Sequence record: NC_052659.1
Strand: one strand, 5' to 3'
Origin: Escherichia phage nieznany
Length of the DNA: 64,000 bases
Shown: piece by piece, positions 1 through 64,000 of the stretch
Layout of the letters: each line of letters opens with the position of its first letter
Position numbering within the stretch: the stretch's first letter is position 1
Program-made: the position numbers and the translations under genes
The notes under the pieces: generated by a model
Seen by the model: the letters and a program-made list of their open reading frames with translations, nothing else
What the model was told of the DNA's origin: nothing
Databases searched by the model: none

Positions 1-28
1 ATTTGAATTTCATCGTGTACAATTTTCA

Positions 29-313
29 TCATGCCTTCTCCCGATCTGCATCCAATTTCAACAAGAAGGTTGCATACTCTTCTGAGCCTTGATGCAAGAA
101 CATACGATAAGAACTTACCAGTTTCTTCGTTGTCGTATAACGTTCCATTTCCCCAACAACACCTCCACCTAGTGTGTAGAGCACAATACCTTCAACTCCA
201 ACATGGGTTACTACTTCAACCAAATCTCTGTTATCCCAATAGTAGTTAGGTGACACAATAAGATCTCCCACTGCCAGTTTAATGTTTGCTACTTCGTCTT
301 GTGAATAGTACAT
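29..313 (-). CDS. hypothetical protein (94 aa)
   Basis: Complete minus-strand ORF; GAGGAG-type SD just upstream of the ATG; no recognisable motif. Confidence 0.5.
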   Translation of the reverse strand: MYYSQDEVANIKLAVGDLIVSPNYYWDNRDLVEVVTHVGVEGIVLYTLGGGVVGEMERYTTTKKLVSSYRMFLHQGSEEYATFLLKLDADREKA

Positions 314-325
314 TTTGTTCTCCTC

Positions 326-619
326 TCACATTAAGACACGTTTTGTATCGATAGGTGCATTATCAAACATGTTAAGAACATTGTCAAGCAGTTTTACTAA
401 TTCATTTGTAATTTGTTCTTTTGAACGGGAGGAAGTGAGCACTTTGCTTTCACCAACGATATGCATAACTTTTATAGGGGCATCTAAAATAATGTTGTGT
501 TGACGATCCTCTTCAAAAGAAGCCAACCATTTCTCATTGTTACCGTGCAAGGCTACAATCACACCAAAACCGTTAATTGTTTCAGAAATATTCTTAGTTG
601 CTAAAGTAATGTTCATCAT
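326..619 (-). CDS. hypothetical protein (97 aa)
   Basis: Complete minus-strand ORF coupled to 29-313; diverges from the rightward block at the 620-733 intergenic region. Confidence 0.5.
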   Translation of the reverse strand: MMNITLATKNISETINGFGVIVALHGNNEKWLASFEEDRQHNIILDAPIKVMHIVGESKVLTSSRSKEQITNELVKLLDNVLNMFDNAPIDTKRVLM

Positions 620-675
620 CTACCTCTCTTGTTAATGTTCATACATGATACCTGAAAATAATTTCAGATCAAGTA

Positions 676-703
676 TTGACATACTTTTTAATCTTGTTAA
701 GAT
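676..703 (+). promoter_or_regulatory. sigma70-like promoter (TTGACA-16-TAAGAT)
   Basis: -35 TTGACA 676-681 and -10 TAAGAT 698-703, about 30 nt upstream of ATG 734. Confidence 0.5.
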
Positions 704-733
704 CAACTCCTACCAAACAAAAGGAGAAAACAA

Positions 734-1177
734 ATGCAAAACATCCAAAACATCAAACTGACTTGGCCCGAAGCTAAAGAAGCAATGAAGGAAGGTAGAC
801 GTGTTGAGCACCGCCATTTTTGTGGTGGCGAATGGTTTGAGATGCGAGATGGTGTTATTCTCGACGAACAAGGTTATAACATGGAAACTTGGTTCAGAGG
901 GGAAGCTTGGCAGGAAGAGGGTTGGTCTGTAATTGAAAAAGAAGACAGTAAGGAAGAAGGCGTGTTGTCTAATGTAGAACGCGAGATGAGGGAAACAAAG
1001 ATACCTGCTTTGGATTTTGTATACCTGGAAGAACTTGTGGCAGCATCTTTTGTAGCAGGAAACCTTTGGAATACACCTGTTAGCCGACTGGAGAACCAAA
1101 ATAACCCGTCTACTCGTAATCACAAGCTTTATAAGGGTAAAGGCCACAACAAATTAAAGAAAGGAAAGAAGAAATGA
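734..1177 (+). CDS. DUF2829-like protein (Tad2-like candidate sponge), Lys-rich C-terminus
   Basis: N-terminal LTWPEAKEAMKEGRRVEHRHF resembles the hallmark F/W-x-EALEALKxGKKVxRxxW opening of DUF2829 proteins; AGGAG SD upstream. Confidence 0.4.
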   Translation: MQNIQNIKLTWPEAKEAMKEGRRVEHRHFCGGEWFEMRDGVILDEQGYNMETWFRGEAWQEEGWSVIEKEDSKEEGVLSNVEREMRETKIPALDFVYLEELVAASFVAGNLWNTPVSRLENQNNPSTRNHKLYKGKGHNKLKKGKKK

Positions 1178-1320
1178 TCTACAAAAACAAGTTCACTGGT
1201 TGTCTTCGTAAATTTATCGATAAGAAAGGGTATGTTTCTCTTGACAACGGGGCTACATGGATAGAGAATGGCGCTTCAGAACAATTGATTAAAGCTTTGC
1301 CTTACTACGAGGAGGTTTAA
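1174..1320 (+). CDS. small hypothetical protein (48 aa)
   Basis: ATG overlaps the upstream stop (ATGA) and its stop TAA abuts the next ATG at 1321; below the ORF-track size cut-off. Confidence 0.35.
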   Translation: MIYKNKFTGCLRKFIDKKGYVSLDNGATWIENGASEQLIKALPYYEEV

Positions 1321-1644
1321 ATGTCAAACAGTCTGTTTAGCGTGTCAATTGCACCACGTGTCAATATCCGTTGTCAGTTTGTTACTTTACCTGGTGTAAC
1401 GCATATCACATTAGAATACGATCCTCGCTCACGAGACAACCCAATCACAGGGAAAATTGATTGTGCTTATGGAGACTTTGTTATGGATCACCAAACCCTC
1501 TTATGCTGTGTGCAACGCTTACAGGCAGGATCTTTATACATCTTTAAGAAAACAGTGTTCCAAGAGATTGCTCAAGCAGTTGAAAGCGGTATGGAGACTC
1601 TTAACGTTATGATTGAAGCAGCCAACCAGAAGGAGGTTTTATGA
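1321..1644 (+). CDS. hypothetical protein (107 aa)
   Basis: ORF preceded by GAGGAGG SD; same-strand packing. Confidence 0.5.
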   Translation: MSNSLFSVSIAPRVNIRCQFVTLPGVTHITLEYDPRSRDNPITGKIDCAYGDFVMDHQTLLCCVQRLQAGSLYIFKKTVFQEIAQAVESGMETLNVMIEAANQKEVL

Positions 1645-1898
1645 CACTTTATCACGTAACCACTGAAGGCGATACCGAAGGTCGTACTACGAAAGATTTA
1701 GGGTATGTTGAAGCAGATTCCCCTGAACACGCAATTAATTATTTGCATTCCATCGGTAAATATGCGACTTATGAATATACTATCTACAAGGTTGAAGTTA
1801 GCCCTATACAAGTGGCAACTCCTATGGTAGAGTTGAAACATCTTAAGGCAAAAGTAAGACCTGGTATAGTGTCCGATTACAAAGGGGAAGTAAAGTGA
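1641..1898 (+). CDS. hypothetical protein (85 aa)
   Basis: AAGGAGG SD 7 nt upstream; start overlaps previous stop. Confidence 0.5.
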   Translation: MTLYHVTTEGDTEGRTTKDLGYVEADSPEHAINYLHSIGKYATYEYTIYKVEVSPIQVATPMVELKHLKAKVRPGIVSDYKGEVK

Positions 1899-2107
1899 GT
1901 GGATGGATTAAAGTATCTGGTACCGAGGATGTTCCTATCGGAGAGTGGCTTGTAATCATGGCAAACGGCAAGAAGGGATTCTGTGAAGTTAACAAAACAC
2001 GCAATGGCACGATAGCTGTTATCAATGGTCATTTTTATTTTGACTTGGCACCTGTGATCGCATACCATGCACTACCAACATATAAAGAGGAGATTAACAA
2101 TGGCTAA
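1895..2107 (+). CDS. hypothetical protein (70 aa)
   Basis: GTG start overlapping the upstream stop; operon context. Confidence 0.4.
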   Translation: MSGWIKVSGTEDVPIGEWLVIMANGKKGFCEVNKTRNGTIAVINGHFYFDLAPVIAYHALPTYKEEINNG

Positions 2108-2423
2108 CAAAGAACCACATGTATACACTGCACTGGTAAAGCACTTGAACAAAGAACGTAACAAGATCATTGCAGATTATCGTAAATTTAAACGTAGTAG
2201 TCTAAATCGTAAATACATGCCACATGCAGCTTTTGACGCTACACGTGCAGTATTTCGTGCAAAGATTGCGGAAATGGATAATCTGCTTAAGCTTGCACGA
2301 TTATCTATTCAGGCATCCAAAGTAACAGGGGTCACTCACTTCTTTGACTTCGATACTAAAGCACTATATGCACCAGAAGCAGGTGAACAATTGATTTCTC
2401 TACTTACCAAAAATAAGTGTTGA
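2100..2423 (+). CDS. hypothetical protein (107 aa)
   Basis: Start moved to the in-frame ATG at 2100, which has an AAGAGGAG SD 7 nt upstream (track ORF begins at 2067). Confidence 0.45.
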   Translation: MANKEPHVYTALVKHLNKERNKIIADYRKFKRSSLNRKYMPHAAFDATRAVFRAKIAEMDNLLKLARLSIQASKVTGVTHFFDFDTKALYAPEAGEQLISLLTKNKC

Positions 2424-2448
2424 CTTTTTTCAAAAAATATGCTACCCT
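2420..2448 (+). promoter_or_regulatory. possible sigma70-like promoter (TTGACT-17-TACCCT)
   Basis: Good -35, weak -10; precedes a 140-nt leader containing direct repeats and a hairpin. Confidence 0.3.
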
Positions 2449-2592
2449 AACCCCGAAGGGTCGAGCGATAGCGAGTATAGATTATGTAATAGATTAATCT
2501 CTATCGTTAGATGTTCGAAGAACAGAGATTTAAGTACTTGTTCTTATCGGTAGATGATCGTAAGATCAAGAACAATAATAGGAGAGTGTGTT

Positions 2593-2790
2593 ATGTTAGT
2601 CAGTGAAATACTACCTGACTCTAATGGTAATCAGATCACTGTTGATTGGTTTCCTGGTACTGGTACACTAGATCTAACTGCTGAATGGTCTGGTGATATT
2701 TATGGAGAAGGTGTATTATCATTATCTACAGAACAAATGATCATCCTTCGTGACTTCTTAATTAGTTTAGATCTAGGAGAAAACAAATGA
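2593..2790 (+). CDS. hypothetical protein (65 aa)
   Basis: Start taken at the internal ATG 2593 preceded by AGGAGAG SD (track ORF begins at 2554). Confidence 0.4.
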   Translation: MLVSEILPDSNGNQITVDWFPGTGTLDLTAEWSGDIYGEGVLSLSTEQMIILRDFLISLDLGENK

Positions 2791-3056
2791 GTAAGACTTC
2801 TATCGAGTTTATCGAGAAATCCCCTGTTCCAAAATTATATCGTTTAGATGAAATTGAACCTATGTCTGTTTTCTACTACTACGATTCAGAAGTAAGTGAA
2901 CAAGAACGGGACTACTACTTAGCTACAGATACAGGTGCAGTGTGCTTAACAGGTTCTCGTGCAGGAGAATACATTGTGACTAGTCGTTTTAATGAAGCAG
3001 ACTACTGTTGGGCTAAGGTTGAAACTAAGATTGTCATCAACATCACTAATCATTAA
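2787..3056 (+). CDS. hypothetical protein (89 aa)
   Basis: Start overlaps previous stop; SD present. Confidence 0.5.
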   Translation: MSKTSIEFIEKSPVPKLYRLDEIEPMSVFYYYDSEVSEQERDYYLATDTGAVCLTGSRAGEYIVTSRFNEADYCWAKVETKIVINITNH

Positions 3057-3078
3057 GACTAATCTGACAAAGAGTTAC

Positions 3079-3108
3079 TTGACATGTGCAAAGCTCTTTG
3101 TGTAGAAT
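3079..3108 (+). promoter_or_regulatory. sigma70-like promoter (TTGACA-18-TAGAAT)
   Basis: -35 TTGACA 3079-3084, -10 TAGAAT 3103-3108; upstream of ATG 3139. Confidence 0.5.
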
Positions 3109-3138
3109 AAAGATTCACTTACTAAGGAGATTTTATAA

Positions 3139-3336
3139 ATGGCTACAAAGAAACAGAAAATGAAATGTCTTACTCTCACTGAACTGGGTCAAGCTTCCAA
3201 CTGCGTTACTGTTGGTAAGATTTATTCTACAGTTCTTGATAAAGACAACAACAGTTTTACTTTCAAAGATGATAACGGAAACCCTCAAGTTGGAATCTAC
3301 CCTTCCTGTGCTTTTGGTACTTGGGAAAAAGTGTAA
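3139..3336 (+). CDS. hypothetical protein (65 aa)
   Basis: TAAGGAG SD upstream. Confidence 0.5.
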   Translation: MATKKQKMKCLTLTELGQASNCVTVGKIYSTVLDKDNNSFTFKDDNGNPQVGIYPSCAFGTWEKV

Positions 3337-3379
3337 CTAATTAGAGGGTATACTTGTAAACAAGATTAAGGAGGCATTT

Positions 3380-3553
3380 ATGGGAGATAAACAAAGTAAC
3401 ATCCGTTACGCGCTTTATGGAAGAATGGGTGCAGATTGTGAATGGATGCTTCTGTCGCAACGTATACCCTCTTACAAAGAGGCTCTTGAAAAAAGAGACT
3501 ACTACAAACAAACATGGCGTTTTGTCATTTGTAAACACTATTTGGAGGCGTGA
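3380..3553 (+). CDS. small hypothetical protein (57 aa)
   Basis: ATG at 3380 follows a strong TAAGGAGG SD; stop 3551-3553 couples to the next start; preferred over the overlapping track ORF 3417-3641. Confidence 0.4.
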   Translation: MGDKQSNIRYALYGRMGADCEWMLLSQRIPSYKEALEKRDYYKQTWRFVICKHYLEA

Positions 3554-3861
3554 TGAGTACATTATCATTAGCAGTTACGGTGCACCAGTATTACGAAGAA
3601 GCTGTAAAAGATTCAGAAAATCCATCTACATTAGTATTTGAAGATCGGACTGGTCTTAAATGGGTAGAATCTTGTGGTGAACTTTACTTTTGGTATCCAC
3701 AAGGTTGCACAAGTAATTCTAATTTGTATAGTTATGAACTGGAGTATCGTGCGCCTGTAGACGAAGATGATAATTACATCATGTATTATGTTAATAATGG
3801 TTGCGGTGAAATGTTTAATGTAGTATTCTCTAAAGCCTTGAAGTCCGACGAGGAGATGTGA
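3553..3861 (+). CDS. hypothetical protein (about 102 aa)
   Basis: GGAGG SD; start ATG 3553 (or GTG 3550). Confidence 0.45.
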   Translation: MSTLSLAVTVHQYYEEAVKDSENPSTLVFEDRTGLKWVESCGELYFWYPQGCTSNSNLYSYELEYRAPVDEDDNYIMYYVNNGCGEMFNVVFSKALKSDEEM

Positions 3862-4220
3862 TGAGAAAAGTGCTGTTTGCCTTGCTGTTATTAGCCTCTG
3901 CTGGTGTTTTTGCTCGTGACGGCTTTAAGGTTGGGGCAGATCGCACTAAATTCTTCACATGGTTCGGAGGTGAAGCACTTTACCAAGACGGTAAAGATAA
4001 AATAAAATGTAAGTATGTAGAAACATTAAAAGGTGTGGATGATTGGGGTGATGCTTATCAAGCAACAGGCTTCTCTTGTAAGAAACACCTTTACATTGTA
4101 GTAAAAGAGTTTCAAGATATAAATAAACAACTTTTTATTTTAGTAGATCCTAGCAAATTTGATGAACGGACAGCTTATGAAGTTGACATGTTCTTAGAAT
4201 ACAAGAAGGAGGAAAAATGA
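3858..4220 (+). CDS. secreted/periplasmic hypothetical protein with signal peptide
   Basis: N-terminus MMRKVLFALLLLASAGVFA is a classic signal peptide; GAGGAG SD. Confidence 0.5.
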   Translation: MMRKVLFALLLLASAGVFARDGFKVGADRTKFFTWFGGEALYQDGKDKIKCKYVETLKGVDDWGDAYQATGFSCKKHLYIVVKEFQDINKQLFILVDPSKFDERTAYEVDMFLEYKKEEK

Positions 4221-4579
4221 GAGAAATGATTGTAGATGTTGTTATTAATGGTCAACGTTATGTGCCTGTTGTAGAGAAAGCTGAACCAGATGCTTTAGAT
4301 GTTGTTTTTGAAGACGATGATCTTGGAACTGTTACTGTGCGTGAATATTTCAGACGACTGCTCTCTACACTTTGGGAAGAAGAAGACAGTTTCAGTGGAA
4401 AACGCCCTTTCGGTAACTCTTGCTGGCAGTTCGATTTGATTATTGGTTTGATCGATGCTGGCTACCTGGAAGGTAAAGTTTATCGTGATGAAGATGGTGG
4501 TATAGAAGATACCGACTATGATCGTGAAGAAGCAGATAAACTCATCCAGGGTCTGATCGCACGTATGTGTTTAGGTTAA
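4217..4579 (+). CDS. hypothetical acidic protein (120 aa)
   Basis: AAGGAGG SD; start overlaps previous stop. Confidence 0.5.
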   Translation: MREMIVDVVINGQRYVPVVEKAEPDALDVVFEDDDLGTVTVREYFRRLLSTLWEEEDSFSGKRPFGNSCWQFDLIIGLIDAGYLEGKVYRDEDGGIEDTDYDREEADKLIQGLIARMCLG

Positions 4580-4580
4580 T

Positions 4581-4949
4581 ATGAAGGTATTAAACTTTTA
4601 CCATTTAGGCAAAACAATCCCAGATGGTGCTGTTTATATTGGTAGAGCAATGCCACATATGGGACTAAAAGCCTCTAAGTTTGCAAACCCTTTTAAGTTA
4701 AAAGATGATGAACCACGAGGATCAACTATACAAAGGTATAAAGAGTGGTTGTGGGAGCAAATTCGTTGTGGTAAGATCACTCTTGAAGATTTATTAGAGT
4801 TAGAAGGGAAAGATTTAGTTTGCTTCTGCTCCCCTCAACCTTGTCATGGAGATGTATTGATAGCAGCCGTGGCCTGGGCTAGAAAAGAGTGGGACAAAAG
4901 GCATCCTACTTATGTAGACAATTATTGGATTTGGGAGGAGAATTTTTGA
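4581..4949 (+). CDS. DUF4326-like protein
   Basis: Motif LVCFCSPQPCHGDVL matches the conserved Cys/HGD signature I associate with DUF4326; N-terminal YIGRAMP. Confidence 0.4.
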   Translation: MKVLNFYHLGKTIPDGAVYIGRAMPHMGLKASKFANPFKLKDDEPRGSTIQRYKEWLWEQIRCGKITLEDLLELEGKDLVCFCSPQPCHGDVLIAAVAWARKEWDKRHPTYVDNYWIWEENF

Positions 4950-5299
4950 AAAATATTATTGATGTAGATGTGTTTGGTATCACAACACTACAAGACAAAC
5001 AAGCAACATTGTATTACCATAAAAAAGAGGACCAAGCTTACATCTACATCGGGGCAGAAAAGTTTGGTGTCGGAGATATGGTTTTAAATGTTGAAGGAGA
5101 TCTCCCTTTAGAACAAAAGTTGAAAGTTTTTCGTTTCACAGGAGATGTTAAACTAGACGGCGTTATCGCAATCCTACAAGAAGACCATTATTATATGGTA
5201 ACTTTCGTTACTCCTGCTTTCTCTGGTCTTAATGGAGAAGAAGCTCTTAATGATGTTATTATCTTAAAGATTGGTAATGCTCTAAACGATGTAAACTAA
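4946..5299 (+). CDS. hypothetical protein (117 aa)
   Basis: TTG start at 4946 preceded by GGGAGGAG SD and overlapping the upstream stop (track ORF begins at 4889). Confidence 0.4.
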   Translation: MKNIIDVDVFGITTLQDKQATLYYHKKEDQAYIYIGAEKFGVGDMVLNVEGDLPLEQKLKVFRFTGDVKLDGVIAILQEDHYYMVTFVTPAFSGLNGEEALNDVIILKIGNALNDVN

Positions 5300-5306
5300 A
5301 GGGGGA

Positions 5307-5822
5307 GTGAGTATGTTCTTTGATGCAAATTCTCTTTTTGTATCTACAGCAGGGCAGTCTGCTGTTAATGCAGAATTTGAGGAAAGAGAAGAATGGATTG
5401 ATAATCACAACTACGATCCAAGTAATTTAAACTGGTGCAGTTTGGATGTTGGTAATCTTAGTAGAGATAATGCACTTAGAGCATACTACTCTGTATATAC
5501 TGTTGACAATCTTTATCAATACTACGTGTTTCGTAGTCTTATTGTTAATCTTAATTTAGCTGGACGTTTAAAGAACAATAAGGCATTCACATTGGGACAT
5601 TATATTCCCTTCCGTAAAGGTGGTGTGCATTTTCCATGTAATTGGATTATTCAAACACGAAAAGAAAACAGTTTAGCAGGAGACACCATGCCAAGATTTA
5701 AAGATAAGTGGACATGGGAAAAACAAATGGGATACATTAATGCACATTTGCCACCTAATCTAAAAGAACCTTACGCCAGCAGAGCTAAGGAAATGATGAG
5801 GATTGTCAAGAGTTTTTATTAA
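5307..5822 (+). CDS. hypothetical protein, possible degenerate HNH-like nuclease
   Basis: GHYIPFRKGGVHFPCNW partly matches the HNH pattern H-x-IP-xxx-GG-xxxx-N but lacks the second Cys/His pair. Confidence 0.3.
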   Translation: MSMFFDANSLFVSTAGQSAVNAEFEEREEWIDNHNYDPSNLNWCSLDVGNLSRDNALRAYYSVYTVDNLYQYYVFRSLIVNLNLAGRLKNNKAFTLGHYIPFRKGGVHFPCNWIIQTRKENSLAGDTMPRFKDKWTWEKQMGYINAHLPPNLKEPYASRAKEMMRIVKSFY

Positions 5823-5836
5823 GAGAGGAGAAATAC

Positions 5837-7429
5837 GTGTCTACACAATTGAGTTTTACACCTACCGACGAACAATACGCTATTGAAAGTGGGTATCAAG
5901 AAAATCGTTTCGTTACAATTCAAGCTAAATCTGGATCAGGTAAAACGTCAACACTGTATATGTTGGCTAATGGCACAAATGATAGTATTCTATACTTGGC
6001 ATTTAACAAAAGTATGGCAGAGGAAGCTCGACGTAAAATGCCACCTAATGTTATGTGCCGAACGCTACATTCTATCTGTTATCAGCGTCTTCCACAAAAC
6101 CTTCGACACAAATTATCTCGTCCAGAAGGTCAATATGTTAACGTAGCTGGAACTGGTAGTGAGATTGCCAAAAAATTCAAGATTCAGAACTTGATTGATA
6201 AGAATGGTAAAGTGCTACTGACTCGTGCAATGATTGGGTTAATGGTAAAACAAACTTTAGCTAAATATGAGTTTTCTGACGATGAACATATTGGACATAA
6301 ACATTTTCCTAAAGTGCATATGTCAGATCTTAAACGTAAAAACATCAACGAACAAAAACTTATTAACGAAGTTGTTAAATATGCGAAGCAACTTTGGCGT
6401 GAGCGTATTGATCCTAAATCAGAAACCATTATGACTCATGACACCTATGTGAAACTCTTTGAATTGAGTAAAGAAGATTTAGGATACGATATTATTTTTG
6501 GAGATGAATTCCAGGATGTTAACCCTGCATTCCTGTCTATCCTTCGCAATGCTAAATCGGCTAAACGTATTGTTGTTGTGGGTGATGAATTTCAGAGTAT
6601 TTATCAGTTCCGTGGAAGCCAGAACATGATGAAGCAAACAGCTACATATGGGGTTGAGTTGCCTCTGACAGCTTGTTTTCGCTTTGGTCCTAAAGTTGCG
6701 GACATTGCTAATGCGATCCTTTCTGATCGCTCACCTCTGAAGCATCCGCTGGTAGGAAAAGGTTATGATACTGTCACTGGAAGTTTTCATTCTGATGTGG
6801 TAGATTATAGTAAACCTTACACCATTATTTTCCGTAAAAATTTGACTCTGTTGCTCGAAGCTATGGACCGAATTGCTAACGGAGAAGAAATTATTATTAA
6901 CGTAGATACCAAAGACTTCATTTCTATGGTTGATAGTGTTAATGCTTTACGTAGAGGTGATTTGGACAAAGTTAAGCATGAGACAGTTCTACCTTACACT
7001 TCTTGGGAAGAATTTGTAGAGTGTGCAGAATCAGATCCTGATGCAAAACGACTTTTAAACATTGTTGTTTCTGGTAAAGCTAATAATATTGCATACACTC
7101 TACGTATGCACCGTAACTCTCCAACGGCTAAAGTTACTTTAACTACAGCCCATAAATCAAAAGGTTTGGAGTGGGATCAGGTTATTGTTGCAAATGACTT
7201 CCCTTCCAATTATGATAAGAAGGGTGAGTGGGTAGGTCTTGAAGAATCAGAACGAAATCTTCTGTATGTTGCACATACACGTTGTATTAAATGTCTGCAA
7301 TGGAACCGGACTGTTCAAGAGATTTTAGACATGCATCGTTTAGGTAAGAGCACGGCTCCTGTATCCGAAGAAGATAAGCTCATAGCTGCCCTTGCTCGTA
7401 AGATTAATCAAATCAGAGAGGATCGTTAA
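5837..7429 (+). CDS. UvrD/Rep/PcrA-like superfamily 1 DNA helicase
   Basis: Walker A AKSGSGKTST, motif II GDEFQD, motif III VVVGDEFQSIYQFRG; GTG start with GAGGAG SD. Confidence 0.8.
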   Translation: MSTQLSFTPTDEQYAIESGYQENRFVTIQAKSGSGKTSTLYMLANGTNDSILYLAFNKSMAEEARRKMPPNVMCRTLHSICYQRLPQNLRHKLSRPEGQYVNVAGTGSEIAKKFKIQNLIDKNGKVLLTRAMIGLMVKQTLAKYEFSDDEHIGHKHFPKVHMSDLKRKNINEQKLINEVVKYAKQLWRERIDPKSETIMTHDTYVKLFELSKEDLGYDIIFGDEFQDVNPAFLSILRNAKSAKRIVVVGDEFQSIYQFRGSQNMMKQTATYGVELPLTACFRFGPKVADIANAILSDRSPLKHPLVGKGYDTVTGSFHSDVVDYSKPYTIIFRKNLTLLLEAMDRIANGEEIIINVDTKDFISMVDSVNALRRGDLDKVKHETVLPYTSWEEFVECAESDPDAKRLLNIVVSGKANNIAYTLRMHRNSPTAKVTLTTAHKSKGLEWDQVIVANDFPSNYDKKGEWVGLEESERNLLYVAHTRCIKCLQWNRTVQEILDMHRLGKSTAPVSEEDKLIAALARKINQIREDR

Positions 7430-7681
7430 ATGGCAGGGTATCACATAACAAATATTAAGAAGCAACCTTATGGCAGTATAGAAAAGATTAAAGAGGAAGT
7501 AGAAGAACTTTTTGATGCTGTTGAACAGGATTGCAAAATAATGCAACTTGTTGAATTGTCAGATATTATAGGTGCTGTCGAGGGAGTTTTAGAACAACAG
7601 TTCCCAGGTACGACTTTACAAGATTTGATCATTATGTCAAACATTACTAAACGTGCGTTTCGCACAGGAGGAAGGTCATGA
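7430..7681 (+). CDS. MazG-like nucleotide pyrophosphohydrolase domain protein
   Basis: EEVEELFDAVEQ followed by ELSDIIGAVEG fits the two acidic helices of the MazG fold; 83 aa. Confidence 0.4.
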   Translation: MAGYHITNIKKQPYGSIEKIKEEVEELFDAVEQDCKIMQLVELSDIIGAVEGVLEQQFPGTTLQDLIIMSNITKRAFRTGGRS

Positions 7682-8235
7682 ACACAGGTGTGATTGCCGA
7701 AGCCATCCAGAGTTATGGACGCTTTGCTGAAATGTTAGATGTTCCTTATTTAGTGGATGCAGATATTTTGGCATTCACACTGCCACCTGGCAAAGAAGAT
7801 GCTCCTTTGGGGCATCCTAATGGGAAGTTTTATGTTGCCAGTGCCGAGCAATCATTCTTGCAAATGGAAAAGGATGGCTACGAGTTTATCGCTGGTCATC
7901 CCTACATGGCCCTGACACCATGTTACCGCACAGAGGAAGTGTTGGATGATTCTCACTTCAACATCTTCTTGAAGCTGGAGTTGATTGAGTTCTATCCCAG
8001 CTTTGGTGAAGTGAAAGAGTATGCCGAAGAAATGCGATACTTCTTCTGGACCTACTACAAAGTCCAAACAAGAATTGTAGAAACAGAAATAGGGCTTGAC
8101 GTGGAAGACATGAATGGTTTAGAATTAGGGTCATTCGGAACAAGATTGTCCCCACAAGGTCATCCATATATTTATGCAACAGCCATAGCCGAACCTCGTG
8201 CATCTATGGCAATTAACAGGAGGAATCATGATTAA
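7678..8235 (+). CDS. hypothetical protein (185 aa)
   Basis: Coupled ORF; no recognisable motif. Confidence 0.5.
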   Translation: MNTGVIAEAIQSYGRFAEMLDVPYLVDADILAFTLPPGKEDAPLGHPNGKFYVASAEQSFLQMEKDGYEFIAGHPYMALTPCYRTEEVLDDSHFNIFLKLELIEFYPSFGEVKEYAEEMRYFFWTYYKVQTRIVETEIGLDVEDMNGLELGSFGTRLSPQGHPYIYATAIAEPRASMAINRRNHD

Positions 8236-9613
8236 TAAATTTGCCCGTAAACAGGAAGTTGCTGAAGCAGCACGTCGCGCTGGTGTGTATGACAAATTGT
8301 GTGAAGGTATTGTGAAGGTGTATGGCTGGGAGGGAGAAGATGATCCAACCTGTTCAGGTGATTTTGCAATGAACGATATGACCTTCCCATATATTTCCTA
8401 CAATGCCTCCACTGGTGAAATAAACGGTGTAACCAGCACCAGTGTTGATCGTTATCCAGATGCAGAACAAACCACAGGAGGTTACATGTTAGATCTGATT
8501 CTTAAGAAATCAGGGTTATTGGGAATCGAAGACGTTTTCGTAGATGCAGATAGTTTATCATTAGGAGATGTTGTTAAACTACTGGTAGACTTTAGATTTG
8601 CAACAGGTAAAAGCTTCTGGAAGCCAGAAGATGCTGAACGTTTGAAGACAATCGATCCAAGTATGTATGAACTGCCACAATATAAAGATAAACAATTCCG
8701 CAAGGTTATCTTCTTTGATCGTCAAGCAGGCTTAGATGCAATGCATATTGAAGTTGGGGATTTACCACGCCCACACTCTGCTGCTACTGGTGATCGCGGC
8801 CTTGTAGAAGTCACGGCTCAAGAATTTAAAAATATGTTTGCTGCGAAATACGATGAAGCTGCGCCTGTGCCAAGTATTGAGGAGCAAGAGGAAGAACAGT
8901 TTGTAGCGGAAGATACTGCATTTGAATATCTGCCGAACACAGGTGTTATGCCTTCAGAAGATTTCGTGCAGGTTCGCTTCAACAATGGTCAAACAGATGT
9001 TGCTAAGGGAACAGTATTCACTTGGAATATCGACAATCTGGAAGAGTGGGCGATTAAAGAATACTTCATTCTCCCGCGCACGGCAAAATACAACTATAAT
9101 AATGGTGGACACCGCCCTTGTGGTGGTCACGTAGAAGTTCTCTTTCGTGACGGAACTACGGATAGTGGATCGGCTACGCATTTCACTTGGGGTCATGTTG
9201 GATATGATCGGGATATTGTTGGTTGGCTTCCAACTAACAACCCTAAACCACGTTACCGTAAGCCTCGTAAGAAGCCTCCGGTAGGTAAGAAGAGTGTCGT
9301 TCGTGTCCTCTACACTACGCAACAGACCTACACATTTAAAAATGTGGTAGACGTGCAAGTAACCGAGGAGCGAGTTTATATCCAATATGATCGTGAAGTT
9401 ACAGAGGGTATCAAAGAATCGGTTACTACCGAAATTGAAAATAAGCTTGTTATGGCAATCATTGTGGAAGAAAGTAAAGTAGAGAACGGTAAAGCCTATA
9501 CTGTTCGTGATAGCTTCTTGCGTAATATCGATGGAACCTGGGATTACAATGGACACGATGGGACCGCTGTGAAGAACGGTAAGATCATGGGAAGACAATT
9601 CCTCTCCAAATGA
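8228..9613 (+). CDS. hypothetical protein (461 aa)
   Basis: Start moved to ATG 8228 (AGGAGG SD, ATGATTAA overlap with upstream stop); no recognisable motif. Confidence 0.5.
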   Translation: MINKFARKQEVAEAARRAGVYDKLCEGIVKVYGWEGEDDPTCSGDFAMNDMTFPYISYNASTGEINGVTSTSVDRYPDAEQTTGGYMLDLILKKSGLLGIEDVFVDADSLSLGDVVKLLVDFRFATGKSFWKPEDAERLKTIDPSMYELPQYKDKQFRKVIFFDRQAGLDAMHIEVGDLPRPHSAATGDRGLVEVTAQEFKNMFAAKYDEAAPVPSIEEQEEEQFVAEDTAFEYLPNTGVMPSEDFVQVRFNNGQTDVAKGTVFTWNIDNLEEWAIKEYFILPRTAKYNYNNGGHRPCGGHVEVLFRDGTTDSGSATHFTWGHVGYDRDIVGWLPTNNPKPRYRKPRKKPPVGKKSVVRVLYTTQQTYTFKNVVDVQVTEERVYIQYDREVTEGIKESVTTEIENKLVMAIIVEESKVENGKAYTVRDSFLRNIDGTWDYNGHDGTAVKNGKIMGRQFLSK

Positions 9614-9623
9614 TAAAACTTAA

Positions 9624-9646
9624 AGGCGCACTTTGCGCCTTTTTTG
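9624..9646 (+). terminator. rho-independent terminator
   Basis: 7-bp stem AGGCGCA/TGCGCCT with 3-nt loop followed by TTTTTT. Confidence 0.6.
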
Positions 9647-9716
9647 ATTTCCCTCAAAGCTTTTTTCGGTTGGAAGAGGTAGAATAATAGTTCTACTCAC
9701 AAAATAAGGATTAATA

Positions 9717-10589
9717 ATGAAAGATTTGTACCAAGATGTTTTTTCTTTTTTAGATCGCACTTCAGAAACATACACTAGAGAGAATGCAAACAAACCTTCC
9801 CACCTCGTTAACACGCATAGGGATCTCTTGGCGGGGATTTTAAGCAAACATATGGCAATGACACAGATACTGCCAAAAAACTTGTCAGAATGGCATACAG
9901 AAGGTTTTGGACATATTCACGACTTGGATTATCTGCTCTCTCCTCTTACAAACTGTTGTCTTGTTAATTATCAAGATATGTTAGAGAATGGTTTTAAGAT
10001 CGGTGCTGCACAGATAGAAAAACCAAAATCTATTGGAGTAGCTACTACCGTGCTAACTCAAATCATCCAAGCTGTTGCCTCCAGTCAGTATGGAGGTCAG
10101 ACGTGTGCGCACATTGATAAAGGTCTTAGTCCTTATGTTGAAGCTAGTTTCCTTAAAAACATGGAGATAACCAAACGTCGCTACGGTTGTTATGCAAGGA
10201 AAGAAGCCCTAGAAATGACCGAACAAGATGTATATGACGCTATGCAAACTCTTTTGTATCAGGTTAACACTTTAATGAGTGTTAATGGACAATCTCCTTT
10301 TATTACAATCAGTATGGGTCTGGATACCTCTGTTTTTGGCAGAATGATCACAGCTAACTATCTTAAAGTGCATAGTAACGGTCTAGGTAAAGATCATGTA
10401 ACGCCTGTATTCCCTAAAGTTATTTTCTTTTTACAAGAAGGTGTTAACATGAAACCTAGTGATCCTAACTACGACCTTAAGCAACAAGCTTTGGCATGTT
10501 GTGCTGATCGTATTTATCCAGATTTTATTTCTGTTCCTTTGAACAAAGAAGTTACGGGGTCAGCAGATGGCACTGTTACGAGTATGGGT
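9717..10589 (+). CDS. nrdD: anaerobic ribonucleoside-triphosphate reductase NrdD, exon 1
   Basis: GFGHIHDLDY and downstream class III RNR-like sequence; reading frame runs into the intron and stops at 10598; exon ends on a U (..ATGGGT). Confidence 0.7.
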
Positions 10590-11360
10590 AAACTATAACT
10601 GCTCATGTAAAATCTGCCTAAACGGGGGAACTCTCAACAGAGACAATCCCGTGCTAAACGTAACAGAACTCCCAACACAGAAGAAGGGGGGTACTGATAT
10701 GAGAAAACAAATTCGTGATTTTGAAGGGTATGAAATTGACGAGCTTGGAAATGTTTATTGTACCAGGTATAAGGATGAAAGAATCCTTCGCTCGTGGGAA
10801 GAAATAAACACAGGATACCAACTTGTCAGAATACGTAAAAACAAGAAAACTGTTTGCTTTCGGGTGCACAGACTTGTAGCTGAAGCGTTTTTACCCAATC
10901 CAGACAATTTACCTTATGTGAAGCATAAAGGTGACAATAGGAAAGACAACAGTGTATACAATCTTGAGTGGGGATCTTGTCCAGACAACACGCAAGAGGG
11001 TTACGATAATAACTGTTATGCTTTCTACACAAGGTGTCACAGTGTAAAAGCTACTCATAAGGCTACTGGTGAAGTTTTTTACTTTAAAAGTCTGAGATGT
11101 TGTGCTGACGCTTTAGGGTTGGACAGAAAAAGAATATCTGCAATCTTAAAGCAAGGAGCACCAAATAATTATGATTATGAGTTCTGTTACGAAATGCCTA
11201 ACGACTAGCTGTGATGAATGTAGCAGCGTAGGGTGTAAGCCTATGACACCCCAAATGGTAGACATGCTTTAAGCATGAAGATATAGTCTGATCTGCATGG
11301 TGACATGCAGCAGCACGTAATGGTGCGGGAGTGGCCTTGCGAGCCACTTTGAACATAATG
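10590..11360 (+). mobile_element. group I self-splicing intron in nrdD with internal HNH endonuclease ORF
   Basis: Conserved core AAATCTGCCTAAACGGGGGAACTCTC...AGACAATCCCGTGCTAAA (10609-10657) closely resembles the T4 td/nrdD intron core; candidate IGS GCCTA pairs with exon end UGGGU; intron ends on G 11360; splicing restores ..TSMG|CRSFLSYY.. Confidence 0.7.
10699..11208 (+). CDS. HNH homing endonuclease (NUMOD4 plus HNH_3 type), intron-encoded
   Basis: FEGYEIDELGNVY (NUMOD4-like), VHRLVAEAFLPNP and KHKGDNRKDNSVYNLEWGS (HNH); ATG 10699 with AAGGGGG SD; lies wholly inside the intron. Confidence 0.8.
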   Translation: MRKQIRDFEGYEIDELGNVYCTRYKDERILRSWEEINTGYQLVRIRKNKKTVCFRVHRLVAEAFLPNPDNLPYVKHKGDNRKDNSVYNLEWGSCPDNTQEGYDNNCYAFYTRCHSVKATHKATGEVFYFKSLRCCADALGLDRKRISAILKQGAPNNYDYEFCYEMPND

Positions 11361-12302
11361 TGTAGAAGTTTCTTGTCATACTATGCAACAGAGCAAGGAG
11401 AAAAATATGATGGACGATTCAACCTTGGAGTAGTTTCTATCAACTTGCCTCTGATTGCTGCGGAAGCGAGAAGTAAAGGAGAATCTTTCACCGATCTTCT
11501 TAATAAACATATGGAGATAGCCTACGATGCTCACATGCTACGTGTAAACCGTATCAGACATACCAAAGCATCTGAAAACCCTATTCTTTTCATGGAAGGG
11601 GCTTTAGCGCGTTTAAATGCCAACGATGAAATTGGTGCTTTGTTTGAAGGTGGTTATGCTTCTATTAGTATTGGTTATGTAGGTCTTGCCGAAGCTTTGG
11701 AAATCCTTTATCCAGAGGAAAAAGATAAAAAGGAACTAGGTAAAAACATTCTGCAACATATGAAAGATGTGTGTGCTGTGTTTAAAGAACGATCTAAGTT
11801 GGCATTTAGTCTTTATGGAACTCCAGCAGAATCCTTGTGCTATAAATTTGCAACAGCTTTAAATGAAAAATATCCAGGTCTGGTAGAAAGAGACTATCTT
11901 ACTAATTCTTTTCATCAACCTGTATGGTTGGTAACAAATCCTTTTGAAAAATGGGATTATGAAGCAGGTTTTGCACAGATTAGCAATGGTGGTAACATAA
12001 GTTATGTCGAAACACCAAACTTAAAGAATAACTTAGAAGCTTTGGAGACTTTAGTAGACTACGCTTATGAACATATTCACTATTTTGGTATTAATCAGCC
12101 CGTGGATCAATGCTTTAAGTGTGGTTTTCATGGAGAATTTAAGGCAACGGCTAAAGGGTTTGAGTGTCCTAATTGTGGCAACCATGAAGAAGAAACTATT
12201 TCTGTAGTTAGACGTGTATCAGGGTATCTTTCTGCCCCTAATTCACGGCCTTATAACAAAGGTAAAATGCAGGAAGTTTTGCAAAGGGAGAAACATCTTT
12301 GA
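11361..12302 (+). CDS. nrdD: anaerobic ribonucleoside-triphosphate reductase NrdD, exon 2
   Basis: C-terminal zinc ribbon CFKCG..CPNCG and glycyl-radical motif RRVSGYL. Confidence 0.8.
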   Translation, partial: CRSFLSYYATEQGEKYDGRFNLGVVSINLPLIAAEARSKGESFTDLLNKHMEIAYDAHMLRVNRIRHTKASENPILFMEGALARLNANDEIGALFEGGYASISIGYVGLAEALEILYPEEKDKKELGKNILQHMKDVCAVFKERSKLAFSLYGTPAESLCYKFATALNEKYPGLVERDYLTNSFHQPVWLVTNPFEKWDYEAGFAQISNGGNISYVETPNLKNNLEALETLVDYAYEHIHYFGINQPVDQCFKCGFHGEFKATAKGFECPNCGNHEEETISVVRRVSGYLSAPNSRPYNKGKMQEVLQREKHL

Positions 12303-12769
12303 ATTTTGCAGGATATGAACCTGTAGATCTTATTAATGGTGAGGGAGTTAGGTGCTCCCTCTGGGTTAGTGGTTGTAGCCACGGTTGTCGTGGCTGTTTT
12401 AACCAAAAAGCCTGGTCTTATTCTTATGGGAAACCGTTTACTGACGAAAATGTAGAGCAAGTTTTAAAAGATTTGTCAAGACCATTTGTAAAAGGTTTAA
12501 CAATTTTAGGAGGAGAACCATTAGATCCGCAGAATATTCACAATGTTAAAAGCCTTATAGAAAAGGTTAGAGACGTTTATGGGTCAAGCAAAGATATAAT
12601 GGTGTATACAGGATATACTTTTGAGGAAGTGCCTTTGTATATTAAAAATCTTGTTGACATTATTGTAGACGGAAAGTACGAAATAAACAATCCAACTACA
12701 AAACCTTTCAGAGGGTCAGATAATCAAAGATTATGGACCAAAACGGCAAGTGGTTGGCAATCAGATTAA
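12299..12769 (+). CDS. nrdG: anaerobic RNR activating protein NrdG (radical SAM)
   Basis: CSHGCRGCFN radical-SAM cysteine motif; directly downstream of nrdD; TTG start. Confidence 0.8.
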   Translation: MNFAGYEPVDLINGEGVRCSLWVSGCSHGCRGCFNQKAWSYSYGKPFTDENVEQVLKDLSRPFVKGLTILGGEPLDPQNIHNVKSLIEKVRDVYGSSKDIMVYTGYTFEEVPLYIKNLVDIIVDGKYEINNPTTKPFRGSDNQRLWTKTASGWQSD

Positions 12770-12782
12770 CTTAGGAGGTTTC

Positions 12783-12974
12783 ATGGTTACATATTTTGCT
12801 GTAGGGGATAGAGTAGGGACGGCAGGAGAACTTTTGAAGAACAGTGATCGGGACGTTAAGGACATTCTTGCAACCCTTGTGGATATTTTACAAAGAAAAG
12901 AGTTGCTTTCTGATCGAGATGTTGCTAAATTACTTGATATCGGAGGAGATGAACTTCAAAGACTTCCATTTTAA
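12783..12974 (+). CDS. hypothetical protein (63 aa)
   Basis: ATG 12783 with TTAGGAGG SD (track ORF begins at 12750). Confidence 0.4.
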   Translation: MVTYFAVGDRVGTAGELLKNSDRDVKDILATLVDILQRKELLSDRDVAKLLDIGGDELQRLPF

Positions 12975-12989
12975 GTGAGGAGATAAGTA

Positions 12990-13595
12990 ATGCAACATAG
13001 TGTAGTAGTCAACATGCCGAATAGTGGGGATAAATCTTTTGGTGTTCCTGCTAAAAAAGTATGGAAAGCCCATTTTCATCTTACTTTATCTAACGTTAGT
13101 TCTGAAGAGTTGATGAAAGCAGCTAAGATTATTGGTGCCAAATGCACAACAATTGATTTACATCGGGATACAAAGTCTCAACGTGATCGTATGTTAACAA
13201 AGTATCAAAGCGATCTCGACACTACTTTAATGTTGCAGTGTGTAGAAAAACTTGAGAATGCAGGTTTCAATGTTGTTCGTTACAAACTGGAACGAATGTT
13301 TAAACATGTTGCCTGTGTTCTTTTCATGGATCTAAGTAAAGAAAATTATGGAGAAGTTCACATTAAGACTTCAGCAAGTGATCCCGAAGTAGAAACAAAC
13401 TTCTTCCGTATTTCTTCTAATGCTGAAGAAATTGATTACCGATTTTATAATGCTCGCTTATATTCCGCAGAAGATAAGTTGCGTTTCAATGAAGCGTATG
13501 ATATGCTCTTGAACAGTGGGATACAGATAAAAGGCTACCACATAGAACAAGTTGTGGTAGATAGTAACTTAAATCTTGATGCGTGGTGGGCCTAG
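12990..13595 (+). CDS. hypothetical protein (201 aa)
   Basis: GAGGAG SD; single HLTL motif only. Confidence 0.5.
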   Translation: MQHSVVVNMPNSGDKSFGVPAKKVWKAHFHLTLSNVSSEELMKAAKIIGAKCTTIDLHRDTKSQRDRMLTKYQSDLDTTLMLQCVEKLENAGFNVVRYKLERMFKHVACVLFMDLSKENYGEVHIKTSASDPEVETNFFRISSNAEEIDYRFYNARLYSAEDKLRFNEAYDMLLNSGIQIKGYHIEQVVVDSNLNLDAWWA

Positions 13596-13596
13596 T

Positions 13597-14253
13597 ATGA
13601 CAATAAAACATATCTCTTTTGATGTATGGAATACTCTTATTTCTGCCAATCAAAACTATGCAGATGCACGTACGCACACTATTGCTACATATGGTAGAAT
13701 GTCTGAACGTGCGGCAAAAGAAGCGTATAAAGATGCCAAAGAAATTATGGATAATGCTGCACTAAATGGGTGTGCAGAAGGTGTAGCATATGCATGGAAT
13801 ATGTTGGGAAGAAAGATAGGTTTAACCCCTGTAGAATCTGCACAAATGCGTTTTGAATGTGAGCAATGGTTTCTTAAATTTCCTCCACATATCGCTTTAG
13901 ATTTGCCAGTTTGTTTGCTATACTTGTCTGGTAAATATGATCTTAGTATTAAAAGCAATACTAATTTTATATCTGGGGATATTTTGCGTCGTGCTTGTAT
14001 GTTCGACAGTTGGAATTGTTTTGAATTTATGCATTTTTCAGACGAACATCTGTTATGTAAACCAGATCCTAGATTCTTTGTTAGGACCGCCACATATTCA
14101 AGCATTCCTTTGAAGGCTGAAGAGATTTTACATGTTGGGGACAGCGAAGAATTTGATGGTAAATGTGTTGACATAGGGATTAACTTCTGTCATATTAAGA
14201 ACCCTAACGACTTACTAGAGAAACTTAAAAGAGGAGAAATTGTAAATGCGTAA
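13597..14253 (+). CDS. HAD-superfamily hydrolase-like protein
   Basis: Motif I ISFDVWNTLIS and motif IV ILHVGDSEEFDGKCVDIG in the expected order; start at ATG 13597. Confidence 0.55.
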   Translation: MTIKHISFDVWNTLISANQNYADARTHTIATYGRMSERAAKEAYKDAKEIMDNAALNGCAEGVAYAWNMLGRKIGLTPVESAQMRFECEQWFLKFPPHIALDLPVCLLYLSGKYDLSIKSNTNFISGDILRRACMFDSWNCFEFMHFSDEHLLCKPDPRFFVRTATYSSIPLKAEEILHVGDSEEFDGKCVDIGINFCHIKNPNDLLEKLKRGEIVNA

Positions 14254-15073
14254 TCAAACTCAAATTTTTGCAAATAAATTTGATGACCTGGAAACTGCTA
14301 CTTTTGATATCAAAGATTATTCAAAATTGAAATTTGGTAGTAACCAAGCTGCGCGTCGTATGGGTAAAGAATTGGCACTTCAGTTTTTTGCTCAAGTGGC
14401 AATGAAACATATTGGGGAACAATTTGTTATCATTCCTTCTCCTTATAACCATGTGCATAATGCTGCAACAATGATGACAGATCATTTTATTAATTACTTT
14501 AATATGTTGCAAGCACAATATGATCAAGGTTGTTCAGCAGAACTGGATATTATTCATCGTAAAGTTAGCTATATCAACGATTATGGTTTCTTGGATAAAG
14601 CTAGTCGTAAGAAACTTATTGATGGGGATACATTCTACTGCAACAAAGAATTCTGGGGTGATAAGAAGCTTGTGTTCATTGATGATGTAAATATCACTGG
14701 AACTCATGAAGACAAACTGATTGAGATTCTTGATGAAAATCAAGTTAAAAATGATGTTTACTTCTTGTATTTTGCAAAATATGAAGGTAATCAAGCAGAT
14801 ACTGAAGCTAAACTGAATTTTAACTACATCAATACACCAGAAGCGTTTGTTAAAATGATTAATGAAGAACGTGATGCACAGTGTCTTGTTCGTCCTATTA
14901 AGTATCTTATGGGCCAAAATCACGAAGACTTCAAAATCATTCTTAGCCAATTGCCACACTACTATGTAGAGCAACTTTTCTTCGGATGTTTGGGAGAAGG
15001 TTACAACCGAATTTCAAAGTATGCTGAAAACTTTGAATTCTTGGATCGTTACACAAAACAACACATTCTGTAA
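14246..15073 (+). CDS. type I phosphoribosyltransferase (PRTase) domain protein
   Basis: PRPP-binding signature KKLVFIDDVNITGTH; AAGAGGAG SD. Confidence 0.6.
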   Translation: MRNQTQIFANKFDDLETATFDIKDYSKLKFGSNQAARRMGKELALQFFAQVAMKHIGEQFVIIPSPYNHVHNAATMMTDHFINYFNMLQAQYDQGCSAELDIIHRKVSYINDYGFLDKASRKKLIDGDTFYCNKEFWGDKKLVFIDDVNITGTHEDKLIEILDENQVKNDVYFLYFAKYEGNQADTEAKLNFNYINTPEAFVKMINEERDAQCLVRPIKYLMGQNHEDFKIILSQLPHYYVEQLFFGCLGEGYNRISKYAENFEFLDRYTKQHIL

Positions 15074-15086
15074 TAAGGAGCTAAAA

Positions 15087-15560
15087 ATGCTTAAAATGAA
15101 AACAGGTAATCTTATTGATGCCGCTAAAGCAGGTGAAGTAACTGTTATTGCTCATTGTTGCAATTGTATGTGTAATATGGGGGCAGGAATTGCTCCGCAA
15201 ATTAAACGAGCATTCCCTTATGCATATGCGGCAGATTTAGACACAACGGCTGGTGATCAAAGTAAGTTAGGTTCTTTTAGTTTAGGGGTGCCAGACGAAC
15301 AATCAGACCCTTTGGTATATAATCTATACGGGCAATACCGTTACGGATACAATGCTAAAGGTCGTCAGTTGGACTATGATGCACTTTACGATGCACTAAT
15401 AGCTATGGCTAATGATTTGCTTCTCCGTGACCAAAAATGTAAGATCGGCTTACCTATGATTGGCGCTGGATATGCTGGAGGTAATTGGGCTATCATCCAA
15501 GTGATGATTGAAGAAACTTTAGTAAAAACAGGTCACGATGTGACTATTTATAAACTTTAA
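15087..15560 (+). CDS. macro domain protein (ADP-ribose-binding/processing)
   Basis: VTVIAHCCNCMCNMGAGIAPQIKRAFP and later IGLPMIGAGYAGGNW match the macro-domain Gly-rich loops; ATG 15087 with TAAGGAG SD. Confidence 0.65.
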   Translation: MLKMKTGNLIDAAKAGEVTVIAHCCNCMCNMGAGIAPQIKRAFPYAYAADLDTTAGDQSKLGSFSLGVPDEQSDPLVYNLYGQYRYGYNAKGRQLDYDALYDALIAMANDLLLRDQKCKIGLPMIGAGYAGGNWAIIQVMIEETLVKTGHDVTIYKL

Positions 15561-15572
15561 GAGGAGATTAGT

Positions 15573-15794
15573 ATGGGTGTTTTTGCAGGTATTGTTGCAG
15601 TGGTAAGCTTTTTTGTTATTGCTTTTATGCTTAGTTTGATTCCAGCTTGGTTACTGTTGCTGGCTTACAACTATGTTGCTGAAGTTATGGGTCATGCAGA
15701 TATCACTGTCCCAGTAACCTTCTGGACCGTGGTTTGTGTTTCGTTTATTCTGGCAGTATTACGAGGAATCTTTTCCTCTCATTCAACAAAATAA
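15573..15794 (+). CDS. small membrane protein (73 aa, two predicted TM helices)
   Basis: Hydrophobic composition; AAGAGGAG SD. Confidence 0.5.
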   Translation: MGVFAGIVAVVSFFVIAFMLSLIPAWLLLLAYNYVAEVMGHADITVPVTFWTVVCVSFILAVLRGIFSSHSTK

Positions 15795-15797
15795 GTG

Positions 15798-15825
15798 TTG
15801 ACATAGTTCTTAAAAAGAGTAAGAT
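15798..15825 (+). promoter_or_regulatory. sigma70-like promoter (TTGACA-16-TAAGAT)
   Basis: -35 15798-15803, -10 15820-15825; followed by a GC hairpin in the leader and the terC-like gene. Confidence 0.55.
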
Positions 15826-15873
15826 ATATCACATGAAGCGGGGAATAGTTCCCCGCAAAGAGAGGAGAAAAGA

Positions 15874-16848
15874 ATGCAACTCGGTTTCCCAGTTATTGAT
15901 GTAGTTGTTTTAGTTGGTATTTTGGCATTGTCTATTGGTATCGATTTCTTTGGTCATAAAGAGAATAAAGAAATTGGAATTAAATCTGCTTTGCTTTGGT
16001 CTGTTTTTTGGATTGCTTTAGCTTTAGGATATTACGCATTCATTTGGGTAGAACATGGTAAAGAGTTTGCCGCGCTTTTCCTAAGTGGCTATGTGTTGGA
16101 AAAGAGTCTTTCTGTAGATAACCTGATGGTGTTCATGGCAATTTTTGCAAGCTTTGGAATTAAGAGCACACATCTCCAACATAAGATTTTACTTTGGGGG
16201 ATTGCAGGAGCCATTGTCTTCCGAGGTATTTTTGTTGCAGCAGGGACCGCTTTGTTTAACCTTCATTGGTCGGTCCAAGTGTTGTTCGGTTTGATTGTAG
16301 CTTGGTCTGCCGTGGCTATCATCAAAGGTGGTGACGAAGAAGAGGATATTGATTACTCTAAGCATTGGGCTGTTCGTTTAGTAGGTAAAGTTCTGCCTGT
16401 GCACAATGCACTAGATGGTGAAAAGTTCATTACCATTAAGAATGGTATTAAATATGCAACTCCTGCTCTTCTTTGTGTGTTTGTTATTGAGCTTACAGAT
16501 ATTGTCTTCTCTTTTGATTCAGTTCCGGCTGTGATCGGTGTGACACAAGAACCTCTGCTAGTTTATTCTGCAATGCTGATGGCTGTTCTTGGTTTACGTG
16601 CACTTTTCTTTGTGTTAAGTGTAGCTGTGAAATATCTGGTTCACTTAGAGAAAGCTGTTGCTGTGGTTCTGGTGTTTGTTGGTGCTAAACTTATGTATCA
16701 CCCGTTCGGTGAAACACTTCATGCCAAGTGGTCATTCCTCCCGCATGATATTTCCCCTAACGTAAGTCTGATGATTGTTCTAGGCACATTATCTCTTGGT
16801 GTTATTGCAAGCTTTATCTTCCCTGAAAAAGAAGAAGCTACTGTTTAA
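15874..16848 (+). CDS. terC: TerC-family integral membrane protein
   Basis: Multi-pass membrane protein with TerC signatures EKSLSVDNLMVF and DIVFSFDSVPAVIGVT. Confidence 0.8.
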   Translation: MQLGFPVIDVVVLVGILALSIGIDFFGHKENKEIGIKSALLWSVFWIALALGYYAFIWVEHGKEFAALFLSGYVLEKSLSVDNLMVFMAIFASFGIKSTHLQHKILLWGIAGAIVFRGIFVAAGTALFNLHWSVQVLFGLIVAWSAVAIIKGGDEEEDIDYSKHWAVRLVGKVLPVHNALDGEKFITIKNGIKYATPALLCVFVIELTDIVFSFDSVPAVIGVTQEPLLVYSAMLMAVLGLRALFFVLSVAVKYLVHLEKAVAVVLVFVGAKLMYHPFGETLHAKWSFLPHDISPNVSLMIVLGTLSLGVIASFIFPEKEEATV

Positions 16849-16854
16849 TAAATG

Positions 16855-16879
16855 AGCCTCCTTCGGGAGGCTATTTTAT
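16855..16879 (+). terminator. rho-independent terminator
   Basis: AGCCTCC-TTCG-GGAGGCT stem-loop followed by ATTTTAT. Confidence 0.5.
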
Positions 16880-16890
16880 AGGAGAGACTT

Positions 16891-17241
16891 ATGAGTAATT
16901 TTGATGAAATTCAAGAACTTGTTTGGGATTTATCTGGTGATGTGGATTACGTTTTAGATTATCTTTCAAAAGTTTACCCTGGGGTAAGCGTTATGATCGT
17001 GACCAAAGATCCAATTAATTTGCCTCCTAATGTGGTAGCTTGTTGTGGGAGTGGTTCAGGGGAAGTGGAGCCTGTATCCCGTTGGGAATTAACTAAAGCT
17101 GTTTCAAAACGAAACGGTGAAGTTTTGAATATTGATATCGAGCAAATATGGACTTCTCCAGCAGCTAAATGGAATGATCCGAATGGTTGGGACTTGTTCT
17201 TCTGGGATAATGAAACTGATGATGAGGTATTTTTAAAATGA
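16891..17241 (+). CDS. hypothetical protein (116 aa)
   Basis: ORF with AGGAGAG SD. Confidence 0.5.
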   Translation: MSNFDEIQELVWDLSGDVDYVLDYLSKVYPGVSVMIVTKDPINLPPNVVACCGSGSGEVEPVSRWELTKAVSKRNGEVLNIDIEQIWTSPAAKWNDPNGWDLFFWDNETDDEVFLK

Positions 17242-17483
17242 AATACTTGTTGGTTGTGTTTGAAAATATTTGTTTTGCAATAGGGTTGTTTGTTGTAATT
17301 TTTGTATTGACAAGCGTAATCAACGGCAGTAAAGTGAGTTTATACCGAGATGGAGAGCAACTTTATTGCTTCTCTGGAGATTTCAAACACAGATGTATTA
17401 ATAGCCAAAACGAGGAAAGCAAATATGAAAAAACTAGCCCTGATTTTAATTGGTTGTATCTTTTTAACAGCTTGCGAGGATGA
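17238..17483 (+). CDS. possible small membrane protein (81 aa)
   Basis: Hydrophobic N-terminus; weak SD; overlaps the lipoprotein gene in another frame, so uncertain. Confidence 0.25.
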   Translation: MKYLLVVFENICFAIGLFVVIFVLTSVINGSKVSLYRDGEQLYCFSGDFKHRCINSQNEESKYEKTSPDFNWLYLFNSLRG

Positions 17484-17862
17484 GACAAATCCTGCACAAT
17501 ACCAACAACCTCCTCAACAATACGCTCAACAAGGATCTGACGGAGATACAACTATTATCAACAATGGTGGCGGTTCTAGTAGTAGCGGTGTTGGTGAGTT
17601 TGCTACAGGTATGTTGTTAGGGCATATGATGAGTGGCGGTAGTAATCGTAGCAGTGGGGATTATAACGATAACAGAACGATTATTAATAAGCATTATAAT
17701 ACACCTAAACCGAAAACTAATTTTTATGGTAAGCCTAAACAAGAGATAAAAACTTATGAAAAGCCGAGACAAACTTTTAAAACAAATAGTAGCTATACAA
17801 CTCGTAAATCTTACAATAGCCCTTTAAGTAAAAAGAGTTCATCTCGTAGCAAGCGACGTTAA
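17425..17862 (+). CDS. lipoprotein (signal peptide with lipobox LTAC), G/S/N-rich, basic C-terminus
   Basis: MKKLALILIGCIFLTAC at the in-frame ATG 17425; track ORF begins upstream at 17350. Confidence 0.55.
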   Translation: MKKLALILIGCIFLTACEDETNPAQYQQPPQQYAQQGSDGDTTIINNGGGSSSSGVGEFATGMLLGHMMSGGSNRSSGDYNDNRTIINKHYNTPKPKTNFYGKPKQEIKTYEKPRQTFKTNSSYTTRKSYNSPLSKKSSSRSKRR

Positions 17863-17876
17863 TAAGGAGAAAAACA

Positions 17877-18470
17877 ATGACAATTTCTATTCGTACTTCC
17901 ATTACAGGTGTTAAAAGTTTGCCTAATGCTTTGCAAATCACACGTGCTTTGAGGGATACGTTCTCTGCTGTGGATGAGCATAAGATGCTCGATAATCTCT
18001 CAAATTGGCCCTATTTTCATTATTTTAAAAATGAAGACGACGAGTTTATAGACGCTGTTTCTTACGGTTATGATTTCGGTAAGGAGGTTTCTCCTGAAGA
18101 ATTTGTAGTTATGGTGTTCCCAAACGGTTTGCCTACTCGCAGTAAACGTAAAAAAGGACCAAAAAACAAGAAACGTGCTACTAATAAAGCTACCATTTTC
18201 TTTACTGATGGCACACAATATACGATTAAAGATTTTGAAGAGGTATCTTATACAGCAGGTGGGAATCTTTCTTTCTACACCATCAAAAAACAAAACTCTA
18301 CGTTCAGCCATGTTTCTAACATGATTGAAATGTTAGTAGAAGATATTGAAAGCGTAGCTGTGTTAGGTATGCATAAAAGCTTTTTAATTACAAATATTTC
18401 AGATTTCAGTGCACGTTTATCTGGTCCTGATTTTGAAACCACGACCACGCATTTCACTTTTAAGGTGTAA
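17877..18470 (+). CDS. hypothetical protein (197 aa)
   Basis: TAAGGAG SD; no recognisable motif. Confidence 0.5.
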   Translation: MTISIRTSITGVKSLPNALQITRALRDTFSAVDEHKMLDNLSNWPYFHYFKNEDDEFIDAVSYGYDFGKEVSPEEFVVMVFPNGLPTRSKRKKGPKNKKRATNKATIFFTDGTQYTIKDFEEVSYTAGGNLSFYTIKKQNSTFSHVSNMIEMLVEDIESVAVLGMHKSFLITNISDFSARLSGPDFETTTTHFTFKV

Positions 18471-18473
18471 GTT

Positions 18474-19064
18474 ATGTATACCGAGAGAGACTTGCAACTC
18501 TTGTGGTGGGAAGTGATGCAGGAAATAAAAGAAGATTTTCCTGTTTACTACAACATGTTACGTGAAGCAGGATATAAAGCTTGTGTTAGAAACAAAGTGA
18601 ATAACTCTTTCGGTTGGTGCAACTACCGAGATAAAATTGTTGTTGTAAATTGGCACTTGCATAAGAACTCTACAAGAGATATGATCGTGGATACAATGAA
18701 GCACGAAATTGCTCATGCTATTGATGGTTGTATGGGTAAGTTTAGTAGACACGGTGCTCATTGGCAAAAACTGGCAGCAGAGTTAGGGGCTAATCCTAAA
18801 GCCACTTCCAAAGAGCCGTTGAACCACGAATATAAATATGTTCTTGTTCTGGTAGATAGGTTTGCGACAAGATGTGTTAGAGGTTATAATCGTAAACCTA
18901 ATCGCATGTACCCAGGTAAGCAACCTAATATGTGGTTGAAATCAGATAAAGAAGGGACCGAAGGAAAATTATGGTTGTATAAATGGGACGATTGGGTTAA
19001 AGTAGCTAAAGAGTACGGTGTTTCACCATATATAAGAGATGCAGAAGAGGAGAATGAAGAATGA
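18474..19064 (+). CDS. SprT-like zinc metalloprotease domain protein
   Basis: HExxH motif in MKHEIAHAIDG with downstream HGAHWQKLAAELGA, typical of SprT-like domains. Confidence 0.65.
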   Translation: MYTERDLQLLWWEVMQEIKEDFPVYYNMLREAGYKACVRNKVNNSFGWCNYRDKIVVVNWHLHKNSTRDMIVDTMKHEIAHAIDGCMGKFSRHGAHWQKLAAELGANPKATSKEPLNHEYKYVLVLVDRFATRCVRGYNRKPNRMYPGKQPNMWLKSDKEGTEGKLWLYKWDDWVKVAKEYGVSPYIRDAEEENEE

Positions 19065-20173
19065 CAAGTCCATTTTTAAAAGCAGCTACTGGCGGTCAGA
19101 AGAAGCCTGAAATGAGCGTATTTGCTGCAACAACAGATGCAAGTAAATCTGTATTCGCTCCAAGCGTGTTAGATGCCAGTCCTGTTTATGCACCAGCGGC
19201 ACCGCAAGAAGTTCCAGTTTTGCCTTCTATGACCCGACAAGAGATCGAAGAGATTGGGGCAGAGGCAGGAACAACCTTGCGTTCCTTGAATGCCGAGGTA
19301 TTAAAACATCAACGTAGTAATCAAGGCGATCAGATGAGTGAACGACTCACAGCTTTGATTAAACAGGCAAAACAACTTGATCCAAACTCTATTAAACAAA
19401 GCAAGGGTATTACTAAACTCATTAAAAAAGTTATGGGTATGAAAGAAGATCTGTTTGGGGAGTTTGATAATGTTAATAACCGTATTGAAGAGTTGGTAAA
19501 AAACCTTCAAATGGATATTCGCAAAGAAGAAGATTCCTTGGTATATCTTGAAAAGCTACATCAAGCTATTGGACAATATGCTGCAAGTTTGAACCGAGAT
19601 ATGCAGCTTCTAACAGCAACCTATGAAAAAGAAGAACAAGCTTTGGCTGCTCTTCCAGAAGATGCAGTAGAACAGCGACAAGTGATCCGAGATACTTTGG
19701 ATCTTCTGGAGATTCGTATTGCAGATTTAAAAGCATTGCGCCTACTGTGTGTCCAAATGGGACCGCGTGTACAAGGTATGCAAAAAGTTTCTGCAAGCTT
19801 AATGCGATCTGCGCGTAACATAGTAAATAATGTTATTCCTGCTTACTCTGCTAACTTCTCAATGTATATCGAGAGCTTACGTCAAATGAAAGCAGCAGAG
19901 ACGCAGAATAACGTTCTTGATGAATTTAACCTGGCAATTAAACTGGGTAGCGATCTTGCCACACAGAATCAGATCGAAGCAGCAGCACTGGCTAACCGTC
20001 AAGTGTTGGATATTGAAACTCTGCGTCACGATCAGGAAAACTTGGTTAAGATGTTGGAAGAAACTAACCGCATCAATACGGAAGCCCGTGCTGCTCGTGT
20101 TGATTATATTAATGAAGTTCAATCTTTGGAAGACGGGATGGTAGCTGCTGTGAAACGAGGGCTTGGTAAATGA
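19061..20173 (+). CDS. all-helical coiled-coil protein, possible TelA-like
   Basis: 370 aa of heptad-rich helices; size and position between terC-like and terD-like genes fit TelA, but no diagnostic motif could be confirmed by eye. Confidence 0.35.
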   Translation: MTSPFLKAATGGQKKPEMSVFAATTDASKSVFAPSVLDASPVYAPAAPQEVPVLPSMTRQEIEEIGAEAGTTLRSLNAEVLKHQRSNQGDQMSERLTALIKQAKQLDPNSIKQSKGITKLIKKVMGMKEDLFGEFDNVNNRIEELVKNLQMDIRKEEDSLVYLEKLHQAIGQYAASLNRDMQLLTATYEKEEQALAALPEDAVEQRQVIRDTLDLLEIRIADLKALRLLCVQMGPRVQGMQKVSASLMRSARNIVNNVIPAYSANFSMYIESLRQMKAAETQNNVLDEFNLAIKLGSDLATQNQIEAAALANRQVLDIETLRHDQENLVKMLEETNRINTEARAARVDYINEVQSLEDGMVAAVKRGLGK

Positions 20174-20370
20174 GAATCCGTATCTATATAATTGATGAGG
20201 ACATTGGTGTCCGTTATGATGACGAAAAACGATTCGCGCCGATGGGAGGCATATATCCCCCAAGTGTTCTAGCAGTTTGTCGTGATTGTTATATTTATGA
20301 AGGTTGTCGTAACTTCCGTAAATTCGAACTCCTTGCAGATATTGACTTCAATGAGGAGGAGGAGGAGTAA
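20170..20370 (+). CDS. hypothetical protein (66 aa, acidic C-terminus)
   Basis: Coupled ORF. Confidence 0.4.
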   Translation: MRIRIYIIDEDIGVRYDDEKRFAPMGGIYPPSVLAVCRDCYIYEGCRNFRKFELLADIDFNEEEEE

Positions 20371-20543
20371 TGAAAATATTACGAGTGAATATTGAAACTG
20401 CTTGGTGTGGATGCAATGAGGTTGTGGATATCGAAATTGAAGATGATATGTCTCAAGAGGATATAGAAGATCTTGCACACGAAACCTTTCAGGACTATTG
20501 TAATTACGGGTTCCATATTTTAGAGGAGGAAGAGGATGTTTAA
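20370..20543 (+). CDS. small acidic hypothetical protein (57 aa)
   Basis: ATG overlaps upstream stop (TAATG) after GGAGGAGGAGG; below ORF-track cut-off. Confidence 0.35.
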   Translation: MKILRVNIETAWCGCNEVVDIEIEDDMSQEDIEDLAHETFQDYCNYGFHILEEEEDV

Positions 20544-20739
20544 CTACGATAACGACCCTAATATTATCCAGTTAACCCGACAAGAACTGATCACAATCAT
20601 TGAAGATGCTTTTATTGATGGCTGGAATACACAAGACAATGATTGGGGTGGACCCGAAGCTTTTCTGGAACATCATAAAGCTTATGGAGAATTTTGTGAA
20701 ACCACTGTAGCTCTTGATAATCTGAAGGAGGGTTTGTAA
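20536..20739 (+). CDS. hypothetical protein (67 aa)
   Basis: GAGGAGG SD. Confidence 0.4.
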   Translation: MFNYDNDPNIIQLTRQELITIIEDAFIDGWNTQDNDWGGPEAFLEHHKAYGEFCETTVALDNLKEGL

Positions 20740-21302
20740 TGGGTTGTTTTAGCTTTTTGTGCAAAGAATCGGGCAAAGCTGCCCTTTCTACTTCTTTCGA
20801 CGGATCACCTTGTTATCTCTTTCTTTTGAAGGACGGTGTTGTTATTGAAGAGATGTATGGCAACTATGATAGTTATGGTTGTGTTTTCTCTGGAAAGGAG
20901 GATGAAAATGGCGTTCGTGAACGGTTCGAATGGGCTATGGATTGGGGTAAGGTTTGTGATTTAATGCATTCCTCGAATCCAAGGGATGGTATCGCTATGG
21001 TGCTGGAAGAGTATTTTACAGGTGAAATCCCTACAGAACAATCTGACGGAGATCCTAACCAAGGTTGGGGTGATGGCGAAGAAGATCCAGATTGTTTTTT
21101 CAGCACAGAAAAGAATAAGTTTAAACGTGTTGACAACCCTTATCACAAAGTGCATAATACTCTCATTGAAACAGAAGATGACAAGATGGAAATTGAAGAA
21201 GATGATCCTCTTGTAACACTTCCTATAAGTGAGTTACAAAAGATCACTAAGGAAGCTTACGATTTGGGCTTCAAAATTGGTAGAGGAGGTATGCGTGTTT
21301 AG
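20739..21302 (+). CDS. hypothetical acidic protein (187 aa)
   Basis: Coupled ORF; no recognisable motif. Confidence 0.5.
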   Translation: MGCFSFLCKESGKAALSTSFDGSPCYLFLLKDGVVIEEMYGNYDSYGCVFSGKEDENGVRERFEWAMDWGKVCDLMHSSNPRDGIAMVLEEYFTGEIPTEQSDGDPNQGWGDGEEDPDCFFSTEKNKFKRVDNPYHKVHNTLIETEDDKMEIEEDDPLVTLPISELQKITKEAYDLGFKIGRGGMRV

Positions 21303-21573
21303 ATTCAATATTCAAGAAGAAAAAAGTCAGGATTTACCTATTGCTTTCGAAGATCTTGACGTAGGGGCCACATTCATGTATTATGATGCCTATGAAGACG
21401 CAGGGTTGGATACCTACCGTAACTTGGTGTTCATTAAAAATTCCACAAACAGTGCGATTTGTATTAATGGATCACTAGCACAACGAGGCTATACTCATTG
21501 CATCCCACCAGATACAAATATGGTGGAAGTAGATTTAGAAGTTACCAATATTACACTTAAGAAGGAGAAATAA
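21295..21573 (+). CDS. small protein, paralog A of a duplicated pair (precedes the vWA gene)
   Basis: GTG start after GAGGAGG, parallel to the GTG start of paralog B; shares FxFxIxEEK..DLDVGxTF.Y..A.DE.GLD and C-terminal ..ITLK with 22595-22864. Confidence 0.45.
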   Translation: MFRFNIQEEKSQDLPIAFEDLDVGATFMYYDAYEDAGLDTYRNLVFIKNSTNSAICINGSLAQRGYTHCIPPDTNMVEVDLEVTNITLKKEK

Positions 21574-21574
21574 T

Positions 21575-22369
21575 ATGTCCGAGAAAATCAGCCTGAAAAA
21601 ACGTCAAGAAAACCTTGCTTTCTCTCTGAAAAAGAATAAGAACCTGAATGAAGGTAAGATTGTTCTTCGTGTAGCATGTGCTCTAGATATTTCTGGTAGT
21701 ATGCATGGTCTATATTCTAGTGGGGTAGTGAGTGATTTTGTAGGTAAACTGCTTCCTTTTGGTATGCTGTTCGACGATAATCAACAAATTGATATGTGGG
21801 CCTTCAATACGAGTTCCCAAGAGCTTACTCCAGCAACAGCAGACGTTTACGATGACTATGTTGGTAAATGTATGCGTAATGTTCGTATCGGAGGTGGAAC
21901 AAATTACGCCCCTGTAATGGCAGATATCTACGATGAGTATTTTGGCACTGTTACCAAATATATTACCACTAAACAAGTGGTACAAGAGGAGGCTCCAAAG
22001 AAAGGCTTCTTTAATCGTCTGCTTGGTAAAACTGAAACAGTGTCTGTAGAGCGTGAAAAAGTTGTAGCTGTATCTGAACCAGGTGCTGACGTTACCCCTG
22101 GTGTTGTATTCTTCCAGACGGATGGTGAGAATGGTGATCCTAGTGCTGTTCGTCGTCTTATTGAAGAGAATAAGAATAAACCTATTTATTGGTTCATGGT
22201 TGGCGTTGGTAATGAGAAGTTTGGCTTCCTGAAAGAACTGGCAAATGCTTATGATAATGTTGGTTTTATTGGCATTAAAGATTTAGACTTGACAGATTCA
22301 GAGCTTTATGACAAACTCTTATCTGAAGAGTTCGGAGAGTGGGTTGTTAAAGTAGGTGCTAAAAAATGA
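21575..22369 (+). CDS. von Willebrand factor A (vWA) domain protein, TerY-like
   Basis: MIDAS motif DISGS (DxSxS) near the N-terminus; N-terminal MSEKISLKK echoes the TerD N-terminus. Confidence 0.7.
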   Translation: MSEKISLKKRQENLAFSLKKNKNLNEGKIVLRVACALDISGSMHGLYSSGVVSDFVGKLLPFGMLFDDNQQIDMWAFNTSSQELTPATADVYDDYVGKCMRNVRIGGGTNYAPVMADIYDEYFGTVTKYITTKQVVQEEAPKKGFFNRLLGKTETVSVEREKVVAVSEPGADVTPGVVFFQTDGENGDPSAVRRLIEENKNKPIYWFMVGVGNEKFGFLKELANAYDNVGFIGIKDLDLTDSELYDKLLSEEFGEWVVKVGAKK

Positions 22370-22614
22370 TCGACGAGCTTGCCTCTCAAGTCGTAGAAAA
22401 TTATTGGCGCGAGAGAGAAGCTTTCATTATGCGCAGTCTCAAAGAGTATTTCATTGGGACTGTGCGAATGGAAGATATTGTAAGTAGAGTAGAGATTCAT
22501 GTATGGCCCGATTATGAAGAATGGGTTGACAAAGAAAATGAAAATGCTATAATTCTTCGTATATACAAACCGGAGATAACATTAGGAGGAAGAAGTGTTA
22601 AACTTCGAAATTGA
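22366..22614 (+). CDS. hypothetical protein (82 aa)
   Basis: Coupled ORF. Confidence 0.45.
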   Translation: MIDELASQVVENYWREREAFIMRSLKEYFIGTVRMEDIVSRVEIHVWPDYEEWVDKENENAIILRIYKPEITLGGRSVKLRN

Positions 22615-22864
22615 TGAGCAAAAAGTAAATAAACGATGCCTTACCATTAAAGATTTGGATGTAGGAGATACTTTCGTCTATGAAAATGCATTTGACGAAA
22701 ATGGTTTAGACCTTAGTGAAATCATTGTTTATTTAAAAGTAGATGATGGGGAAAATGATTATTCTGCTGTAGAACTAAACCATCATGCACAATTAGTATC
22801 AATCCAAAACACATCTAAGCTTTTGGAAGTAGAATTGACTGTAACTGGTATTACACTTAAATAA
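22595..22864 (+). CDS. small protein, paralog B of a duplicated pair (precedes terD)
   Basis: GTG start after AGGAGGA; sequence parallels 21295-21573. Confidence 0.45.
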   Translation: MLNFEIDEQKVNKRCLTIKDLDVGDTFVYENAFDENGLDLSEIIVYLKVDDGENDYSAVELNHHAQLVSIQNTSKLLEVELTVTGITLK

Positions 22865-22879
22865 TAGAGGAGACAAAAG

Positions 22880-23482
22880 ATGACTGATAAAATTTCCCTG
22901 AAAAAAGGCTCTAGCGAAAAAATTTCCCTGAAGAAAGTTGCTCCGGCTCTGAAAGAACTGCGCCTGGAATTCTCTTGGAAATCTGATTCTAAACTGGATC
23001 TGGATGTAAGTGCACTGGTTTGTCGTCACAATGCCGCTGGCAATCCTGAAATGCTGTCTGCACGTCATCTGGTTTGCTATGCTAACAAGTTTGATCCTGA
23101 ACGTTCTACCTTCGCTGGTGACGATGTTCGTGATGGGACTGGCAGCATGGAGCAGATTGATATTACTCTGGCTAAAATCTCTCCTGATGCACAAGAGATT
23201 GCCTTTGTTCTGACCATTGATGATGATACAGGTCTGAAACGTTTTGGTCATGCTTCTGAAGGTATGCTTAAAATCTTCGACTCCGAGCGTAATGTGGAAA
23301 TTCTGGATTTTGACTTCCTGGCTCCTGAAGTAGCTGGCAACACAATCTGCCACGTGGCTTCCCTGGTTCGTGAAGATGGAGAATGGAAGCTGAAAGCATA
23401 TGGTGTAGGTAAAGCTGGTCTGGATATTTGCGATGTGGTGATGGCCTTCGGTGGTAAAAAAGAATGGTATGAATGTCCATAA
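22880..23482 (+). CDS. terD: TerD-family protein
   Basis: N-terminal KISLKKGSSEKISLKK..LDLDVSALV and C-terminal GEWKLKAYGVGKAG match the TerD domain along its length; about 200 aa as in bacterial TerD. Confidence 0.85.
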   Translation: MTDKISLKKGSSEKISLKKVAPALKELRLEFSWKSDSKLDLDVSALVCRHNAAGNPEMLSARHLVCYANKFDPERSTFAGDDVRDGTGSMEQIDITLAKISPDAQEIAFVLTIDDDTGLKRFGHASEGMLKIFDSERNVEILDFDFLAPEVAGNTICHVASLVREDGEWKLKAYGVGKAGLDICDVVMAFGGKKEWYECP

Positions 23483-23500
23483 TAATTAACAAATGATTTT

Positions 23501-23521
23501 GAGGGGGAGAAGTCCCCCCTC
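23501..23521 (+). terminator. GC-rich hairpin, possible terminator
   Basis: GAGGGGGA-GAAG-TCCCCCCTC immediately after terD; weak T-tract. Confidence 0.35.
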
Positions 23522-23550
23522 TTGCAATAAAGCCTCTATCGTGTTATACT
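23522..23550 (+). promoter_or_regulatory. sigma70-like promoter with extended -10 (TTGCAA-17-TGTTATACT)
   Basis: -35 23522-23527, TGn plus -10 TATACT 23545-23550; upstream of TTG start 23583. Confidence 0.5.
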
Positions 23551-23582
23551 AGAAGTTCGTTAACTTAAAAAGGAGGCAAAAT

Positions 23583-24104
23583 TTGCTGATAAAAAACTTT
23601 GTAACAGTTGCGTTACTATCCTTAACTGCTTTTACATTTACACCTGTTGTGGCGAAAGCCGAAGCTGCAAACGTAAAAACCGCTAAAGTAGTTCACAAAT
23701 GTACAAAGCAATATAATGATAAAATTCTATTAGCTTGTGCAATTTACGCAGAAGGTCGCGGTCTGGGTAAAAAAGGAATGAATGCCGTTGGGAATGTGGT
23801 AATCAACAGAAGAAATGATGCCTACTTCCCTAACACAGTCAAGGGAGTCTTGTTCCAGAAAGGGCAATTCTCATATGCGAAAACTTTTAACGTGACAGAG
23901 AAAGATAAGTGGCAGGAAGCAAAAGCAATAGCGGAGCGTTTACTTTATTTAGAGAAACATTTTCCTGAATTGCGGTCTGTTTTAGATGTTACTAAAGGTG
24001 CTCTATACTTCAAGAAACGGAATATAAGGACACACTGGGAGCGTGATATGCGTCTTGTTTATCGAGATAAAGTGCATGGTTTCTATCTACCAAAGGGGAG
24101 TTAA
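23583..24104 (+). CDS. secreted SleB-like cell wall hydrolase
   Basis: Signal peptide MLIKNFVTVALLSLTAFTFTPVVAKA; AIYAEGRG, GNVVINRR and QFSY motifs typical of the SleB/Hydrolase_2 family; TTG start after AAGGAGG. Confidence 0.6.
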   Translation: MLIKNFVTVALLSLTAFTFTPVVAKAEAANVKTAKVVHKCTKQYNDKILLACAIYAEGRGLGKKGMNAVGNVVINRRNDAYFPNTVKGVLFQKGQFSYAKTFNVTEKDKWQEAKAIAERLLYLEKHFPELRSVLDVTKGALYFKKRNIRTHWERDMRLVYRDKVHGFYLPKGS

Positions 24105-24105
24105 A

Positions 24106-24390
24106 ATGCAAGAAGATAATACTGTTGTTGTAGCAAGTTACCTGGTTGTCGGTCTTACCGAAGAGGACGTATACTACACCCGTAAACATTTGGAAGCATA
24201 CGCTACTTTGTTTATGGAAGATGAAAAGGATGTAGATAAATATAGCATTGATATGATCAACGACAGTATTTATCCTTGTATGGTTCTTAAAGTAGATGCT
24301 GTGCTGTGGGAGCGTTTTGCAAGGACTCATGATGCTGTAGAATGCTCCGCAGTAATGTCTCAAAACAACATTTTAGGGGAGATTCACTGA
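24106..24390 (+). CDS. hypothetical protein (94 aa)
   Basis: ATG 24106 with AGGGGAG SD (track ORF begins at 24043). Confidence 0.45.
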   Translation: MQEDNTVVVASYLVVGLTEEDVYYTRKHLEAYATLFMEDEKDVDKYSIDMINDSIYPCMVLKVDAVLWERFARTHDAVECSAVMSQNNILGEIH

Positions 24391-24620
24391 TGGGAGAAGT
24401 CATTGAAGTAAATTTTCGCACTAAACAAAAAGTGCAAAAATATGTTGTTATTAAAAACATTTGCGTTGTCTGCTTCAATACTGTAATATACGATTCACGA
24501 CGCGGAGAAAACGAAAATGAACCTTACATTGAAATTTCTAAGAACAAAGGTCAATGTATTTGTAAGAACTGTGCAGTAGCTATTAAGGAGGTTGTAAATG
24601 AAAACGCTTGGGACCAATGA
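24390..24620 (+). CDS. small zinc-ribbon protein (76 aa)
   Basis: CVVCFN..CICKNC two CxxC pairs; TGATG start-stop overlap. Confidence 0.4.
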   Translation: MGEVIEVNFRTKQKVQKYVVIKNICVVCFNTVIYDSRRGENENEPYIEISKNKGQCICKNCAVAIKEVVNENAWDQ

Positions 24621-24789
24621 AACTGGCGAGATCTCTCTTCAAGAAGTGACAAACGACAAGCTGATTAAACTACGGGATGTAGCTCGTGACCATCTCCAAG
24701 AATCTTTTAAAGAATATATGGAAGCACGAGATCGTGTCATCCAAATCCAACAAGAAATGATTAAACGTGGGATTGTAGCTGACAGTTAA
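24598..24789 (+). CDS. hypothetical protein (63 aa)
   Basis: AAGGAGG SD. Confidence 0.35.
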   Translation: MKTLGTNETGEISLQEVTNDKLIKLRDVARDHLQESFKEYMEARDRVIQIQQEMIKRGIVADS

Positions 24790-24805
24790 TATAACGGAGG
24801 GGAGA

Positions 24806-25369
24806 ATGATTTATTATATTACTCCCTATCTGACAGGAAATATCGGCAAGGCTATCAATGAAGCTATTGCCGTTCTTCCAGATGATAGTTGGGTGTGCTT
24901 AAGAGATACCGATACAATGTTCCTCCTGCCTGATCAACCATCTATGCTTGAAGAGCTTATTATGTCAAACCCGCCTTTTGATGTAATAGGTGCAACTTGT
25001 AACAGGTTAGGTAGTGGTTATCAGCTTTTCTCTAACCAAATTAACGATGATCCAAATATTCTAAACCATATAGAATATGCTAAGATTGCAAGAGAATATC
25101 ATAAAGTGAGTGTTGAAGAAGTTCCTTTCGGAACACCTCTGGCAGGTTTCTTTTTGCTTTTTAGAAAATCATTGTGGAATGAAATTCCTTTCGAAGAAAA
25201 ATCTATCCAATTCGACCTAATTTTCTCTCGCACTTTACATGAAAAAGGAAAAAGGTTAGGATTGATGCGGGGAATGTATCTGTTTCACATTTACAGATTA
25301 GGTCAAACAAATCCTCAACGGTCTATACATCATTTATTACACTGTCACGATCACAGTAAAACTATCTAG
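24806..25369 (+). CDS. possible GT-A fold glycosyltransferase
   Basis: WVCLRDTDTMFL candidate DxD motif; weak assignment. Confidence 0.3.
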   Translation: MIYYITPYLTGNIGKAINEAIAVLPDDSWVCLRDTDTMFLLPDQPSMLEELIMSNPPFDVIGATCNRLGSGYQLFSNQINDDPNILNHIEYAKIAREYHKVSVEEVPFGTPLAGFFLLFRKSLWNEIPFEEKSIQFDLIFSRTLHEKGKRLGLMRGMYLFHIYRLGQTNPQRSIHHLLHCHDHSKTI

Positions 25370-25377
25370 GAGAGAAA

Positions 25378-26061
25378 ATGGAAAATATTAAAATCGGAGT
25401 GGGTGTTATCACTGTAGGTGTCCGTCCACTTAAAGACTATCTTGTAACAGATCCACATGCAGATTTTCGAGTATTCAACGATCCAGATCGTAAAGGTGTA
25501 GCTTACGCCAGGAATGAACTTATGCACCAGTTTTATGAAGAAGGTTATGATTATTGGTTTATTTTTGACGACGATTGCTACCCAATCATGGAGGGATGGG
25601 AAACATATTTTGTAGATCAAGCTGTCTCTGGAGGATGGGATTTCTTTGGTATGCCGGAGTATTTCAAAGATAAAGTTGTTGGGAGTAAAGGAGAAGTTAT
25701 TCTCTGGGAACTTGCAATGTGTCAATTTGCAATGTATTCTCGTGCCGTTGTTGAGAAGATGGGTTATTTCCGCCCTTACACTCACGGCTATGGTTTTGAA
25801 GATGCTGAATGGGTACACCGTTTGAAAGCTGCTGGTTTGAATCAGGGCATTCAGGCAATACCTTGTCCACTTCATATCATGGCTTATATCCACCCAGACG
25901 ATGTTTTTGGAAACAATCCTATGCCTTTTGCTAATCTGACAAAAGAAGAGAAAGAAGCTGCTATTGGCATTAACTGGGAAGAATATAAAGCGTCTTTAGA
26001 AGATATTAAAAATGGGAAAATCCGAATTTCTTATGAGGAGGCACTGGCACATGTCAAATAA
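25378..26061 (+). CDS. glycosyltransferase family 2-like protein
   Basis: GVAYARNELM and YWFIFDDDCYP (DxD) in the arrangement of GT2 enzymes. Confidence 0.45.
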   Translation: MENIKIGVGVITVGVRPLKDYLVTDPHADFRVFNDPDRKGVAYARNELMHQFYEEGYDYWFIFDDDCYPIMEGWETYFVDQAVSGGWDFFGMPEYFKDKVVGSKGEVILWELAMCQFAMYSRAVVEKMGYFRPYTHGYGFEDAEWVHRLKAAGLNQGIQAIPCPLHIMAYIHPDDVFGNNPMPFANLTKEEKEAAIGINWEEYKASLEDIKNGKIRISYEEALAHVK

Positions 26062-26998
26062 AAAATGGACTAAACTGAAAATTGATGCAAAACCTCACAG
26101 TGGTTGTGATTATCATCGTATTGTTATACCATTTAACAACAATAATCTTCAACCTAAGAAAGATGTTGTTGTGTTTAACCGTATTCACTCTAAAGGTGCA
26201 GAATATGTTTTGTCCCTGAAACGTCAAGGTGTTAAGATTGTTGTAGATTTAGATGATTTCTACCAACTTAATCCAGAACATTATTTAGCAAGTCTATACG
26301 AGTCAAACACCCATTCTATTGTAGCTATGGTTAAGCTTGCTGATGTGGTCATTGTGACTACGGAATACTTGGCATATAAGATCCGTCACTTAAATAGGAA
26401 TGTTGTTGTGATCCGAAATGCACTTCCTTTTGATAGCGGACAATTCACTTTGTCAAATGATCGTTCATCCGGTACCCCTGTCGTATGGGCTGGCGGTGCT
26501 AGTCACGAACCCGACTTACGACTAGTCTCTAATACTTTCGACGATGACCTTCTTACTATTGCGGGATATGAGGCATCACAGAGCATCACGGGACAAGAGT
26601 GGATTAAGATTCGCAGAAATTTACCAAATGCCAAATATAAAGCCGCTGTAAAAGATTTAGATAATTACATGAGTGTTTACGAGGGTCATGCTATTGCTAT
26701 AGCTCCTCTGGTAGATAACGATTTTAATAATTGTAAAAGTAATCTCAAAATCTTGGAAGCTGGGGCAAAAGGTATTCCAATTGTTTGTTCTAAGGTATTA
26801 CCTTATTTTAACCCTGTAGATGCTCGCGCTGTTGCTTACGCAGAGAATAAAGCAGAATGGCATTACGAAATTGTTAAGCTTCTTCGCAATCCGAACTATC
26901 GGGAAGATCGTGGCTTGTTCTTAGCGGAACATGTTCGAACACATTATAATCTGGCAGATGCAAACGAATTGCGACGCCAGGTTATTGAAAGTTTGTAG
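26051..26998 (+). CDS. glycosyltransferase-like protein, paralog 1
   Basis: Shares about 35-40% identity by eye with 27006-27950 (HRIVIPF/HRVVLPY, TPVVWAGG/TPLVWAGS, SNLKILEAGAKGIPIVCS/SNLKILEAGAKGLPLICS); C-terminal motif resembles the GT-B E..G.P motif; ATG 26051 with GAGGAGG SD. Confidence 0.4.
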   Translation: MSNKKWTKLKIDAKPHSGCDYHRIVIPFNNNNLQPKKDVVVFNRIHSKGAEYVLSLKRQGVKIVVDLDDFYQLNPEHYLASLYESNTHSIVAMVKLADVVIVTTEYLAYKIRHLNRNVVVIRNALPFDSGQFTLSNDRSSGTPVVWAGGASHEPDLRLVSNTFDDDLLTIAGYEASQSITGQEWIKIRRNLPNAKYKAAVKDLDNYMSVYEGHAIAIAPLVDNDFNNCKSNLKILEAGAKGIPIVCSKVLPYFNPVDARAVAYAENKAEWHYEIVKLLRNPNYREDRGLFLAEHVRTHYNLADANELRRQVIESL

Positions 26999-27005
26999 GT
27001 GAAGT

Positions 27006-27950
27006 ATGGGACAAATAATTCTTGACAATCGTAACGGAATCAATTATAGTGTCTGCGATTTCCATAGGGTAGTGCTGCCTTACTCAAGGCAGTTCTCTTC
27101 ACAACCTAAATACAACGTTTTCGTTTTTAACGGAGTGCCAACAAAAGGTAAAGAGGGCTTTTTAGCCCTTAAAAACCTGGGCTTTAAAATGGTTATGGAT
27201 TTGGATGACTCTTTAGTTATTCCAAAAGGACACATGTTAGAAGGTATTTTTGAATCAGGTATTCGTGAACATTTAAAATGGTTTTTAGAGCACAGTGATC
27301 TTGTTACAACTACGACACCTGCCTTGCAAGTTGAACTTTCACAATACAATGATAATGTGCACATAATCCCTAATGGACTTCCTTACGATGAAGGTCAATT
27401 TGTGTTGACCCGTGATCGCTACTCCAAAACTCCATTAGTCTGGGCTGGAAGTGAAACACATAAACAAGATTTGGCTATCTTGCCCGATTTTGGTAAAGAT
27501 CTTACAATATGTGGTTTTCGTAGGGATTCTGAAGTTTTAAGTAGTCGTGAATGGTCTTTAATCAGGGAAAATGTAGCACCAACTTGTGTTTATGAAGGTG
27601 TAAGACCATATGCCAACTACATGGAATCTTACGATGGTCATCAAATCAGTCTTGCACCATTGATCGATAACGTGTTTAATAATGCAAAAAGCAATCTTAA
27701 AATTCTTGAGGCAGGTGCTAAGGGTTTACCTTTAATCTGCTCTCCTCGTGAGAATTATCATACACAAGAGTTTAAAGATTTGTTATTCTTTGCTGAAACA
27801 CCTTCCGAGTGGAAAGATATTACGGAATACTTATTAAGTGCTCCCGATGTTTGCATGGAGAAAGGATTAGCATTAGCTAAGTATGTCAGGACTCATTATC
27901 ACATTGATGTGTTGAATGAGCGTCGTAGACTTTTATTTGAGGAGCTATAA
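27006..27950 (+). CDS. glycosyltransferase-like protein, paralog 2
   Basis: Tandem paralog of 26051-26998. Confidence 0.4.
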   Translation: MGQIILDNRNGINYSVCDFHRVVLPYSRQFSSQPKYNVFVFNGVPTKGKEGFLALKNLGFKMVMDLDDSLVIPKGHMLEGIFESGIREHLKWFLEHSDLVTTTTPALQVELSQYNDNVHIIPNGLPYDEGQFVLTRDRYSKTPLVWAGSETHKQDLAILPDFGKDLTICGFRRDSEVLSSREWSLIRENVAPTCVYEGVRPYANYMESYDGHQISLAPLIDNVFNNAKSNLKILEAGAKGLPLICSPRENYHTQEFKDLLFFAETPSEWKDITEYLLSAPDVCMEKGLALAKYVRTHYHIDVLNERRRLLFEEL

Positions 27951-28228
27951 TGATTAACACTTTTGATTTTGAATACACCACTCGTAACGGGAAAGCCTTG
28001 GTTGTGGAGGTGGATTACTATTATGAAGAACCTAATCCACTTTCTCGTGAAAGCGATTGGGATTACCACGGAGGGCTTTTAATTGACGGTATTCGTTTTT
28101 ATGAAGGATCTACAGAAGTTTTTGAAAAAGATTTAAATGTAACTGTAGCAGAAATTGCTTTCCAATTTAGAAAGCACATGGAAGAACTAGAAGCAGAATA
28201 TATGATGGAGACTAACGAACCATTTTAA
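27950..28228 (+). CDS. hypothetical acidic protein (92 aa)
   Basis: Coupled ORF. Confidence 0.45.
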   Translation: MINTFDFEYTTRNGKALVVEVDYYYEEPNPLSRESDWDYHGGLLIDGIRFYEGSTEVFEKDLNVTVAEIAFQFRKHMEELEAEYMMETNEPF

Positions 28229-28240
28229 CAGGAGAACAAA

Positions 28241-30019
28241 GTGTCGCACATTATAACTAAATATGGATTTGATGTTGATCTTAGCAAGGAAGGGCATACA
28301 GGTTGTCCGCGCTGCATGAAAAATGGCAAGGATCGCTCTCGTAATAACCTGATGGTTTATGGATTAGATTCTAATGGAGAGCATAAAGGTGCTAAGTGCT
28401 TTGCGTGTGAATACACTATTCCTAGCGTAGAATGGTTACGAGAAAATGGTGAAGTTTTAGAAGAAGAGGAGGAGATTGTGGGTTCGGAATTTAATAAACA
28501 GATTCATCGTAAAATTGTTCAAGAAACATCAACCAACCCACGTGGTTATCGAGGCATTAAAGAAAAAGTTTCATCTTTCTATGGTGTTCGTTATGAATAC
28601 CGTCAGGAAGGGGATCAGATGGTAGTAGAAAGTTGTTTATATCCAACTACTATCGGTAAAGAATTGGTTGGTTTTAAGCGTCGTATTCATCCTAAAGATT
28701 TCAGTAAACCTATTGGTCAAGTAGGTAAAGATGTAGATCTTTTTGGACAAATTCGTTTTGCAGACCGTTCTCATACTGTGGTAATTACAGGTGGTGAACA
28801 CGATGCTCTGGCAGCTTATCAAATGCTGTCTGAAAACTTGGACAACAAATATGAACTTCCAGCAGTAGTTAGTGGCACAACTGGTGAAACCAGTATGTAT
28901 AAACAAGTTCAGGCACAATACCCTTTCTTTGAAAAATTTAAGAAGATTATTGTTTGCATGGATAATGACAAAGCAGGTAATGAGGCATTTGAAAATATTG
29001 TTAAGGTGCTGCCTCGTAACAAAGTCTACCGTATGCAGATGGATCTTAAGGATGCCAATCAGTATCTGGAAGAAGGTCGTGCAAAAGATTTCGTAAAAGC
29101 TTTTTGGAGTGCTCGTCTATACACCCCAGCAGGTGTTTATGCTTCTAATGTCTTGTATGAAGCTGCATTAGAATGCTTGGAATCCAAGATGATTACCTTG
29201 CCTCCTTTTATGCGTGTTGCTGCAAATATGCTGGGTGGTGGTTTAGTAGAGGAAGAGATTACAGTCATCCTGGCAAAGACCAGTATCGGTAAAACTTTGA
29301 TGGTGAACGAGATCACCAAACATATTATTGTTGCGCACCCAGAACATACCCTAGGTATTCTGTCCTTGGAAGCAACTTATAAGAAATATTCTCGTAACCT
29401 GTTGTCCTCGTTCCTGCATATTCCTCTACACAGGAAAACACCGGAAGAGAAATTTCAAATCTTGGAAGAGAATAAAGAAAAAATCCTAGATTTTTACGAA
29501 AGAGAAGATGGATCACCACGTTTTTATGTGTGTGATGATCGTGGAGCAGATGTGGAGTCTATCAAAGAAAAAGTTTTGGAGATGATCATCTATTTTGGAG
29601 TAACAATTCTTGTTATCGACCCTTATTCTGATTTGCTTTCTGGTATGGATGTTCAAGCCCAGGAAGAGTTAGCAACATGGTTGAAGCGCATCATGAAAGA
29701 GTATGCTATAACTATTATCGTCATCTCACACGTTAAGAAATCGGCTAATGGTGGCAATGAACACTTAACAGAGGACGATGCAATGGGTAGTAGTTTCTTG
29801 GCTAAAGGTGCTGGTATTACCTTGGCTTTGGAACGAGATAAAGCCGCTGAAGACCCTGTAGAACGCAATACGACTCATTGCTTTATCCTAAAAAACCGTG
29901 AGTTCTCGGAAACTGGTCCGGCAGGGCAGTTTTACTATGACATTAGAACTGCAACTCTGCATGACAAAGAGCAGTATTTCAACAATCCTGCTAATTTGCC
30001 TACGGATAGCAACTACTAA
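28241..30019 (+). CDS. T7 gp4-like bifunctional DNA primase-helicase
   Basis: N-terminal Cys4 zinc ribbon (CPRC..CFAC), TOPRIM acidic motifs (VITGGEHD, CMDNDKAG), DnaB-like Walker A AKTSIGKT and Walker B LVIDPYSD; GTG start. Confidence 0.85.
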   Translation: MSHIITKYGFDVDLSKEGHTGCPRCMKNGKDRSRNNLMVYGLDSNGEHKGAKCFACEYTIPSVEWLRENGEVLEEEEEIVGSEFNKQIHRKIVQETSTNPRGYRGIKEKVSSFYGVRYEYRQEGDQMVVESCLYPTTIGKELVGFKRRIHPKDFSKPIGQVGKDVDLFGQIRFADRSHTVVITGGEHDALAAYQMLSENLDNKYELPAVVSGTTGETSMYKQVQAQYPFFEKFKKIIVCMDNDKAGNEAFENIVKVLPRNKVYRMQMDLKDANQYLEEGRAKDFVKAFWSARLYTPAGVYASNVLYEAALECLESKMITLPPFMRVAANMLGGGLVEEEITVILAKTSIGKTLMVNEITKHIIVAHPEHTLGILSLEATYKKYSRNLLSSFLHIPLHRKTPEEKFQILEENKEKILDFYEREDGSPRFYVCDDRGADVESIKEKVLEMIIYFGVTILVIDPYSDLLSGMDVQAQEELATWLKRIMKEYAITIIVISHVKKSANGGNEHLTEDDAMGSSFLAKGAGITLALERDKAAEDPVERNTTHCFILKNREFSETGPAGQFYYDIRTATLHDKEQYFNNPANLPTDSNY

Positions 30020-30038
30020 GGGCTTCGGCCCTTTTATT
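30018..30038 (+). terminator. rho-independent terminator
   Basis: AAGGGC-TTCG-GCCCTT stem-loop followed by TTTATT. Confidence 0.6.
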
Positions 30039-30049
30039 AAAAATACCTG

Positions 30050-30078
30050 TTGACAACTTTGCGGAAGGGACTTATACT
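30050..30078 (+). promoter_or_regulatory. sigma70-like promoter (TTGACA-17-TATACT)
   Basis: -35 30050-30055, -10 30073-30078; upstream of ATG 30112. Confidence 0.55.
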
Positions 30079-30111
30079 TGTCTCATCAACCAAACAAGAG
30101 GAGAAGTAAAA

Positions 30112-30543
30112 ATGCGTATGACAATCGATCTGAATGCAAAAGTTAAAGCTGCTGGTGCTCTGGGTGCTGGTGTTATTAAACACAAACAAGCGTTGGCATT
30201 TGCCATCCCACATATGATTGTTGAGGATCATCCTGAAGAGTTTGCTGTAAAAGTTGTTGAGAACAATGTCTCTGTTATTGAACATCTTCCAACTGGACGT
30301 TCTTACCGTGTTGTTTCTTCTAAAGGTTTCCGTTTCGATGTAAGCCCTTCTTTCACAAAAGGTGCTGGTCGTAGTAAAGTGGGTATTCTTTCTTACAAAT
30401 ATTATATCGATAAAGTTGCAGATGGTGTTGCATTCTGTCGTGTAAGTGAAGGTAAAGTAGATATCATCTTTAAAAATACCAAAAACATGGTTATTTCTGA
30501 CGATGGTAAAGTTGACCTCACTATTGAGTTCGCTAACAACTAA
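30112..30543 (+). CDS. hypothetical protein (143 aa), first gene of the polymerase operon
   Basis: Good SD; bracketed by terminator and strong promoter upstream. Confidence 0.5.
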   Translation: MRMTIDLNAKVKAAGALGAGVIKHKQALAFAIPHMIVEDHPEEFAVKVVENNVSVIEHLPTGRSYRVVSSKGFRFDVSPSFTKGAGRSKVGILSYKYYIDKVADGVAFCRVSEGKVDIIFKNTKNMVISDDGKVDLTIEFANN

Positions 30544-30552
30544 GGAGGACTA

Positions 30553-31347
30553 TTGAGCAAGTTGAACACACTTGATCAATATTACACTAACCCCGCTTAT
30601 GCGGGGTTCTTATGTGATAAGATCAAAGAAATTTTTGGAGAGGAAGCTAACTACGTAGAACCATCTGCGGGAGAAGGAGCTTTCTCTTCTTGTTTTAAAA
30701 ACATAACTTCTTTTGATATTGATCCTAAGTTTGAAGATTGTATTGAGGCAGATTTTTTAGCTCAATCTGTAGAGTCTGTTGGTAGTGTAACTGCTTTTGT
30801 CGGTAATCCTCCGTTTGGAAAAAATGCTAGTCTTGCCATTAAGTTCTTTAACCATTGTGCTGAAATGTTGGATAACGAAGGTGGTATTTGTTTTATCTTG
30901 CCTCGCACATTTCAAAAAATCTTTTTTGCACACAAACTAAATCCCCACATGCATCTTCTTTACGAAGAAGAATGTCCAAAAGGATCTTTTATTCTTCATG
31001 GAGAACCTTGGGATGTTCCTTGTGTATTCCAGATATGGACTAAACGCAACGAGAAGCGTTCTCCCGTTGTTTTAGGAGAAAATCGACTATTCGTATTAGG
31101 CAACAGTAAAGACTACGACATAGCCGTTAGGAGAGCGGGAGCAAGTGCAGGTAAAGTGTTATCAGAAGAAGATTCTTTATCTGAAGCATCTACCTATTTT
31201 TTAAAAGCCTTGACTTCTGATCTTAAAACGCGTATCATTGAGGCTTACCCGTTACTTAAAGCTGAAGCTAGTAAAACTGCGGGAGTAAGAAGTTTAAGTT
31301 TAAAAGAACTTCAGTGGGTTCTGGAGAACATTAGAAAGGAGGAATAG
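30553..31347 (+). CDS. DNA methyltransferase (amino-MTase, probably N6-adenine)
   Basis: DQYYTNPAYA (motif X-like), EPSAGEGAF (AdoMet motif I) and GNPPFG (catalytic motif IV); TTG start after AAGGAGGA. Confidence 0.65.
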   Translation: MSKLNTLDQYYTNPAYAGFLCDKIKEIFGEEANYVEPSAGEGAFSSCFKNITSFDIDPKFEDCIEADFLAQSVESVGSVTAFVGNPPFGKNASLAIKFFNHCAEMLDNEGGICFILPRTFQKIFFAHKLNPHMHLLYEEECPKGSFILHGEPWDVPCVFQIWTKRNEKRSPVVLGENRLFVLGNSKDYDIAVRRAGASAGKVLSEEDSLSEASTYFLKALTSDLKTRIIEAYPLLKAEASKTAGVRSLSLKELQWVLENIRKEE

Positions 31348-34300
31348 TGAGTAAGTTTACATGGGATATTGAAGCAAACGGATTGTTGAATAATGACACT
31401 ATTGATTATTTAGCTAGTCCTTATCGTCTCAAAGACACATTTCAAATGCACTGTATTGTCTTAGAGAACCATGAAACAGGAGAAATAGTAGCTTTCCACG
31501 ATGGCCCTAAATACATTTTTGATGGTCGTCCTTATGAAGAGTCAGATGATAAATATACATATGTTCTTAAAGAATATGTGGCGCAAGATTACACACATTT
31601 TCAACTAAAAGATTTCCCAGATTTTATTAATCATGAAGGTTATTTTAAAGACAAGCCTGAATATTTGGTTGAAATGGCTGTGGCACACAACGGTATCAAC
31701 TATGACTGGTTGGCTACAAAACTGTTTTATGGATTAGATTACAGTGTTAAATATAACACGTGGGGTAAAAGCAAGGTAAAACTTATTGACTCCTTAATTT
31801 TGAGTAAAGTGTTAAACCCAGATCGAAAGATTGAGGGCAAATCAGGACATAGTTTGGCAGCACTTTCTCGAAAGGCAGGTGGGGATGTAAAAATAGATTT
31901 CCGTAAAGAGATTCCAGAAGAAGATCGATTTAAGACTTTTGCTGCGGATATGCTTTATTACTGTATCTATGACAACAAAGCCAATACGAGCGTATATAAT
32001 TACCTTATGGAAGAGTGGGGTGATTATGATAAATGGGAAGGTCCATTTGAACTTGAACAACGTGTAGCAGACATTATTACACGCCAGGAACACCGTGGGT
32101 TTGCTTTTAACATGAAGCAAGCAGAAGAGAACCTTGCTTTTTTAGATGCAGAAATGGAGCGTCTTCGTTTACTCGTTGAGCCTATTTTGCCACCTAAACC
32201 AGCAACAAAAGGTTATCTTAAGGCTTTTATTCCACCTAAGTTGCAAATTAAAAAGAACTTAGAGCCAACTAACCATATGATCAATTTTGCTAAGAAACAT
32301 GATGGTCATTTGGAAGAGAGGGATGGAGATTGGTGGTTAGTGATGTTGGGGAAAGAGTGGAAACTGCCAGTTGCAGCAGATGAGCCTTTGTGTGATCCTA
32401 ATATCCCTGCAACATTGAACGATACAACCCATATTAAAAACTGGCTTGTAGGATTAGGTTGGGTACCATCGGAATATAAAGATAAAGATTTGACTCTTAA
32501 ATCTGGCACCAAGATTAAAAAGAGTGAGGAAGAACTTCAGAAAGGTATTCGAGCTTACGTTGAGCAAACTCTATCTTCTAATTTTTGTCAAGACCGTTGT
32601 GATCATCTGGAGTGCACACCGGAAACCTTGGAAAGGAAGATTCAAGAGCGTATAGCAAAAGGTAAAGGTCGAGGTCTTAAAGTATTGACTAACCCATGTT
32701 TTACCAAAGGTCAGGAAAAAGAAATCTGTCCTAACCTGCAAGCTTTGGGTGAGAAATTTCCTTATGCTACACAGATTGTAGAATACTTAACGTATAAACA
32801 CCGTAGGAACTCTATTTTAGGTGGTGGTGCCGATTGGGAAGAAGACGAAGAAGATCAAGAATACAACAAAGGTTTCTTGGCAGCAGTTCGTGCAGATGGA
32901 CGTATACCTACGCCAGCGGCTACATGCGATGCAGCAACCTCTCGTATGAAGCATAGGTCTGTAGCCAATATTCCTCGTGTTACCTCTTTGTTTGGATGGC
33001 AGATGCGTAACCTGTTTGGTGTAGAGGTTCCTAAATACTTCCAGATTGGTTATGACTTTGATTCATTAGAGGCGAAGATTGAGTCGCATTATACGTGGAG
33101 ATATGATAATCCTGATCATGCTTACTGTAATGCACTTCTGTTAGAAAAACCAAACGATGTGCATACTATGATGGCAAAACATATTACTGATATTATTGGA
33201 CGTAAGTTTGAACGTGGTCCTGCTAAGAGCGTTAAATACGGTTGTGTACCTGTAGATAATACGGAAGTGTTAACAAGAACGGGTTGGAAGAAACGTAAAG
33301 ATCTTTTTGTAGGGGATGAAGTTTTATCTTATAATACTCACACCGCTCTTTACGAATATACCCCTATTCTTAAGCTGTGGGACTATAACGATGCAGAAGT
33401 TGTCTCTCTCGGTAACAAGTGGTTCAAAGTAGAAGTTACTAACGATCATATGTGGATTAACGCACAGAGAAAAACTATGCGATCAGATGGTAACAATGTT
33501 AAGTATATGCAAGTGGAGCGTAGATCTACAGAGGATTTAAACTCGGAGTCAAACATAATTGCAGCAGGGCGATCTGGTGTGGTGTCTACTCTAACAGTGG
33601 AAGAAGGTCGTTTCTTAGGCTGGCTTCTTTCGGATGGCTACTATAAGTGGTCTGGCAAAGCCAGAAATAAAGTAATGGGTATTACAGTCACGGTAGATCA
33701 AGATGAGAAAAAATTCTTAGAAGAAGCACGTGAGGCTGTGGGAGATATCTTCACATTTGACGAGTATGTATCTGGAACGATGCATTCATTACGTCCTAAT
33801 AAGAGTCAGTTTAGGGAATTTTTGACTAAATGTGGCGTTGAAGTGGGTCAAAATAAGCACGAAGTGGACTGGTCTACATTAATTGCTAATCAAGGTCAAG
33901 CTGTGTTGGAAGCATTCTTAGAGGCATTCTGGATGGCAGATGGTCATAAGCGTCCAAACGGCAGTCTTGTTATCCGTCAAAAGAAAGGTAAGATTAGCGA
34001 CGCTGTTTCTTTGGCTATCAATATGACAGGTAATATTGCGTATGGTTCTGTTCAAAAAGATGGCATGTTAACGTTGGCAATCAATAACGGACAAACTATT
34101 TCAGGACAGAGGTTGACAAAAGCTTTTTCACGAGTAACAGATGTATTCTGTATCTCAACCAAGAATGAATCTTTTGTTATGCGTCAGAATGGTTTTATCA
34201 CGTTGACAGGTAACTGCACGTACGGCGCTCAAGCAGACAAGGTTGCTAAAACAATTGGTAGCGATAAATACACAGGGCAACTGGTGTTCGATGCTTTCTG

Positions 34301-34916
34301 GGAAGCTGCATTCCCACTGGCGCGTCTTAAAGAACGTTTAAACGATTTCTGGGTTAAGACTGGTAAACAGTATGTTTTGGGTATTGACGGTCGTAAGGTT
34401 CCTACTCGTTCTGCTCACGCGATTCTTAACTCTCTGTTCCAAAGTGGTGGGGTTATCTGTGCTAAACGTGCAATGGTTATTTATGACGACATGATCGAAG
34501 AAGAAGGGCTAAGTGTTGACTTCTTTAAAGATGACTGGAAGAATAAAGACTTCGTGCAACAAATGATTGCATATCACGATGAAGCCCAGCTTGAAGTTTC
34601 TCGTAACCTTGTAGAATTTAAATGGTTTTCACCTGAATCATTAGGTTGGAAGAAAGTAGACGATCCTGAAGAACAAAAGAAAATTGATAAAGAATGCCTT
34701 GCTAAAGTTGAAGAATGGAAGCATAATAAGGAAAAAGAGACAGGGCAAATTTGGGCTAACATTCATGAATCTCCCAAAGGTGGATGGTTTACAGCCTATA
34801 GTCGGGCAGGTGAACTTGCTGCTTTAGCTGTTACTAAGGCTGGAGAATTTTACAATCTTAATGTTCAGCTTACTGCCGGATATGATGTGGGTAACTCCTG
34901 GGCGAGCTGCCATTAG
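31347..34916 (+). CDS. family A DNA polymerase, T7 gp5-like, containing an intein
   Basis: N-terminal exo motif WDIEANGLL (T7 gp5: SDIEANALL), C-terminal ..GNSWASCH (T7: GPNWAICH), polymerase motifs throughout; 1189 aa because of a 324-aa insertion; GTG start. Confidence 0.9.
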   Translation: MSKFTWDIEANGLLNNDTIDYLASPYRLKDTFQMHCIVLENHETGEIVAFHDGPKYIFDGRPYEESDDKYTYVLKEYVAQDYTHFQLKDFPDFINHEGYFKDKPEYLVEMAVAHNGINYDWLATKLFYGLDYSVKYNTWGKSKVKLIDSLILSKVLNPDRKIEGKSGHSLAALSRKAGGDVKIDFRKEIPEEDRFKTFAADMLYYCIYDNKANTSVYNYLMEEWGDYDKWEGPFELEQRVADIITRQEHRGFAFNMKQAEENLAFLDAEMERLRLLVEPILPPKPATKGYLKAFIPPKLQIKKNLEPTNHMINFAKKHDGHLEERDGDWWLVMLGKEWKLPVAADEPLCDPNIPATLNDTTHIKNWLVGLGWVPSEYKDKDLTLKSGTKIKKSEEELQKGIRAYVEQTLSSNFCQDRCDHLECTPETLERKIQERIAKGKGRGLKVLTNPCFTKGQEKEICPNLQALGEKFPYATQIVEYLTYKHRRNSILGGGADWEEDEEDQEYNKGFLAAVRADGRIPTPAATCDAATSRMKHRSVANIPRVTSLFGWQMRNLFGVEVPKYFQIGYDFDSLEAKIESHYTWRYDNPDHAYCNALLLEKPNDVHTMMAKHITDIIGRKFERGPAKSVKYGCVPVDNTEVLTRTGWKKRKDLFVGDEVLSYNTHTALYEYTPILKLWDYNDAEVVSLGNKWFKVEVTNDHMWINAQRKTMRSDGNNVKYMQVERRSTEDLNSESNIIAAGRSGVVSTLTVEEGRFLGWLLSDGYYKWSGKARNKVMGITVTVDQDEKKFLEEAREAVGDIFTFDEYVSGTMHSLRPNKSQFREFLTKCGVEVGQNKHEVDWSTLIANQGQAVLEAFLEAFWMADGHKRPNGSLVIRQKKGKISDAVSLAINMTGNIAYGSVQKDGMLTLAINNGQTISGQRLTKAFSRVTDVFCISTKNESFVMRQNGFITLTGNCTYGAQADKVAKTIGSDKYTGQLVFDAFWEAAFPLARLKERLNDFWVKTGKQYVLGIDGRKVPTRSAHAILNSLFQSGGVICAKRAMVIYDDMIEEEGLSVDFFKDDWKNKDFVQQMIAYHDEAQLEVSRNLVEFKWFSPESLGWKKVDDPEEQKKIDKECLAKVEEWKHNKEKETGQIWANIHESPKGGWFTAYSRAGELAALAVTKAGEFYNLNVQLTAGYDVGNSWASCH
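33243..34214 (+). mobile_element. intein with LAGLIDADG homing endonuclease domain inside the DNA polymerase
   Basis: Insertion begins with Cys after ..KSVKYG, has block B TNDH, two LAGLIDADG-like motifs (FLGWLLSDGY, FLEAFWMADGHK), ends ..ITLTGN followed by Cys; removal restores a T7-like ..KYG|CTYGAQADK.. Confidence 0.75.
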
Positions 34917-34945
34917 TCTAACATGTTGTTTATTAAGGAGGTTTT

Positions 34946-35524
34946 ATGGTTTATGATCATGGTGTTTTTGATGGAGATATTACCGTAAGATCTCCTGAAG
35001 GAGTTATGCATCCTGCTTATATGAAATGGATGGCTATGTTGGGGAGGTGTTACTCCCCTTGCCAGCAGGTAAGAGATGTTGCCTACCACGGTGTTACGGT
35101 TTGTGATGATTGGAAGTTATTCTCTAACTTCTATTCTTGGTTACAAACTTGGGACAACTGGGAAAAATTAGAACTTGACAAGGATCTTATAGGAGGGGGC
35201 GTTTACTCCCCTGCTTCTTGCTTGATGATTTCTGGAAACCTTAATAAGTTCTTAGCTTATAGGAAGAAGACGGGGCAAATGGTAGGTTGTAATTACGAAA
35301 AGGATCGCAAGAAATATAAGGCCCATATAAAAGTAGACGGTCGTATTATAACACTCGGACGTTTTGATACTGAACTTGAGGCACATCTTTGTTGGTTGAA
35401 AGCTAAAGCAGAACAACTCACAAAGTTTTTTGAAATAGAAGACAAGAGAGTTGTTCCTTATCTTAAAGCATTGTATAATGAAATGCTTGAGCACGTAGAA
35501 CAACACAAAGAGTGGACACGATAG
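34946..35524 (+). CDS. free-standing homing endonuclease-like protein with AP2-type DNA-binding domain
   Basis: C-terminal YKAHIKVDGRIITLGRFDTELEAHLCW resembles AP2 domains; N-terminal W..M..RC..Y.GVTVC..W pattern recurs in phage homing endonuclease families. Confidence 0.4.
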   Translation: MVYDHGVFDGDITVRSPEGVMHPAYMKWMAMLGRCYSPCQQVRDVAYHGVTVCDDWKLFSNFYSWLQTWDNWEKLELDKDLIGGGVYSPASCLMISGNLNKFLAYRKKTGQMVGCNYEKDRKKYKAHIKVDGRIITLGRFDTELEAHLCWLKAKAEQLTKFFEIEDKRVVPYLKALYNEMLEHVEQHKEWTR

Positions 35525-35727
35525 GAGGAGATATGAGTTACGATTTAGATTACTTTGGACAGCCTTACCTGCCAGACGAATTCGCAGATGAGGCGGAGGG
35601 TCGTGAATGGGATGATGGGGATATCCGTTGTTGGTCTTGTGGTAAAGATATGTCCTATGAACAACATATGCACAATGATGGTTTCTGCATACATTGTTAT
35701 AATGAAATTGATCTGGAGGAAGATTAA
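35512..35727 (+). CDS. small zinc-ribbon protein (71 aa)
   Basis: CWSCG..CIHCY; AGGAGGAG SD. Confidence 0.4.
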   Translation: MDTIGGDMSYDLDYFGQPYLPDEFADEAEGREWDDGDIRCWSCGKDMSYEQHMHNDGFCIHCYNEIDLEED

Positions 35728-35894
35728 TGGGAAATGGTATCATGATTTGCTATAAAATTGTGCGTATTGTCGGAGACGAAGTTACCACTCGGTATTTTAT
35801 GATAGAGTCTCAAGCCGATGAGGTTTACAATGACTGGCTTGAAAAAGGTGGATACGATTTTGTATCTAAAGAAACTTTCCGTTTAGAAGTATAA
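35727..35894 (+). CDS. small hypothetical protein (55 aa)
   Basis: ATG overlaps upstream stop (TAATG); stop precedes the SD of the next gene; below ORF-track cut-off. Confidence 0.35.
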   Translation: MGNGIMICYKIVRIVGDEVTTRYFMIESQADEVYNDWLEKGGYDFVSKETFRLEV

Positions 35895-35904
35895 GGAGAA
35901 AACA

Positions 35905-36123
35905 ATGCGTAAATTAGTGAGCTTTAATGTTTCAATTCTTGTTGATGAACAAAATGAAGATGTTATTAAAGGTCTTGCAAATAAGATTGCAGGTGGAATG
36001 ACGGAAGCTGAAGTGTGGGAAGAATGTGCTCGACTTTATGAGGAAGGTGTTATTGAGGTCTTGGGGGATGAGATTAATATGGACGATGTTGTAAAAGTAA
36101 CTGTGGAGCGTATCAATGACTAA
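35905..36123 (+). CDS. hypothetical acidic protein (72 aa)
   Basis: TAAGGAG SD. Confidence 0.45.
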   Translation: MRKLVSFNVSILVDEQNEDVIKGLANKIAGGMTEAEVWEECARLYEEGVIEVLGDEINMDDVVKVTVERIND

Positions 36124-36709
36124 ATCAAAACAAATCAATATTGCCAAAGAAATTCTTACCGTATTAAAGATCGCTGATCCTAATTCTGTCTTGGCTGGCG
36201 GTGCTGTTCGTGATTGGCGTATTCTTGATATTGCTGGACGTGATCTGGATTTCTATACATCCCTTCCTGCACATCGGACTGAAGAACAAATACAAGGATT
36301 AATTGCATCTGCTTTAATGGGAACCAATATTCGTAAACTAGGAAACAAAGAGGCTTCTGACAATTATGAAGGTGTTACTGGTCTTAAACACGTTTTTGAG
36401 TTTGAACGTGATGGTCAGCTTTGCAACCTTATGATTATGGAACCAAGCGTAATGACAACCTTTCTAAATGAGTTCGATCTGTCCATCTGCCAGGCTGCAT
36501 TTGATGGGAAGGACTGTTATTATTCTAAAGATTTTGAAACAACCTTGGAAACAGGGATCTGCTTCTTGCACAAAGATGTTAGAGAAGATGCCAAACATGT
36601 TATTAAAATTGCTACACGTTTCCCATATCTTCGTTTTGTGAAAGAGGTTAAGGTTCCACGTCCACCTCAAGTAGATACCAGATTGGAAGAAGATGATATT
36701 CCTTGGTAA
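36116..36709 (+). CDS. minimal Pol-beta-superfamily nucleotidyltransferase (CCA-adding-enzyme-like head domain)
   Basis: LAGGAVRDWRILDIAGRDLDFY carries the GGxVRD...DxD signature of class II tRNA nucleotidyltransferase/poly(A) polymerase heads; C-terminus EEDDIPW. Confidence 0.55.
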   Translation: MTKSKQINIAKEILTVLKIADPNSVLAGGAVRDWRILDIAGRDLDFYTSLPAHRTEEQIQGLIASALMGTNIRKLGNKEASDNYEGVTGLKHVFEFERDGQLCNLMIMEPSVMTTFLNEFDLSICQAAFDGKDCYYSKDFETTLETGICFLHKDVREDAKHVIKIATRFPYLRFVKEVKVPRPPQVDTRLEEDDIPW

Positions 36710-36716
36710 TTAAAGC

Positions 36717-36746
36717 TTGACAATATTAAACATTTTATGATAGGAT
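36717..36746 (+). promoter_or_regulatory. possible sigma70-like promoter (TTGACA-18-TAGGAT)
   Basis: -35 36717-36722, -10 36741-36746; the -10 lies only 8 nt before ATG 36755, implying a leaderless transcript if correct. Confidence 0.3.
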
Positions 36747-36754
36747 AGCATTCA

Positions 36755-37147
36755 ATGACTGAACGTTCTAAGATAGCTGTTGAAACTGTTTATGGAAACT
36801 ATACCAGTTTGACACTAGTTGAGAAAAATGTTGTAGGTCTTGACAACTCTTTTTATTTTCAAATTTTGGTTATTCAAGGTGGAAACAAGAAGCTAACTGC
36901 TCGTGTCGAAACATCTGAAATAATTGAAACCACTGTTACAAACAAAGAATTCATTTCACTGCAAGATACAATCCGAAACGTTATAGACGAAGAAGGCAAA
37001 GCTGCCACAATTAAACTCGGAGGTTTCCCAGTGCAAATAGTTCATTTTCCTAATGGTGAAATTGGAGTTGGAATAGGTAAAGGTAAATACCTGTTAGAGC
37101 AAGATGATATGGAAAGACTCCGCTCTTTCTGTGCAAAATTAATGTAA
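36755..37147 (+). CDS. hypothetical protein (130 aa)
   Basis: ORF without an obvious SD, possibly leaderless. Confidence 0.4.
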   Translation: MTERSKIAVETVYGNYTSLTLVEKNVVGLDNSFYFQILVIQGGNKKLTARVETSEIIETTVTNKEFISLQDTIRNVIDEEGKAATIKLGGFPVQIVHFPNGEIGVGIGKGKYLLEQDDMERLRSFCAKLM

Positions 37148-37163
37148 TGTAGAGGAGATAATA

Positions 37164-38096
37164 ATGTCCGTAATTAATACTGAAACTGATCGTAAAGGCA
37201 AAACCGTAACTTATGCAACTGGTATCGTAGACTACGTCAAACTGGATAAATTCGCTGAACCTAAAACTTTTCATTGGGAAGGAAAAACGATTGTTTCAAC
37301 TCACCGAGCCTCTCTTGTTCTGAAAGAGAAAGGTGCTAAACCAGATGAGAAAGGTGTTTGGATTTCTCTTGGTGACATTGAACTGAAAGAAGGTTATGAA
37401 AACCTGCAAGTCAAAGAAGGTGATAATTGGATCACTATTGAAAAAGGTGTAGAAGTAAGTATTGATATTGATCGCGTTGATAATAAAGGCGGTAAAACTT
37501 ACTACAATACTAAAAAATCTCGTATTACAGTATTGTCTACCGATGGTGTTCAGAAGTCTAACAAATCTTCTGGCAATAAAGGTTCCAACGATGCTGCTCC
37601 TAAGCAGTCCTATAAAAAACGTGATACTGTAGGTCTGGAAACTGGTCACGCAGTAAATGGTGCACTGGAACTGATTCGTAATGGTGTTAAAGGCGATGCT
37701 TTCGATATCGCTGGGGTTGTTCAATCTGCAACTGTCACGCTGAAATCTGAAATTGCTGAATCTCGTGGCGTTGATATTAATGATTATGATCTTGGGGCAT
37801 CTGTTGGTCACGCTATTCTCAATGCTTGTAAAGACCATACCATTAAGACTGTCTCTGTAGAAGATCTGATTGATTCTGCTCGTAAAGTTCTGGCTCTGTC
37901 TGATAAAGTTGCTGCTGCCATTCGTGGTTCCGCAGAACAGCCTAAGAAAGAAGAGAAGAAAGAAGTTAAGAAACCTGAACCACAACCAGAACCAACTCCA
38001 AGTAATCAAGAAGAACCTCCAATGGACTTCGACGATGATATTCCATTTGCCCCTATTGGACTGCAATATGGTCGAAACTTCCTGCATTGCTTCTAA
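37164..38096 (+). CDS. single-stranded DNA-binding protein (T7 gp2.5-like) with SSB-type acidic tail
   Basis: gp2.5-like N-terminus, Gly/Lys-rich linker, acidic tail ..EEPPMDFDDDIPF identical in style to the bacterial SSB C-terminus, followed by a 15-aa extension; GAGGAG SD. Confidence 0.6.
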   Translation: MSVINTETDRKGKTVTYATGIVDYVKLDKFAEPKTFHWEGKTIVSTHRASLVLKEKGAKPDEKGVWISLGDIELKEGYENLQVKEGDNWITIEKGVEVSIDIDRVDNKGGKTYYNTKKSRITVLSTDGVQKSNKSSGNKGSNDAAPKQSYKKRDTVGLETGHAVNGALELIRNGVKGDAFDIAGVVQSATVTLKSEIAESRGVDINDYDLGASVGHAILNACKDHTIKTVSVEDLIDSARKVLALSDKVAAAIRGSAEQPKKEEKKEVKKPEPQPEPTPSNQEEPPMDFDDDIPFAPIGLQYGRNFLHCF

Positions 38097-38562
38097 GGTT
38101 TGTTTCAAGTGTGGGGTGTTAAAGCCCCTCACTGAATTTTACAAACATAAAGCTATGGCTGACGGTCACGTCAATAAATGCAAGGAATGTAATAAGAAAG
38201 ATGTTAAACAGAATCGTAAAGATAAATCTGAATATTACAAAGAGTATGATAAAAACAGAGATCAGACCCCAGAGCGCAAAGCTTTGAAAGAGGCTTACGC
38301 AAAAGGGAAAGGTAAAAATAAGGCCAATGAAGCTAAGAAACGTTACATCGAAAAGAATCCGAAAAAACGTTCTGCTCATATAGCTGTAGGTAACGCACTC
38401 CGAGATGGAAAGTTAGTAAAACAACCTTGCCAAGTGTGTGGGTCTGTTGATGTTCATGCTCATCATTGTGATTATGATAAACCGTTAGATGTTCTATGGC
38501 TGTGTCCTCTACACCATGAGGCTTGGCATCAAGAACATGGTGAAGGATTGAACGCTGAATAA
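38068..38562 (+). CDS. HNH endonuclease (free-standing homing-endonuclease type)
   Basis: CQVCGSVDVHAHHCDYDKPLDVLWLCPLHHEAWH is a canonical HNH/zinc-finger core; likely start ATG 38068 overlapping the 3' end of the SSB ORF. Confidence 0.7.
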   Translation: MVETSCIASKVCFKCGVLKPLTEFYKHKAMADGHVNKCKECNKKDVKQNRKDKSEYYKEYDKNRDQTPERKALKEAYAKGKGKNKANEAKKRYIEKNPKKRSAHIAVGNALRDGKLVKQPCQVCGSVDVHAHHCDYDKPLDVLWLCPLHHEAWHQEHGEGLNAE

Positions 38563-38569
38563 AAGAAAA

Positions 38570-38595
38570 GGGAACCTTTACGGGTTCCCTTTTTT
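38570..38595. terminator. bidirectional rho-independent terminator at the convergence point
   Basis: GGGAACC-TTTACG-GGTTCCC hairpin flanked by an A-tract upstream and TTTTTT downstream; sits between the last rightward gene and the last leftward gene. Confidence 0.65.
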
Positions 38596-38596
38596 A

Positions 38597-41272
38597 TTAG
38601 TCGTAATATTTCAAACCTGTAATGAACTTCGATCCCCAATCCGCACTTGCGGCGGTGAACGTCAACATCCAAGTTGTAGCTGTACCAGTGAAGACCTCTC
38701 GTTGCACAGTACCATCAGTGTGGTAAATGTCCACGCCAGTATGTCCATTCTTAGGAATAGTGAAGGTAACAGCACTGGTAGTGTCTCGTGCATAAGAACA
38801 AACAAATGGTGTCCCCGCCCAAACTGGATTTGTCATATCACCCATCTCAAGCTGTGGAACCCAAGCAATAAGACCTGCCGTACCATCTCCTGCGAAAGTG
38901 TCTGATCCACTTGCATTCAAAGCTATAATCTCATAGGTTATAGATGCTTGTTTGGCAACTGTCACTTTGTGTAGAATTACACGATACCAACCATTCCCCA
39001 TATCGATTATGTTTGCATCTGCACCTGTAAATGTTCCAGCTACAAGATCATAAGTCCCTTCGTTAATCTCATCTCCTGAAGTCAATTTGAGTTTCACTTT
39101 AGTGATCCCGTCTGGCTTCAAGAATACGGATGCCGCCCAGTGCTTACCTGCTGTAATATCAGAAGCTGTATTCACTGCTGATAAAATATGTTGTCCTGAA
39201 GTTGTAGAAGGTGTTAACTTGTAAGTGTTAGCCGTAGTTCCAACCGGAGAGTTGATTGTTGATGCTGTGACTGTCAAGTTCGTCTTCAACCACGGGGAAG
39301 CTGTTGTCAAGTTATTGTTGATAAAGATATGTGTACGGTTGGCTGCTACAACACGTCTACCTTGTGGAGTTGTACCAACATATTCTAAAGGTGCTACGGG
39401 AGCAGAACTCTCTGTAGGTACAAGGATATCTCCAGAAGCCCTGGCATAACGGTTACTCCTGTTGACCTTTACATCCGTTGGAATAGTTTCTTGCGTCAAA
39501 TCATAGTCCATCACAATCACCACAGCATTCACTGCGAGATAAGAACTATCTTCGGCAGTTACCACACCTTGATAAGTTGCTCTACAACCGATACGACAAT
39601 CCCCATCAGCAACCGCTGTAATAACGCCTGTAACGGGGTCAACTGTTGCTACCGTAGGGTCATTAGAGAAATACTCAACAACCATACCAGGTAAGCTTGC
39701 TGCTCCTGTTGGCGTTATTTCTGCTACCATTGTTTGTGTTGTTCCTACATCCATCGCAGATAAGCTAGGGGTGTAAACGCTCAATGTTGAAGCATATCCT
39801 CCAGAGGTATCTGATAAAGTTGTTCCTTCAGCGTTTAAGGCTGTCATACCTGCATCAAAACCACCTTCTGCATGGAAAGTCATTAAACCAGTAGATGATA
39901 TTGTCATGTTTGCAGGGGCAGAAGAAGTGTATTTAATATTGAAAAGTTTACCTCCTTCTGGGCTAACAGAATGTGTCAACTGTTTAGTTCCACCTACAAT
40001 ACAAATTCCTAAAGAATCTGTAGTTAAGTCAGTTGCCAGAATATCACCCGTAATCACGGAGCTTGCTATTGGTGTGAATTTATTATAGTTTAGACCGCTA
40101 TTGAACAGATACGAGGCTTTCCCATCTTTCCAAATACCGGAATAATACATATCTCCATTATAAACGAAAAAGGTTCCTTGATAACCTAATTGGTTAGTAA
40201 CATCCATATTCAGCGTATGAACGCTTGTGAGCTTGTTTATATCCCAGGAACCCACTCCTTCAGGTTTAACTGGTTTTCCCACTTGAAGTGGATCTCCGCT
40301 CGCAGAATCATACCCCAAACCTAAGTTTGCAGTGTAGTTCTTACCAATAGCCCACAAGGAATTATTGATCCCAACGAAAAAAGAGTGGCGGCTTGGTGGA
40401 AATTTCCATGTTGAGAAACCTGCTGCAAAGGTATTCAGTTTAGTATAGGTTGTTTCTGTATTAGATCTAACATATAAGTAGTTTACTGCACCCGTGCCAC
40501 CGGAGGTATCTCCTACAACTATTGTCTGGGAAACTGTATTGATGTAATCTTTGACATACACTGTTTCAGTAGCGGATATCTTGGCATTGACAAAAGCTGT
40601 TGTTGTGTTATTATTACCTGCTAAACCTTTACTAGCTCCACAAACACGCAAGGTTCCCACATTGTTGACATAAGAGCATTGGTTGTAACCTGCATCAAAA
40701 GCAACTGCTGCACTTGTTATCTGACGAGGAGTAGAAACTTCGTTAGTAGTACTTGCACCTAAACTGCCTACTGTGTTTTGACCAGATCCGTAAAGAACAC
40801 CACTATTCATTAACCAGAGAGTGTTGTTATATCCTCCCTTAACCTCTTTAAGATTGGCTAAAGAGATAGTCCCTGTTATTACAGATGGAAAGCTGGTCCA
40901 AGTAGTTACACATGCGTCCGTACCACCTGCTGCTATAGATCCTACCAATCCTGCTGTCAATCCTGAATATTGCCATCCCCCACTGTTAGTTTTAATAACA
41001 AAACAACGATCTGCGGTAAACACATCCGCTACTACAGTAGAAGCTAAGTGGAAATTATTGAATCGTGCACTACGAGTTCCATCTGCAATCTCACCAAAAA
41101 GGTTTGCGCCTTGAGTAAACAATCTACCATCATTAAGCAAAATTGCTAAACTGCTGTTAGAATTACCAGCATTATCTGGGTAATCTAAAGTGATTACTTT
41201 TTTAACAATACCTGCTGGCAGAGGAACGACACCAGTGCTGGTCATAATAGTAAATATTGGAATTGGAAACAT
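38597..41272 (-). CDS. tail fibre protein (891 aa) with Ig-like segment
   Basis: G/T/S/N-rich beta composition, internal BIG2-like stretch (VATVDPVTGVITAVADGDCRI), last gene of the structural operon. Confidence 0.5.
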   Translation of the reverse strand: MFPIPIFTIMTSTGVVPLPAGIVKKVITLDYPDNAGNSNSSLAILLNDGRLFTQGANLFGEIADGTRSARFNNFHLASTVVADVFTADRCFVIKTNSGGWQYSGLTAGLVGSIAAGGTDACVTTWTSFPSVITGTISLANLKEVKGGYNNTLWLMNSGVLYGSGQNTVGSLGASTTNEVSTPRQITSAAVAFDAGYNQCSYVNNVGTLRVCGASKGLAGNNNTTTAFVNAKISATETVYVKDYINTVSQTIVVGDTSGGTGAVNYLYVRSNTETTYTKLNTFAAGFSTWKFPPSRHSFFVGINNSLWAIGKNYTANLGLGYDSASGDPLQVGKPVKPEGVGSWDINKLTSVHTLNMDVTNQLGYQGTFFVYNGDMYYSGIWKDGKASYLFNSGLNYNKFTPIASSVITGDILATDLTTDSLGICIVGGTKQLTHSVSPEGGKLFNIKYTSSAPANMTISSTGLMTFHAEGGFDAGMTALNAEGTTLSDTSGGYASTLSVYTPSLSAMDVGTTQTMVAEITPTGAASLPGMVVEYFSNDPTVATVDPVTGVITAVADGDCRIGCRATYQGVVTAEDSSYLAVNAVVIVMDYDLTQETIPTDVKVNRSNRYARASGDILVPTESSAPVAPLEYVGTTPQGRRVVAANRTHIFINNNLTTASPWLKTNLTVTASTINSPVGTTANTYKLTPSTTSGQHILSAVNTASDITAGKHWAASVFLKPDGITKVKLKLTSGDEINEGTYDLVAGTFTGADANIIDMGNGWYRVILHKVTVAKQASITYEIIALNASGSDTFAGDGTAGLIAWVPQLEMGDMTNPVWAGTPFVCSYARDTTSAVTFTIPKNGHTGVDIYHTDGTVQREVFTGTATTWMLTFTAASADWGSKFITGLKYYD

Positions 41273-41283
41273 TTAAACCCTCC

Positions 41284-41310
41284 ATAAAAAGAAAGCCCCT
41301 TTCGGGGCTT
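41284..41310 (-). terminator. rho-independent terminator (minus strand)
   Basis: GAAGCCCC-GAAA-GGGGCTTTC hairpin then CUUUUUAU on the minus-strand transcript. Confidence 0.5.
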
Positions 41311-41313
41311 CTG

Positions 41314-43338
41314 TTATCGTGTTACAACAACCATGTCCACGATATCACCCACACCAGGATACGTTAATTGCAAAATTGTTACTGCGTTAGCAGTAGTTGC
41401 TATTTCTGTATCATTTAGTGCTCCATAAGACGCATCTAGTGTAACCGTGTGTCCCGTTGTATCTTGAATCAAATAAATCATTGCTGAAAACGCTTTAGGT
41501 TTTGTAGAGCCAGTGACACCAGGCCATGCTCCAACTGTCAGAGCGTCAGTTACTGTAACAACATACATATTGGAAGTTCCAGAAGGAGTCCAAGATGCTC
41601 CAGAGTTGGCAGTAGTTGTTTCAAGTTCCATGAAACCTGCTGTAACTTTAGTTGGTGTTATAGCTTCCGTAGGATCTGATCCTGATATTTCGATCCAGTT
41701 TCCATCAGAACGACCATACGTCAAGCCGTCTTGAGGGGCTTCTGGTATACTAGGAAGAGTTCCTATAAGTGTCCACGTAGAAGAATCTGTTTTCTTAAAC
41801 ACTGCTCCAGTGGTAGTATTGAAGGCGTAATCATTGATAACACCGTCTCCTGCGACTGGATTAGTTGTTGCTACAAACCATTGTGCGCCGTCCTTACCGT
41901 TGGTCCCATTAGTACCATTGGTTCCGTTTGCTCCTGGATCACCTTTCTCACCTTTATCTCCCTTCTCGCCTTTGTCACCTTTAATACTCCCCATGTCAAC
42001 AAAAGATGCGGAATTGGTGTCTTGATCATAAGTATAGATGTAAAGATTACTGGTGTCTTCAGTTAAATAAGCATCGCCATAGTTATTATAAACGGGGAGA
42101 GCTTCTCCATTTGCAACATGACCTTTAGCTGTAATAGATCTACCACCCAAACTACCCACATTGAGCCACGTTTGATTGTCGTCGATCCACACGTAAAGGT
42201 CATTTTTTACAATGTAGGCATCACCAACCTCCGCTACAGACGGTAGTTCTGAAACATCTGACAATTCGCCATTTACAGAAAGACCTGCACCAACCGGACC
42301 TTGGATACCTTGAACACCCTGTTCACCTTGTGGACCAGGATCTCCCTTATCTCCTTTGTCCCCCTTCTCTCCTTTTAAGGAAGCAACAAAATCTACTTCT
42401 GTCCCTTCATTACCAGCATCCAGCCAACTTTGATATGCAGATTTCCCTTCGTCTCCATCTGTTCCATCTAGACCGTCTTTACCTGCCTCACCTTGTGGAC
42501 CTTGAGGACCAACAATATTACCCATGTTGACCCAAGCTGTCCCATTAGAGACATAAAGATTGCCATTGATAGAATAAGCTTGGCTTACGTTTTCAGAGTT
42601 AGGTTGTGGTAAGTTACTTGTAGAAGGCAAATCCCCACGATAATCAAAACCGTTGGCGTTAACACCAGGTGCTCCCTGTGGCCCTGTAGGACCAACATCG
42701 CCTTTATCGCCTTTTATAGAGGTAAGAAAATCATAAACAGACCCTGTATTACCATCTGCCAACCATACCTCGTAAGCTGATTTACCTTCTGGCCCAAGAG
42801 AAGAAATAAGTTTCCAAACAGAACCATCCCAAGCGTAAATCACATCACCTACAATATAACCATCCCCTGCAACGTTACCTGTAGATGGTAGTTCACTAGT
42901 GCTTGCTAATGATCCTTTAATATTAAGTTGAGCACCAGTATCCCCTTTCAAAGAGGCAAGCCATTGTGCTTCTGTTCCAACAAAACCATTATCAAGTGCG
43001 ATCTGATAAGCCGATTTACCAGCTTCAGGTATTGTTTCCGACAGATCATCAATCTGTTGCTGCACTGCCGTAAACTTGGCATTGATAATTGCTATATCAT
43101 CAGCGGTCCCAACACTTTGCCATGCAAGGGAAGAAATACCACCTGTGGTGGCTGGCGTAGAGTTTGCTGGAACTACTTTAGGAAAAGTTCCTTTCCATTG
43201 GTAATAATTCCCTTCTGCTGCTAACAGCAAAACTTCACGGGAATTACGTAATGTAAAACCTGCCTCAAAGCTGCGACGTTTTCGATAAGTAGCTTCTACC
43301 AGATCGGCTATCGCACTATTAGGTCTTGTTAAATTCAT
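41314..43338 (-). CDS. tail fibre protein with collagen-like Gly-X-Y tracts and triplicated fibre repeats
   Basis: Four Gly-X-Y tracts (e.g. GDKGEKGDKGEKGDPGANGTNGTNGTNGKDG) and three copies of GKSAY..WL..G..G.E..F..SLKG, the lambda-Stf-type phage tail fibre repeat. Confidence 0.65.
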   Translation of the reverse strand: MNLTRPNSAIADLVEATYRKRRSFEAGFTLRNSREVLLLAAEGNYYQWKGTFPKVVPANSTPATTGGISSLAWQSVGTADDIAIINAKFTAVQQQIDDLSETIPEAGKSAYQIALDNGFVGTEAQWLASLKGDTGAQLNIKGSLASTSELPSTGNVAGDGYIVGDVIYAWDGSVWKLISSLGPEGKSAYEVWLADGNTGSVYDFLTSIKGDKGDVGPTGPQGAPGVNANGFDYRGDLPSTSNLPQPNSENVSQAYSINGNLYVSNGTAWVNMGNIVGPQGPQGEAGKDGLDGTDGDEGKSAYQSWLDAGNEGTEVDFVASLKGEKGDKGDKGDPGPQGEQGVQGIQGPVGAGLSVNGELSDVSELPSVAEVGDAYIVKNDLYVWIDDNQTWLNVGSLGGRSITAKGHVANGEALPVYNNYGDAYLTEDTSNLYIYTYDQDTNSASFVDMGSIKGDKGEKGDKGEKGDPGANGTNGTNGTNGKDGAQWFVATTNPVAGDGVINDYAFNTTTGAVFKKTDSSTWTLIGTLPSIPEAPQDGLTYGRSDGNWIEISGSDPTEAITPTKVTAGFMELETTTANSGASWTPSGTSNMYVVTVTDALTVGAWPGVTGSTKPKAFSAMIYLIQDTTGHTVTLDASYGALNDTEIATTANAVTILQLTYPGVGDIVDMVVVTR
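41891..41979 (-). repeat. triplet-periodic (GGN-NNN-NNN) collagen-like coding repeat
   Basis: Visible on the plus strand as CACCTTTCTCACCTTTATCTCCCTTCTCGCCTTTGTCACC; similar tracts near 42297-42372, 42455-42510 and 42670-42725. Confidence 0.6.
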
Positions 43339-43400
43339 TTATCTCTCCTATCATTAGACCATTCTATTGGAAGAAGAGGGGGGAATCCCCCTCTATTCCA

Positions 43401-46400
43401 TTAGGTTGTTGGCACATCTACTACTGGCGTTGGGCGAATAACCGCAGTATTACCTACAGAAACATTACTGGAATCATTAGGTATGGTTTTAATTCTAACT
43501 CCAGCACTTGTAGGCGTTACAATTGGATCTGCAATGTCTATTTTAACTGGGTTAGTCCACGTATCATTATCTTGATAAGGTGCACGAGTAATAACTGTGT
43601 CCAAATCTGCTCCACCTACGCCAGCACCAGGAATACGGATACGTGTCCCTGCTGATAGAGGGTAATGATACAACCAAGAAGCATTTGTTGCTGTCCCGTT
43701 AGGAGTCAAGTTCTGTGTCAGGAAGGTATCTCCTGCCTGTGTAGCTCGAATACCGAAAGCTGGGATATCTGGAATATATGCCCCACTTGTTGTTACAAGG
43801 AAGAACGTATTATCCGCCTTGACTATCATATCACCTTTGTCAAACTCTTTCCCTGTTGGGAAATGCATTCCATCAATGTTTCGACTAGGATTAGGCTCTA
43901 AGTAATAAACTTTGCCCGTTGTCCCTACAATAGCTCCAATACCACCTGCGATATTGGTATACATATTAGCTTCAACATTACAGTTGACACGATGAATATC
44001 CGAGTAACGGCAACGGCTCCACTGTGGACGACCAGTAACCATCGTCTTGCCATCTGGGTAACAGTTTACGTTAACCATTTCAAGAACAGATTTTTCTCTA
44101 CGGAAGAATCCATCATAAAATGTCCCTGGACCAGATTCAGGTTGACCAACACAATCGAAGATATTACAGGTGATGTTAGACATTGAAAGCCAAGAAGCTA
44201 TACCGAACAACTGCAATGCAGCGCAACGAATATTTTCAAAGCTAACTCTGTTTTCATAACCTGGCCCAGCGGAAACTCCTGCAAAAACACGCCCAGTTTT
44301 GGTGTGAATGTTACGAACAGAATAGTTAAAGCATGGGTTTGAAGGTCTACCCTGTGCCGGAACTACCGGATTACCCTCTTCGTCCAGAACTGCGTTAGTT
44401 CCCCACTCCAAATAAATCATACGGATATTACTTGCAAGTGTGCTACCGTCTGTTTTAGGTTCTCCATAAACACCGTCAATCGTAAAATCTTTACTTCCAT
44501 ACATTACAACTGCGCCAGTTGCCAAACCTGTTCCAACAGATACGGTTTGATCTGGATCGCCATGAATGTTTTCGATAGAAATATTACGACCAACTTCTAC
44601 GTGGACAATCTGACGGCAACGTTTTGCAAAAACGTTACGAATTGTAATATTCTTGCAATATTGATCATCAGAGATTCCGTAACCATATGGTCCTTTACCA
44701 GCTACACCGATACCGATACCCCAGTTGGACAGAGGAATAGGAGCGTTAGTCCCATCGATATTAGACAGGTAAATATTCTCAATCACACAACCATCGTCAT
44801 AATGTTTATTGATGACGTTCAGTTCTATTGCATCACCTTGCATGTCCATGAAGGTAAGGTTACGGAAGACACCGCGTGTTACTGGCTCCCCTGTCCCTTG
44901 TTGAAGGATGCCATATAACCCGTTTTTAAAAGTACAATTATCAATTTCAAAAGTACCTGATATTGGGTTGCCTTGGAATACCAAGCTACCAACTTGACCT
45001 GCGCGAGGAGCACCGTCCCACAAACAATCGAACATGCGCACAGCACCACCCCAATACATAACACGAGAGTTACGGAAAGTTGTGCCTTCTACTGTAGCAT
45101 TCTGCACACGATAGTCGCGTTGACCACGGAACACACCCCCACGCAAAGTGATACCTTGAATATCAAAAGAGCTTGTCGTGAAAGTCATATCGCAACCGTA
45201 AGCATCGAGAATCTTACTTTTCGAAGCTTTTGCTGCTAACAGTGCCGCCTGGAAAGCTGCTTCTGGTGTGGTATAGGTGGTTGTATTGTTAGCAAATTCT
45301 GACAAGTAGACAACATCGAATAAATCATTGTATGTTCCACCGCGAGGGGTTAACAGTCCTTCTGTATTAGTTAGAACCCATGCGTTTGGACCTAATCCAC
45401 CGCTTGTCTCCAATGTGTCAGAGGCCAAAATACTTTTTGGTAAACTCCCCGCCCAACGATAACGACCAGCACCACGTCCAATCGTCTGATTTTTAGCTGT
45501 CAGAGTTACATTATTACCAAAGCTTGTAGGCAAATGAACAAACTGTCCACGTTCAACAGCCAGTGCAGAAAGATCTACAGATCCCCCAGAGTAAGTCATT
45601 ACTCCAGAAACAGACAGGGATGTTAAAGTTCCTGTAATGTTAGGAGGTAGTGTGTAGGAAGACTGTGCTACCGGATCATATAGGGCTTTAATACCTGTTA
45701 AAGACTGTCCTGCTGTAGCATAAGCTACCTCATCATCTAACAAACCATACTTACGAGCAATGGTTTGCAGCGGAACTTTATCCATGCTTTCTGTCAGTTC
45801 TTCAGTTTTTGTTTCTAAACTGACAAGACGGTTCTCTAAGTTAGGATCTGTATCTGCGGAAGCTACAATTTTACCAATGTAAGCAAAAAGCTTGTTTGGT
45901 AATCCTGTTGCAGGATCATGCCCCAAAGGTTCAGATAAAATGATTTTACTATCTTCTATGCGGAAAGCTTCTCCCAAAACCTGAATAACACCATTGATCG
46001 TAACAATAGCACTATCAAAGATGTAGGGTGGACTGATTACTGTTTCATAACCAGTTGCACCAGAATATACCCAAGGGGTGACTTCTGTTGCCAATTGTTC
46101 TGTCTTCAGTCCCCACAATACCCAGTTGTTATCTCCTACTGGAGTCCCTTGCATAGGGATTGGGTTAACCAATGTAGCGTTAGGAGCATAGTAATAACCG
46201 CTCAATACCCCATTCTGGAAATAACGAAGTTGGTTAAAAACTGTTTCGTTTGTGCCTTGCGCCCAATCTAATGGGCTTTTAAAGAAAAAGTTGTCAACAA
46301 GGGCTTTTCTCAGGGTTGGTATCAACCCTGATTCTGTTTCAATACTCTCTGTAGCACTTCCATTAATAACATCATGGAGTTGGTTAGATGAGAAAATAAC

Positions 46401-46454
46401 CAGGTCTACGCCCTGTTCGAGAGACGTTGCTGGATATGTTGGGAATGTTGCCAT
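43401..46454 (-). CDS. tailspike protein with right-handed beta-helix (pectate-lyase-like), putative polysaccharide depolymerase
   Basis: 1017 aa; central region with repeated N.T..N / I.N beta-helix rungs (NCTFKNGLYGILQQG, NITIRNVFAKRC, NISIENIHGD); distinct N-terminal anchoring domain. Confidence 0.5.
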   Translation of the reverse strand: MATFPTYPATSLEQGVDLVIFSSNQLHDVINGSATESIETESGLIPTLRKALVDNFFFKSPLDWAQGTNETVFNQLRYFQNGVLSGYYYAPNATLVNPIPMQGTPVGDNNWVLWGLKTEQLATEVTPWVYSGATGYETVISPPYIFDSAIVTINGVIQVLGEAFRIEDSKIILSEPLGHDPATGLPNKLFAYIGKIVASADTDPNLENRLVSLETKTEELTESMDKVPLQTIARKYGLLDDEVAYATAGQSLTGIKALYDPVAQSSYTLPPNITGTLTSLSVSGVMTYSGGSVDLSALAVERGQFVHLPTSFGNNVTLTAKNQTIGRGAGRYRWAGSLPKSILASDTLETSGGLGPNAWVLTNTEGLLTPRGGTYNDLFDVVYLSEFANNTTTYTTPEAAFQAALLAAKASKSKILDAYGCDMTFTTSSFDIQGITLRGGVFRGQRDYRVQNATVEGTTFRNSRVMYWGGAVRMFDCLWDGAPRAGQVGSLVFQGNPISGTFEIDNCTFKNGLYGILQQGTGEPVTRGVFRNLTFMDMQGDAIELNVINKHYDDGCVIENIYLSNIDGTNAPIPLSNWGIGIGVAGKGPYGYGISDDQYCKNITIRNVFAKRCRQIVHVEVGRNISIENIHGDPDQTVSVGTGLATGAVVMYGSKDFTIDGVYGEPKTDGSTLASNIRMIYLEWGTNAVLDEEGNPVVPAQGRPSNPCFNYSVRNIHTKTGRVFAGVSAGPGYENRVSFENIRCAALQLFGIASWLSMSNITCNIFDCVGQPESGPGTFYDGFFRREKSVLEMVNVNCYPDGKTMVTGRPQWSRCRYSDIHRVNCNVEANMYTNIAGGIGAIVGTTGKVYYLEPNPSRNIDGMHFPTGKEFDKGDMIVKADNTFFLVTTSGAYIPDIPAFGIRATQAGDTFLTQNLTPNGTATNASWLYHYPLSAGTRIRIPGAGVGGADLDTVITRAPYQDNDTWTNPVKIDIADPIVTPTSAGVRIKTIPNDSSNVSVGNTAVIRPTPVVDVPTT

Positions 46455-46457
46455 TAA

Positions 46458-46793
46458 TTACCCCTTATTCTGTGTACGTTTAACTATGTCATCTAGCATC
46501 ATTTGGATAGTCGCATTCTTGAGATCCATAATCTTTTCAATTTTTTGCTCAAGGGTGTTGTTATTTGCCATTAATGTAGAGTTAATTTGATTTAGCATCT
46601 GGGTAAGTTCGGCTTTAGTTGCGTAAGTTGATTCAACAAAGACCAACTTCTTCTCTAGCTCTCGACTTTTCTCCTCCATTTCCTCAAGATCAGAGCCGAA
46701 TTTATCCATTTTTTGTTTGAAAAAGAACCAGATGACTCCGATTAAAGGGATAATTGCATCCTTGGCAAGTCCCCATGCTTCTTGAAATTCCAT
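46458..46793 (-). CDS. hypothetical protein with N-terminal TM helix and coiled coil (111 aa)
   Basis: Hydrophobic IIPLIGVIWFFF then E/K-rich heptads. Confidence 0.4.
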   Translation of the reverse strand: MEFQEAWGLAKDAIIPLIGVIWFFFKQKMDKFGSDLEEMEEKSRELEKKLVFVESTYATKAELTQMLNQINSTLMANNNTLEQKIEKIMDLKNATIQMMLDDIVKRTQNKG

Positions 46794-46803
46794 ACTGTAT
46801 CCC

Positions 46804-47343
46804 TTACTGAGTAGGTCTATCAGGCCACTGAATGTTGTTCAAGTCTTTCAGATCTAATAGAACTAAAGATGCTCGGTATAACTTAACAGCTTTTAACCAT
46901 TTTTCTTGTTCCTCTGACAAACCTTGCAACTCCTGCAAATCTGTCAAAGCACCTATTTGGTTTCCAGCCCACGTCAATTCTGTCTCTAGTGTAGTATCCA
47001 CGTCTTCTTGTGTCCAAGTATTGTGTTTTTCAAAAGTTGTTCCGTTATATCTCCATTGTCTTGGATATTCGGTCATACCTTTTGGAACACTATCTGTAAC
47101 AACAACACGCATATTGTGGGGGAATAATCCTACCGCATCTTCCCCTACACCTAAAACTAAATTATCAGTATTCAAACTAACAAAATATGCATCAGGATAC
47201 TTAGCATCCAACTCTTTCGACAAATCGTACCAATCCCTGCCAGACGAATCTCTTAAAAATCCTACCCCTAAACCAATTAAAAAGAGCGTATCTTCATTAG
47301 GTTCTGGAGTATATAGTTCAAAACCATCGTAAACAATGTTCAT
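46804..47343 (-). CDS. possible tail fibre assembly chaperone
   Basis: 179 aa immediately downstream of a fibre gene, as for Tfa/gpG-type chaperones; context only. Confidence 0.3.
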   Translation of the reverse strand: MNIVYDGFELYTPEPNEDTLFLIGLGVGFLRDSSGRDWYDLSKELDAKYPDAYFVSLNTDNLVLGVGEDAVGLFPHNMRVVVTDSVPKGMTEYPRQWRYNGTTFEKHNTWTQEDVDTTLETELTWAGNQIGALTDLQELQGLSEEQEKWLKAVKLYRASLVLLDLKDLNNIQWPDRPTQ

Positions 47344-47358
47344 TATTTATTCTCCTAC

Positions 47359-48390
47359 TTAGTAGCTTACTGTTACCCATCCACCATTTACATAGTACTG
47401 CAATGGCCCAGACCAATAAGAAGCACCACGAAGTTCTTTCTTATTACCGAAAGCCCAACCAGTCATAACGTGACCAGCATAGTAAGGGGATTCTGATACA
47501 CCTAACTGAATACGTCCATTAATACGAACTGCCGTTACACGTGCATTCACTTGACTTTGAAGGGAGTTTATTTGATTTTGTAAGCTGTTTTGCAAATTAT
47601 CAATACGAGAATTTAAATTGCTATTAACATTATTCAAATTGTTTTGAACACTGTTAATGTTTGTTTGTAATGTATTTTGAAGAGAGCTTAAACGAGAGTT
47701 CAAATAATCTAAGCGGACCAAAGCATTTCCATTTGAAGTGTCTTGTCCATTGTTTGATCTTGGATTATCGATTAGAACATAACCCGCATCATATAAACGA
47801 ACGCCAGCAGCTACACTACCTGTGCTAGGATTTCTACGATAAATGTAAAGCTGACCACCGCTTTGATACTCAGCAGAAATCTCACCATTTGTTTGTCCTG
47901 CAAAGTTTTTGAAGAATAGAGTTGCAGGATCTGTTGTGGAAGTGCCATTAACATAGATATCTCCGCCGTAAATAGCACCACCTGCGTCACGTTTTACCAA
48001 TACATTTGGTGTTACTATGGAACTAGTAGCATCTGTAATATTTGCCGACAAGTGATTATGACTGTTATCTAGAACTTGAATAGATAAAGTAACTTCTTTA
48101 TCACCATTCCAAGTAGCCTCACCAGTAGCATCACCTGCCATTGTAATCTTAGTTCCAACTAAAGGTAAGTAAGTATTAGGTAAAGTTGGAAGAAAGTCAT
48201 CTACCAAATAGCGAATCCATAAACCGATATTATTAAGAATCCAGTTCATTTCTTCGCAAGTCATGATTTGACCATAATCCATACCAACTGTGCGGATGGT
48301 TTCTTTAGGTCTAATTTTGTTTGTGTTTAAAGTTCCTGGGAGCGTTACAGTTTGTGTAGCCCAGTCAGGATAATATATTGGCTTCGCCAT
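47359..48390 (-). CDS. tail fibre protein (343 aa)
   Basis: N/Q/S/L-rich coiled coil (NNLNNVNSNLNSRIDNLQNSLQNQINSLQSQVN) with a Gly/Tyr-rich C-terminal knob; follows J/I-like baseplate genes. Confidence 0.5.
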   Translation of the reverse strand: MAKPIYYPDWATQTVTLPGTLNTNKIRPKETIRTVGMDYGQIMTCEEMNWILNNIGLWIRYLVDDFLPTLPNTYLPLVGTKITMAGDATGEATWNGDKEVTLSIQVLDNSHNHLSANITDATSSIVTPNVLVKRDAGGAIYGGDIYVNGTSTTDPATLFFKNFAGQTNGEISAEYQSGGQLYIYRRNPSTGSVAAGVRLYDAGYVLIDNPRSNNGQDTSNGNALVRLDYLNSRLSSLQNTLQTNINSVQNNLNNVNSNLNSRIDNLQNSLQNQINSLQSQVNARVTAVRINGRIQLGVSESPYYAGHVMTGWAFGNKKELRGASYWSGPLQYYVNGGWVTVSY

Positions 48391-48399
48391 TTAAACTCC

Positions 48400-49029
48400 T
48401 TAATCTATTTGCTTGAGAAGCGTACACATGCGTCCTGTTTCATCCCCAGTAGATTCCATATACAGGGAACCTAAACCACCAATACCATGAGGCGGTTTGG
48501 TAGCATAATAAGAACTAAAACCAAAAGCTGATCCTGCTTTTGCTCCAAGACGGTAGCTACTAATGATAGGGAAAACACTTAGCAACTGTTCTAAAGCTTG
48601 ATCAGATTGAAGACACAGGTTGTAGAAAAACACATCAAAGGTTTTATTCAAACCTACGTAAGTATTAAGCGTTTCACGCTCTGTTCCTGTGAAACGGGCG
48701 AAGATATCAATTATGTCACCACGAGTCCCCGATGAGGCTACGCGGTAAGCCCTGATTTTTAATATTGTTCTATACTCTTCATCATCAGAGCCATTACGTT
48801 CGATCCCCATTTCTTCTCCTAAGATATCTAGGTATTTGCCTGTGGCTGTGGAGATCAAGCGGTGTTTAGCAAGATAGATCATTGCCTGATCTATCTTTTG
48901 CTTTTCACTGGATACGATGTAGAGGAGCTTGACAATGTTAGGAGAAGATTTAAAATCTTCAATCAGAAGGTTTTTAACGTCTTCATTGATACTGGCCCAA
49001 GTTGTTACATGGTCAACACTCACTGCCAT
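48400..49029 (-). CDS. baseplate protein (gpI-like by position)
   Basis: 209 aa directly downstream of the J-like gene; context only. Confidence 0.35.
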   Translation of the reverse strand: MAVSVDHVTTWASINEDVKNLLIEDFKSSPNIVKLLYIVSSEKQKIDQAMIYLAKHRLISTATGKYLDILGEEMGIERNGSDDEEYRTILKIRAYRVASSGTRGDIIDIFARFTGTERETLNTYVGLNKTFDVFFYNLCLQSDQALEQLLSVFPIISSYRLGAKAGSAFGFSSYYATKPPHGIGGLGSLYMESTGDETGRMCTLLKQID

Positions 49030-49031
49030 TT

Positions 49032-50519
49032 TTACACTCCATACTCGTAAGAAATGTTATCAAGGTCAAAAGAAGGGACAACATTATAAGCAGGAACTAT
49101 ATTATTCTCTGTATATTTACTGTCATCCTCAGTATTAAGTTTAACATAAACACGAAGAGAAGTCAAGCGTCCAAAAGCAAGTGCTGCATAAATAACACCT
49201 TTGATTTGATCGTTCGTTACTGAAGAACCTAATTCAAAGTAAGCTTGCAGGTTTTGTAAAGCTTCTACGATGTTTTGTTTTTCTGTTCCACTTAAAGTTG
49301 TTCCGTTGACAGTTTGATAAACAAGTTTTACAGAATACATAGCAGAAGCACCAGGGGAGAAGCGAATAATTTCTTGTCCTCCATCTTCTGTTGTAACTGT
49401 TATGTTAGTTGTTCCGTGTGTCAAAGTGTTGATTGGTTTGGTTTTATAGATAACATTTGCAATTTCTTCAGCACTCCCTCCATAAACTATAGTCTGGAAA
49501 GTCATAGCTGGAGCATGTTCTTGATCATGTAACGTAGGGTTATCATAAATCTTCACCTTAGTAACACCATCTGTAAGTAACAGAGCTTTCACAATAGCTG
49601 CTCGTGTCCCTGCGTTAGCTTCGTCAACGTTGTCATTGAAACGAGAGCGGAATTCTGCGTCTGTCTCAACATCTCGACCAGGGGAAAATGAATAGAAGTT
49701 ACCACTATCAAGATAACCTGTAAAGGTAGAAGATATCCCTGTAATAGACTCCACACCAACAGGATTGTATCCTTTCTCTGCTGCAACTACCGGAATCTCA
49801 CTCCACTTGGTTCCAACCGGAACACTAGCATAAAATTTAATAGGAGTTACCAGCCCCACTGGAGTATCACTGGTTAAAGAAGTAAAACCAATTGATAAGT
49901 TACCTGAATCAGAAAATACAAGACTACGATCAGCTTCTGTTAAATTCGCCTTGATAAAAGTTTCAAGATCGGTTATAAATGTAGAAGAACCAGGTGCAAG
50001 TGTTTTACTGTTTAGTCCTCCATCCACCGCACTTTGTGCATAAAAAGTAATATTTGGAACACCTGTAGCAGTTGCATTAGCACGAGAGATTTGATAAGCT
50101 GCAATCTTAGCATTCAACATAGTTGGTGTGCTAACATAGTAGTTCATATCACTATCAGAGTTGAAGTAAATATCCGTGCCTAACTCATAAGTCCAAGCTG
50201 CTTTGTTATTACTCTTAACATAGGCATAACCTGTACTTGCTGCTGCCCCTGCTCGATAGAAACCGCGTTTAGAAAAGATTTCGTCAAGATAAATACCTTC
50301 TGCACCATCCAGTGTTTGAGTATTATAAACACCTTGCATACCTTCCCACAATGTGTAATCTGTGTACGCAATTATTCTAAACAGTTGTCCGATCACAGTA
50401 TCTTCCGAAGTGGCTGCATCTGCACCAAATGTGTTTTTTACTGCTGTCATATAATTGTTTAGAACATCGTCAAAAGTCGGGATTACAAATCCCGCATCTG
50501 TCAAACCATATTCGTCCAT
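49032..50519 (-). CDS. baseplate J-like protein
   Basis: N-terminal region (..TVIGQLFRIIAYTDYTLWEGMQ..DGAEGIYLDEIFSKRGFYRAGAAASTGYAYV) fits the baseplate J family pattern; 495 aa. Confidence 0.5.
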   Translation of the reverse strand: MDEYGLTDAGFVIPTFDDVLNNYMTAVKNTFGADAATSEDTVIGQLFRIIAYTDYTLWEGMQGVYNTQTLDGAEGIYLDEIFSKRGFYRAGAAASTGYAYVKSNNKAAWTYELGTDIYFNSDSDMNYYVSTPTMLNAKIAAYQISRANATATGVPNITFYAQSAVDGGLNSKTLAPGSSTFITDLETFIKANLTEADRSLVFSDSGNLSIGFTSLTSDTPVGLVTPIKFYASVPVGTKWSEIPVVAAEKGYNPVGVESITGISSTFTGYLDSGNFYSFSPGRDVETDAEFRSRFNDNVDEANAGTRAAIVKALLLTDGVTKVKIYDNPTLHDQEHAPAMTFQTIVYGGSAEEIANVIYKTKPINTLTHGTTNITVTTEDGGQEIIRFSPGASAMYSVKLVYQTVNGTTLSGTEKQNIVEALQNLQAYFELGSSVTNDQIKGVIYAALAFGRLTSLRVYVKLNTEDDSKYTENNIVPAYNVVPSFDLDNISYEYGV

Positions 50520-50761
50520 TAGTCATCCTCTTTGGTAGATTGTGATCTGCCCCAACGTAAATCAATAAGATTTTTCATGAGGCGAGAAGGGGTTATCATG
50601 AAAACAAAAGCCCAACCCATCCATTCAGGAATTTCTTTTTCTATTCCTAAAAAGATAAACATGCCTGTCATAACCGACATGCCTACAGCGTTCCAGACTT
50701 TAGTAGAACTGACTTTATTATCAGGATATGTACAGAACATACCTATTAAAAATTTTCTCAT
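50519..50761 (-). CDS. small membrane protein (80 aa, two TM helices, charged C-terminus)
   Basis: Hydrophobicity pattern; coupled ORF. Confidence 0.4.
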   Translation of the reverse strand: MRKFLIGMFCTYPDNKVSSTKVWNAVGMSVMTGMFIFLGIEKEIPEWMGWAFVFMITPSRLMKNLIDLRWGRSQSTKEDD

Positions 50762-51066
50762 AGTGCGTTCTCATTACTTTTTAAATCACGAGATACAACT
50801 AATTCCCCAAGGTCTACAGAACCCGCTGAATGCACAAATACAGCAGCACTAAGACTAATGGCAGTAGTACCTGGGGCAATATCAGCAGGTAGGGAATACG
50901 CCCTTTGCGTCTCCTTATCATAGATAACCTTATACCCACCCAAATCCACACCAACTGAGAAGTAAACAACCTCAGATTGTTTAACTCCAAAGTGACGGGC
51001 TACTGCTTGTTTATTGGTTAAGATTCCGGTTGAACCTTTACCACCTTGTGAGAACATTTCGTTCAT
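50758..51066 (-). CDS. hypothetical protein (102 aa)
   Basis: Coupled ORF. Confidence 0.45.
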   Translation of the reverse strand: MNEMFSQGGKGSTGILTNKQAVARHFGVKQSEVVYFSVGVDLGGYKVIYDKETQRAYSLPADIAPGTTAISLSAAVFVHSAGSVDLGELVVSRDLKSNENAL

Positions 51067-51084
51067 AACGACCTCTTTGTTTTT

Positions 51085-51110
51085 CTAAAAAACCCCTCCG
51101 AAGAGGGGTG
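51085..51110 (-). terminator. rho-independent terminator (minus strand)
   Basis: ACCCCTC-TTCG-GAGGGGT hairpin followed by UUUUUUAG on the minus-strand transcript. Confidence 0.55.
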
Positions 51111-51139
51111 CTTATTAATACTAACAATAGTCGATGTTT

Positions 51140-51421
51140 TCAACAGTCAATACTAGTTGCTGCGTAAGGAGGCGCTAATTTTGTGGGAACGTGACGCTGT
51201 TCGAAAGCAACGCACGCAGCGGCATACAGTGCATCTATTGCAGGCAACGGAAACATCGACAGTGCACAGGCGTCACGAAACTCGTTCAGATCAGGCTTAT
51301 TCCCATAGACTTTAACGGCAATATTTGGTTTAAGGTAAAAACCAGCACTCCACCCATCACCCCGTACTTCAAGAATGGCAACGCCAACCGCTGTAAATTT
51401 TTCAAATTTCATCTTAAACAT
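51140..51421 (-). CDS. hypothetical protein (93 aa)
   Basis: ORF upstream of the internal terminator. Confidence 0.45.
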   Translation of the reverse strand: MFKMKFEKFTAVGVAILEVRGDGWSAGFYLKPNIAVKVYGNKPDLNEFRDACALSMFPLPAIDALYAAACVAFEQRHVPTKLAPPYAATSIDC

Positions 51422-51572
51422 TCTCCATAGATTCGTTGTTATGAGCAGAATTTTCTCGGTCTAACTCTGCCTGTAATGCATTCATCGCTACAGTAAAGGC
51501 AGGAACTTCCTGCCCAGTTAAATTAACTCTCAGCATAAACTGCATGATATTTTGAATAGTTTGCTTATCCAT
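51414..51572 (-). CDS. small hypothetical protein (52 aa)
   Basis: Minus-strand ATG with AGGA SD; stop overlaps the next start (ATGTTTAA); below ORF-track cut-off. Confidence 0.3.
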   Translation of the reverse strand: MDKQTIQNIMQFMLRVNLTGQEVPAFTVAMNALQAELDRENSAHNNESMENV

Positions 51573-51612
51573 GATTATTCCTATTAAGTTGGGCCAATAA
51601 GACCGTGTGTGA

Positions 51613-52971
51613 TTAGAGCATCAGATAATTTTTTACATATCTGGCCAATTCTACCAGCGTCATTGTTTCGGTATTTTTGACCGTGCCATCCGCTGTTCCA
51701 CCTAGCTGGAAAATTCCAGTTTGTCTGACTGAAAGAACTTTAGTGCTGTTTATAGATATGTTCATATTTCTGAAGTTAAATGCACCTGTCGCATCTTCGT
51801 AACCAATCCACTTCGTTACTCCGGCGACCGGACCCCAGTAAATCCTATGGTCTATATCTAAGTTTATTGCATTACTTTCTTGAAATCTCGCACCAAGAGT
51901 GTTCAGACCATATGTGAAGTTGATTCCAGTTCCGTCAGCCCGTGGACCAAGTTTTATTCCTCCATAACGATGAAGGTTAGACACTGACCCTTCGATTTTC
52001 AGCTGTTGAGTATCTTCCAAATAAGCATTTTTCCAATCTCCGGAAGGGAGCACACCACCCCTTCTAAGCCTCATGCCTATCCACCAGCCAGACTCTCCTA
52101 CTGGACGGTTTGAGCCATCTCCAACGTCAATTCCAATACCACAAGCTGAACCACCGTCCGCAGTAGTAACGATAAGACCTCGATAAGGCCCCTCCCCTGT
52201 GGGAAGGTTTTCCGGATGAGGCTGAGATGAGAATGAATTCACCAGATTTAATTCACATCCGACTAACTGAGAAGAGCGCACTCCAGAGCCATCATTACCA
52301 TTCCCTGCCTGACCCCAAAGACCCCAAACCCTCCCGTTTCGTCCTATAGCTTTACCAGAACCATGTACGCCTATAGCGTCAACTGATTTTCCAGAGGTTA
52401 ATACATCACCAGCCGAAGATCTTACATAGCCCGAGACACCAATCCCAAAGGCTGACGCCTCCGGTTCAAGGGTTATCGTTCCCTGCATAGCAACATCAAA
52501 CCATTTTGTGCCCCCCTCTTCCCTTTTCATCTTGGAGGTTTTTTCTGCCCAGATTAATGGGTAAGGGTTTTCGGCTCCGGCTCCGGGTAAACCGCGCTTT
52601 AATTTGAACCCACCAGAATAGTTCCTAAACGAAGGATATATATTAAACGTTGCATCAACAGTATTGGGCCAATACCCTTCTGGGACAAGGTAGGTAAGGC
52701 CCGTGTTGTTCGCGGCAGTAATAGCTACCGTATTGGATTCGGAATCCCCTTTGGCTCCGCCAGCGAACCCACCCCACGTAATTGGTTTTGGAATATCACC
52801 AATAAGACCAGCCCCACCTGAATCTTTCAACTGGGTGGCTAAAACCACCCCAGTGTCAGTAAGAAAGTTGGAAACTGTGCTTTTAACAGTCTTATCAGGT
52901 TGATCTAAAACCAGGTAATCTGAACCATTAACTTTTGATGTTTCGGGTAAATTAGTAATTGTAGTTGACAT
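51613..52971 (-). CDS. tail/baseplate structural protein (452 aa)
   Basis: G/S/T-rich beta composition; within structural operon. Confidence 0.4.
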   Translation of the reverse strand: MSTTITNLPETSKVNGSDYLVLDQPDKTVKSTVSNFLTDTGVVLATQLKDSGGAGLIGDIPKPITWGGFAGGAKGDSESNTVAITAANNTGLTYLVPEGYWPNTVDATFNIYPSFRNYSGGFKLKRGLPGAGAENPYPLIWAEKTSKMKREEGGTKWFDVAMQGTITLEPEASAFGIGVSGYVRSSAGDVLTSGKSVDAIGVHGSGKAIGRNGRVWGLWGQAGNGNDGSGVRSSQLVGCELNLVNSFSSQPHPENLPTGEGPYRGLIVTTADGGSACGIGIDVGDGSNRPVGESGWWIGMRLRRGGVLPSGDWKNAYLEDTQQLKIEGSVSNLHRYGGIKLGPRADGTGINFTYGLNTLGARFQESNAINLDIDHRIYWGPVAGVTKWIGYEDATGAFNFRNMNISINSTKVLSVRQTGIFQLGGTADGTVKNTETMTLVELARYVKNYLML

Positions 52972-52979
52972 TTTTACTC

Positions 52980-55133
52980 CTATATATAAAATTTTTGTGT
53001 TGTTACTAAATCTTCTCCAGATTTAGTGGCTAATGTAATTCCACTTATGGTGGCAATCTCAACATTTACCTGTTTAAGAGTGATATCCTGTAAATAAACG
53101 TTCAAAGGCACGTTACCCATATAGAAAACTTGGGATTGAGAATTAACTACTGTGATAGAATCATGCATTATTTGAGGATAGGCCCATATATATTGTGTAA
53201 GTCCGTCAAACTTATTGGCGTTCAACACTATGTTACCTATAATCATCTTCCAAAGATATGTGCGGTAGTTTGATTTAGGATCAAAGCCATACAAAGGTGC
53301 AAGAGTAGCATCTGGAACAAAACCTGAAAGGTAGTGAATATCAGAATATTCAAAACCTAATTTTTCATGTGGTATAGTAATTGCATCAAATGCTTTCATC
53401 ATCTTACCTTCCAGAAGCCAGTCATAACACTCTGAACAGTAAAAATCAAAAGCTTCAGGAATGTAGTAATCAGACGGGAAGTTAACTTTCTCCATCAAAC
53501 CGTTGCCGATAATTGATGGCAAGAACGGAAGCAATGTTACCTTGGCTCCTGGGTAAGTTGCTCTAGTATCTGTTGCAAACTTTGTAACTCTTAATCCTAG
53601 TTTACGAGACAAAAATGCATAGTATTCGTCAAACGGCGTTCCTGTTTTATAATTATCTATTGTTCCTGCATCTTGTGCAAATAAACCTGTTTCTGTGTTG
53701 AATGCCAGTTTGGTAGTGTAATCATATATGCAAGGCATTTTACTTGCTGTATTATACCACCACCAAGGCTCACCAATTTGAATGACAACTGGAATATTAT
53801 TAGCTTGCGAAATAGATGCTATTTTATTAATAACATTTTGCAAATATTCCATACCTTCGTCAATAGTTGGAGACAACACATAACTAGGAGGTTTATACCC
53901 TGTTGCTGCAAGAGCATCGTTCCAATCATGCTGAACCCATTCTACAGGACAAACTGTGCTCATCAATTCAAAACTTAAAGAGTTCATTATTGTGTAGCCC
54001 TTCTCGTTTGCTATAGAATGGAAGCTGTTAAGCCAAGCTTCTGTAGCCGGATTCAGGAAAACAGATTTATTTAAAGCCCAAGATGTTCCATTCCATGAGA
54101 ACTCATAATAGTGAGACATTCCGTTATAATGGTTAATCATCCCACGATAACCTAGTGCATATGTATTATAAATAACTCTCTCTGGAGTCAGGTTATACAT
54201 ATCATCATAAGATGTGCACATGCGAATATCATGTTCAGGCTGGACAAGGTTGCTGACTTTCATCATACTGTAACCAGAGGTAGGTTCAAGAAGAGTGAAA
54301 GTAAACCAAGCCTCTTGACTGTCAATAGGTACAACCTCTTCTATTTCTTCGTACCTTGCTGTAATCAAAGAGAAGAAAATATTATCTACAGCACTCATAT
54401 CCAAAGGAATATCATTATTAGGGCCAGAAAAGATATTACCAAAATCTAACTTGATTGTAGCTGTTTTACCATCTTCTGAAATATCTAAAGCGTAGAATCC
54501 TAAACTGACATAATGAACACTTTTATCCAGGAGAGTTACAGTCAAAGTCGGCACCAAAGGTTCTTCTTTAAAACCTGGCATGTTTTGACTAATTTCCATT
54601 TTAAACCAAAGTTTCTCTGAACTTAAATCTGTGTGGGGTAAATACCCAACACCTTTATGGTCATATTTGTCAACTGTGCTCCAGATAACCCCTGCCAAAC
54701 CTGCTGTTGTTCTGTTTACAAATCTTGCAGTAAAAGAGTCTCCATGAGATACAATAGAACAACTTTCCGTTGCTTGAGAATCTATTGTCCAATACATAGG
54801 AGAGAACATTTTAACGTCTTTTGTAGTCCAAGTTATTGGAGTAGTATTTTCTTGGATAGTAGTTATAATACAATTGATGGTTGTTTCAACCATCATATTA
54901 TTTTGACTAATCCCTGAAACTTGGAGGGAGAAGTTAAGATCTATTGAGTTCTTTGGTCGTTCAAATACTTCAACCACAATAGTAGCAGAATCAGCATCAT
55001 CAGGGAACACAAGTGTTCCCGATTTTGCAATATAATCTCTACCAGCGACTGCTGTTCCGTCAACAGTCGTGTAGTTAAATGAACTCGCATTTACTCTCTT
55101 GTCTCGCGTGACAGTAAATATAGCTTGTTTCAT
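52980..55133 (-). CDS. large tail-associated protein (717 aa), possible enzymatic domain
   Basis: Aromatic-rich globular C-terminal half (IGEPWWWYNT); no motif assignable by eye. Confidence 0.4.
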   Translation of the reverse strand: MKQAIFTVTRDKRVNASSFNYTTVDGTAVAGRDYIAKSGTLVFPDDADSATIVVEVFERPKNSIDLNFSLQVSGISQNNMMVETTINCIITTIQENTTPITWTTKDVKMFSPMYWTIDSQATESCSIVSHGDSFTARFVNRTTAGLAGVIWSTVDKYDHKGVGYLPHTDLSSEKLWFKMEISQNMPGFKEEPLVPTLTVTLLDKSVHYVSLGFYALDISEDGKTATIKLDFGNIFSGPNNDIPLDMSAVDNIFFSLITARYEEIEEVVPIDSQEAWFTFTLLEPTSGYSMMKVSNLVQPEHDIRMCTSYDDMYNLTPERVIYNTYALGYRGMINHYNGMSHYYEFSWNGTSWALNKSVFLNPATEAWLNSFHSIANEKGYTIMNSLSFELMSTVCPVEWVQHDWNDALAATGYKPPSYVLSPTIDEGMEYLQNVINKIASISQANNIPVVIQIGEPWWWYNTASKMPCIYDYTTKLAFNTETGLFAQDAGTIDNYKTGTPFDEYYAFLSRKLGLRVTKFATDTRATYPGAKVTLLPFLPSIIGNGLMEKVNFPSDYYIPEAFDFYCSECYDWLLEGKMMKAFDAITIPHEKLGFEYSDIHYLSGFVPDATLAPLYGFDPKSNYRTYLWKMIIGNIVLNANKFDGLTQYIWAYPQIMHDSITVVNSQSQVFYMGNVPLNVYLQDITLKQVNVEIATISGITLATKSGEDLVTTQKFYI

Positions 55134-55141
55134 TTTACCCC

Positions 55142-58018
55142 TTACTCGGTAACGTCCACACTAATGTTTGCCATTGTCAAAACAGTAAGTGCAGGAATAT
55201 TGCTCGAATCCAAAACAGGTAATGCATTTTGGGGATTAAGTTTTTTGTATAAAGCATACAACCCAAAACCACGTAACAACTCTCCAGCGTGGAAGCCAAA
55301 GAAGACTCCGTTATCACTGTCTGGTCTAGGAGCAGCACTCCAACAACCATTCATAACGTGATTAGGACCAAGAACAATATAGTTTTCCTGAATAAGTTCA
55401 AAACAGCGGTCTGCTACTATTTTAATGTTAGGAATTTCTGAATCATATCCAGCCATCCCCATTATAGCACATCCCGCCATAAAGAGCGCAGACATGTGAC
55501 TTGTAAAGTCATCTACAGGCGCAGCCACTTCTCCGTTGGGATAAAATATTGTTGGTGTTCTTCCTTCGTTGTTATCTTGGAACCACTTCAGGTAGTTGAT
55601 CCAGTTTTTACAAACTGTTAAAAGTTTTTCAGGAACTTCGGCTCCTCGTCGCTTTAGTTCGTATACCGTATGACACGCACAGAAGAATGCTCGTGCTTCA
55701 TAACCATCCCAAGCTTTATCGTTCCAATGATACATTGTGAACTCATTTTTGTTTCCATATTTATGAGCATCCCAACGATCCCAAACATAAGCTTGTGCCA
55801 TTGGCCCAGGCATTACAGGGGCAAACTTATTATAAAACCACATTTGTGAATCATATAAAAAGTCTATACTGTTGTTCATACGAACCCAGTCAATATCTCT
55901 CCCTTTAAAACAATATAAGGATGGGTATTGATAACCTGGGTAAGGAATACCACGCCAACCGTCATATAATGCTGTGTTAGGATCACTAATATTGGAAAAT
56001 GGAATGATTCCTGGAGTATAATTCAAACTGTCAAGTTTGTAGTCCAGTATTGTACAATCTCCAAGTTTTGCTGTATAAGGATTTTCAGATGAAACTGTAA
56101 CCCTGAAATACATTGTGTAATCATCGCCAGCGGCTGAAGAATACAAAGATGGGATATCGTTAACGCAATAAAAGTCGATTGCCCCTGTCAAGCCATTTGC
56201 AGGTTCAGAATCCAATGCAATATTGATCTGATCAACAGCAGTCAGGTTTATTGACGAAGGTTTTGCCTCTGTGTCTTCGTGATTAGGTTGCCAAGTACTT
56301 AATTTGAAATCGGCAGGACTTAAAGCTTTAGTAACCCATGCAGAATTTGTTTTTTCTAACATGGCCCACCATCTCCAACCTGCGGAATCCGTAATAGTGA
56401 TGTTAAAATCATCTGCGTATGAACGATACGTAATAGATTTTAAATTGGCTGTTTTAGTTGGTGTTAACCAAAACCCAACAGTAAAACCACCATCTGAATC
56501 CATATTAGCAGAAACTATCTGATCACTATTTGTCCCAGCAATACCAGTTGCATATTTATATTGTATCACAGTATTGCTTCCCCAGTCAACAATAATTCTG
56601 GGTTCAGCAATAATATATACACCACCTCCAGGAGGTTCGGTGCGCATAAAACTAGATAAAGGTATATCCATCTTAGTCATATTAGCTGCACCAAGAGGTA
56701 AGCCACAACGATATGTCACTGTGTCTGTTTCACTCTTAGTCTTGCTTAATTCTAACTCTGGACGGAAAAGAACACCTTCCCCTGCATCATCTACACCTTG
56801 AAACTCAATACGCAGTTTTGAATTCTGATCCACTCTGAACCAAACTGCCTGTTGTTCTAGAGTTGTTTGTGCTGAAACATCTTGGCGAATTACTGTGTAT
56901 CCTAATTCGTCACGAGAATATTTAGGTATTGCTGTAGATGGGTATGAGTAATCATACGAGATACCATCTGTAAAAGGAATTATTGCTGTCGTAGATCTAC
57001 GGAAGAATTTATCAAACATATCGATGTTTGAGTAGTCTTGACACAACAATAAAGAAGATTGCCAGCAAAGCCAGTATTTTCTCTCTCCTGTGATCTGATA
57101 CATCAAGTAGTTTGCATCACACCACCACGTTTCAGCATCGGAAGCATTATCTTGATAGCCTAACTCTACCGGAACGTTCACAGGACGGTTATGCCACATC
57201 TCATTACGCTTAAGCAGATATCCACCGTGTTCTACAGGATTGCATGTAGCGTAGTTGAATTTATAGTCCCCGTTCACAGAAGCATTTTTAAGTTGCACTG
57301 TTCCATATTCTGCGAAGCTGTGACCTGTAGATAAAATGTTACCATCCCAATCAACTTTACGTCCTAGACGATCTATAATCCATTCAACGTCCCACTGATC
57401 TCCATATTCTTTCCAGTTGGTTGAACCATCTGGGTTAGTTGCATACACTGTTGCGTTAACAGAGTTCCAACCAAGATTACCATTGAAAGCAAACCAAGCT
57501 TTATCTAAGTATTCTCCCCAGTGTGGCGCACCTTTAGGAATAATAGTCCTTCCGTTAATCCAAGTCATCATGCTACCTTTGAACCCACCGTGCGTAGGAT
57601 ACCCATCATCTGTGAGAGGGTAATGTGCTAAACGTGGTTCTTTACCATTGATGATCCAGTTGGGACGATATTTAGCCGGAGGATCAGGAATAGGTTGGCC
57701 CCCGAAGAAGTGATCTATATAGGCTTGCCAATACTTCTCGGCAGATTCAAGATATTTTTTATCCCCTGTAGCCAAATATGCATAAGCAAAACCAGTGATA
57801 AGCACAGATTGACCTTCGGTAGTAGCGTCACCGTTTGGTTGCCCTTCCTGCGCTGTCCAGTTAATAAAGTGTCTGTTGTTCGCCAATACGTTTTGTGGGT
57901 TGATAATGTAATGCTGAACCGTAGGATCTATGGTAAGCCCAGTATTTCTTTCCAAAAACTGAACCAACCCTTCAATCAACTGAAACGTGTTGTCAATATT
58001 GTGCTTAACTCTTGACAT
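55142..58018 (-). CDS. large Trp-rich tail-associated protein (958 aa), possible carbohydrate-active domain
   Basis: High Trp/Tyr content typical of glycan-binding or glycan-degrading folds; context in the tail module. Confidence 0.35.
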   Translation of the reverse strand: MSRVKHNIDNTFQLIEGLVQFLERNTGLTIDPTVQHYIINPQNVLANNRHFINWTAQEGQPNGDATTEGQSVLITGFAYAYLATGDKKYLESAEKYWQAYIDHFFGGQPIPDPPAKYRPNWIINGKEPRLAHYPLTDDGYPTHGGFKGSMMTWINGRTIIPKGAPHWGEYLDKAWFAFNGNLGWNSVNATVYATNPDGSTNWKEYGDQWDVEWIIDRLGRKVDWDGNILSTGHSFAEYGTVQLKNASVNGDYKFNYATCNPVEHGGYLLKRNEMWHNRPVNVPVELGYQDNASDAETWWCDANYLMYQITGERKYWLCWQSSLLLCQDYSNIDMFDKFFRRSTTAIIPFTDGISYDYSYPSTAIPKYSRDELGYTVIRQDVSAQTTLEQQAVWFRVDQNSKLRIEFQGVDDAGEGVLFRPELELSKTKSETDTVTYRCGLPLGAANMTKMDIPLSSFMRTEPPGGGVYIIAEPRIIVDWGSNTVIQYKYATGIAGTNSDQIVSANMDSDGGFTVGFWLTPTKTANLKSITYRSYADDFNITITDSAGWRWWAMLEKTNSAWVTKALSPADFKLSTWQPNHEDTEAKPSSINLTAVDQINIALDSEPANGLTGAIDFYCVNDIPSLYSSAAGDDYTMYFRVTVSSENPYTAKLGDCTILDYKLDSLNYTPGIIPFSNISDPNTALYDGWRGIPYPGYQYPSLYCFKGRDIDWVRMNNSIDFLYDSQMWFYNKFAPVMPGPMAQAYVWDRWDAHKYGNKNEFTMYHWNDKAWDGYEARAFFCACHTVYELKRRGAEVPEKLLTVCKNWINYLKWFQDNNEGRTPTIFYPNGEVAAPVDDFTSHMSALFMAGCAIMGMAGYDSEIPNIKIVADRCFELIQENYIVLGPNHVMNGCWSAAPRPDSDNGVFFGFHAGELLRGFGLYALYKKLNPQNALPVLDSSNIPALTVLTMANISVDVTE

Positions 58019-58491
58019 TAAATAACTCCTGCTAAAACTAAGCTACCTGTCCAAGTTGCACCATTATCATAACTGATAAACTCAAAAGTGTCTGTTGCAC
58101 CTTGACGATAACTCAAAACTGGGGGACGACCAAAACTCCATTTTACAGAAGAAGGCCATACGACTTTATTTGCACCACTTCCTTGACGCAAAGCTAAAGT
58201 AAAGTTTAAAACTGCATTTGTTGCTACTGGAATATTAGTAAAACTAATTGTGCACGTTGCAGAAGATAAAGTTGCAGAAAAATATTCTGCTGAACTAATA
58301 TCTAATGCCAAGGTGCTGGTTACTGTTCCCCGTGCATTCAGACGGTTTCTAGTTACCCCTGCACCACTCAACAGCACTTTCAAAGAAGTTTTCTTTGTTA
58401 TTCCAGCCTGATCTGTTACAAAGAAATCTGTATCAGACACAGAGGTTGTTTGTGTAAGATCAGAAATTTTGATCGTAGTTAAATCTGCCAT
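58018..58491 (-). CDS. hypothetical structural protein (157 aa)
   Basis: Coupled ORF in the baseplate region. Confidence 0.45.
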   Translation of the reverse strand: MADLTTIKISDLTQTTSVSDTDFFVTDQAGITKKTSLKVLLSGAGVTRNRLNARGTVTSTLALDISSAEYFSATLSSATCTISFTNIPVATNAVLNFTLALRQGSGANKVVWPSSVKWSFGRPPVLSYRQGATDTFEFISYDNGATWTGSLVLAGVI

Positions 58492-59117
58492 TACTCTTCT
58501 ACTCCTGTCATAGCTGTTATACCGAAATTATTGTTTGTAGTTAATGCATCACCTTTTTCGTTAACCATGATTCTTTCCACTGCTGACTCTGTAGACCATT
58601 CATTCCACCAAGTAGAGTAGGTATCACGTGGCAAACCAACAAAGTTGATAAAGCGATAAAGTCTATTCGAATTCTCAACAATACTGTAAGCTTCACAAAT
58701 GATCGCTGCATTGTCTTCACCAGCTTCAGGGTAAATAAACTCTTCAGAAGGTTGAGTATTGAATATAGATGTTACTGTATCTGCTCCTACTGTGACCATA
58801 ACTGTCATTGAGTAATAACGTTGATCCATGTCATAAGCAGATTTATAACTGTTTATTGTATCTATGTAAACGTTTTTGGCAATCTCTGCTAAAAATATTC
58901 TGTCTACAATATCTTTCTTTCTAGCAACACCAATAATCTCTTGTAAGTAAGGAACACCGAAGTTAGTATTTAAAAACCACTCCCCACGATACGTGTTCAG
59001 AGTTATCCCAAGAGTTTGTGCTGCAATTTCTGTTCTGGTTGTAGTGAGGACCAAATCCCCATCATCCATGATGAGGTCGTTGTTTGGTCCAAGTTTTAAG
59101 TCAAAAGGGATTCCCAT
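58491..59117 (-). CDS. baseplate wedge protein, gp25/GpW-like
   Basis: TRTEIAAQTLGITLNTYRGEWFLNTNFGVPY fits the GPW/gp25 family pattern; follows the spike-like gene. Confidence 0.45.
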   Translation of the reverse strand: MGIPFDLKLGPNNDLIMDDGDLVLTTTRTEIAAQTLGITLNTYRGEWFLNTNFGVPYLQEIIGVARKKDIVDRIFLAEIAKNVYIDTINSYKSAYDMDQRYYSMTVMVTVGADTVTSIFNTQPSEEFIYPEAGEDNAAIICEAYSIVENSNRLYRFINFVGLPRDTYSTWWNEWSTESAVERIMVNEKGDALTTNNNFGITAMTGVEE

Positions 59118-59118
59118 G

Positions 59119-59853
59119 TTAGGCTCCTGTTGGTTTTAAGGACTCGGCACTTGAGCTACCGCTCTGAATGTTACGAACCGTGTGCGTGTGAGTATGGAAT
59201 CCGATGCCATTACCATCTGTCATCAAACCGTTCTGATCTATTTTAAGACCATTGATATCTGCCACGCCGCCTTTGAAAGTTAAATTACCACCTTTTAGAT
59301 CCAAAGTCCCTGTGCCATCTGTAATAGTAATACCGGAGGTAGTAATATCTATTTTCATCCCTTGACTATTCCATATTGAAATATTACCTGTAGGGTCGAA
59401 AGAAGCGTACGTGTTTTTGTTATTAGAAATAACTACCTTTTCAGAATCTACAGCTTCTGTTGAATCTGTTCCTGTAGCTATTTTGGGAATAAAACAAATA
59501 GGGTATAATCCACAAGGCTGCATAAAAGTGGATGATGAAGAGGTTTCTCCACTAGTTTGCAGTGCATTAGAAGGATCTCTTTCAGAAAATATAACAGTTC
59601 CTAAATCGCCAGCTTTAATAGGGAATGAGATTCTTCCTGTCCCACCCCCATTAACCATAAAAGGAACATCTTCAAAAGTAGGGTAATCTATTTCATCTTC
59701 ACTAGATCGTGTGTTTTTAACAATAGATTCTAAAGTGACAGTTTTAGCACCATAATTAACGCCAGTCACACGGACTGGCAGGGCTGTATGGACTTCTGCT
59801 AATTGTTCTGTCATTAAGCCACGCATTGCTGTGACAAAATTTAATGCATCCAT
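59119..59853 (-). CDS. baseplate central spike-like protein with His-rich apex motif
   Basis: N-terminal OB-like region, Gly/Thr-rich beta-helix-like middle, then GFHTHTHTV near the C-terminus. Confidence 0.4.
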   Translation of the reverse strand: MDALNFVTAMRGLMTEQLAEVHTALPVRVTGVNYGAKTVTLESIVKNTRSSEDEIDYPTFEDVPFMVNGGGTGRISFPIKAGDLGTVIFSERDPSNALQTSGETSSSSTFMQPCGLYPICFIPKIATGTDSTEAVDSEKVVISNNKNTYASFDPTGNISIWNSQGMKIDITTSGITITDGTGTLDLKGGNLTFKGGVADINGLKIDQNGLMTDGNGIGFHTHTHTVRNIQSGSSSAESLKPTGA

Positions 59854-60863
59854 TATTTCTCCTTAGTCATTATTTCAGACACGGATACACACTCCACTTC
59901 AGTAACCCACTCTTTACCCTCTTTATCACCATTGTGAGAAACAGAAACAACTTTAAATGGACCATCATAATCTCGGCTTTTTAACCAGATTGTTTTTTCT
60001 GGTAATATTGCACCATTCATTTGGCATTTGAATTTAACACCATCTGTAGGTTTCTTTGCCTTCTTAGATGACTTGGTAACTTTTTTAGTAGGTTTTATAT
60101 CGTTGTGGAATGGTTCTGGACTTCCTATCAGACCAGTTTCAGGGCTAATGTAGGCGCTACGTGCACTAGACATTTGTGAACGAGGAGTGACATAAACAGA
60201 TCCATCTTGTATTGACACATTGTGATCAATACTTTTACAAATATGTTCTAGGTAATGTGAAGTGTTTCCACACATAGCTGTTGCTGAGGATAAGGTTTGA
60301 TCATTATCTACGTGTATATTACCTTCTGTAGTTCCTAAATCCTTTACCAAATCTGTCACAACACGTTTGATTTTAGTTCCTTTTGGATAACTGCGGCTTG
60401 TTCTTGCTTCTGCAATGTTAATACCGCCATCCAAACAGTGTAAAGTGGTTTTCCTGTCTACCGAGTCAAAAGTATCACTAACCCACTGGATAGTTCCTTT
60501 GAAGACCATAACCAACTCTTCACCTTCGTATCCTACCGCTAAAGCAACAGCCAAGTTATTTCGGATACCACGGTTTATATAGTTAACAGTATCATCCGAA
60601 AGGTTATAAACTACAATCTCTGCTTGGTTAGGATCTTTGTTATTATCTTTCTTAATACTGAAGGTTATTTGATGGTCTTGCAACAAATACAAATTAGAAG
60701 AGGATTTTTCTGTTGTTCCTAACTTGGTATCCAAATCTACTGTAGATTTAAATGCCGAGTTCTTAGTTCTCTTCTGTATTGTGTTTGTGGCAGAACCAAT
60801 TAATAGTTTGTATGCCCTGTTTAAATTAGGGGCAGGAGCTTTTGTATACTCTCTTTCTGCCAT
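59853..60863 (-). CDS. baseplate hub-like protein
   Basis: 336 aa immediately upstream of the spike gene (gpD/gp44 position); context only. Confidence 0.3.
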   Translation of the reverse strand: MAEREYTKAPAPNLNRAYKLLIGSATNTIQKRTKNSAFKSTVDLDTKLGTTEKSSSNLYLLQDHQITFSIKKDNNKDPNQAEIVVYNLSDDTVNYINRGIRNNLAVALAVGYEGEELVMVFKGTIQWVSDTFDSVDRKTTLHCLDGGINIAEARTSRSYPKGTKIKRVVTDLVKDLGTTEGNIHVDNDQTLSSATAMCGNTSHYLEHICKSIDHNVSIQDGSVYVTPRSQMSSARSAYISPETGLIGSPEPFHNDIKPTKKVTKSSKKAKKPTDGVKFKCQMNGAILPEKTIWLKSRDYDGPFKVVSVSHNGDKEGKEWVTEVECVSVSEIMTKEK

Positions 60864-60872
60864 ATTATCTCC

Positions 60873-61286
60873 TTACGCCTGATTAGGTTTGTTATCAATA
60901 TAAACCAATACAAAACGTTTATCTCGACCTGTAGTTGTATACCCAGGACGACCATTAATCTTAACTGTATCTACTATATACAATTGACCATCTGGCACAC
61001 TTTCAAGATATTTATAAGGTTTAAGAAGATCTAAACCATTTGTAACTTTGAAACTTATACTTGGATCATCTCCAGATAATCCAATCTGACATTGCCAAGA
61101 CTCGTCCCTAGTGTTCCACCTTAAACGAATGTCATAATCAACCCCATCCAATGTAACTGTATATGTTTGATCAGGATACTCTTCAGTTTTCAGATACCAT
61201 GCAAAATAAGTAGAATGGTCCTCTAGATAAACTGCACTGTAGCCTGTATTACTTGTAGACCTTGTTGTTTTAGAATAAGTTGTCAC
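60873..61286 (-). CDS. hypothetical structural protein (137 aa)
   Basis: Coupled ORF. Confidence 0.45.
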   Translation of the reverse strand: MTTYSKTTRSTSNTGYSAVYLEDHSTYFAWYLKTEEYPDQTYTVTLDGVDYDIRLRWNTRDESWQCQIGLSGDDPSISFKVTNGLDLLKPYKYLESVPDGQLYIVDTVKINGRPGYTTTGRDKRFVLVYIDNKPNQA

Positions 61287-61288
61287 TA

Positions 61289-61990
61289 TTAACCTCCGTT
61301 GTTTGTTGGGGTATTAGTAGCTTCAGCAGTTCTTACTGTAATATCTGACTTAGGACCATTCGAAGCAACTTGACCTTTCACATCACCACCAGTCGATTTA
61401 TTTGGTGCTGTTTTTACAGCAATAGCATTAGTAGTGGCCTTAGAAACGAGACGGATTTGTTCAAACTCTAAATCAAATTGCATAGCAAATTCAGATTTAT
61501 AATCATAAGAGTAGCCTTTGAGAATAACATTTTCAAAAGTCCTATGTTCTGTCAAAAGAACTATTGGTTGTCTTGACTCAAATATTTGATCTAAATATTC
61601 TATTGCTTGAGAAATCCTTGCCCCATTTACACCTGCACTGTATAATTGATCTCGCATAAGCCGAATTGGTGTTTCGGTAATTATACCTGAAAGTTTAAAT
61701 CTGTTGTTTTTTATTTGAACGTGGTCACTTACATCCGATCCTGATTCTACTGGAAAACTTGTAACATCTGCCTCACGAGTTACACCTACTTCAGGGACCG
61801 AATCGAAAGTAATTGCTTTAAAGTTTTGAATGTATTGATCACTTGAACTATTATAAACACTTGCTAAAATGCAGAAACCATTATCACCCTTTACAGTAGA
61901 TGCCGAGGTATTTTTATTCTCGGTAGAGTTGATTTCCTGTTCTGCCTTATAGACGGCTCTCACCGACTGTTGTGGAGTCATTGCTGCCAT
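61289..61990 (-). CDS. hypothetical structural protein (233 aa)
   Basis: First gene after the internal promoter at 62050-62079. Confidence 0.45.
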   Translation of the reverse strand: MAAMTPQQSVRAVYKAEQEINSTENKNTSASTVKGDNGFCILASVYNSSSDQYIQNFKAITFDSVPEVGVTREADVTSFPVESGSDVSDHVQIKNNRFKLSGIITETPIRLMRDQLYSAGVNGARISQAIEYLDQIFESRQPIVLLTEHRTFENVILKGYSYDYKSEFAMQFDLEFEQIRLVSKATTNAIAVKTAPNKSTGGDVKGQVASNGPKSDITVRTAEATNTPTNNGG

Positions 61991-62049
61991 GATAACCTCG
62001 TAGTAATGATAATGCCAAAAGGAAGATGCAAGATCTTCCCATATTGATT

Positions 62050-62079
62050 ATTGTAACACATATAGAAACTTCGTGTCAA
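62050..62079 (-). promoter_or_regulatory. sigma70-like promoter with extended -10 (minus strand: TTGACA-18-TGTTACAAT)
   Basis: Reverse complement of 62050-62079; lies between the tape-measure-like gene and the baseplate genes. Confidence 0.45.
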
Positions 62080-62086
62080 GGGAAAC

Positions 62087-62110
62087 GAAAAAACCCCGCC
62101 GAAGCGAGGT
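62087..62110 (-). terminator. rho-independent terminator with UUCG tetraloop (minus strand)
   Basis: Minus-strand RNA CCUCGC-UUCG-GCGGGG followed by UUUUUU, just after the stop of the 624-aa gene. Confidence 0.55.
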
Positions 62111-62116
62111 ATTTTA

Positions 62117-63991
62117 TTAACCACCAGTGTTAGATTGTCCACTTAGAGTTGAAAGAGACAAACGTTGGAAAATGCTATTTCCGCTATTTTGAATTCTTGC
62201 ATCAAGAATATTTCCAAACTCTGAAGAAGGGCTGATCGTAACTTTGATAAGATCACTTGGTATTGCTACCGTATTCTCAACAACAGGTTGATTACGAGCC
62301 AAACTTACGTTAGGTGTATAAGCTGATTCACGTAAATCTTCAAGAGGATTACCAAATCCAAAAGCACGTGTCCTTGTTTGTTCTCCTCTCCACATACGAC
62401 CAATATCTTGTGTATCAATACCTGTTAAATTGTACAACCAATCTGCTACAGGATTGCTGTCTCCACTTTGCGTTGCCTCGTATGCTTTTTGTGCTATAGG
62501 TTTATTAGGATCTGTGTTGTCTCCGAATGTATCTGGGAATGTTTCTTTAAGCCAATTGGTAAAAGATCCGAAACCATCTCCCAATTCTTTAGCAAAACCT
62601 CCTAATTGAACTGTTGTCTTACCGAGTTCTTCACCTAAATCTTTGGCAAACTGGTCTAGCACTTTAACGTTATCCAACCAAGAATCATCTTTAGGTAAGG
62701 CTTTCACAAAACCCTCTAAGAAGTGGTTCTGCATACCTTGACCTACAAGCTGAACTGTTGCAGCAAAACGAGTAAACTCTTTAGAAGCATCTATTTGTTC
62801 TTGAGTTAATGTTGCACCTGTTCTTTGAAGCATTTTCAATACTTCATTATACCCTTCGCCGTTTTTACTAAACATACGTTGGTAGTGCATAAGGTCATCA
62901 CCAAGGTTTTCAAGAAGTCGCCCGATTTGAGCAGAGTTCATACCTCGACGCTCACCTTCATTAACAGTAGCCTGAATAAAAGCTAAAGGATCGTTCTGTA
63001 AAGGTTTAAGCTGTTCTGGATTCCATCCAAACAAGTTCATAATGTCATTTATGCCATTATCACCGCCTTTCCACTTCCCTTCTTTCTCATTCCATTTTGA
63101 GGCTAAAACTGTATTACCAAGACGTTCACGAACGTCTTTAATATTATCTATTGACTTAATAATATTTGCAGAGTCTACACCGTTCTGTTCACCCCAAGCT
63201 GTCATTGCCAAAATAGCGTTGGCGTTTGTCTGAACGTTTTCAGCACCACGACTTACAAGTTTAATTCTTTCGTTAGTATTCATCAACGTGTTACCAACTA
63301 CAGAACCACCTGCAAACAGCCCAGCACCTATTAAAGAGGATGCAATCATGCGTGGATTAAGACCTGCTGCACCTTCTTTTAATTGTCCATATCGACGATC
63401 ACGATCACGTTTTTGTTGAGCTAATTCACGCTTACGGTTGCGTTCTATATCTCTAAGTTCACGATTTCGCATACGTATACGCATTTTAGCTTCTGCTTCT
63501 AGCTCTCTACGAATACGGCGACGACCGCGAACCTCGTCTTCTATTTCGGCATTCTTTTCACGATGAGATCTGCGTAAGGCATCTAACTGGTGAGCAAGAG
63601 CTTGGTTCATACGTTGAAGAGTTATTTCACCCTTTTTGTATTGCTCTACAGCTTTACCCATAACGTCCCTAGCTTCTTGCATAGCACCAGGACTGGCTTT
63701 ACTAAATGCTCTTGCTCTGTAGTTAAAGTTCTGCAAACGAAGATTACCTAAATCTTCCCTACGTGCTGCTGCTTTAGCTTCGCGTTCAGCAGCTTTACGA
63801 GCTTTTTCTTCTTCTCTTCCTTGCGGGGTTTTAGGAGTTCTAGGTCTACCAGATCCTCCTACAGGAGCACCCGCTCCAGCGTGAGTAGGTGCTCGCATAG
63901 GTTTTTGACTTTGAGTTTGAGCTTTCTTAAGTTCACGCTCAATCTCTTTCATTTGTTGTCTAAACTTGGTCATGTTCATAGTGGGTTGCAT
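62117..63991 (-). CDS. tape-measure-like protein (624 aa)
   Basis: Arg/Glu/Lys-rich coiled-coil N-terminal third, Gly-rich hydrophobic segment LIGAGLFAGGSVVG, long helical remainder; sits directly upstream of hub/spike/wedge genes. Confidence 0.45.
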   Translation of the reverse strand: MQPTMNMTKFRQQMKEIERELKKAQTQSQKPMRAPTHAGAGAPVGGSGRPRTPKTPQGREEEKARKAAEREAKAAARREDLGNLRLQNFNYRARAFSKASPGAMQEARDVMGKAVEQYKKGEITLQRMNQALAHQLDALRRSHREKNAEIEDEVRGRRRIRRELEAEAKMRIRMRNRELRDIERNRKRELAQQKRDRDRRYGQLKEGAAGLNPRMIASSLIGAGLFAGGSVVGNTLMNTNERIKLVSRGAENVQTNANAILAMTAWGEQNGVDSANIIKSIDNIKDVRERLGNTVLASKWNEKEGKWKGGDNGINDIMNLFGWNPEQLKPLQNDPLAFIQATVNEGERRGMNSAQIGRLLENLGDDLMHYQRMFSKNGEGYNEVLKMLQRTGATLTQEQIDASKEFTRFAATVQLVGQGMQNHFLEGFVKALPKDDSWLDNVKVLDQFAKDLGEELGKTTVQLGGFAKELGDGFGSFTNWLKETFPDTFGDNTDPNKPIAQKAYEATQSGDSNPVADWLYNLTGIDTQDIGRMWRGEQTRTRAFGFGNPLEDLRESAYTPNVSLARNQPVVENTVAIPSDLIKVTISPSSEFGNILDARIQNSGNSIFQRLSLSTLSGQSNTGG

Positions 63992-64000
63992 TTTATTTGC

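Follow-up and report, generated by a model that had tools for sequence, protein, structure and literature searches.

The 64,000-nucleotide stretch of DNA analyzed here (hereinafter the window) originates from a Phapecoctavirus, a phAPEC8-like E. coli myovirus, and contains a replication module in which a small nucleotidyltransferase (NTase) gene is embedded. The following features of this module are relevant.

31347..34916, + strand: T7-type family A DNA polymerase, at the head of the conserved module (Pfam DNA_pol_A match on the orthologue)
35512..36123, + strand: three small conserved ORFs of 71, 55 and 72 aa (PHROGs 25582, 22931 and 25475), annotated in relatives
36116..36709, + strand: gene for a Gad2-like minimal class II-like NTase, 197 aa, stop codon included
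36717..36746, + strand: promoter-like site, TTGACA, 18-nt spacer, TAGGAT, with TG before the second hexamer (10/12 consensus)
36755..37147, + strand: 130-aa protein (PHROG 16560), encoded in Stephanstirmvirinae invariably right after the NTase gene
37164..38096, + strand: SSB-like protein, 310 aa, with DFDDDIPF at nt 38025-38048 followed by a 15-aa extension

The NTase ORF begins with an ATG that is overlapped by the last of the three small ORFs (the stop of the 72-aa ORF and the start of the NTase share ATGA) and is preceded by GGAG 7 nt upstream. In 63 GenBank phage records, the gene is found with at least 95% identity and is labeled either 'nucleotidyltransferase' or 'putative tRNA nucleotidyl transferase / poly(A) polymerase'. 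The motifs singled out in a preliminary description of this gene, namely GGAVRD (residues 28-33), DLD (residues 43-45) and the C-terminal ...RLEEDDIPW, are all present, and the annotated SSB ORF is indeed the second gene downstream of the NTase, with the 130-aa ORF between them. The promoter-like site between the NTase and 130-aa genes is the best one in the region; such sites show no excess relative to shuffled sequence, and this one can be considered only a lead.

Stephanstirmvirinae share this gene order, with the DNA polymerase followed by the small ORFs, the NTase, the 130-aa protein and the SSB-like protein, as seen in phages Mt1B1_P17, phi92, KP13-26, PsgM04F, L007 and L092. The 130-aa gene immediately follows the NTase gene in four non-redundant loci as well as in phi92, KP13-26 and PsgM04F. 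Similarity of the SSB-like protein to SSB families and to E. coli SSB is confined to the linker and tail (...PSNqeEPPMDFDDDIPF), with its DFDDDIPF being identical to the tail of E. coli SSB. In this window, the protein runs 15 residues past DDDIPF (APIGLQYGRNFLHCF). This extension, which is not seen in relatives without the homing endonuclease gene, arises from the insertion of the homing endonuclease at the SSB stop codon and was rejected as a separate functional motif. In the replication modules of T7-type and rV5/phi92-type phages, few unexplained genes are as common as small 'nucleotidyltransferase' genes like this one.

Fold and catalytic motifs of the NTase

The AlphaFold model of the NTase, built from a 111-sequence alignment (an earlier model from 13 close homologues, with a pLDDT of 62, was set aside), contains an alpha-beta-alpha-beta-alpha-beta core with pLDDT above 90 that represents the Pol-beta/class II nucleotidyltransferase fold. 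Thus, structure prediction and fold comparison, suggested in the preliminary description as a check, yielded the Pol-beta fold, and the failure to obtain it that was named there as grounds for abandoning the assignment did not occur. The architecture includes the head and neck only, in agreement with the proposed lack of large body domains; the body and tail (leg) domains responsible for tRNA or RNA binding are absent from the 197-aa protein. The best structural matches of the model are tRNA nucleotidyltransferases (TM-score 0.5-0.57), with the alignments covering about 190 of the 350-460 target residues and target TM-scores of 0.22-0.31.

Sequence similarity to these enzymes is limited to motif A. 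The Pfam PolyA_pol head domain (PF01743) matches the NTase with 13.9 bits and E 0.07, under the gathering cut-off of 23, over motif A only; 69 of the 111 family members match PolyA_pol with E values up to 1 (3.9e-5 for the best match). Comparison of the family profile with E. coli Cca using hhalign aligns 24 columns with a probability of 24%, again over motif A only. Motif B (RRD) of class II enzymes is absent, positions 119-121 being E-F-D, with D121 represented by D in just 27% of the family; at the place of motif D (EDxxR), the NTase has E157-D158-A-K-H161, yet the family shows no conservation at positions 157 and 158. A PDB sequence search with the single NTase protein returned noise alone (PYL1 and similar, E above 0.3), the NCBIfam scan gave one sub-threshold CCA-enzyme match, and no match was found among the PADLOC defense models. 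The following elements of the catalytic domain could be identified.

36197..36214, + strand: GGAVRD, residues 28-33, helix-turn of motif A, aligned with GGAVRD of CCA-adding enzymes
36242..36250, + strand: D43-L-D45, catalytic metal-binding carboxylates of motif A, present in 147/147 family members
36398..36400, + strand: E95, candidate third carboxylate in strand 90-98, an insecure assignment
36473..36496, + strand: F120-D-L-S-I-C-Q-A127, signature of the mini-NTase family common to Gad2 (FDFTVCMGA)

Of the hallmarks of the Pol-beta superfamily, the hG[GS] helix-turn and the [DE]h[DE]h metal-binding pair are present in the NTase. G28 and G29 are invariant in all 147 family members, W34 is found in 146 of these, and A30, R32 and D33 are conserved in at least 90%; D43 and D45 are equally invariant in the Gad2 alignment. 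The position of E95 is occupied by E or D in 104 of the 147 members (71%) and by N in 21 (14%). In the signature segment, which aligns with Gad2 residues 104-112, F120, S123 and C125 are conserved at 75-86%. The mini-NTase family consists of 1034 clusters at 50% identity, which are stand-alone phage proteins of about 190 aa (mostly 175-220 aa). The same minimal fold recurs in many phage proteins. Ten longer members (257-400 aa) contain extra regions without any Pfam match, and domain fusions were accordingly dropped as a functional clue.

Relationship to Gad2 and the question of tRNA repair

The comparison of the family profile with the Gad2 alignment gave an hhalign probability of 97.5% (E 5e-12, 117 columns), with 89% against Gad2 alone. 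The HMM of the mini-NTase family matches nine of nine Gad2-family sequences, and faint precomputed Pfam matches to PF26128 (Gad2) are detectable in two homologues, P0009 and P0016. At the level of sequence profiles, these comparisons show that the NTase is homologous to the N-terminal NTase domain of Gad2, to which it is far nearer than to E. coli Cca. By the same measure, the closest characterized relative of the NTase is the anti-Gabija protein Gad2, a connection that is absent from the preliminary description. Gad2 is necessary and sufficient for overcoming Gabija in Bacillus (bioRxiv 10.1101/2023.05.01.538930). Its mechanism is described as not yet established (PMC12904381), so the analogy with Gad2 suggests a role for the NTase rather than a chemistry.

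SPbetaL7 Gad2 is toxic when expressed in bacteria (bioRxiv 10.1101/2023.05.01.538930), and so is, at high induction, an NTase of the T7-like phage Emajogi, gp22, which is encoded beside the primase-helicase gene and is assigned to the 'Gad2 family' by annotation in relatives (bioRxiv 10.64898/2026.09.15.751885). Such toxicity would fit a host shut-off or toxin-like enzyme that modifies host tRNAs, RNAs or proteins in the manner of MenT/AbiEii-type toxins, with the tail aiming it at host replication proteins. However, toxicity upon overexpression is unspecific, and the structural similarity to MenT is far below that to class II enzymes, which makes this function quite improbable.

The preliminary description further suggested that the NTase could be a tRNA 3'-end repair enzyme. 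For this suggestion, no direct support was obtained; tRNA-binding body and tail domains are absent, and motifs B and D are not conserved. In its broader form, this explanation holds that the mini-NTase restores or adds nucleotides at the acceptor ends of host or phage tRNAs, counteracting tRNA-targeting defense nucleases, with the tail being of secondary importance. Apart from the structural matches to tRNA nucleotidyltransferases, it is favored by several features of genome context. The Gad2 homologue of phage 4MG is encoded directly after an array of more than 20 tRNA genes, and that of GAP32 is found near the RnlA RNA ligase and the PseT kinase-phosphatase, the T4-type tRNA repair pair; the location of these two Gad2-family members beside tRNA and RNA-repair genes points to RNA rather than DNA substrates. 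A tRNA gene is located within 6 kb of the NTase gene in 6 of 41 non-redundant IMG/VR loci, in one case as part of a 10-tRNA array. The close relative Mt1B1_P17 has 10-11 tRNA genes, so the phage analyzed here very probably encodes tRNAs as well, outside the window. Finally, several OLD-family defense nucleases related to GajA are reported to be tRNases (PMC12904381). Nevertheless, the NTase has no domain that would hold a tRNA, and motif A is the only one that aligns with Cca; there is no tRNA gene in the 64-kb window, and in 35 of the 41 loci none is found within 6 kb, the family being mostly encoded beside replisome genes. Moreover, the host possesses its own Cca and, since CCA is already encoded by all 11 tRNA genes of Mt1B1_P17, maturation of phage tRNAs was rejected as a rationale for the NTase. 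Altogether, tRNA repair appears to be an unlikely function of this protein.

The SSB-like C-terminal tail

The catalytic domain of the NTase is followed by two distinct segments.

36656..36685, + strand: Pro-rich linker PRPPQVDTRL, residues 181-190, of variable length (pLDDT 76)
36686..36706, + strand: tail EEDDIPW, residues 191-197, an SSB-C-terminus-like putative docking motif (pLDDT 62)

The resemblance of the C-terminus to the SSB tail DDDIPF, pointed out in the preliminary description, is borne out: a conserved motif similar to the SSB C-terminus is located on a flexible linker in a protein encoded beside an SSB-like gene. The tail comprises an acidic run, Ile-Pro and an aromatic residue that is the last one before the stop codon, with Trp instead of the canonical Phe. 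A gp2.5-like phage SSB was found to end with ...KDKDIPW, so Trp is a natural terminal residue of such tails. The linker varies among homologues in both length and sequence, and the pLDDT drops in this region. The window contains 585 stop-to-stop ORFs with a length of 40 aa or more; among these, D[IL]P[FWY] occurs within the last 40 residues only in the NTase and the SSB-like ORF. A terminal DDIP[FW] is found in the NTase alone when the window is combined with three stretches of Mt1B1_P17 (1-50 kb and 80-151 kb, which together with the window amount to approximately one whole genome), the motif of the SSB-like protein being internal here. Because no other DDIP[FW] terminus is encoded in the combined stretches, the idea that the phage has a whole set of proteins with such tails was rejected; besides the NTase, the scan yielded only two small acidic-aromatic ORFs and the usual NrdB tail.

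The DDIPW motif is retained in homologues down to 59% identity despite changes in the preceding linker and, furthermore, in the syntenic homologue P0016 (...PDDIPW) at 36% identity. Endings of the form [ILV]P[FWY] are present in 6 of 147 family representatives vs 5 of 891 flanking ORFs (Fisher p = 0.0018), and four of the latter five are SSB-type proteins. More generally, acidic tails with a terminal aromatic residue are enriched 3-fold in the NTase family (13/147 vs 26/891, p = 0.0016). Judging from this pattern of sequence conservation, the tail is not a product of chance. At the same time, an IP[FW] terminus is missing from over 80% of the family, the KP13-26 homologue and the syntenic phi92 gp158 (...NNEEFKI) among them, so the tail is apparently an add-on that is not essential for the core function.

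The likeness of the tail to the SSB C-terminus, together with its conservation, would be compatible with a pure decoy, in which the tail titrates host SSB clients off the host SSB whereas catalysis by the NTase is irrelevant. This scenario is hard to reconcile with the invariance of the GG and DxD motifs in 147 of 147 members and the well-conserved fold, and a 190-aa enzyme would be a costly carrier for a 6-residue peptide. In addition, most family members have no such tail, and in most relatives an exact host-type tail is already supplied by the phage SSB-like protein. The decoy scenario thus has very little chance of being correct.

The genomic neighborhood suggests another potential docking partner. 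In the 41 diverse IMG/VR loci, a T7-type polymerase is encoded within six genes of the NTase in 16 cases and a primase-helicase in 15, these two being the commonest neighbors; this enrichment is modest, given that early and middle phage genes are often found in replication modules. Many helicases encoded near family members, similarly to T7 gp4, end with acidic sequences and a terminal Phe (...DTTF, ...VAEF, ...VHEF). Combined with the conserved position of the NTase gene between the T7-type polymerase and SSB-like genes and the excess of acidic-aromatic tails in the family, these observations are consistent with a replisome accessory internal to the phage. Such an accessory would dock via its tail on the phage T7-type DNA polymerase and serve phage DNA replication, for example in processing of primers or 3' ends, with no role involving host SSB clients or defense. 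Yet, the motif reproduced in the tail is the host-type DDIP[F/W] and not just any acidic sequence with a final Phe, and most of the family members lack it, including that of phi92, which has the same replisome. T7 itself is not known to have such an NTase, and no replisome step is known to require a template-independent NTase. A purely replisomal function accordingly appears rather doubtful.

Putative function and comparison with known systems

The interpretation that we tentatively favor, with somewhat less than even confidence, is that the NTase is a tail-docked 3'-end nucleotidyltransferase that mimics the SSB tail and is possibly involved in counter-defense; we infer both its partner and its substrate. 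Under this scenario, the enzyme itself would be a minimal NTase that consists of the class II head and neck, is homologous to the NTase domain of Gad2 and is predicted to be catalytically competent, whereas targeting would be supplied in trans. The flexible Pro-rich linker would present a free acidic-Ile-Pro-aromatic peptide, EEDDIPW, that mimics both the bacterial SSB C-terminus and the tail of the SSB-like protein of the phage itself. Given that the tail is a conserved near-copy of the SSB recruitment peptide, the NTase is probably docked onto its target rather than relying on nucleic-acid-binding domains of its own. The tail could tether the NTase to proteins that recognize SSB tails, either host SSB clients or the T7-type replisome of the phage, at single-stranded DNA, replication forks or DNA ends, and nucleotides would be added there by the enzyme to a 3'-OH end. 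If Gad2 is a guide, this activity would likely serve to protect phage replication or DNA-end intermediates from host defense. Recruitment of the NTase to SSB partners, or competition for them, both of which were proposed in the preliminary description, is plausible. A more specific and speculative version, which we consider unlikely, is that SSB-tail mimicry delivers the Gad2-type mini-NTase to SSB clients or ssDNA-SSB hubs, where a nucleotidylated 3' end or protein blinds defenses that sense DNA ends or SSB, such as Gabija.

The link to Gad2 provides the mini-NTase family with a testable counter-defense role and, conversely, extends the Gad2 problem to a much larger and simpler set of proteins (approximately 1000 clusters at 50% identity). 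For an enzyme devoid of substrate-binding domains, the conserved SSB-type tail hints at a way of reaching the target, and it points to a limited number of candidate partners: the E. coli SSB clients and the phage polymerase. If the tail binds SSB clients, phages would use the SSB hub to place enzymes and not only via their own SSBs. If the more specific version outlined above is correct, this would be the first mechanistic handle on the defeat of immunity by Gad2-type nucleotidyltransferases and the first enzyme that borrows the SSB hub in place of nucleic-acid-binding domains of its own. A literature search uncovered no paper that deals with DDIPW tails, describes phage enzymes mimicking the SSB tail or addresses what these mini-NTases do.

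Among the known systems, the tail is most readily compared with the tip of E. coli SSB (...MDFDDDIPF-COOH), the hub for SSB-interacting proteins, with which it shares the acidic residues, Ile-Pro, the terminal aromatic residue with a free carboxylate and the Pro-rich linker predicted with lower confidence. It differs in having a terminal Trp instead of Phe and the acidic run EEDD instead of DFDDD, and in being attached to an enzyme rather than an OB-fold DNA-binding protein. The acidic C-terminal tails of T7 gp2.5 (SSB) and gp4 (primase-helicase) dock on the T7 DNA polymerase. The NTase resembles these proteins in that an acidic tail with a terminal aromatic residue is found in a protein encoded in a T7-type replication module; however, the NTase is not a known replisome component, and its IPW motif is of the bacterial SSB type.

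With respect to the catalytic domain, class II tRNA nucleotidyltransferases, which include CCA-, CC- and A-adding enzymes, and E. coli poly(A) polymerase I are much larger (350-470 aa vs about 200 aa) and, unlike the phage NTase, contain a body/tail domain, and motifs B and D are not conserved in the phage family. A stand-alone CCA-head-domain protein of comparable size is known from Streptococcus pneumoniae (PDB 2LA3, NP_344798.1, 191 aa), but this protein is bacterial, shows 14% identity to the NTase, and no SSB-like tail was noted in it. Gad2 (SPbetaL7 ORF_159, 400 aa, PF26128) is phage-encoded like the NTase, and the NTase domains of both have the AGGA...D.D.YF pattern, a conserved Q/N on the following strand and the F-D-[FL]-[ST]-[IV]-C motif; the published list of Gad2 homologues already includes NTase-only forms of 214-228 aa. 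The differences are nonetheless substantial: identity is merely about 16-19% over the aligned columns, the phage NTase, which ends at residue 197, lacks the C-terminal half of SPbetaL7 Gad2 (about 200 aa, residues ~190-400), and GGA[PV]RDW of the mini-NTases is replaced by GGAITSLF in Gad2. Furthermore, the NTase gene belongs to a replication module, not to an anti-defense locus, and its product bears the DDIPW tail.

Family, fold and active site of the nucleotidyltransferase

The open reading frame described earlier from the sequence, with its nucleotidyltransferase (NTase) signature and its SSB-like end, is reproduced in translation together with its motifs:

36116-36709, + strand: NTase gene, ATG start, 197 aa, C-terminus EEDDIPW
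NTase residues 28-33: GGAVRD
NTase residues 43-45: DLD

The start codon overlaps the stop of the preceding 72-aa ORF, with GGAG upstream. Across 35500-38200, the sequence shares 97-99% identity with many phAPEC8-like E. coli myoviruses (genus Phapecoctavirus, subfamily Stephanstirmvirinae, genomes of ~150 kb), e.g., Mt1B1_P17. In GenBank, the gene in these relatives is labelled 'nucleotidyltransferase' or 'putative tRNA nucleotidyl transferase / poly(A) polymerase', so that the enzyme class is already known at the level of annotation. The protein matches PHROGs 10174 and 1614 ('nucleotidyltransferase'); the match to Pfam PolyA_pol covers motif A alone and is sub-threshold (13.9 bits, threshold 23). 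The family is large and uncharacterised: a profile search against 1.84 billion representative proteins recovered 1034 clusters at E <= 0.001 (329 at E <= 1e-10), and nearly all members are stand-alone proteins of 175-220 aa. ORF223 of Vibrio phage ICP1 (4956-5369 in locus L005; PHROG 10174) is a truncated, 137-aa member that consists of the head only, corresponding to query residues 4-127.

AlphaFold modelling from an alignment of 13 close homologues gave a poor result (pLDDT 62); with a 111-sequence family alignment, pLDDT reached 92.6 and pTM 0.85, and confidence falls in residues 181-197 only. In a Foldseek search of the PDB with the latter model, class II CC-, A- and CCA-adding enzymes rank first (E 1.5e-5 to 5e-4; query TM-scores 0.50-0.57 over ~190 columns, 13-17% identity). 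The Pol-beta fold expected in the preliminary description was thus found, and so was the minimal build, the protein spanning head and neck only. tRNA NTases head the structural matches, which fits the other part of that description, a role in tRNA 3'-end repair; against such a role, the protein has no tRNA-binding domains, and the 147-sequence family alignment shows no conservation of class II motifs B (RRD) and D (EDxxR). Alignments of the family profile with CCA enzymes from the PDB and with E. coli Cca (from MG1655) are limited to motif A.

In the same 147-sequence alignment, G28, G29, D43 and D45 are invariant and W34 is present in 146 sequences; Q6, A10, A27, A30, R32, D33, Y84 and K164 are conserved in at least 90%, Q/N104 in 95%, and F120, S123, C125, F140, F169 and P170 in 75-90%. 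At the position of E95, the likely third carboxylate, only 71% of the sequences have E or D, and the E157-D158-A-K-H161 segment is lineage-specific. There is little doubt about the fold and the presence of an active site, and the enzyme is very probably catalytically active; its donor and acceptor are not readable from the class II rules.

The SSB-type tail and the neighbouring SSB-like protein

All close homologues of the NTase (59-98% identity) carry DDIPW, with a single variant, DSFPW, and the linker that precedes it varies in length and sequence. A syntenic homologue with 36% identity (P0016) ends PDDIPW. Among further Stephanstirmvirinae homologues, phi92 gp158 ends NNEEFKI and others end PDVFNF or FMDEI. 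The syntenic, 238-aa protein of Klebsiella phage KP13-26 (5989-6705 in locus L003) contains EGDVPFAVP internally, with 45 further residues after it, an arrangement similar to DDDIPFAPI in the extended SSB-like protein of the window. The majority of the wider family lack an SSB-like tail; the tail is thus a lineage-specific add-on to an enzyme that is itself widespread.

Termini of the form [ILV]P[FWY] are found in 6 of the 147 family representatives vs 5 of 891 flanking ORFs (p = 0.0018), and acidic tails with a terminal aromatic residue in 13/147 vs 26/891 (p = 0.0016). The five flanking ORFs encode three SSB-like proteins, a gp2.5-like SSB ending KDKDIPW and a helicase fragment; a terminal Trp accordingly occurs naturally on SSB-type tails. 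A 223-aa gp2.5/DUF669-like phage SSB candidate (3134-3805 in locus L042; family assigned by eye) ends ...DEPSDEPKDKDIPW, an example of an IPW terminus on an SSB-type protein. Among the ORFs of the window, the motif is carried by the NTase and the SSB-like protein only, and no other ORF ending DDIP[FW] was found in the window and three Mt1B1_P17 stretches (about one whole genome). Retention of the tail next to a changing linker, together with the enrichment of such termini, marks it as a selected short linear motif, so that the proposed SSB-tail resemblance holds; the tail is likely to be a functional docking motif. No mention of DDIPW-type tails was found in the literature, and a conserved SSB-type tail on an enzyme is new here.

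The SSB-like protein and the mobile elements around it are encoded as follows:

31347-34916: family A DNA polymerase gene, with an insertion at 33243-34214
34946-35524: free-standing HNH endonuclease gene, 192 aa, PHROG 953, separating the polymerase gene from the small ORFs
37164-38096, + strand: SSB-like protein, 310 aa
38068-38562: HNH gene downstream of the SSB-like gene

The SSB-like protein, annotated 'single-stranded DNA-binding protein', belongs mainly to PHROG 4477 (unknown function), and its similarity to SSB families and E. coli SSB is confined to the last 27-45 residues, where it copies the host tail, MDFDDDIPF (EPPMDFDDDIPF). The N-terminal 250 residues, outside these matches, include a helical middle region. 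In the window, 15 residues follow DDDIPF (APIGLQYGRNFLHCF, 38049-38096). In three relatives' loci (L011, L012 and L007) and KP13-26, which lack the downstream HNH gene, the ORF stops exactly at IPF-TGA and a terminator hairpin follows; the source of the extension is therefore a homing-endonuclease cassette inserted at the SSB stop codon. As the extension buries the SSB tip, no protein other than the NTase has a free DDIP[FW] end here. For the HNH ORF, ATG 38068 is the probable start (MVETSCIASKVCFKCG...); this start restores the first CxxC of the zinc finger and makes the ORF overlap the 3' end of the SSB gene, and RefSeq relatives place the start at a later ATG (38155 in window coordinates). 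The 324-aa polymerase insertion, not present in the Mt1B1_P17 orthologue (865 aa), starts CVPVDNTEVL, ends ...ITLTGN followed by Cys, contains LAGLIDADG-like segments (LLSDGYY, FWMADGH) and resembles an intein that carries a homing endonuclease domain. The HNH gene at 34946-35524 has no blastn counterpart in the equivalent part of Mt1B1_P17 and brings the number of homing-type elements within 5 kb to three.

Replisome neighbourhood

The gene order, a T7-type family A DNA polymerase, small ORFs, the NTase, a 130-aa protein and the SSB-like protein, is kept from polymerase to SSB-like gene in Mt1B1_P17, phi92, KP13-26, PsgM04F and two metagenomic contigs. The 130-aa protein (36755-37147; PHROG 16560, no Pfam match) is, in Stephanstirmvirinae, always encoded directly downstream of the NTase and may be a partner of either the NTase or the SSB-like protein.

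Neighbours within six genes of NTase family members in 41 non-redundant IMG/VR loci
T7-type DNA polymerase: 16/41
gp4-like primase-helicase: 15/41
FEN-type exonuclease: 7/41
HNH endonuclease: 6/41

The polymerases in these loci end ...H, as does T7 gp5, and many of the adjoining primase-helicases have acidic tails with a terminal Phe, as in T7 gp4 (e.g., ...EVDTTF, ...NDVAEF and ...DEVHEF among loci L035, L045, L052, L069 and L076). At 29900-30019, the window helicase ends ...NLPTDSNY. This mainly replisomal context argues against tRNA repair, as does the content of tRNA genes: the window has none, and the 10-11 encoded elsewhere in the Mt1B1_P17 genome all include CCA. Across the 41 loci, a tRNA gene lies within 6 kb in six.

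Relationship to Gad2 and the favoured mechanism

Precomputed Pfam matches to PF26128, the family of the anti-Gabija protein Gad2 of Bacillus phage SPbetaL7, were 'faint' and occurred on two NTase homologues. The Gad2 sequences used were those tabulated in the supplement to Yirmiya et al. (bioRxiv 10.1101/2023.05.01.538930). With hhalign, the NTase family profile matched SPbetaL7 Gad2 with a probability of 89% (E 2.4e-6, 117 columns) and a nine-sequence Gad2-family alignment with 97.5% (E 5e-12), family positions 24-156 aligning with Gad2 24-143. The family HMM matches all nine Gad2-family sequences via motif A and a ...Q.(M/I)...F-D-F-[TS]-[IV]-C... segment. This link is also new.

SPbetaL7 needs Gad2 to overcome Gabija, a Brevibacillus homologue is sufficient for that, and Gad2, a predicted NTase, is toxic when expressed; the published homologue list includes NTase-only forms of 214-228 aa (bioRxiv 10.1101/2023.05.01.538930). 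As of February 2026, the mechanism of Gad2 was still given as unknown (PMC12904381). In a T7-like Pseudomonas phage, an NTase encoded beside the primase-helicase is reported to be cytotoxic when highly induced, and its homologues are annotated 'Gad2 family' (bioRxiv 10.64898/2026.09.15.751885). Several Gad2 homologues have short hydrophobic/aromatic C-termini (Paenibacillus ...ETLKPIF and ...KAVPIF, Schlesneria ...EAPYPWF, Ochrobactrum and Brucella ...DEDGWPLAA; supplement, bioRxiv 10.1101/2023.05.01.538930). Judging by these ends, tail docking may be more general in this superfamily.

Two Gad2-family neighbourhoods speak for the tRNA hypothesis. The homologue of phage 4MG (7001-8425 in locus L093) directly follows an array of >20 tRNA genes, and that of GAP32 (3980-5077 in L094) lies 1.5-3 kb upstream of the genes for the RNA ligase RnlA and the kinase-phosphatase PseT; two other contexts are uninformative. 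These neighbourhoods hint at tRNA or RNA as a possible substrate of Gad2-type NTases. For the window protein, tRNA 3'-end repair is the main rival and appears unlikely; of the preliminary interpretation, the fold, the build and the tail stand.

The ORF, its fold and motifs, the homology, tail conservation and gene context are demonstrated; as to partner, substrate and purpose, we infer, tentatively and with somewhat more doubt than confidence in the chain as a whole, a tethered enzyme. An active mini-NTase without substrate-holding domains of its own would be brought by its free acidic-Ile-Pro-Trp C-terminus to proteins that recognise SSB tails, either host SSB clients or the phage replisome, where its substrate would be a 3' end at forks or DNA ends. 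The analogy with Gad2 suggests that the purpose might be counter-defence; the targets of Gabija are processed phage DNA ends (PMC12407980).

Altogether, profile comparison identifies Gad2 as the closest characterised relative of the window NTase, which is a member of a sister family rather than a Gad2 orthologue. In contrast to Gad2, it lacks the C-terminal half, and identity across the aligned part is only ~16-19%.

Follow-up and report, generated by a model that had tools for sequence, protein, structure and literature searches.

The question raised by this locus is whether a gene of a virulent coliphage is translated from an mRNA that begins at, or next to, its own start codon. We analysed a window of 64,000 nucleotides from Escherichia phage nieznany (NC_052659.1; positions below are those of this whole stretch), in which a promoter-like sequence stands almost against the ATG of the open reading frame that precedes the gene of the single-stranded DNA-binding protein (SSB). 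The window belongs to the genus Phapecoctavirus (phAPEC8-like myoviruses; Stephanstirmvirinae), and its region 36100–38100 shows 97–100% identity to over 60 genomes of this genus, among them those of phAPEC8, Mt1B1_P17, and ESCO5.

The genes of this region lie on the + strand in the following order. The nucleotidyltransferase gene (36116–36709, stop codon TAA at 36707–36709) is the 5′ neighbour of the 130-aa ORF (36755–37147, ATG at 36755), which belongs to phrog_16560 and corresponds to gp115 of Mt1B1_P17 and gp157 of phi92. In RefSeq, gp115 of Mt1B1_P17 is annotated as a hypothetical protein between the nucleotidyltransferase and the single-stranded DNA-binding protein. The SSB gene (37164–38096), which encodes an acidic DFDDDIPF motif and a 15-aa extension, has a strong Shine-Dalgarno sequence (SD) of its own, GAGGAG at 37152–37157, located 6 nt 5′ of its ATG at 37164 and with a pairing energy of −9.1 kcal/mol. 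The last gene of the + strand block encodes a putative HNH-type homing endonuclease (38068–38562; the start at 38068 is our own reading, and relatives annotate 38155). The block is closed by a bidirectional intrinsic terminator (38566–38599; GGGAACC-tttac-GGTTCCC followed by T6), and oppositely oriented tail genes come after the endonuclease gene. It should also be mentioned that the insertion in the polymerase is identified as an intein by alignment, and that Pfam gives no intein match for it.

A sequence-only reading of this DNA had placed the −10 hexamer of a promoter about 8 nt before ATG 36755, and our inspection of the sequence agrees with it. The −35 hexamer TTGACA (36717–36722, + strand) matches the consensus at 6/6 positions; an 18-nt spacer ends in the TG of an extended −10 element (TGa; the TG, −15/−14, at 36738–36739); and the −10 hexamer TAGGAT (36741–36746) keeps T-12, A-11, A-8, and T-7. 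The hexamer is separated from the ATG by 8 nt, AGCATTCA. With 10/12 matching positions and the extended −10 TG, this is the top-scoring match within 34–40 kb. The score in itself means little: matches of at least 10/12 number 56 on both strands of the window, 7 of them with the TG, and the counts of matches of at least 9/12 are at or below the shuffle expectation. As estimated from these counts for about 95 starts, a match of at least 10/12 with the TG would end 5–11 nt 5′ of any start by chance with a probability of about 0.04. We therefore judge the promoter to be real from its conservation across orthologues and not from the match score itself. On the − strand, a match at 36723–36693 (TTGTCA-19-TATCAT) is the mirror of the −35 hexamer plus coding sequence.

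What sets the promoter at 36717 apart is its distance from the gene. In the 50 kb examined, the remaining matches of at least 10/12 that are intergenic over their whole length have gaps of 30, 30, 33, 48, 66, and 89 nt between the −10 hexamer and the start codon, and the match at 36717, with its gap of 8 nt, is the sole one closer than 30 nt. The wholly intergenic promoters with leaders of 30–48 nt have an SD in the leader. The nearest upstream wholly intergenic sigma70-type promoter is at 30050–30078 (+ strand, TTGACA-17-TATACT), 33 nt from its own gene. The same plan as at 36717 is found on the − strand at 62079–62050 (TTGACA-18-TGtTACAAT), directly after a terminator. We considered this site as another close promoter/ATG pair and rejected it: the ATG 7 nt further on opens an ORF of 31 aa, its nearness was judged to be due to chance, and the real gene has a leader of about 52 nt with GAGG. 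Two more candidate pairs were also attributed to chance, namely 56589–56560 (− strand), which is inside a gene of 958 aa, and 15798–15825, where the ATG belongs to a spurious ORF and the real gene starts 48 nt further on.

For comparison, we used the orthologous intergenic regions of the GenBank phages phiWec186, phiWec190, phi92, outra, FKP3, phi1_175008, and 05F01 and of metagenomic contigs that encode homologues of the 130-aa protein at 56–85% identity. In 16 loci (14 unique sequences), no base of TTGAC, TG, or TA..AT changes and the length of the spacer is always exactly 18 nt, and in these same loci the sequence of the spacer, the bases 5′ of the −35 hexamer, and the bases 3′ of the −10 hexamer have diverged. 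Three more distant loci (L024, L025, and L026) have the same plan with spacers of 17–18 nt, which brings the total to 19 loci, from several genera, in which TTGAC, TG, and TAnnAT do not vary. The positions conserved here are exactly those that sigma70 contacts in extended −10 promoters. We regard this footprint as strong evidence that the element at 36717 is a working promoter.

The loci differ in the −10 hexamer and in what follows it. In the Phapecoctavirus-type group, to which the window belongs (group A), the central GG of TAGGAT is invariant (7/7 sequences), which is the case in this group alone, and the 7–8 nt 3′ of the hexamer are variable. In the nine sequences of the phi92/Klebsiella type (group B), the hexamer occurs as TATTAT, TACTAT, TAATAT, TAGTAT, or TAAGAT and is followed by 10 invariant nucleotides, GAGGACTTGA, with GAGGA 5 nt from the ATG. 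Just after the −10 hexamer, L026 has GGAGG and L024 has GAGGA; outside group A, these SD-like elements occupy positions 1–5 after the hexamer. The two most divergent relatives, L027 and 05F01, are without the promoter-at-ATG arrangement, and in both the ORF sits directly in the operon. In L027 it overlaps the upstream gene and has an ordinary SD, AAGAGGG; in 05F01 the intergenic gap is 4 nt, and a promoter-like TTGACT-17-TGaTAATAT overlaps the ATG, so that a transcript from it would begin within the ORF and be of use to the SSB gene alone.

Outside this group of phages, the Vequintavirinae DrSchubert, CR3, and SSE121 have a sigma70-type promoter 5′ of a gene pair that ends in an SSB-like gene, with a leader of 27–44 nt that contains a GGAG-type SD. 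The gene before their SSB-like gene was considered as a homologue of the 130-aa gene and turned out to be unrelated. Since a promoter precedes the SSB-like pair there too, we take a promoter of the SSB block to be ancestral. Across the loci compared, the compression of the distance from the −10 hexamer to the ATG to 7–11 nt, with the SD and the promoter overlapping, is specific to Stephanstirmvirinae.

The significance of this distance depends on the start codon being assigned correctly. An in-frame stop codon TAG lies at 36746–48, upstream of ATG 36755. Further downstream, the frame offers no start but TTG at codons 19 and 38, and both lack an SD. The homologues (129–144 aa) all align from Met1, with R4, K6, E10, and Y13 invariant and with synonymous substitutions in codons 2–15, and the start codon is ATG in all orthologues. 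By this alignment evidence, ATG 36755 is the correct start. Translation from a downstream codon, which the sequence-only reading had named as one of the outcomes that would overturn it, finds no credible start to begin from.

The likely 5′ end of the RNA can be estimated from the geometry of the promoter. E. coli RNA polymerase most often starts 7 bp after the −10 hexamer, and on a model promoter positions 6, 7, 8, and 9 account for about 3, 70, 23, and 4% of starts, respectively; starts farther than 9 bp away are rare, and initiation tends towards upstream positions where the discriminator is rich in purines (PMC5730371). In the window, C, A, and A at 36753–36755 (+ strand) occupy positions 7–9, and starts there would leave leaders of 2, 1, and 0 nt. 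Purines are preferred in the choice of the transcription start, and A36754, with C before it, is the start that we expect to be the likeliest, giving 5′-AAUG; an RNA beginning strictly with 5′-AUG requires position 9.

The gap between the −10 hexamer and the ATG varies by lineage. It is 7 nt in L010, which puts the A of the ATG at position 8; 8 nt in the window and the rest of group A (position 9); 9 nt in L025 and L026 (position 10); 10 nt in the nine sequences of group B (position 11); and 11 nt in L024 (position 12). From this geometry, the predicted leader of the RNAs initiated at the promoter ranges from 0 to about 5 nt and never contains the SD, because the SD begins in the −10 hexamer or 1–2 nt after it and transcription starts 6–9 bp after the hexamer. 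In L010, the A of the ATG at position 8 follows a pyrimidine and would be an ideal leaderless start. Leaderless initiation in E. coli is reportedly inhibited by even one extra 5′ nucleotide, and in Caulobacter each added 5′ nucleotide costs about 2-fold (PMC8459731); the series of distances of 7, 8, 9, 10, and 11 nt does not track such an optimum. Unfolding the first 13 nt of the short RNA is calculated to cost 0–5 kcal/mol, which predicts an accessible 5′ end, and the start is always AUG; an AUG start and an unstructured 5′ end are two features sought in a leaderless mRNA.

The proposal that the promoter gives a leaderless mRNA has partial support: its geometry forces an SD-free leader of 0–2 nt, and a strict 5′-AUG end would need position 9, which takes about 4% of starts. 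The literature on promoters and transcription starts in phAPEC8, phi92, rV5, and Stephanstirmvirinae yielded only in-silico promoter predictions (PMC3606486), and the DRT10 preprint concerns the rV5-type SSB, not the 130-aa gene.

The SD of the 130-aa ORF gives a different picture from the one first drawn. It had been stated that no SD precedes ATG 36755, and this proved to be wrong: the −10 hexamer contains a weak SD core, AGGA (36742–36745, + strand), which is separated from the ATG by 9 nt, has an energy of −4.0 kcal/mol, and is kept in 7/7 sequences of group A. An SD is expected to pair with the 16S 3′ end over at least 4 nt, to fall 4–12 nt upstream of the start, and to be conserved in relatives, and AGGA agrees with all three. 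SD energies were calculated by pairing the 20 bases 5′ of a start with the 16S 3′ end; the 76 starts used come from the independent annotation of a RefSeq relative of 99% identity. The 130-aa ORF, at −4.0 kcal/mol, ranks 6th weakest of the 76, and the companion statement that nearly all other genes have strong SDs is borne out by a median of −9.1 kcal/mol and a core of at least 5 nt in 57/76.

Every promoter-bearing orthologue has AGGA, GAGGA, or GGAGG. The GG of the −10 hexamer is fixed where a separate SD is absent, and the centre of the hexamer is free where GAGGA follows, from which we conclude that the SD is under selection. The simplest reading of these alignments is that the SD is selected in all lineages and that the lineage of the window folds it into the −10 hexamer. 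An SD at this place can be useful only on RNAs that start further upstream, and hence the 130-aa ORF would be read from longer transcripts too. We consider that it is also, and probably mainly, translated from longer, SD-bearing upstream transcripts. A leaderless mRNA in the full sense has no SD on any transcript of the gene; here there is AGGA, and no predicted terminator excludes it from the RNA.

Between 30078 and 36717, no convincing + strand terminator was found; two weak candidates are intragenic, and such candidates are fewer than in shuffled sequences. In the read-through RNA 36690–36800, we found no structure that would sequester or expose the SD (z = +0.97), and a search of 35–39 kb against the known RNA families of Rfam (E up to 1) gave no match. 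The Klebsiella-type relatives have a G+C-rich hairpin followed by a U-rich stretch that overlaps the −35 hexamer and the spacer. Such a hairpin would stop upstream transcripts before the SD, so that the promoter's own short-leader RNA would be more important there.

The explanation we favour, with a probability of about 0.5, is that the internal promoter boosts the SSB, while the 130-aa ORF depends for its translation on read-through mRNA, where its SD is present, and gains little or nothing from the short-leader RNA. The element would be an internal sigma70 extended −10 promoter in the block of replication genes, with its −10 hexamer on top of the ribosome-binding site of the 130-aa gene. Promoters further upstream, such as that at 30050–30078, would give long transcripts that read through the site, and on them AGGA, 9 nt 5′ of the AUG, would support ordinary, weak SD-dependent initiation of the 130-aa ORF. 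Short transcripts from the promoter at 36717 would begin at C36753, A36754, or A36755, with a leader of 0–2 nt and no SD. These RNAs, of about 1.85 kb, would take in the 130-aa ORF together with the SSB and endonuclease genes and end at the terminator at 38566–38599. The SSB would be translated well from its own GAGGAG on both long and short RNAs. On the short RNA, the 130-aa ORF would be either untranslated or translated poorly, through initiation at a leaderless or near-leaderless 5′ end. The net outcome would be extra SSB relative to the 130-aa protein. In this scheme, three points are inferred: where transcription starts, that upstream RNAs read through the site, and how well each of the two RNAs is translated. 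We count against this explanation the invariance of all 10 nt of the group B element, which is more than an SD alone needs, and also the hairpin of the Klebsiella-type relatives, the accessible 5′ end with its invariable AUG, and the ideal leaderless start of L010.

A less probable alternative is that the main route to the 130-aa protein is instead genuine leaderless (or 1–2-nt-leader) translation of the promoter's RNA by 70S or 5′-end-dependent initiation, with AGGA and GAGGA being secondary or serving as a discriminator for the promoter. The −10 hexamer lies 7–8 nt from the ATG in 7/7 Phapecoctavirus-type sequences, with the A at position 8–9 as this route would have it, whereas in group B, L024, L025, and L026 the A is at positions 10–12, beyond the usual start range (PMC5730371), and the extra 5′ nucleotides would be costly (one is reportedly inhibitory in E. 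coli, and the cost is about 2-fold each in Caulobacter; PMC8459731). The invariable AUG and the unstructured 5′ end of the RNA suit a leaderless start, as does an SD among the weakest 8%, but the GG fixed in TAGGAT, set against the free centre of the −10 hexamer beside GAGGA, is best explained by selection of the SD. The conserved promoter has stayed squeezed against the ATG despite indels elsewhere in the spacer region, which suggests that the proximity itself is selected, yet the equivalent promoter in Vequintavirinae has a normal leader of 27–44 nt. Also favourable to leaderless translation are the group B sequences, in which all ten bases 3′ of the −10 hexamer are invariant, and the Klebsiella-type terminator-like hairpins, which would remove the SD-bearing upstream RNAs.

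That the element at 36717 is unused as a promoter during infection appears improbable. The ORF would then be an SD-poor gene within a long operon, and the element would be conserved because it combines an SD with a signal for termination or for the binding of a protein; or else transcription by host sigma70 would have been shut off earlier. The genome is A+T-rich, and matches of 10/12 are indeed common in it: the window has 56, and in the comparison with shuffles the counts were at or below expectation. 05F01 and L027 manage without the arrangement, and the rV5 paper mentions, for related phages, a motif that may be T4-late-like and a homologue of the Srd type of anti-sigma factor (PMC3606486). 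Conservation of exactly the positions read by sigma70, at a fixed spacing of 17–18 nt across spacers that have diverged beyond recognition, is hard to reconcile with disuse, as is the recurrence of the plan at 62079–62050, where it follows a terminator and a normal leader comes next. A mis-assigned start codon, with translation beginning elsewhere and the closeness of the promoter being irrelevant, is hardly credible: the weak SD is all that speaks for it, and against it stand the in-frame stop at 36746–48, the lack of an SD at the next starts (TTG at codons 19 and 38), the alignment of all homologues from Met1 with R4, K6, E10, and Y13 unchanged, and the synonymous changes in codons 2–15.

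Beyond the favoured explanation of a promoter that boosts the SSB, the overlap of TAGGAT and the SD might be a designed switch, in which the choice of promoter sets whether initiation on the 130-aa ORF is SD-led or leaderless/short-leader and hence the ratio of its product to the SSB, changeable during infection; for example, leaderless translation might gain favour as the host translation apparatus is altered. We regard this reading as rather unlikely.

The 130-aa protein belongs to a PHROGs family of unknown function, phrog_16560. It had no match in a Pfam search and no significant match in a PDB sequence search (E > 0.06), and the family is tiny: in a set of 1.84 billion proteins it counts 18 representatives (50% identity). 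An AlphaFold model built with 19 homologues (pLDDT 89.7, pTM 0.82) consists of two β-β-β-β-α repeats. Strands 5–12, 16–23, 33–40, 45–51, and (57–61) precede helix 63–77 in the first repeat, and strands 83–88, 91–97, 103–107, and 110–114 precede helix 116–128 in the second. The best PDB matches in Foldseek are repeats I–II of PUR-alpha (E = 3e-3, probability 0.98, with a TM of only 0.3–0.4), and WHY2 is also listed. The model may indicate a Whirly/PUR-like single-stranded nucleic-acid-binding fold, which we offer as a lead, not an assignment. If it is true, the gene that always precedes the SSB gene would code for another protein that binds single-stranded nucleic acids.

Internal sigma70 promoters, leaderless phage mRNAs, and overlaps of promoters with ribosome-binding sites are all already known; what is new here is a well-conserved case. 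If the short RNA is translated, the gene would join a small number of natural genes for which leaderless or near-leaderless expression is documented in a virulent phage of E. coli, and the 19 loci would offer natural leader-length variants (0–5 nt) for testing E. coli ribosomes. If it is untranslated, a compact genome would be using the overlap of promoter and ribosome-binding site to raise, by an internal promoter, the SSB, of which large amounts are required, and not the product of the adjoining gene. Should the switch reading be true, the locus would provide a virulent coliphage with a dual-coded promoter/RBS element that is conserved. For annotation, the start codon is confirmed, the weak SD here is no annotation error, and the 130-aa protein can be flagged as a conserved partner of the SSB.

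Among known systems, the cI gene of phage lambda is one of the closest. Its PRE transcript is leadered and has an SD, and its PRM transcript is leaderless, starting at the AUG. Likewise, the phage locus would have one ORF served by a long RNA from an upstream promoter with a ribosome-binding site and by a short RNA from a proximal sigma70 promoter without one, and translational yield would differ by promoter. The lambda cI mRNA is described as leaderless (PMC9031893), whereas in our phage the start is predicted and the likeliest leader is 1–2 nt rather than 0. The phage gene also differs in belonging to the replication block of a virulent myovirus and not encoding a repressor, in having its SD embedded in the −10 hexamer, and in that the downstream SSB gene is probably the main beneficiary of the proximal promoter.

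With organisms that use a leaderless mode genome-wide, the locus shares a −10 hexamer a few bp from the AUG, an SD-free RNA, and an unstructured 5′ end. In those organisms ribosomes translate such RNAs well, whereas here the arrangement concerns 1/76 genes, the host is E. coli, in which leaderless translation is inefficient, and the promoter has a full −35 hexamer and an extended −10 element, with the SD retained in the DNA. Finally, the promoter is of the same sigma70 extended −10 class as those of the rV5-like phages, which belong to the same broad phage group and have 33 predicted sigma70-type promoters, 11 of them with an extended −10 element (PMC3606486). The rV5-like phages have ordinary leaders of 27–44 nt with a GGAG-type SD, while in Stephanstirmvirinae the −10 hexamer has come to within 7–11 nt of the ATG.

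In the Klebsiella-type relatives, the −35 hexamer of the promoter preceding the 130-aa ORF forms part of a G+C-rich hairpin, where it falls in both loop and stem, as in AGGGGUU-GACA-AGCCCCU, and the U-rich stretch that follows the hairpin is at the same time the promoter spacer. The hairpin was found at positions 2073–2122 of locus L006 and 2438–2488 of L008, as well as in L014, L016, L017, L018, and L025 (upstream of position 1501). The hairpin and the U-rich stretch together resemble an intrinsic terminator that overlies the promoter; this hairpin is missing at the promoter in the window and in phi92. In Klebsiella phage 05F01 (locus L007, positions 2340–2400), the most divergent of the GenBank relatives, the upstream stop codon and the ATG are 4 nt apart, and a promoter-like site, TTGACT-17-TGaTAATAT, overlaps both of them. 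If this site were active, transcription would begin within the ORF and could serve the SSB gene only.

Two further promoter matches were considered on the minus strand of the window. Past the 624-aa gene (positions 62117–63991), whose product we guess to be the tape measure protein, the region 62120–61981 contains a clean terminator, acctcgcttcggcggggtttttt, followed by a promoter (positions 62079–62050), TTGACA-18-TGtTACAAT, with a plan matching that of the promoter at positions 36717–36746. The 31-aa ORF at positions 62042–61947 has its ATG 7 nt after the −10 hexamer, which is a perfect leaderless geometry; the real gene downstream of this promoter begins at ATG 61990 with the SD sequence GAGG, and the 31-aa ORF is probably a product of chance. 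The other match, TTGTCA-19-TATCAT (positions 36723–36693, 10/12), is directed back into the nucleotidyltransferase gene and consists of the mirror of the −35 hexamer and coding sequence; it, too, probably arose by chance.

Comparison with the 865-aa DNA polymerase of Mt1B1_P17 revealed an in-frame insertion of 324 aa (positions 33243–34214) inside the DNA polymerase gene (positions 31347–34916), the flanks being 98–99% identical. The insertion, which Pfam did not recognise, starts with Cys and ends in ...TGN followed by Cys, and its boundaries are intein-like, with LAGLIDADG-like motifs. A free-standing HNH endonuclease gene (phrog_953, positions 34946–35524) separates the polymerase gene from the small genes; it is absent from the same place in Mt1B1_P17 and is therefore likely a mobile insertion.

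For the endonuclease gene downstream of SSB (positions 38068–38562), in which Pfam found no domain, the true start is probably ATG 38068, with a product beginning MVETSCIASKVCFKCG. This start brings in a first CxxC motif, and the 5′ end of the gene then overlaps the SSB extension in a different frame. The start annotated in the relatives, 38155, has no SD sequence (+0.3 kcal/mol) and would remove that motif.

The extension itself (positions 38049–38093, at the end of the SSB gene 37164–38096; also in loci L001, L004, and L005) comprises 15 aa, APIGLQYGRNFLHCF, identical in the window, Mt1B1_P17, phi92, and outra. Its DNA differs between the window and phi92 at six sites, all six synonymous in the SSB frame, despite a protein identity of only about 63% in the rest of SSB; on this comparison, the extension is coding and under selection. 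It is patchy among the relatives and caps the acidic tip, while in 12 of the 16 relatives SSB terminates exactly in ...DFDDDIPF, an end resembling the C-terminal tip of E. coli SSB.

What the first reader, a model, noticed from the sequence alone, without database searches (positions are those of the whole stretch)
38022..38562. SSB acidic tail DFDDDIPF is internal, followed by a 15-aa extension overlapped by an HNH endonuclease gene
In bacterial SSB and T7 gp2.5 the terminal aromatic residue of the acidic tail is essential for partner binding. Here the canonical DFDDDIPF is followed in frame by APIGLQYGRNFLHCF before the stop at 38096, and the start of an HNH endonuclease gene (ATG 38068) lies inside this extension. 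This suggests a homing endonuclease gene invaded the 3' end of the SSB gene and rewrote its terminus (the new end is again Phe), or a sequence error or recoding event at 38048.
Basis: seen in the sequence. Interest (0 to 1): 0.5.

Follow-up and report, generated by a model that had tools for sequence, protein, structure and literature searches.

The report
Capped SSB tail with homing endonuclease
A selfish endonuclease gene has landed on the very end of this phage's DNA-binding (SSB) gene, and it brought a 15-residue peptide that buries the normally terminal partner-binding tip; that same peptide turns out to be a conserved, apparently undescribed "cap" on the replication proteins of many unrelated phages.

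Summary
ORF 37164-38096 ends ...PPMDFDDDIPF-APIGLQYGRNFLHCF*, and an HNH gene (38068-38562, +1 frame) starts inside the extension.

The window is a phAPEC8-like Phapecoctavirus. Most relatives end the SSB at IPF* and have no HNH. The window is nearly identical to those phages on both flanks and differs by one cassette, about 38048-38565, that holds cap plus HNH. Five relatives keep the cap next to an in-frame HNH deletion remnant. The same cap-plus-HNH on/off pattern recurs in T1-like phages (ESh4 versus pSf-1).

The HNH family is a specialist of this site. In at least 73 of 80 metagenomic loci it lies just downstream of a gene ending in an acidic ..DDIPF tip. It follows 67 of 94 DDIPFN* ends and 0 of 111 DDDIPF* ends.

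The extension is not insertion junk. [AS]P[IVL]GLQY plus 7-9 hydrophobic residues caps the tips of at least five unrelated SSB types and of primase/helicases. Most of these have no HNH nearby. Identical peptides are written in very different codons, which indicates purifying selection on the peptide. No paper with the motif was found.

So the homing-endonuclease reading is partly right. The cap is a pre-existing module that travels with the endonuclease here, and its function is unknown.

The parts
37164..38096 (+). SSB-like gene, 310 aa. It has a beta-rich OB-like N-domain (aa 1-125), a four-helix domain (aa 156-253), a disordered linker, the acidic tip and the cap. A strong Shine-Dalgarno sequence (GAGGAG) lies upstream.
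   Evidence: Searches give the ORF. It matches phrog_4477 (E 3e-97). Only the tail matches SSB phrogs and NCBIfam PRK09010, and there is no Pfam hit. The AF2 model has pLDDT 81.9. Foldseek finds only weak OB-fold hits (2k75 prob 1.0, none with E<1e-3).
38022..38048 (+). Acidic tip MDFDDDIPF, the SSB-Ct motif, here internal to the protein. The Phe codon is TTT in all alleles that carry a cap or an HNH, and TTC in the HNH-less alleles.
38049..38096 (+). The 'cap': 15 codons APIGLQYGRNFLHCF plus TAA. It belongs to the conserved family [AS]P[IVL]GLQY-x(7-9).
38068..38562 (+). HNH endonuclease gene, 164 aa. It has an N-terminal CxxC...CxxC zinc ribbon (aa 12-41), a helical linker, and a C-terminal Zn-HNH domain (C121, C124, H132, H133, D135, C146, H150, H154 are invariant). 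It has no Shine-Dalgarno sequence and no promoter of its own.
38068..38096 (+). The 29-nt overlap. The HNH leader MVETSCIAS is overprinted in the +1 frame on the second half of the cap. The invariant HNH Lys codon (AAG) overlaps the SSB stop (TC-TAA-G).
38048..38565 (+). The mobile cassette (cap plus HNH) that distinguishes the window from ev052- and phAPEC8-type genomes. The left edge lies between 38042 and 38048, and the right edge between 38558 and 38572.
   Evidence: SNP map; alignments.
38566..38593 (.). Hairpin terminator shared by the SSB/HNH transcript and the convergent tail-fibre gene. It is of the phAPEC8 type, not the ZCKP1 or Mt1B1 type.

Best explanation
The HNH gene is a free-standing homing endonuclease of a large family whose niche is the 3' end of genes encoding an SSB-type acidic tip (...DDIPF).

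Shown:
- The cassette is present or absent at one locus in near-identical phages.
- It decays by internal deletion.
- It sits at the same place behind unrelated genes in unrelated phages.

Inferred:
- The enzyme cuts cassette-free genomes at or near the junction of the Phe codon and the stop codon. That DNA is conserved because the tip is.
- Repair from a co-infecting cassette-bearing genome copies the cassette in.

In this window the cassette starts inside the Phe codon and replaces the stop codon with a 15-codon cap.
- Shown: the cap contains the HNH start codon, the ATG within CAA-TAT-GGT (Gln-Tyr-Gly). The HNH has no promoter or Shine-Dalgarno sequence of its own.
- Inferred: the HNH is made at a low level by ribosomes that have just translated the highly expressed ssb. 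The cap also destroys the Phe-codon/stop target, which would make the carrier immune to its own enzyme.

The cap was not invented by this insertion. It is an older peptide module that caps the tips of many phage SSBs and primase/helicases and is kept by purifying selection even where no HNH is present. The cassette picked it up and carries it by co-conversion.

The SSB is therefore most likely made with an internal DFDDDIPF. The cap's peptide-level role is inferred, not shown. The most likely role is to change what the tip binds, either by masking the host-type C-terminal Phe carboxylate or by creating a composite motif.
For: 1. Polymorphism and boundaries. There are four allelic states in Phapecoctavirus.
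- IPF* with no HNH: at least 30 records.
- Cap plus HNH: the window, ZCKP1, Mt1B1_P17 and PsgM04F.
- Cap plus an in-frame HNH remnant, MVETSCIASKVCFKC[VM]RLNAE*: DE16, Ec-G1, 536P1, DIJ07P2 and ECO340P2.
- IPF* followed by a recombinant HNH that starts at the stop codon: AV125, nepoznato, phiWec188 and phiWec190.
Within the SSB gene the window differs from ev052 at one site in the seven-genome alignment, and the downstream tail-fibre region is of the ev052 type. Only 38048-38565 stands out.

2. Independent replicate. T1-like ESh4 has ...DFDDDIPF+ASVGLQYGKHRIYAL* overlapped by an HNH of the same family. Its relative pSf-1 ends CCT TTC TGA TC with neither cap nor HNH. The sequence ATTCC[A/T]TTCTGATC is shared with ev052.

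3. Family niche.
- There are at least 527 relatives in IMG/VR.
- In 73 of the best 80 loci the upstream same-strand ORF ends in an acidic ..PF tip, and four more end DDDDFGIPF.
- The HNH follows 67 of 94 DDIPFN* ends, 0 of 111 DDDIPF* ends and 4 of 34 capped ends.
- It also follows the capped tip of the GAP31 primase/helicase.

4. The cap is an independent, selected module.
- 28 of 120 rV5-type SSB cluster representatives carry it, scattered across the range of similarity to the window.
- All 43 IMG/VR hits to PFAPIGLQY follow an acidic tip, on at least five unrelated protein types.
- PD06, PVP-SE1, KB57, K359 and 1.149.O have the cap without an HNH.
- Identical peptides use different codons, for example RSILNCM written as CGC TCA ATT CTT AAC TGC ATG or as AGA AGT ATA TTG AAT TGC ATG.
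- pN/pS is about 0.5 in the SSB frame, against 0.9 in the +1 frame and 1.5-1.8 in the +2 frame.

5. Nuclease identity. The invariant residues are those of a Zn-HNH nuclease. The AF2 model has pLDDT 94.4, and the best PDB neighbours of the C-terminal domain are beta-beta-alpha-Me nucleases (Hpy99I prob 0.96, Cap5, T5 SciA).

6. Expression. There is no promoter-like site between ssb and the HNH, and the only terminator lies after the HNH. The 13 nt upstream of the HNH ATG read ATTGGACTGCAAT, against GAGGAG for ssb.
Against: - No cleavage or inheritance data exist, so homing is inferred from distribution only.
- The association counts are not corrected for shared ancestry.
- Most capped SSBs have no HNH and most HNH-adjacent tips have no cap, so the two are separable and the link in this window could be historical accident.
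- The immunity idea does not explain why the cap sequence itself is conserved.
- AF2 gives the cap low confidence (about 52) and does not dock it anywhere.
- Foldseek E-values for the HNH model are all above 0.1.
- The hairpin that encloses the HNH AUG (z = -2.2) is not conserved in GAP31 or PVP-SE1.
- If the terminal Phe carboxylate is as essential here as in E. coli SSB (my own knowledge of the SSB-Ct literature), capped SSBs should be crippled. Yet these phages are viable isolates.
Confidence: 0.7

Rival explanations
1. The cap is simply the native C-terminus of this SSB lineage. The HNH inserted later behind an already capped gene, and the uncapped phAPEC8-type allele is the derived state.
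For: Caps without an HNH are common and are fixed in related genera such as Justusliebigvirus PD06, Seunavirus PVP-SE1 and Mydovirus KB57. The conserved part of the HNH begins exactly at the cap's stop codon.
Against: All five capped, HNH-less Phapecoctavirus alleles still carry HNH remnants. No capped allele free of remnants was seen in that genus. The window is ev052-like on both flanks and differs by cap plus HNH as one block. The same joint presence or absence is seen in ESh4 versus pSf-1.
Confidence: 0.1
2. The 'HNH' is not selfish. It is a working partner of SSB, for example an endonuclease VII-like structure-specific nuclease of replication or recombination, and it is kept next to ssb for co-expression.
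For: The gene lies next to tip-encoding genes in at least 73 of 80 loci. It matches 'endonuclease VII' phrogs weakly (E 2e-9 and 1e-6). It is co-transcribed with ssb.
Against: It is absent from most near-identical Phapecoctavirus and Hanrivervirus genomes. Deletion remnants are tolerated. It also occurs behind a primase/helicase. 0 of 111 ordinary DDDIPF* genes have it. Presence by patchy gain and loss is the signature of a mobile gene.
Confidence: 0.12
3. The cap is a removable pro-peptide. A host or phage protease trims it (and the single Asn, Ser or Lys of IPFN-type ends) to regenerate a free ...IPF-COOH. Selection would then act on cleavability.
For: This would reconcile the strong conservation of DFDDDIPF with its internal position. 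A precise stop codon after Phe cannot arise from GCN by one mutation, so selection would have to keep the whole cap processable (reasoning). The first seven residues next to the Phe are the most conserved part.
Against: I could not identify any known protease site. No protease gene is linked. A Phe-Ala-Pro junction is a poor substrate for most peptidases (my own knowledge). Nothing in the tools tests this.
Confidence: 0.2
4. The extension is a sequencing or assembly error, or a programmed recoding event at 38048.
For: None beyond the oddity of an internal tip.
Against: The same reading occurs in at least nine independent genomes with synonymous substitutions. There is no slippery heptamer. There is no Rfam hit and no room for an intron. 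The HNH-less relatives differ by a 514-nt block, not by one base.
Confidence: 0.01

Closest known systems
Free-standing HNH homing endonucleases of phages (T4 MobE and other Mob/Seg genes; 'intronless homing' and marker exclusion; PMC2790892, PMC2988022)
   Same: It is a small HNH gene lying between conserved genes. Its distribution among close relatives is patchy, and flanking DNA is carried along. The likely target lies in a highly conserved coding sequence.
   Different: Here the gene overlaps the 3' end of its neighbour, starts inside it, and adds 15 residues to the neighbour's protein. The family appears to be tied to one short peptide-coding motif that occurs in many unrelated genes, not to one gene.
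mobE insertion in Aeromonas phage Aeh1 nrdA, where sequences derived from the mobile element became part of the host protein (PMC3045599)
   Same: Codons that travel with a homing endonuclease end up in the product of an essential replication-related gene.
   Different: No gene is split here, and the added peptide is a widespread conserved module also found without any endonuclease.
F-CphI of cyanophage S-PM2, a homing endonuclease with an endonuclease VII-type catalytic motif (PMC6083498)
   Same: Both are free-standing phage homing endonucleases that resemble endonuclease VII and HNH nucleases rather than the classical families. The window protein matches 'endonuclease VII' phrogs weakly.
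   Different: No direct sequence comparison was made, and the genomic niche differs (psbA region versus the SSB tail).
The SSB C-terminal tip (SSB-Ct, DDDIPF) of E. coli SSB and the acidic Phe-terminated tails of T7 gp2.5 and gp4
   Same: The tip MDFDDDIPF aligns with the C-terminal end of the NCBIfam SSB model PRK09010 and contains the conserved DDDIPF hexapeptide (PMC5872125). As in T7 (my own knowledge), both the SSB and the primase/helicase of rV5-like phages carry such tails.
   Different: In the known systems the Phe is the last residue and its carboxylate is part of the binding determinant (my own knowledge). Here 15 residues follow it. No paper with the cap motif was found.

Membership tests
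Bacterial-type SSB with SSB-Ct tip | OB-fold ssDNA-binding domain (Pfam SSB PF00436) | tested here: inconclusive
   There is no Pfam hit. The protein matches phrog_4477, which has unknown function. AF2 gives a beta-rich N-domain whose best PDB neighbours are OB folds, but none has E<1e-3.
Bacterial-type SSB with SSB-Ct tip | Disordered linker followed by the acidic tip D-F-D-D-D-I-P-F | tested here: met
   Residues 254-295 are disordered in the AF2 model. The tip aligns to the end of PRK09010 (E 7.8e-5) and to SSB phrogs.
Bacterial-type SSB with SSB-Ct tip | The tip Phe is the C-terminal residue | tested here: not met
   Fifteen residues follow it. Relatives without the cassette do meet this criterion.
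HNH (beta-beta-alpha-Me) nuclease | Catalytic His-His...Asp/Asn...His motif with zinc-binding Cys pairs | tested here: met
   C121, C124, H132, H133, D135, Y136, W144, C146, H150 and H154 are invariant in 45 homologues.
HNH (beta-beta-alpha-Me) nuclease | Beta-beta-alpha-Me fold | tested here: inconclusive
   The AF2 model has pLDDT 94.4, with strands 130-133 and 142-145 followed by helix 147-157. The nearest PDB matches are Hpy99I (prob 0.96), Cap5 and T5 SciA, but all have E>0.1. There is no Pfam or PDB sequence hit.
Free-standing homing endonuclease gene | Present or absent at the same locus in otherwise near-identical genomes, with degenerate copies | tested here: met
   for Phapecoctavirus; for Hanrivervirus.
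Free-standing homing endonuclease gene | Site-specific cleavage of the endonuclease-free allele, and resistance of the carrier allele | not testable with these tools
   The only indirect evidence is that the endonuclease-free alleles of two unrelated phages share ATTCC[A/T]TTCTGATC.
Free-standing homing endonuclease gene | Super-Mendelian inheritance in mixed infection | not testable with these tools
   This needs phage crosses.
Group I intron or intein carrying the endonuclease | Structured intron core or intein splicing blocks around the endonuclease ORF | tested here: not met
   Rfam finds nothing above E 0.48 in 37000-38800. The insert is 514 nt, of which 495 nt are the HNH ORF.
Programmed frameshift or readthrough | A stop codon or slippery site at the junction | tested here: not met
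   There is no stop after Phe in the window. The reading frame is continuous and conserved with synonymous changes.

The most novel reading that the evidence does not exclude
The [AS]P[IVL]GLQY...cap is a portable peptide module that rewrites the interaction code of the universal SSB-Ct tip. It would do this by masking the host-type C-terminal Phe or by creating a new composite ligand for a phage or host partner, possibly doubling as an allele resistant to tip-targeting endonucleases. It would be spread between unrelated phage replisome proteins by a homing endonuclease family that homes on the DNA encoding the tip itself.
Probability: 0.3. Interest if true: 0.8.

Novelty: new variant of a known kind. 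Interest (0 to 1): 0.64.

Why it matters
The SSB C-terminal tip is one of the best-studied protein-interaction hubs in bacteria, and a drug target. The accepted picture is that its last residue must be a free Phe. Here a whole class of phage SSBs and primase/helicases carries that tip internally, under a conserved cap.

Either the rule is broken, or the cap is removed, or phages deliberately switch the tip off or retarget it. Each outcome can be tested with peptides and isogenic phages that already exist as natural allele pairs.

The work also suggests that a short, functionally frozen peptide-coding motif can serve as a shared landing pad for a homing endonuclease family across unrelated genes and phage families. 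That would explain how a C-terminal module can hop between non-homologous proteins.

Tried and rejected
- Sequencing error or recoding: rejected on comparative data.
- Group I intron or known RNA: nothing found.
- Intramolecular docking of the cap: AF2 leaves it disordered at pLDDT about 52, so there is no support.
- Cap as a docking site for this HNH family: Vibrio phage K359 has a capped SSB and no family member anywhere in its 48 kb. This is a single case, so the idea is weakened but not excluded.
- Cap as a mere Shine-Dalgarno/ATG carrier for the HNH: rejected as the sole explanation. Caps of the ...QYP... class have no ATG, have no HNH, and are still conserved at the amino-acid level.
- Resemblance of ...IYAL caps to the ssrA tag, and of LQYPALL to clamp-binding motifs: considered by eye only. 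The YAL* ending is explained by the overlapping HNH start (T-ATG-CCx-TGT-AAG). The clamp-motif spacing does not fit. Neither was tested further.
- PDB sequence search with the HNH profile: no meaningful hit. Pfam: no hit for either protein.
- Bacterial genome scan for FAPIGLQY: 32 hits, about what chance predicts. Only 7 are real and follow DDIPF, all apparently on phage-like SSBs of Gammaproteobacteria-associated records.
- phmmer of the last 33 aa against 1.84 billion representatives: only 19 significant hits, because the query is short. The 18 retrieved sequences all carry the cap at the C-terminus.
- Literature: no paper contains APIGLQY, IPFAPIG or PIGLQY. No paper linking HNH genes to SSB tails was found.
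- RNA hairpin around the HNH AUG: modest z-score and not conserved, so kept only as a note.
Full report
**1. Observation**

- ORF 37164-38096 (+) encodes 310 aa ending ...NQEEPPMDFDDDIPF-APIGLQYGRNFLHCF*.
- The tip is 38022-38048, the 15 extra codons are 38049-38093, and the stop is 38094-38096.
- An ATG at 38068, in the +1 frame, opens a 164-aa ORF that ends at 38562 and overlaps the first ORF by 29 nt.
- ssb has a GAGGAG Shine-Dalgarno sequence. The second ORF has none (ATTGGACTGCAAT-ATG).
- No promoter-like site separates the two ORFs. The only terminator (38566-38593) follows the second one.

**2. Identity of the two genes**

The window is a phAPEC8-like Phapecoctavirus.

The 310-aa protein:
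- It has no Pfam hit and belongs to phrog_4477, which has unknown function.
- Only its last ~45 residues match SSB models.
- AF2 (pLDDT 81.9) predicts a beta-rich N-domain, a four-helix domain and a disordered C-terminal third.
- The best PDB neighbours of the N-domain are OB folds, but none is significant.
- 'SSB' is therefore reasonable but not proven.

The 164-aa protein:
- It matches phrog_2340 'endonuclease' (E 1.5e-48), and 'endonuclease VII' and 'HNH' phrogs weakly.
- It has about 1000 homologues.
- Two invariant Cys pairs form an N-terminal zinc ribbon.
- An invariant C..C...HH.DY...WLC...H...H block sits at the C-terminus.
- A confident AF2 model (pLDDT 94.4) has beta-beta-alpha-Me nucleases as the nearest solved neighbours of its C-terminal domain (Hpy99I, Cap5, T5 SciA). 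All have E>0.1.

**3. The locus is polymorphic, and cap plus HNH behave as one cassette**

Alignment of relatives shows four states.

| State | SSB end | HNH | Phages |
|---|---|---|---|
| A | 295 aa, ends CCA TTC TAA/TGA | none; short spacer, then terminator | phAPEC8, ev052, at least 30 records |
| B | cap | present | window, ZCKP1, Mt1B1_P17, and PsgM04F (81% identical) |
| C | cap | in-frame internal deletion leaving MVETSCIASKVCFKC[VM]RLNAE* | DE16, Ec-G1, 536P1, DIJ07P2, ECO340P2 |
| D | 295 aa, ends CCT TTT TGA | different 5' half; TTG start overlaps the stop | AV125, nepoznato, phiWec188, phiWec190 |

The SNP map gives the boundaries.
- The window is ev052-like throughout ssb and in the hypervariable tail-fibre gene downstream.
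- It differs from ev052 only between 38048 (third base of the Phe codon) and about 38565.
- No capped Phapecoctavirus allele lacks HNH remnants.

The same joint presence or absence occurs in T1-like phages.
- ESh4 has ...DFDDDIPF-ASVGLQYGKHRIYAL* overlapped by an HNH of this family.
- pSf-1, and by match coverage most of the 120 related records, lack the cap and the HNH; pSf-1, the one inspected, ends CCT TTC TGA TC.
- The endonuclease-free alleles of the two unrelated phages share ATTCC[A/T]TTCTGATC.

**4. The HNH family is a specialist of tip-encoding 3' ends**

IMG/VR holds at least 527 relatives. Results for the best 80 loci:
- In 73 loci the upstream same-strand ORF ends in an acidic ..D[IV]PF tip, and four more end DDDDFGIPF.
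- The upstream proteins differ widely in sequence and range from at least 86 to at least 367 aa.
- Of the 73 tips, 23 end at PF*, 39 carry exactly one extra residue (N 31, S 6, K 2), one carries four, and 10 carry long extensions, most of them cap-like.

Three pattern scans tested the association from the SSB side.

| SSB end scanned | Unique loci with an HNH-family ORF within 650 nt |
|---|---|
| DDIPFN* | 67 of 94 |
| DDDIPF* | 0 of 111 |
| capped (PFAPIGLQY) | 4 of 34 |

- Insertion of this family therefore goes with a rewritten SSB terminus far more often than chance would give. These counts are not corrected for shared ancestry.
- In GAP31 the same arrangement (tip, cap, overlapping HNH) sits on the primase/helicase.
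- Cultured examples include Ralstonia phage GP4 and Vibrio phage 207E34-1, both IPFN* plus spacer plus HNH.

**5. The cap is an independent, conserved peptide**

Distribution:
- Among 120 cluster representatives of the rV5-type SSB, 92 end in PF and 28 carry [AS]P[IVL]GL[QP]Y plus 7-10 residues. The capped ones are scattered from 99% down to 33% identity to the window protein.
- A DNA pattern for PFAPIGLQY found 43 IMG/VR loci, every one preceded by an acidic tip.
- The carriers include E. coli-like OB SSBs, T1-type SSBs, rV5-type SSBs, two further SSB-like types, and 691-aa primase/helicases.
- In most loci the next gene is not an HNH. In several of the methyltransferase-type loci it starts about 5-8 nt after the stop.
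- PD06, PVP-SE1, KB57, K359 and 1.149.O are isolates with a cap and no adjacent HNH.
- K359 has no family member anywhere in its genome.

Evidence for selection on the peptide:
- Codon tables show identical peptides written in different codons. One example is RSILNCM as CGC TCA ATT CTT AAC TGC ATG versus AGA AGT ATA TTG AAT TGC ATG. All differences among the window, PD06, DE16, Ec-G1 and PsgM04F are synonymous.
- For cap codons 8 to the end, which the search pattern did not constrain, pN/pS is 0.50-0.54 in the SSB frame. It is about 0.9 in the +1 frame, 1.5-1.8 in the +2 frame, 0.8-0.94 in the linker and 0.17-0.20 in the tip.

Restriction to phage-like sequences:
- In one genome each of 185,579 bacterial and archaeal species, only 7 real instances were found, all on phage-like SSBs.
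- In the 18 of 19 significant hits retrieved from 1.84 billion representative proteins, the cap is always at the C-terminus.

**6. How cap and HNH fit together**

In every locus with both cap and HNH:
- The HNH is in the +1 frame.
- Its invariant Lys codon overlaps the cap's stop (xxT-AAR).
- Its conserved part (K-x-C-F-K-C-G) begins there.
- Its start codon lies inside the cap, usually the ATG of CAA-TAT-GGN (Gln-Tyr-Gly).
- The HNH leader of 1-12 residues is variable. It is overprinted on a cap that is conserved in the other frame.

Caps without an HNH mostly read ...QY-P/R... and contain no ATG. The cap therefore came first, and the endonuclease exploits it.

**7. Interpretation**

The best-supported account is as follows.
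- A free-standing HNH homing endonuclease family targets the conserved DNA that encodes the SSB tip and its stop codon.
- In this window's cassette the stop is replaced by a pre-existing cap module.
- That module houses the HNH start, and would give low-level coupled translation from the ssb message.
- It removes the Phe-codon/stop junction, which would confer immunity.
- Cap and HNH move together by gene conversion, and the cap survives when the HNH decays.
- Cleavage, immunity and coupling are inferences.

What the cap does as a peptide is unknown.
- I favour a change in what the tip binds.
- A removable pro-peptide and a resistance allele against tip-targeting endonucleases are live alternatives.
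- A Vibrio phage group shows four different SSB ends among related genomes. These are IPF* alone; IPF* followed by a gene annotated 'endonuclease', not confirmed here as a member of this family; IPFN* plus HNH; and the cap alone. This underlines that the ssb 3' end is a hotspot.

**8. Comparison with known systems, and novelty**

- The endonuclease behaves like T4 Mob/Seg-type free-standing homing endonucleases (PMC2790892, PMC2988022).
- It resembles F-CphI in its endonuclease VII-like flavour (PMC6083498).
- The appended codons recall the mobE/nrdA case, where sequence derived from a mobile element became part of the host protein (PMC3045599).
- I found no paper containing the cap motif or describing HNH genes tied to SSB tails.
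- I rate the finding a new variant of a known kind. The cap is the part most likely to be truly new.

Noticed in passing
window 36116-36709 (+): The nucleotidyltransferase (CCA-adding/poly(A) polymerase-like) ORF ends ...RLEEDDIPW*, an SSB-Ct-like acidic tip with Trp in place of Phe. The tip is conserved in phAPEC8, AV125 (EEEDDIPW) and PsgM04F (DTDEDIPW) and is absent in PD06. This suggests that a third protein of the phage uses the same tip code.
   Followed up: partly
window 38572-39670, inside the tail-fibre gene 38597-41272 (-): The C-terminal ~1.1 kb of the convergent tail-fibre gene exists in at least three very different versions among phages that are otherwise 98-99% identical. The versions are window = ev052 = phAPEC8; ZCKP1; and Mt1B1/DE16/Ec-G1. 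This host-range cassette directly abuts the HNH cassette.
   Followed up: no
window 36115-36370: A block of about 25 linked SNPs inside the nucleotidyltransferase gene splits relatives into two types, window/phAPEC8/Mt1B1/DE16 versus ev052/ZCKP1/Ec-G1. This is a recombination mosaic.
   Followed up: no
L004 3469-3534 (DE16); L005 3463-3528 (Ec-G1): The HNH deletion remnants are in-frame mini-ORFs, MVETSCIASKVCFKC[VM]RLNAE*, that keep the first 15 and last 4 codons.
   Followed up: partly
loci L109-L186, L187-L306, L428, L429: Many SSBs next to this HNH family end ...DDIPF plus one residue (N, S or K). The stop is often part of TTAATTAA, and a second CCCTTTTAAT copy and a TATAAT-like box follow in the spacer. 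In the capped Vibrio alleles the stop is also followed by TTAATTAA. This may mark the cleavage or insertion site.
   Followed up: partly
window 38028-38076: A predicted RNA stem pairs UUCGAC (tip codons) with GUCGAA (just after the HNH AUG) and encloses the start codon. The region 38020-38140 folds with z = -2.2. The stem is kept in PD06 and not in GAP31 or PVP-SE1.
   Followed up: partly
L011 516-3060 (Cronobacter phage GAP31); L037, L055, L073: The primase/helicase of Vequintavirinae phages ends in an acidic tip plus cap (DFDNDTPF-APIGLQYANHAIYAL...DDDTPF-APIGLQYAKHAIYVI). This parallels the T7 gp4/gp2.5 pair of acidic tails. It is followed by HNH genes of two different families.
   Followed up: partly
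window 12687-12974 (+): A 95-aa ORF ends ...GGDELQRLPF*, a weaker tip-like ending.
   Followed up: no
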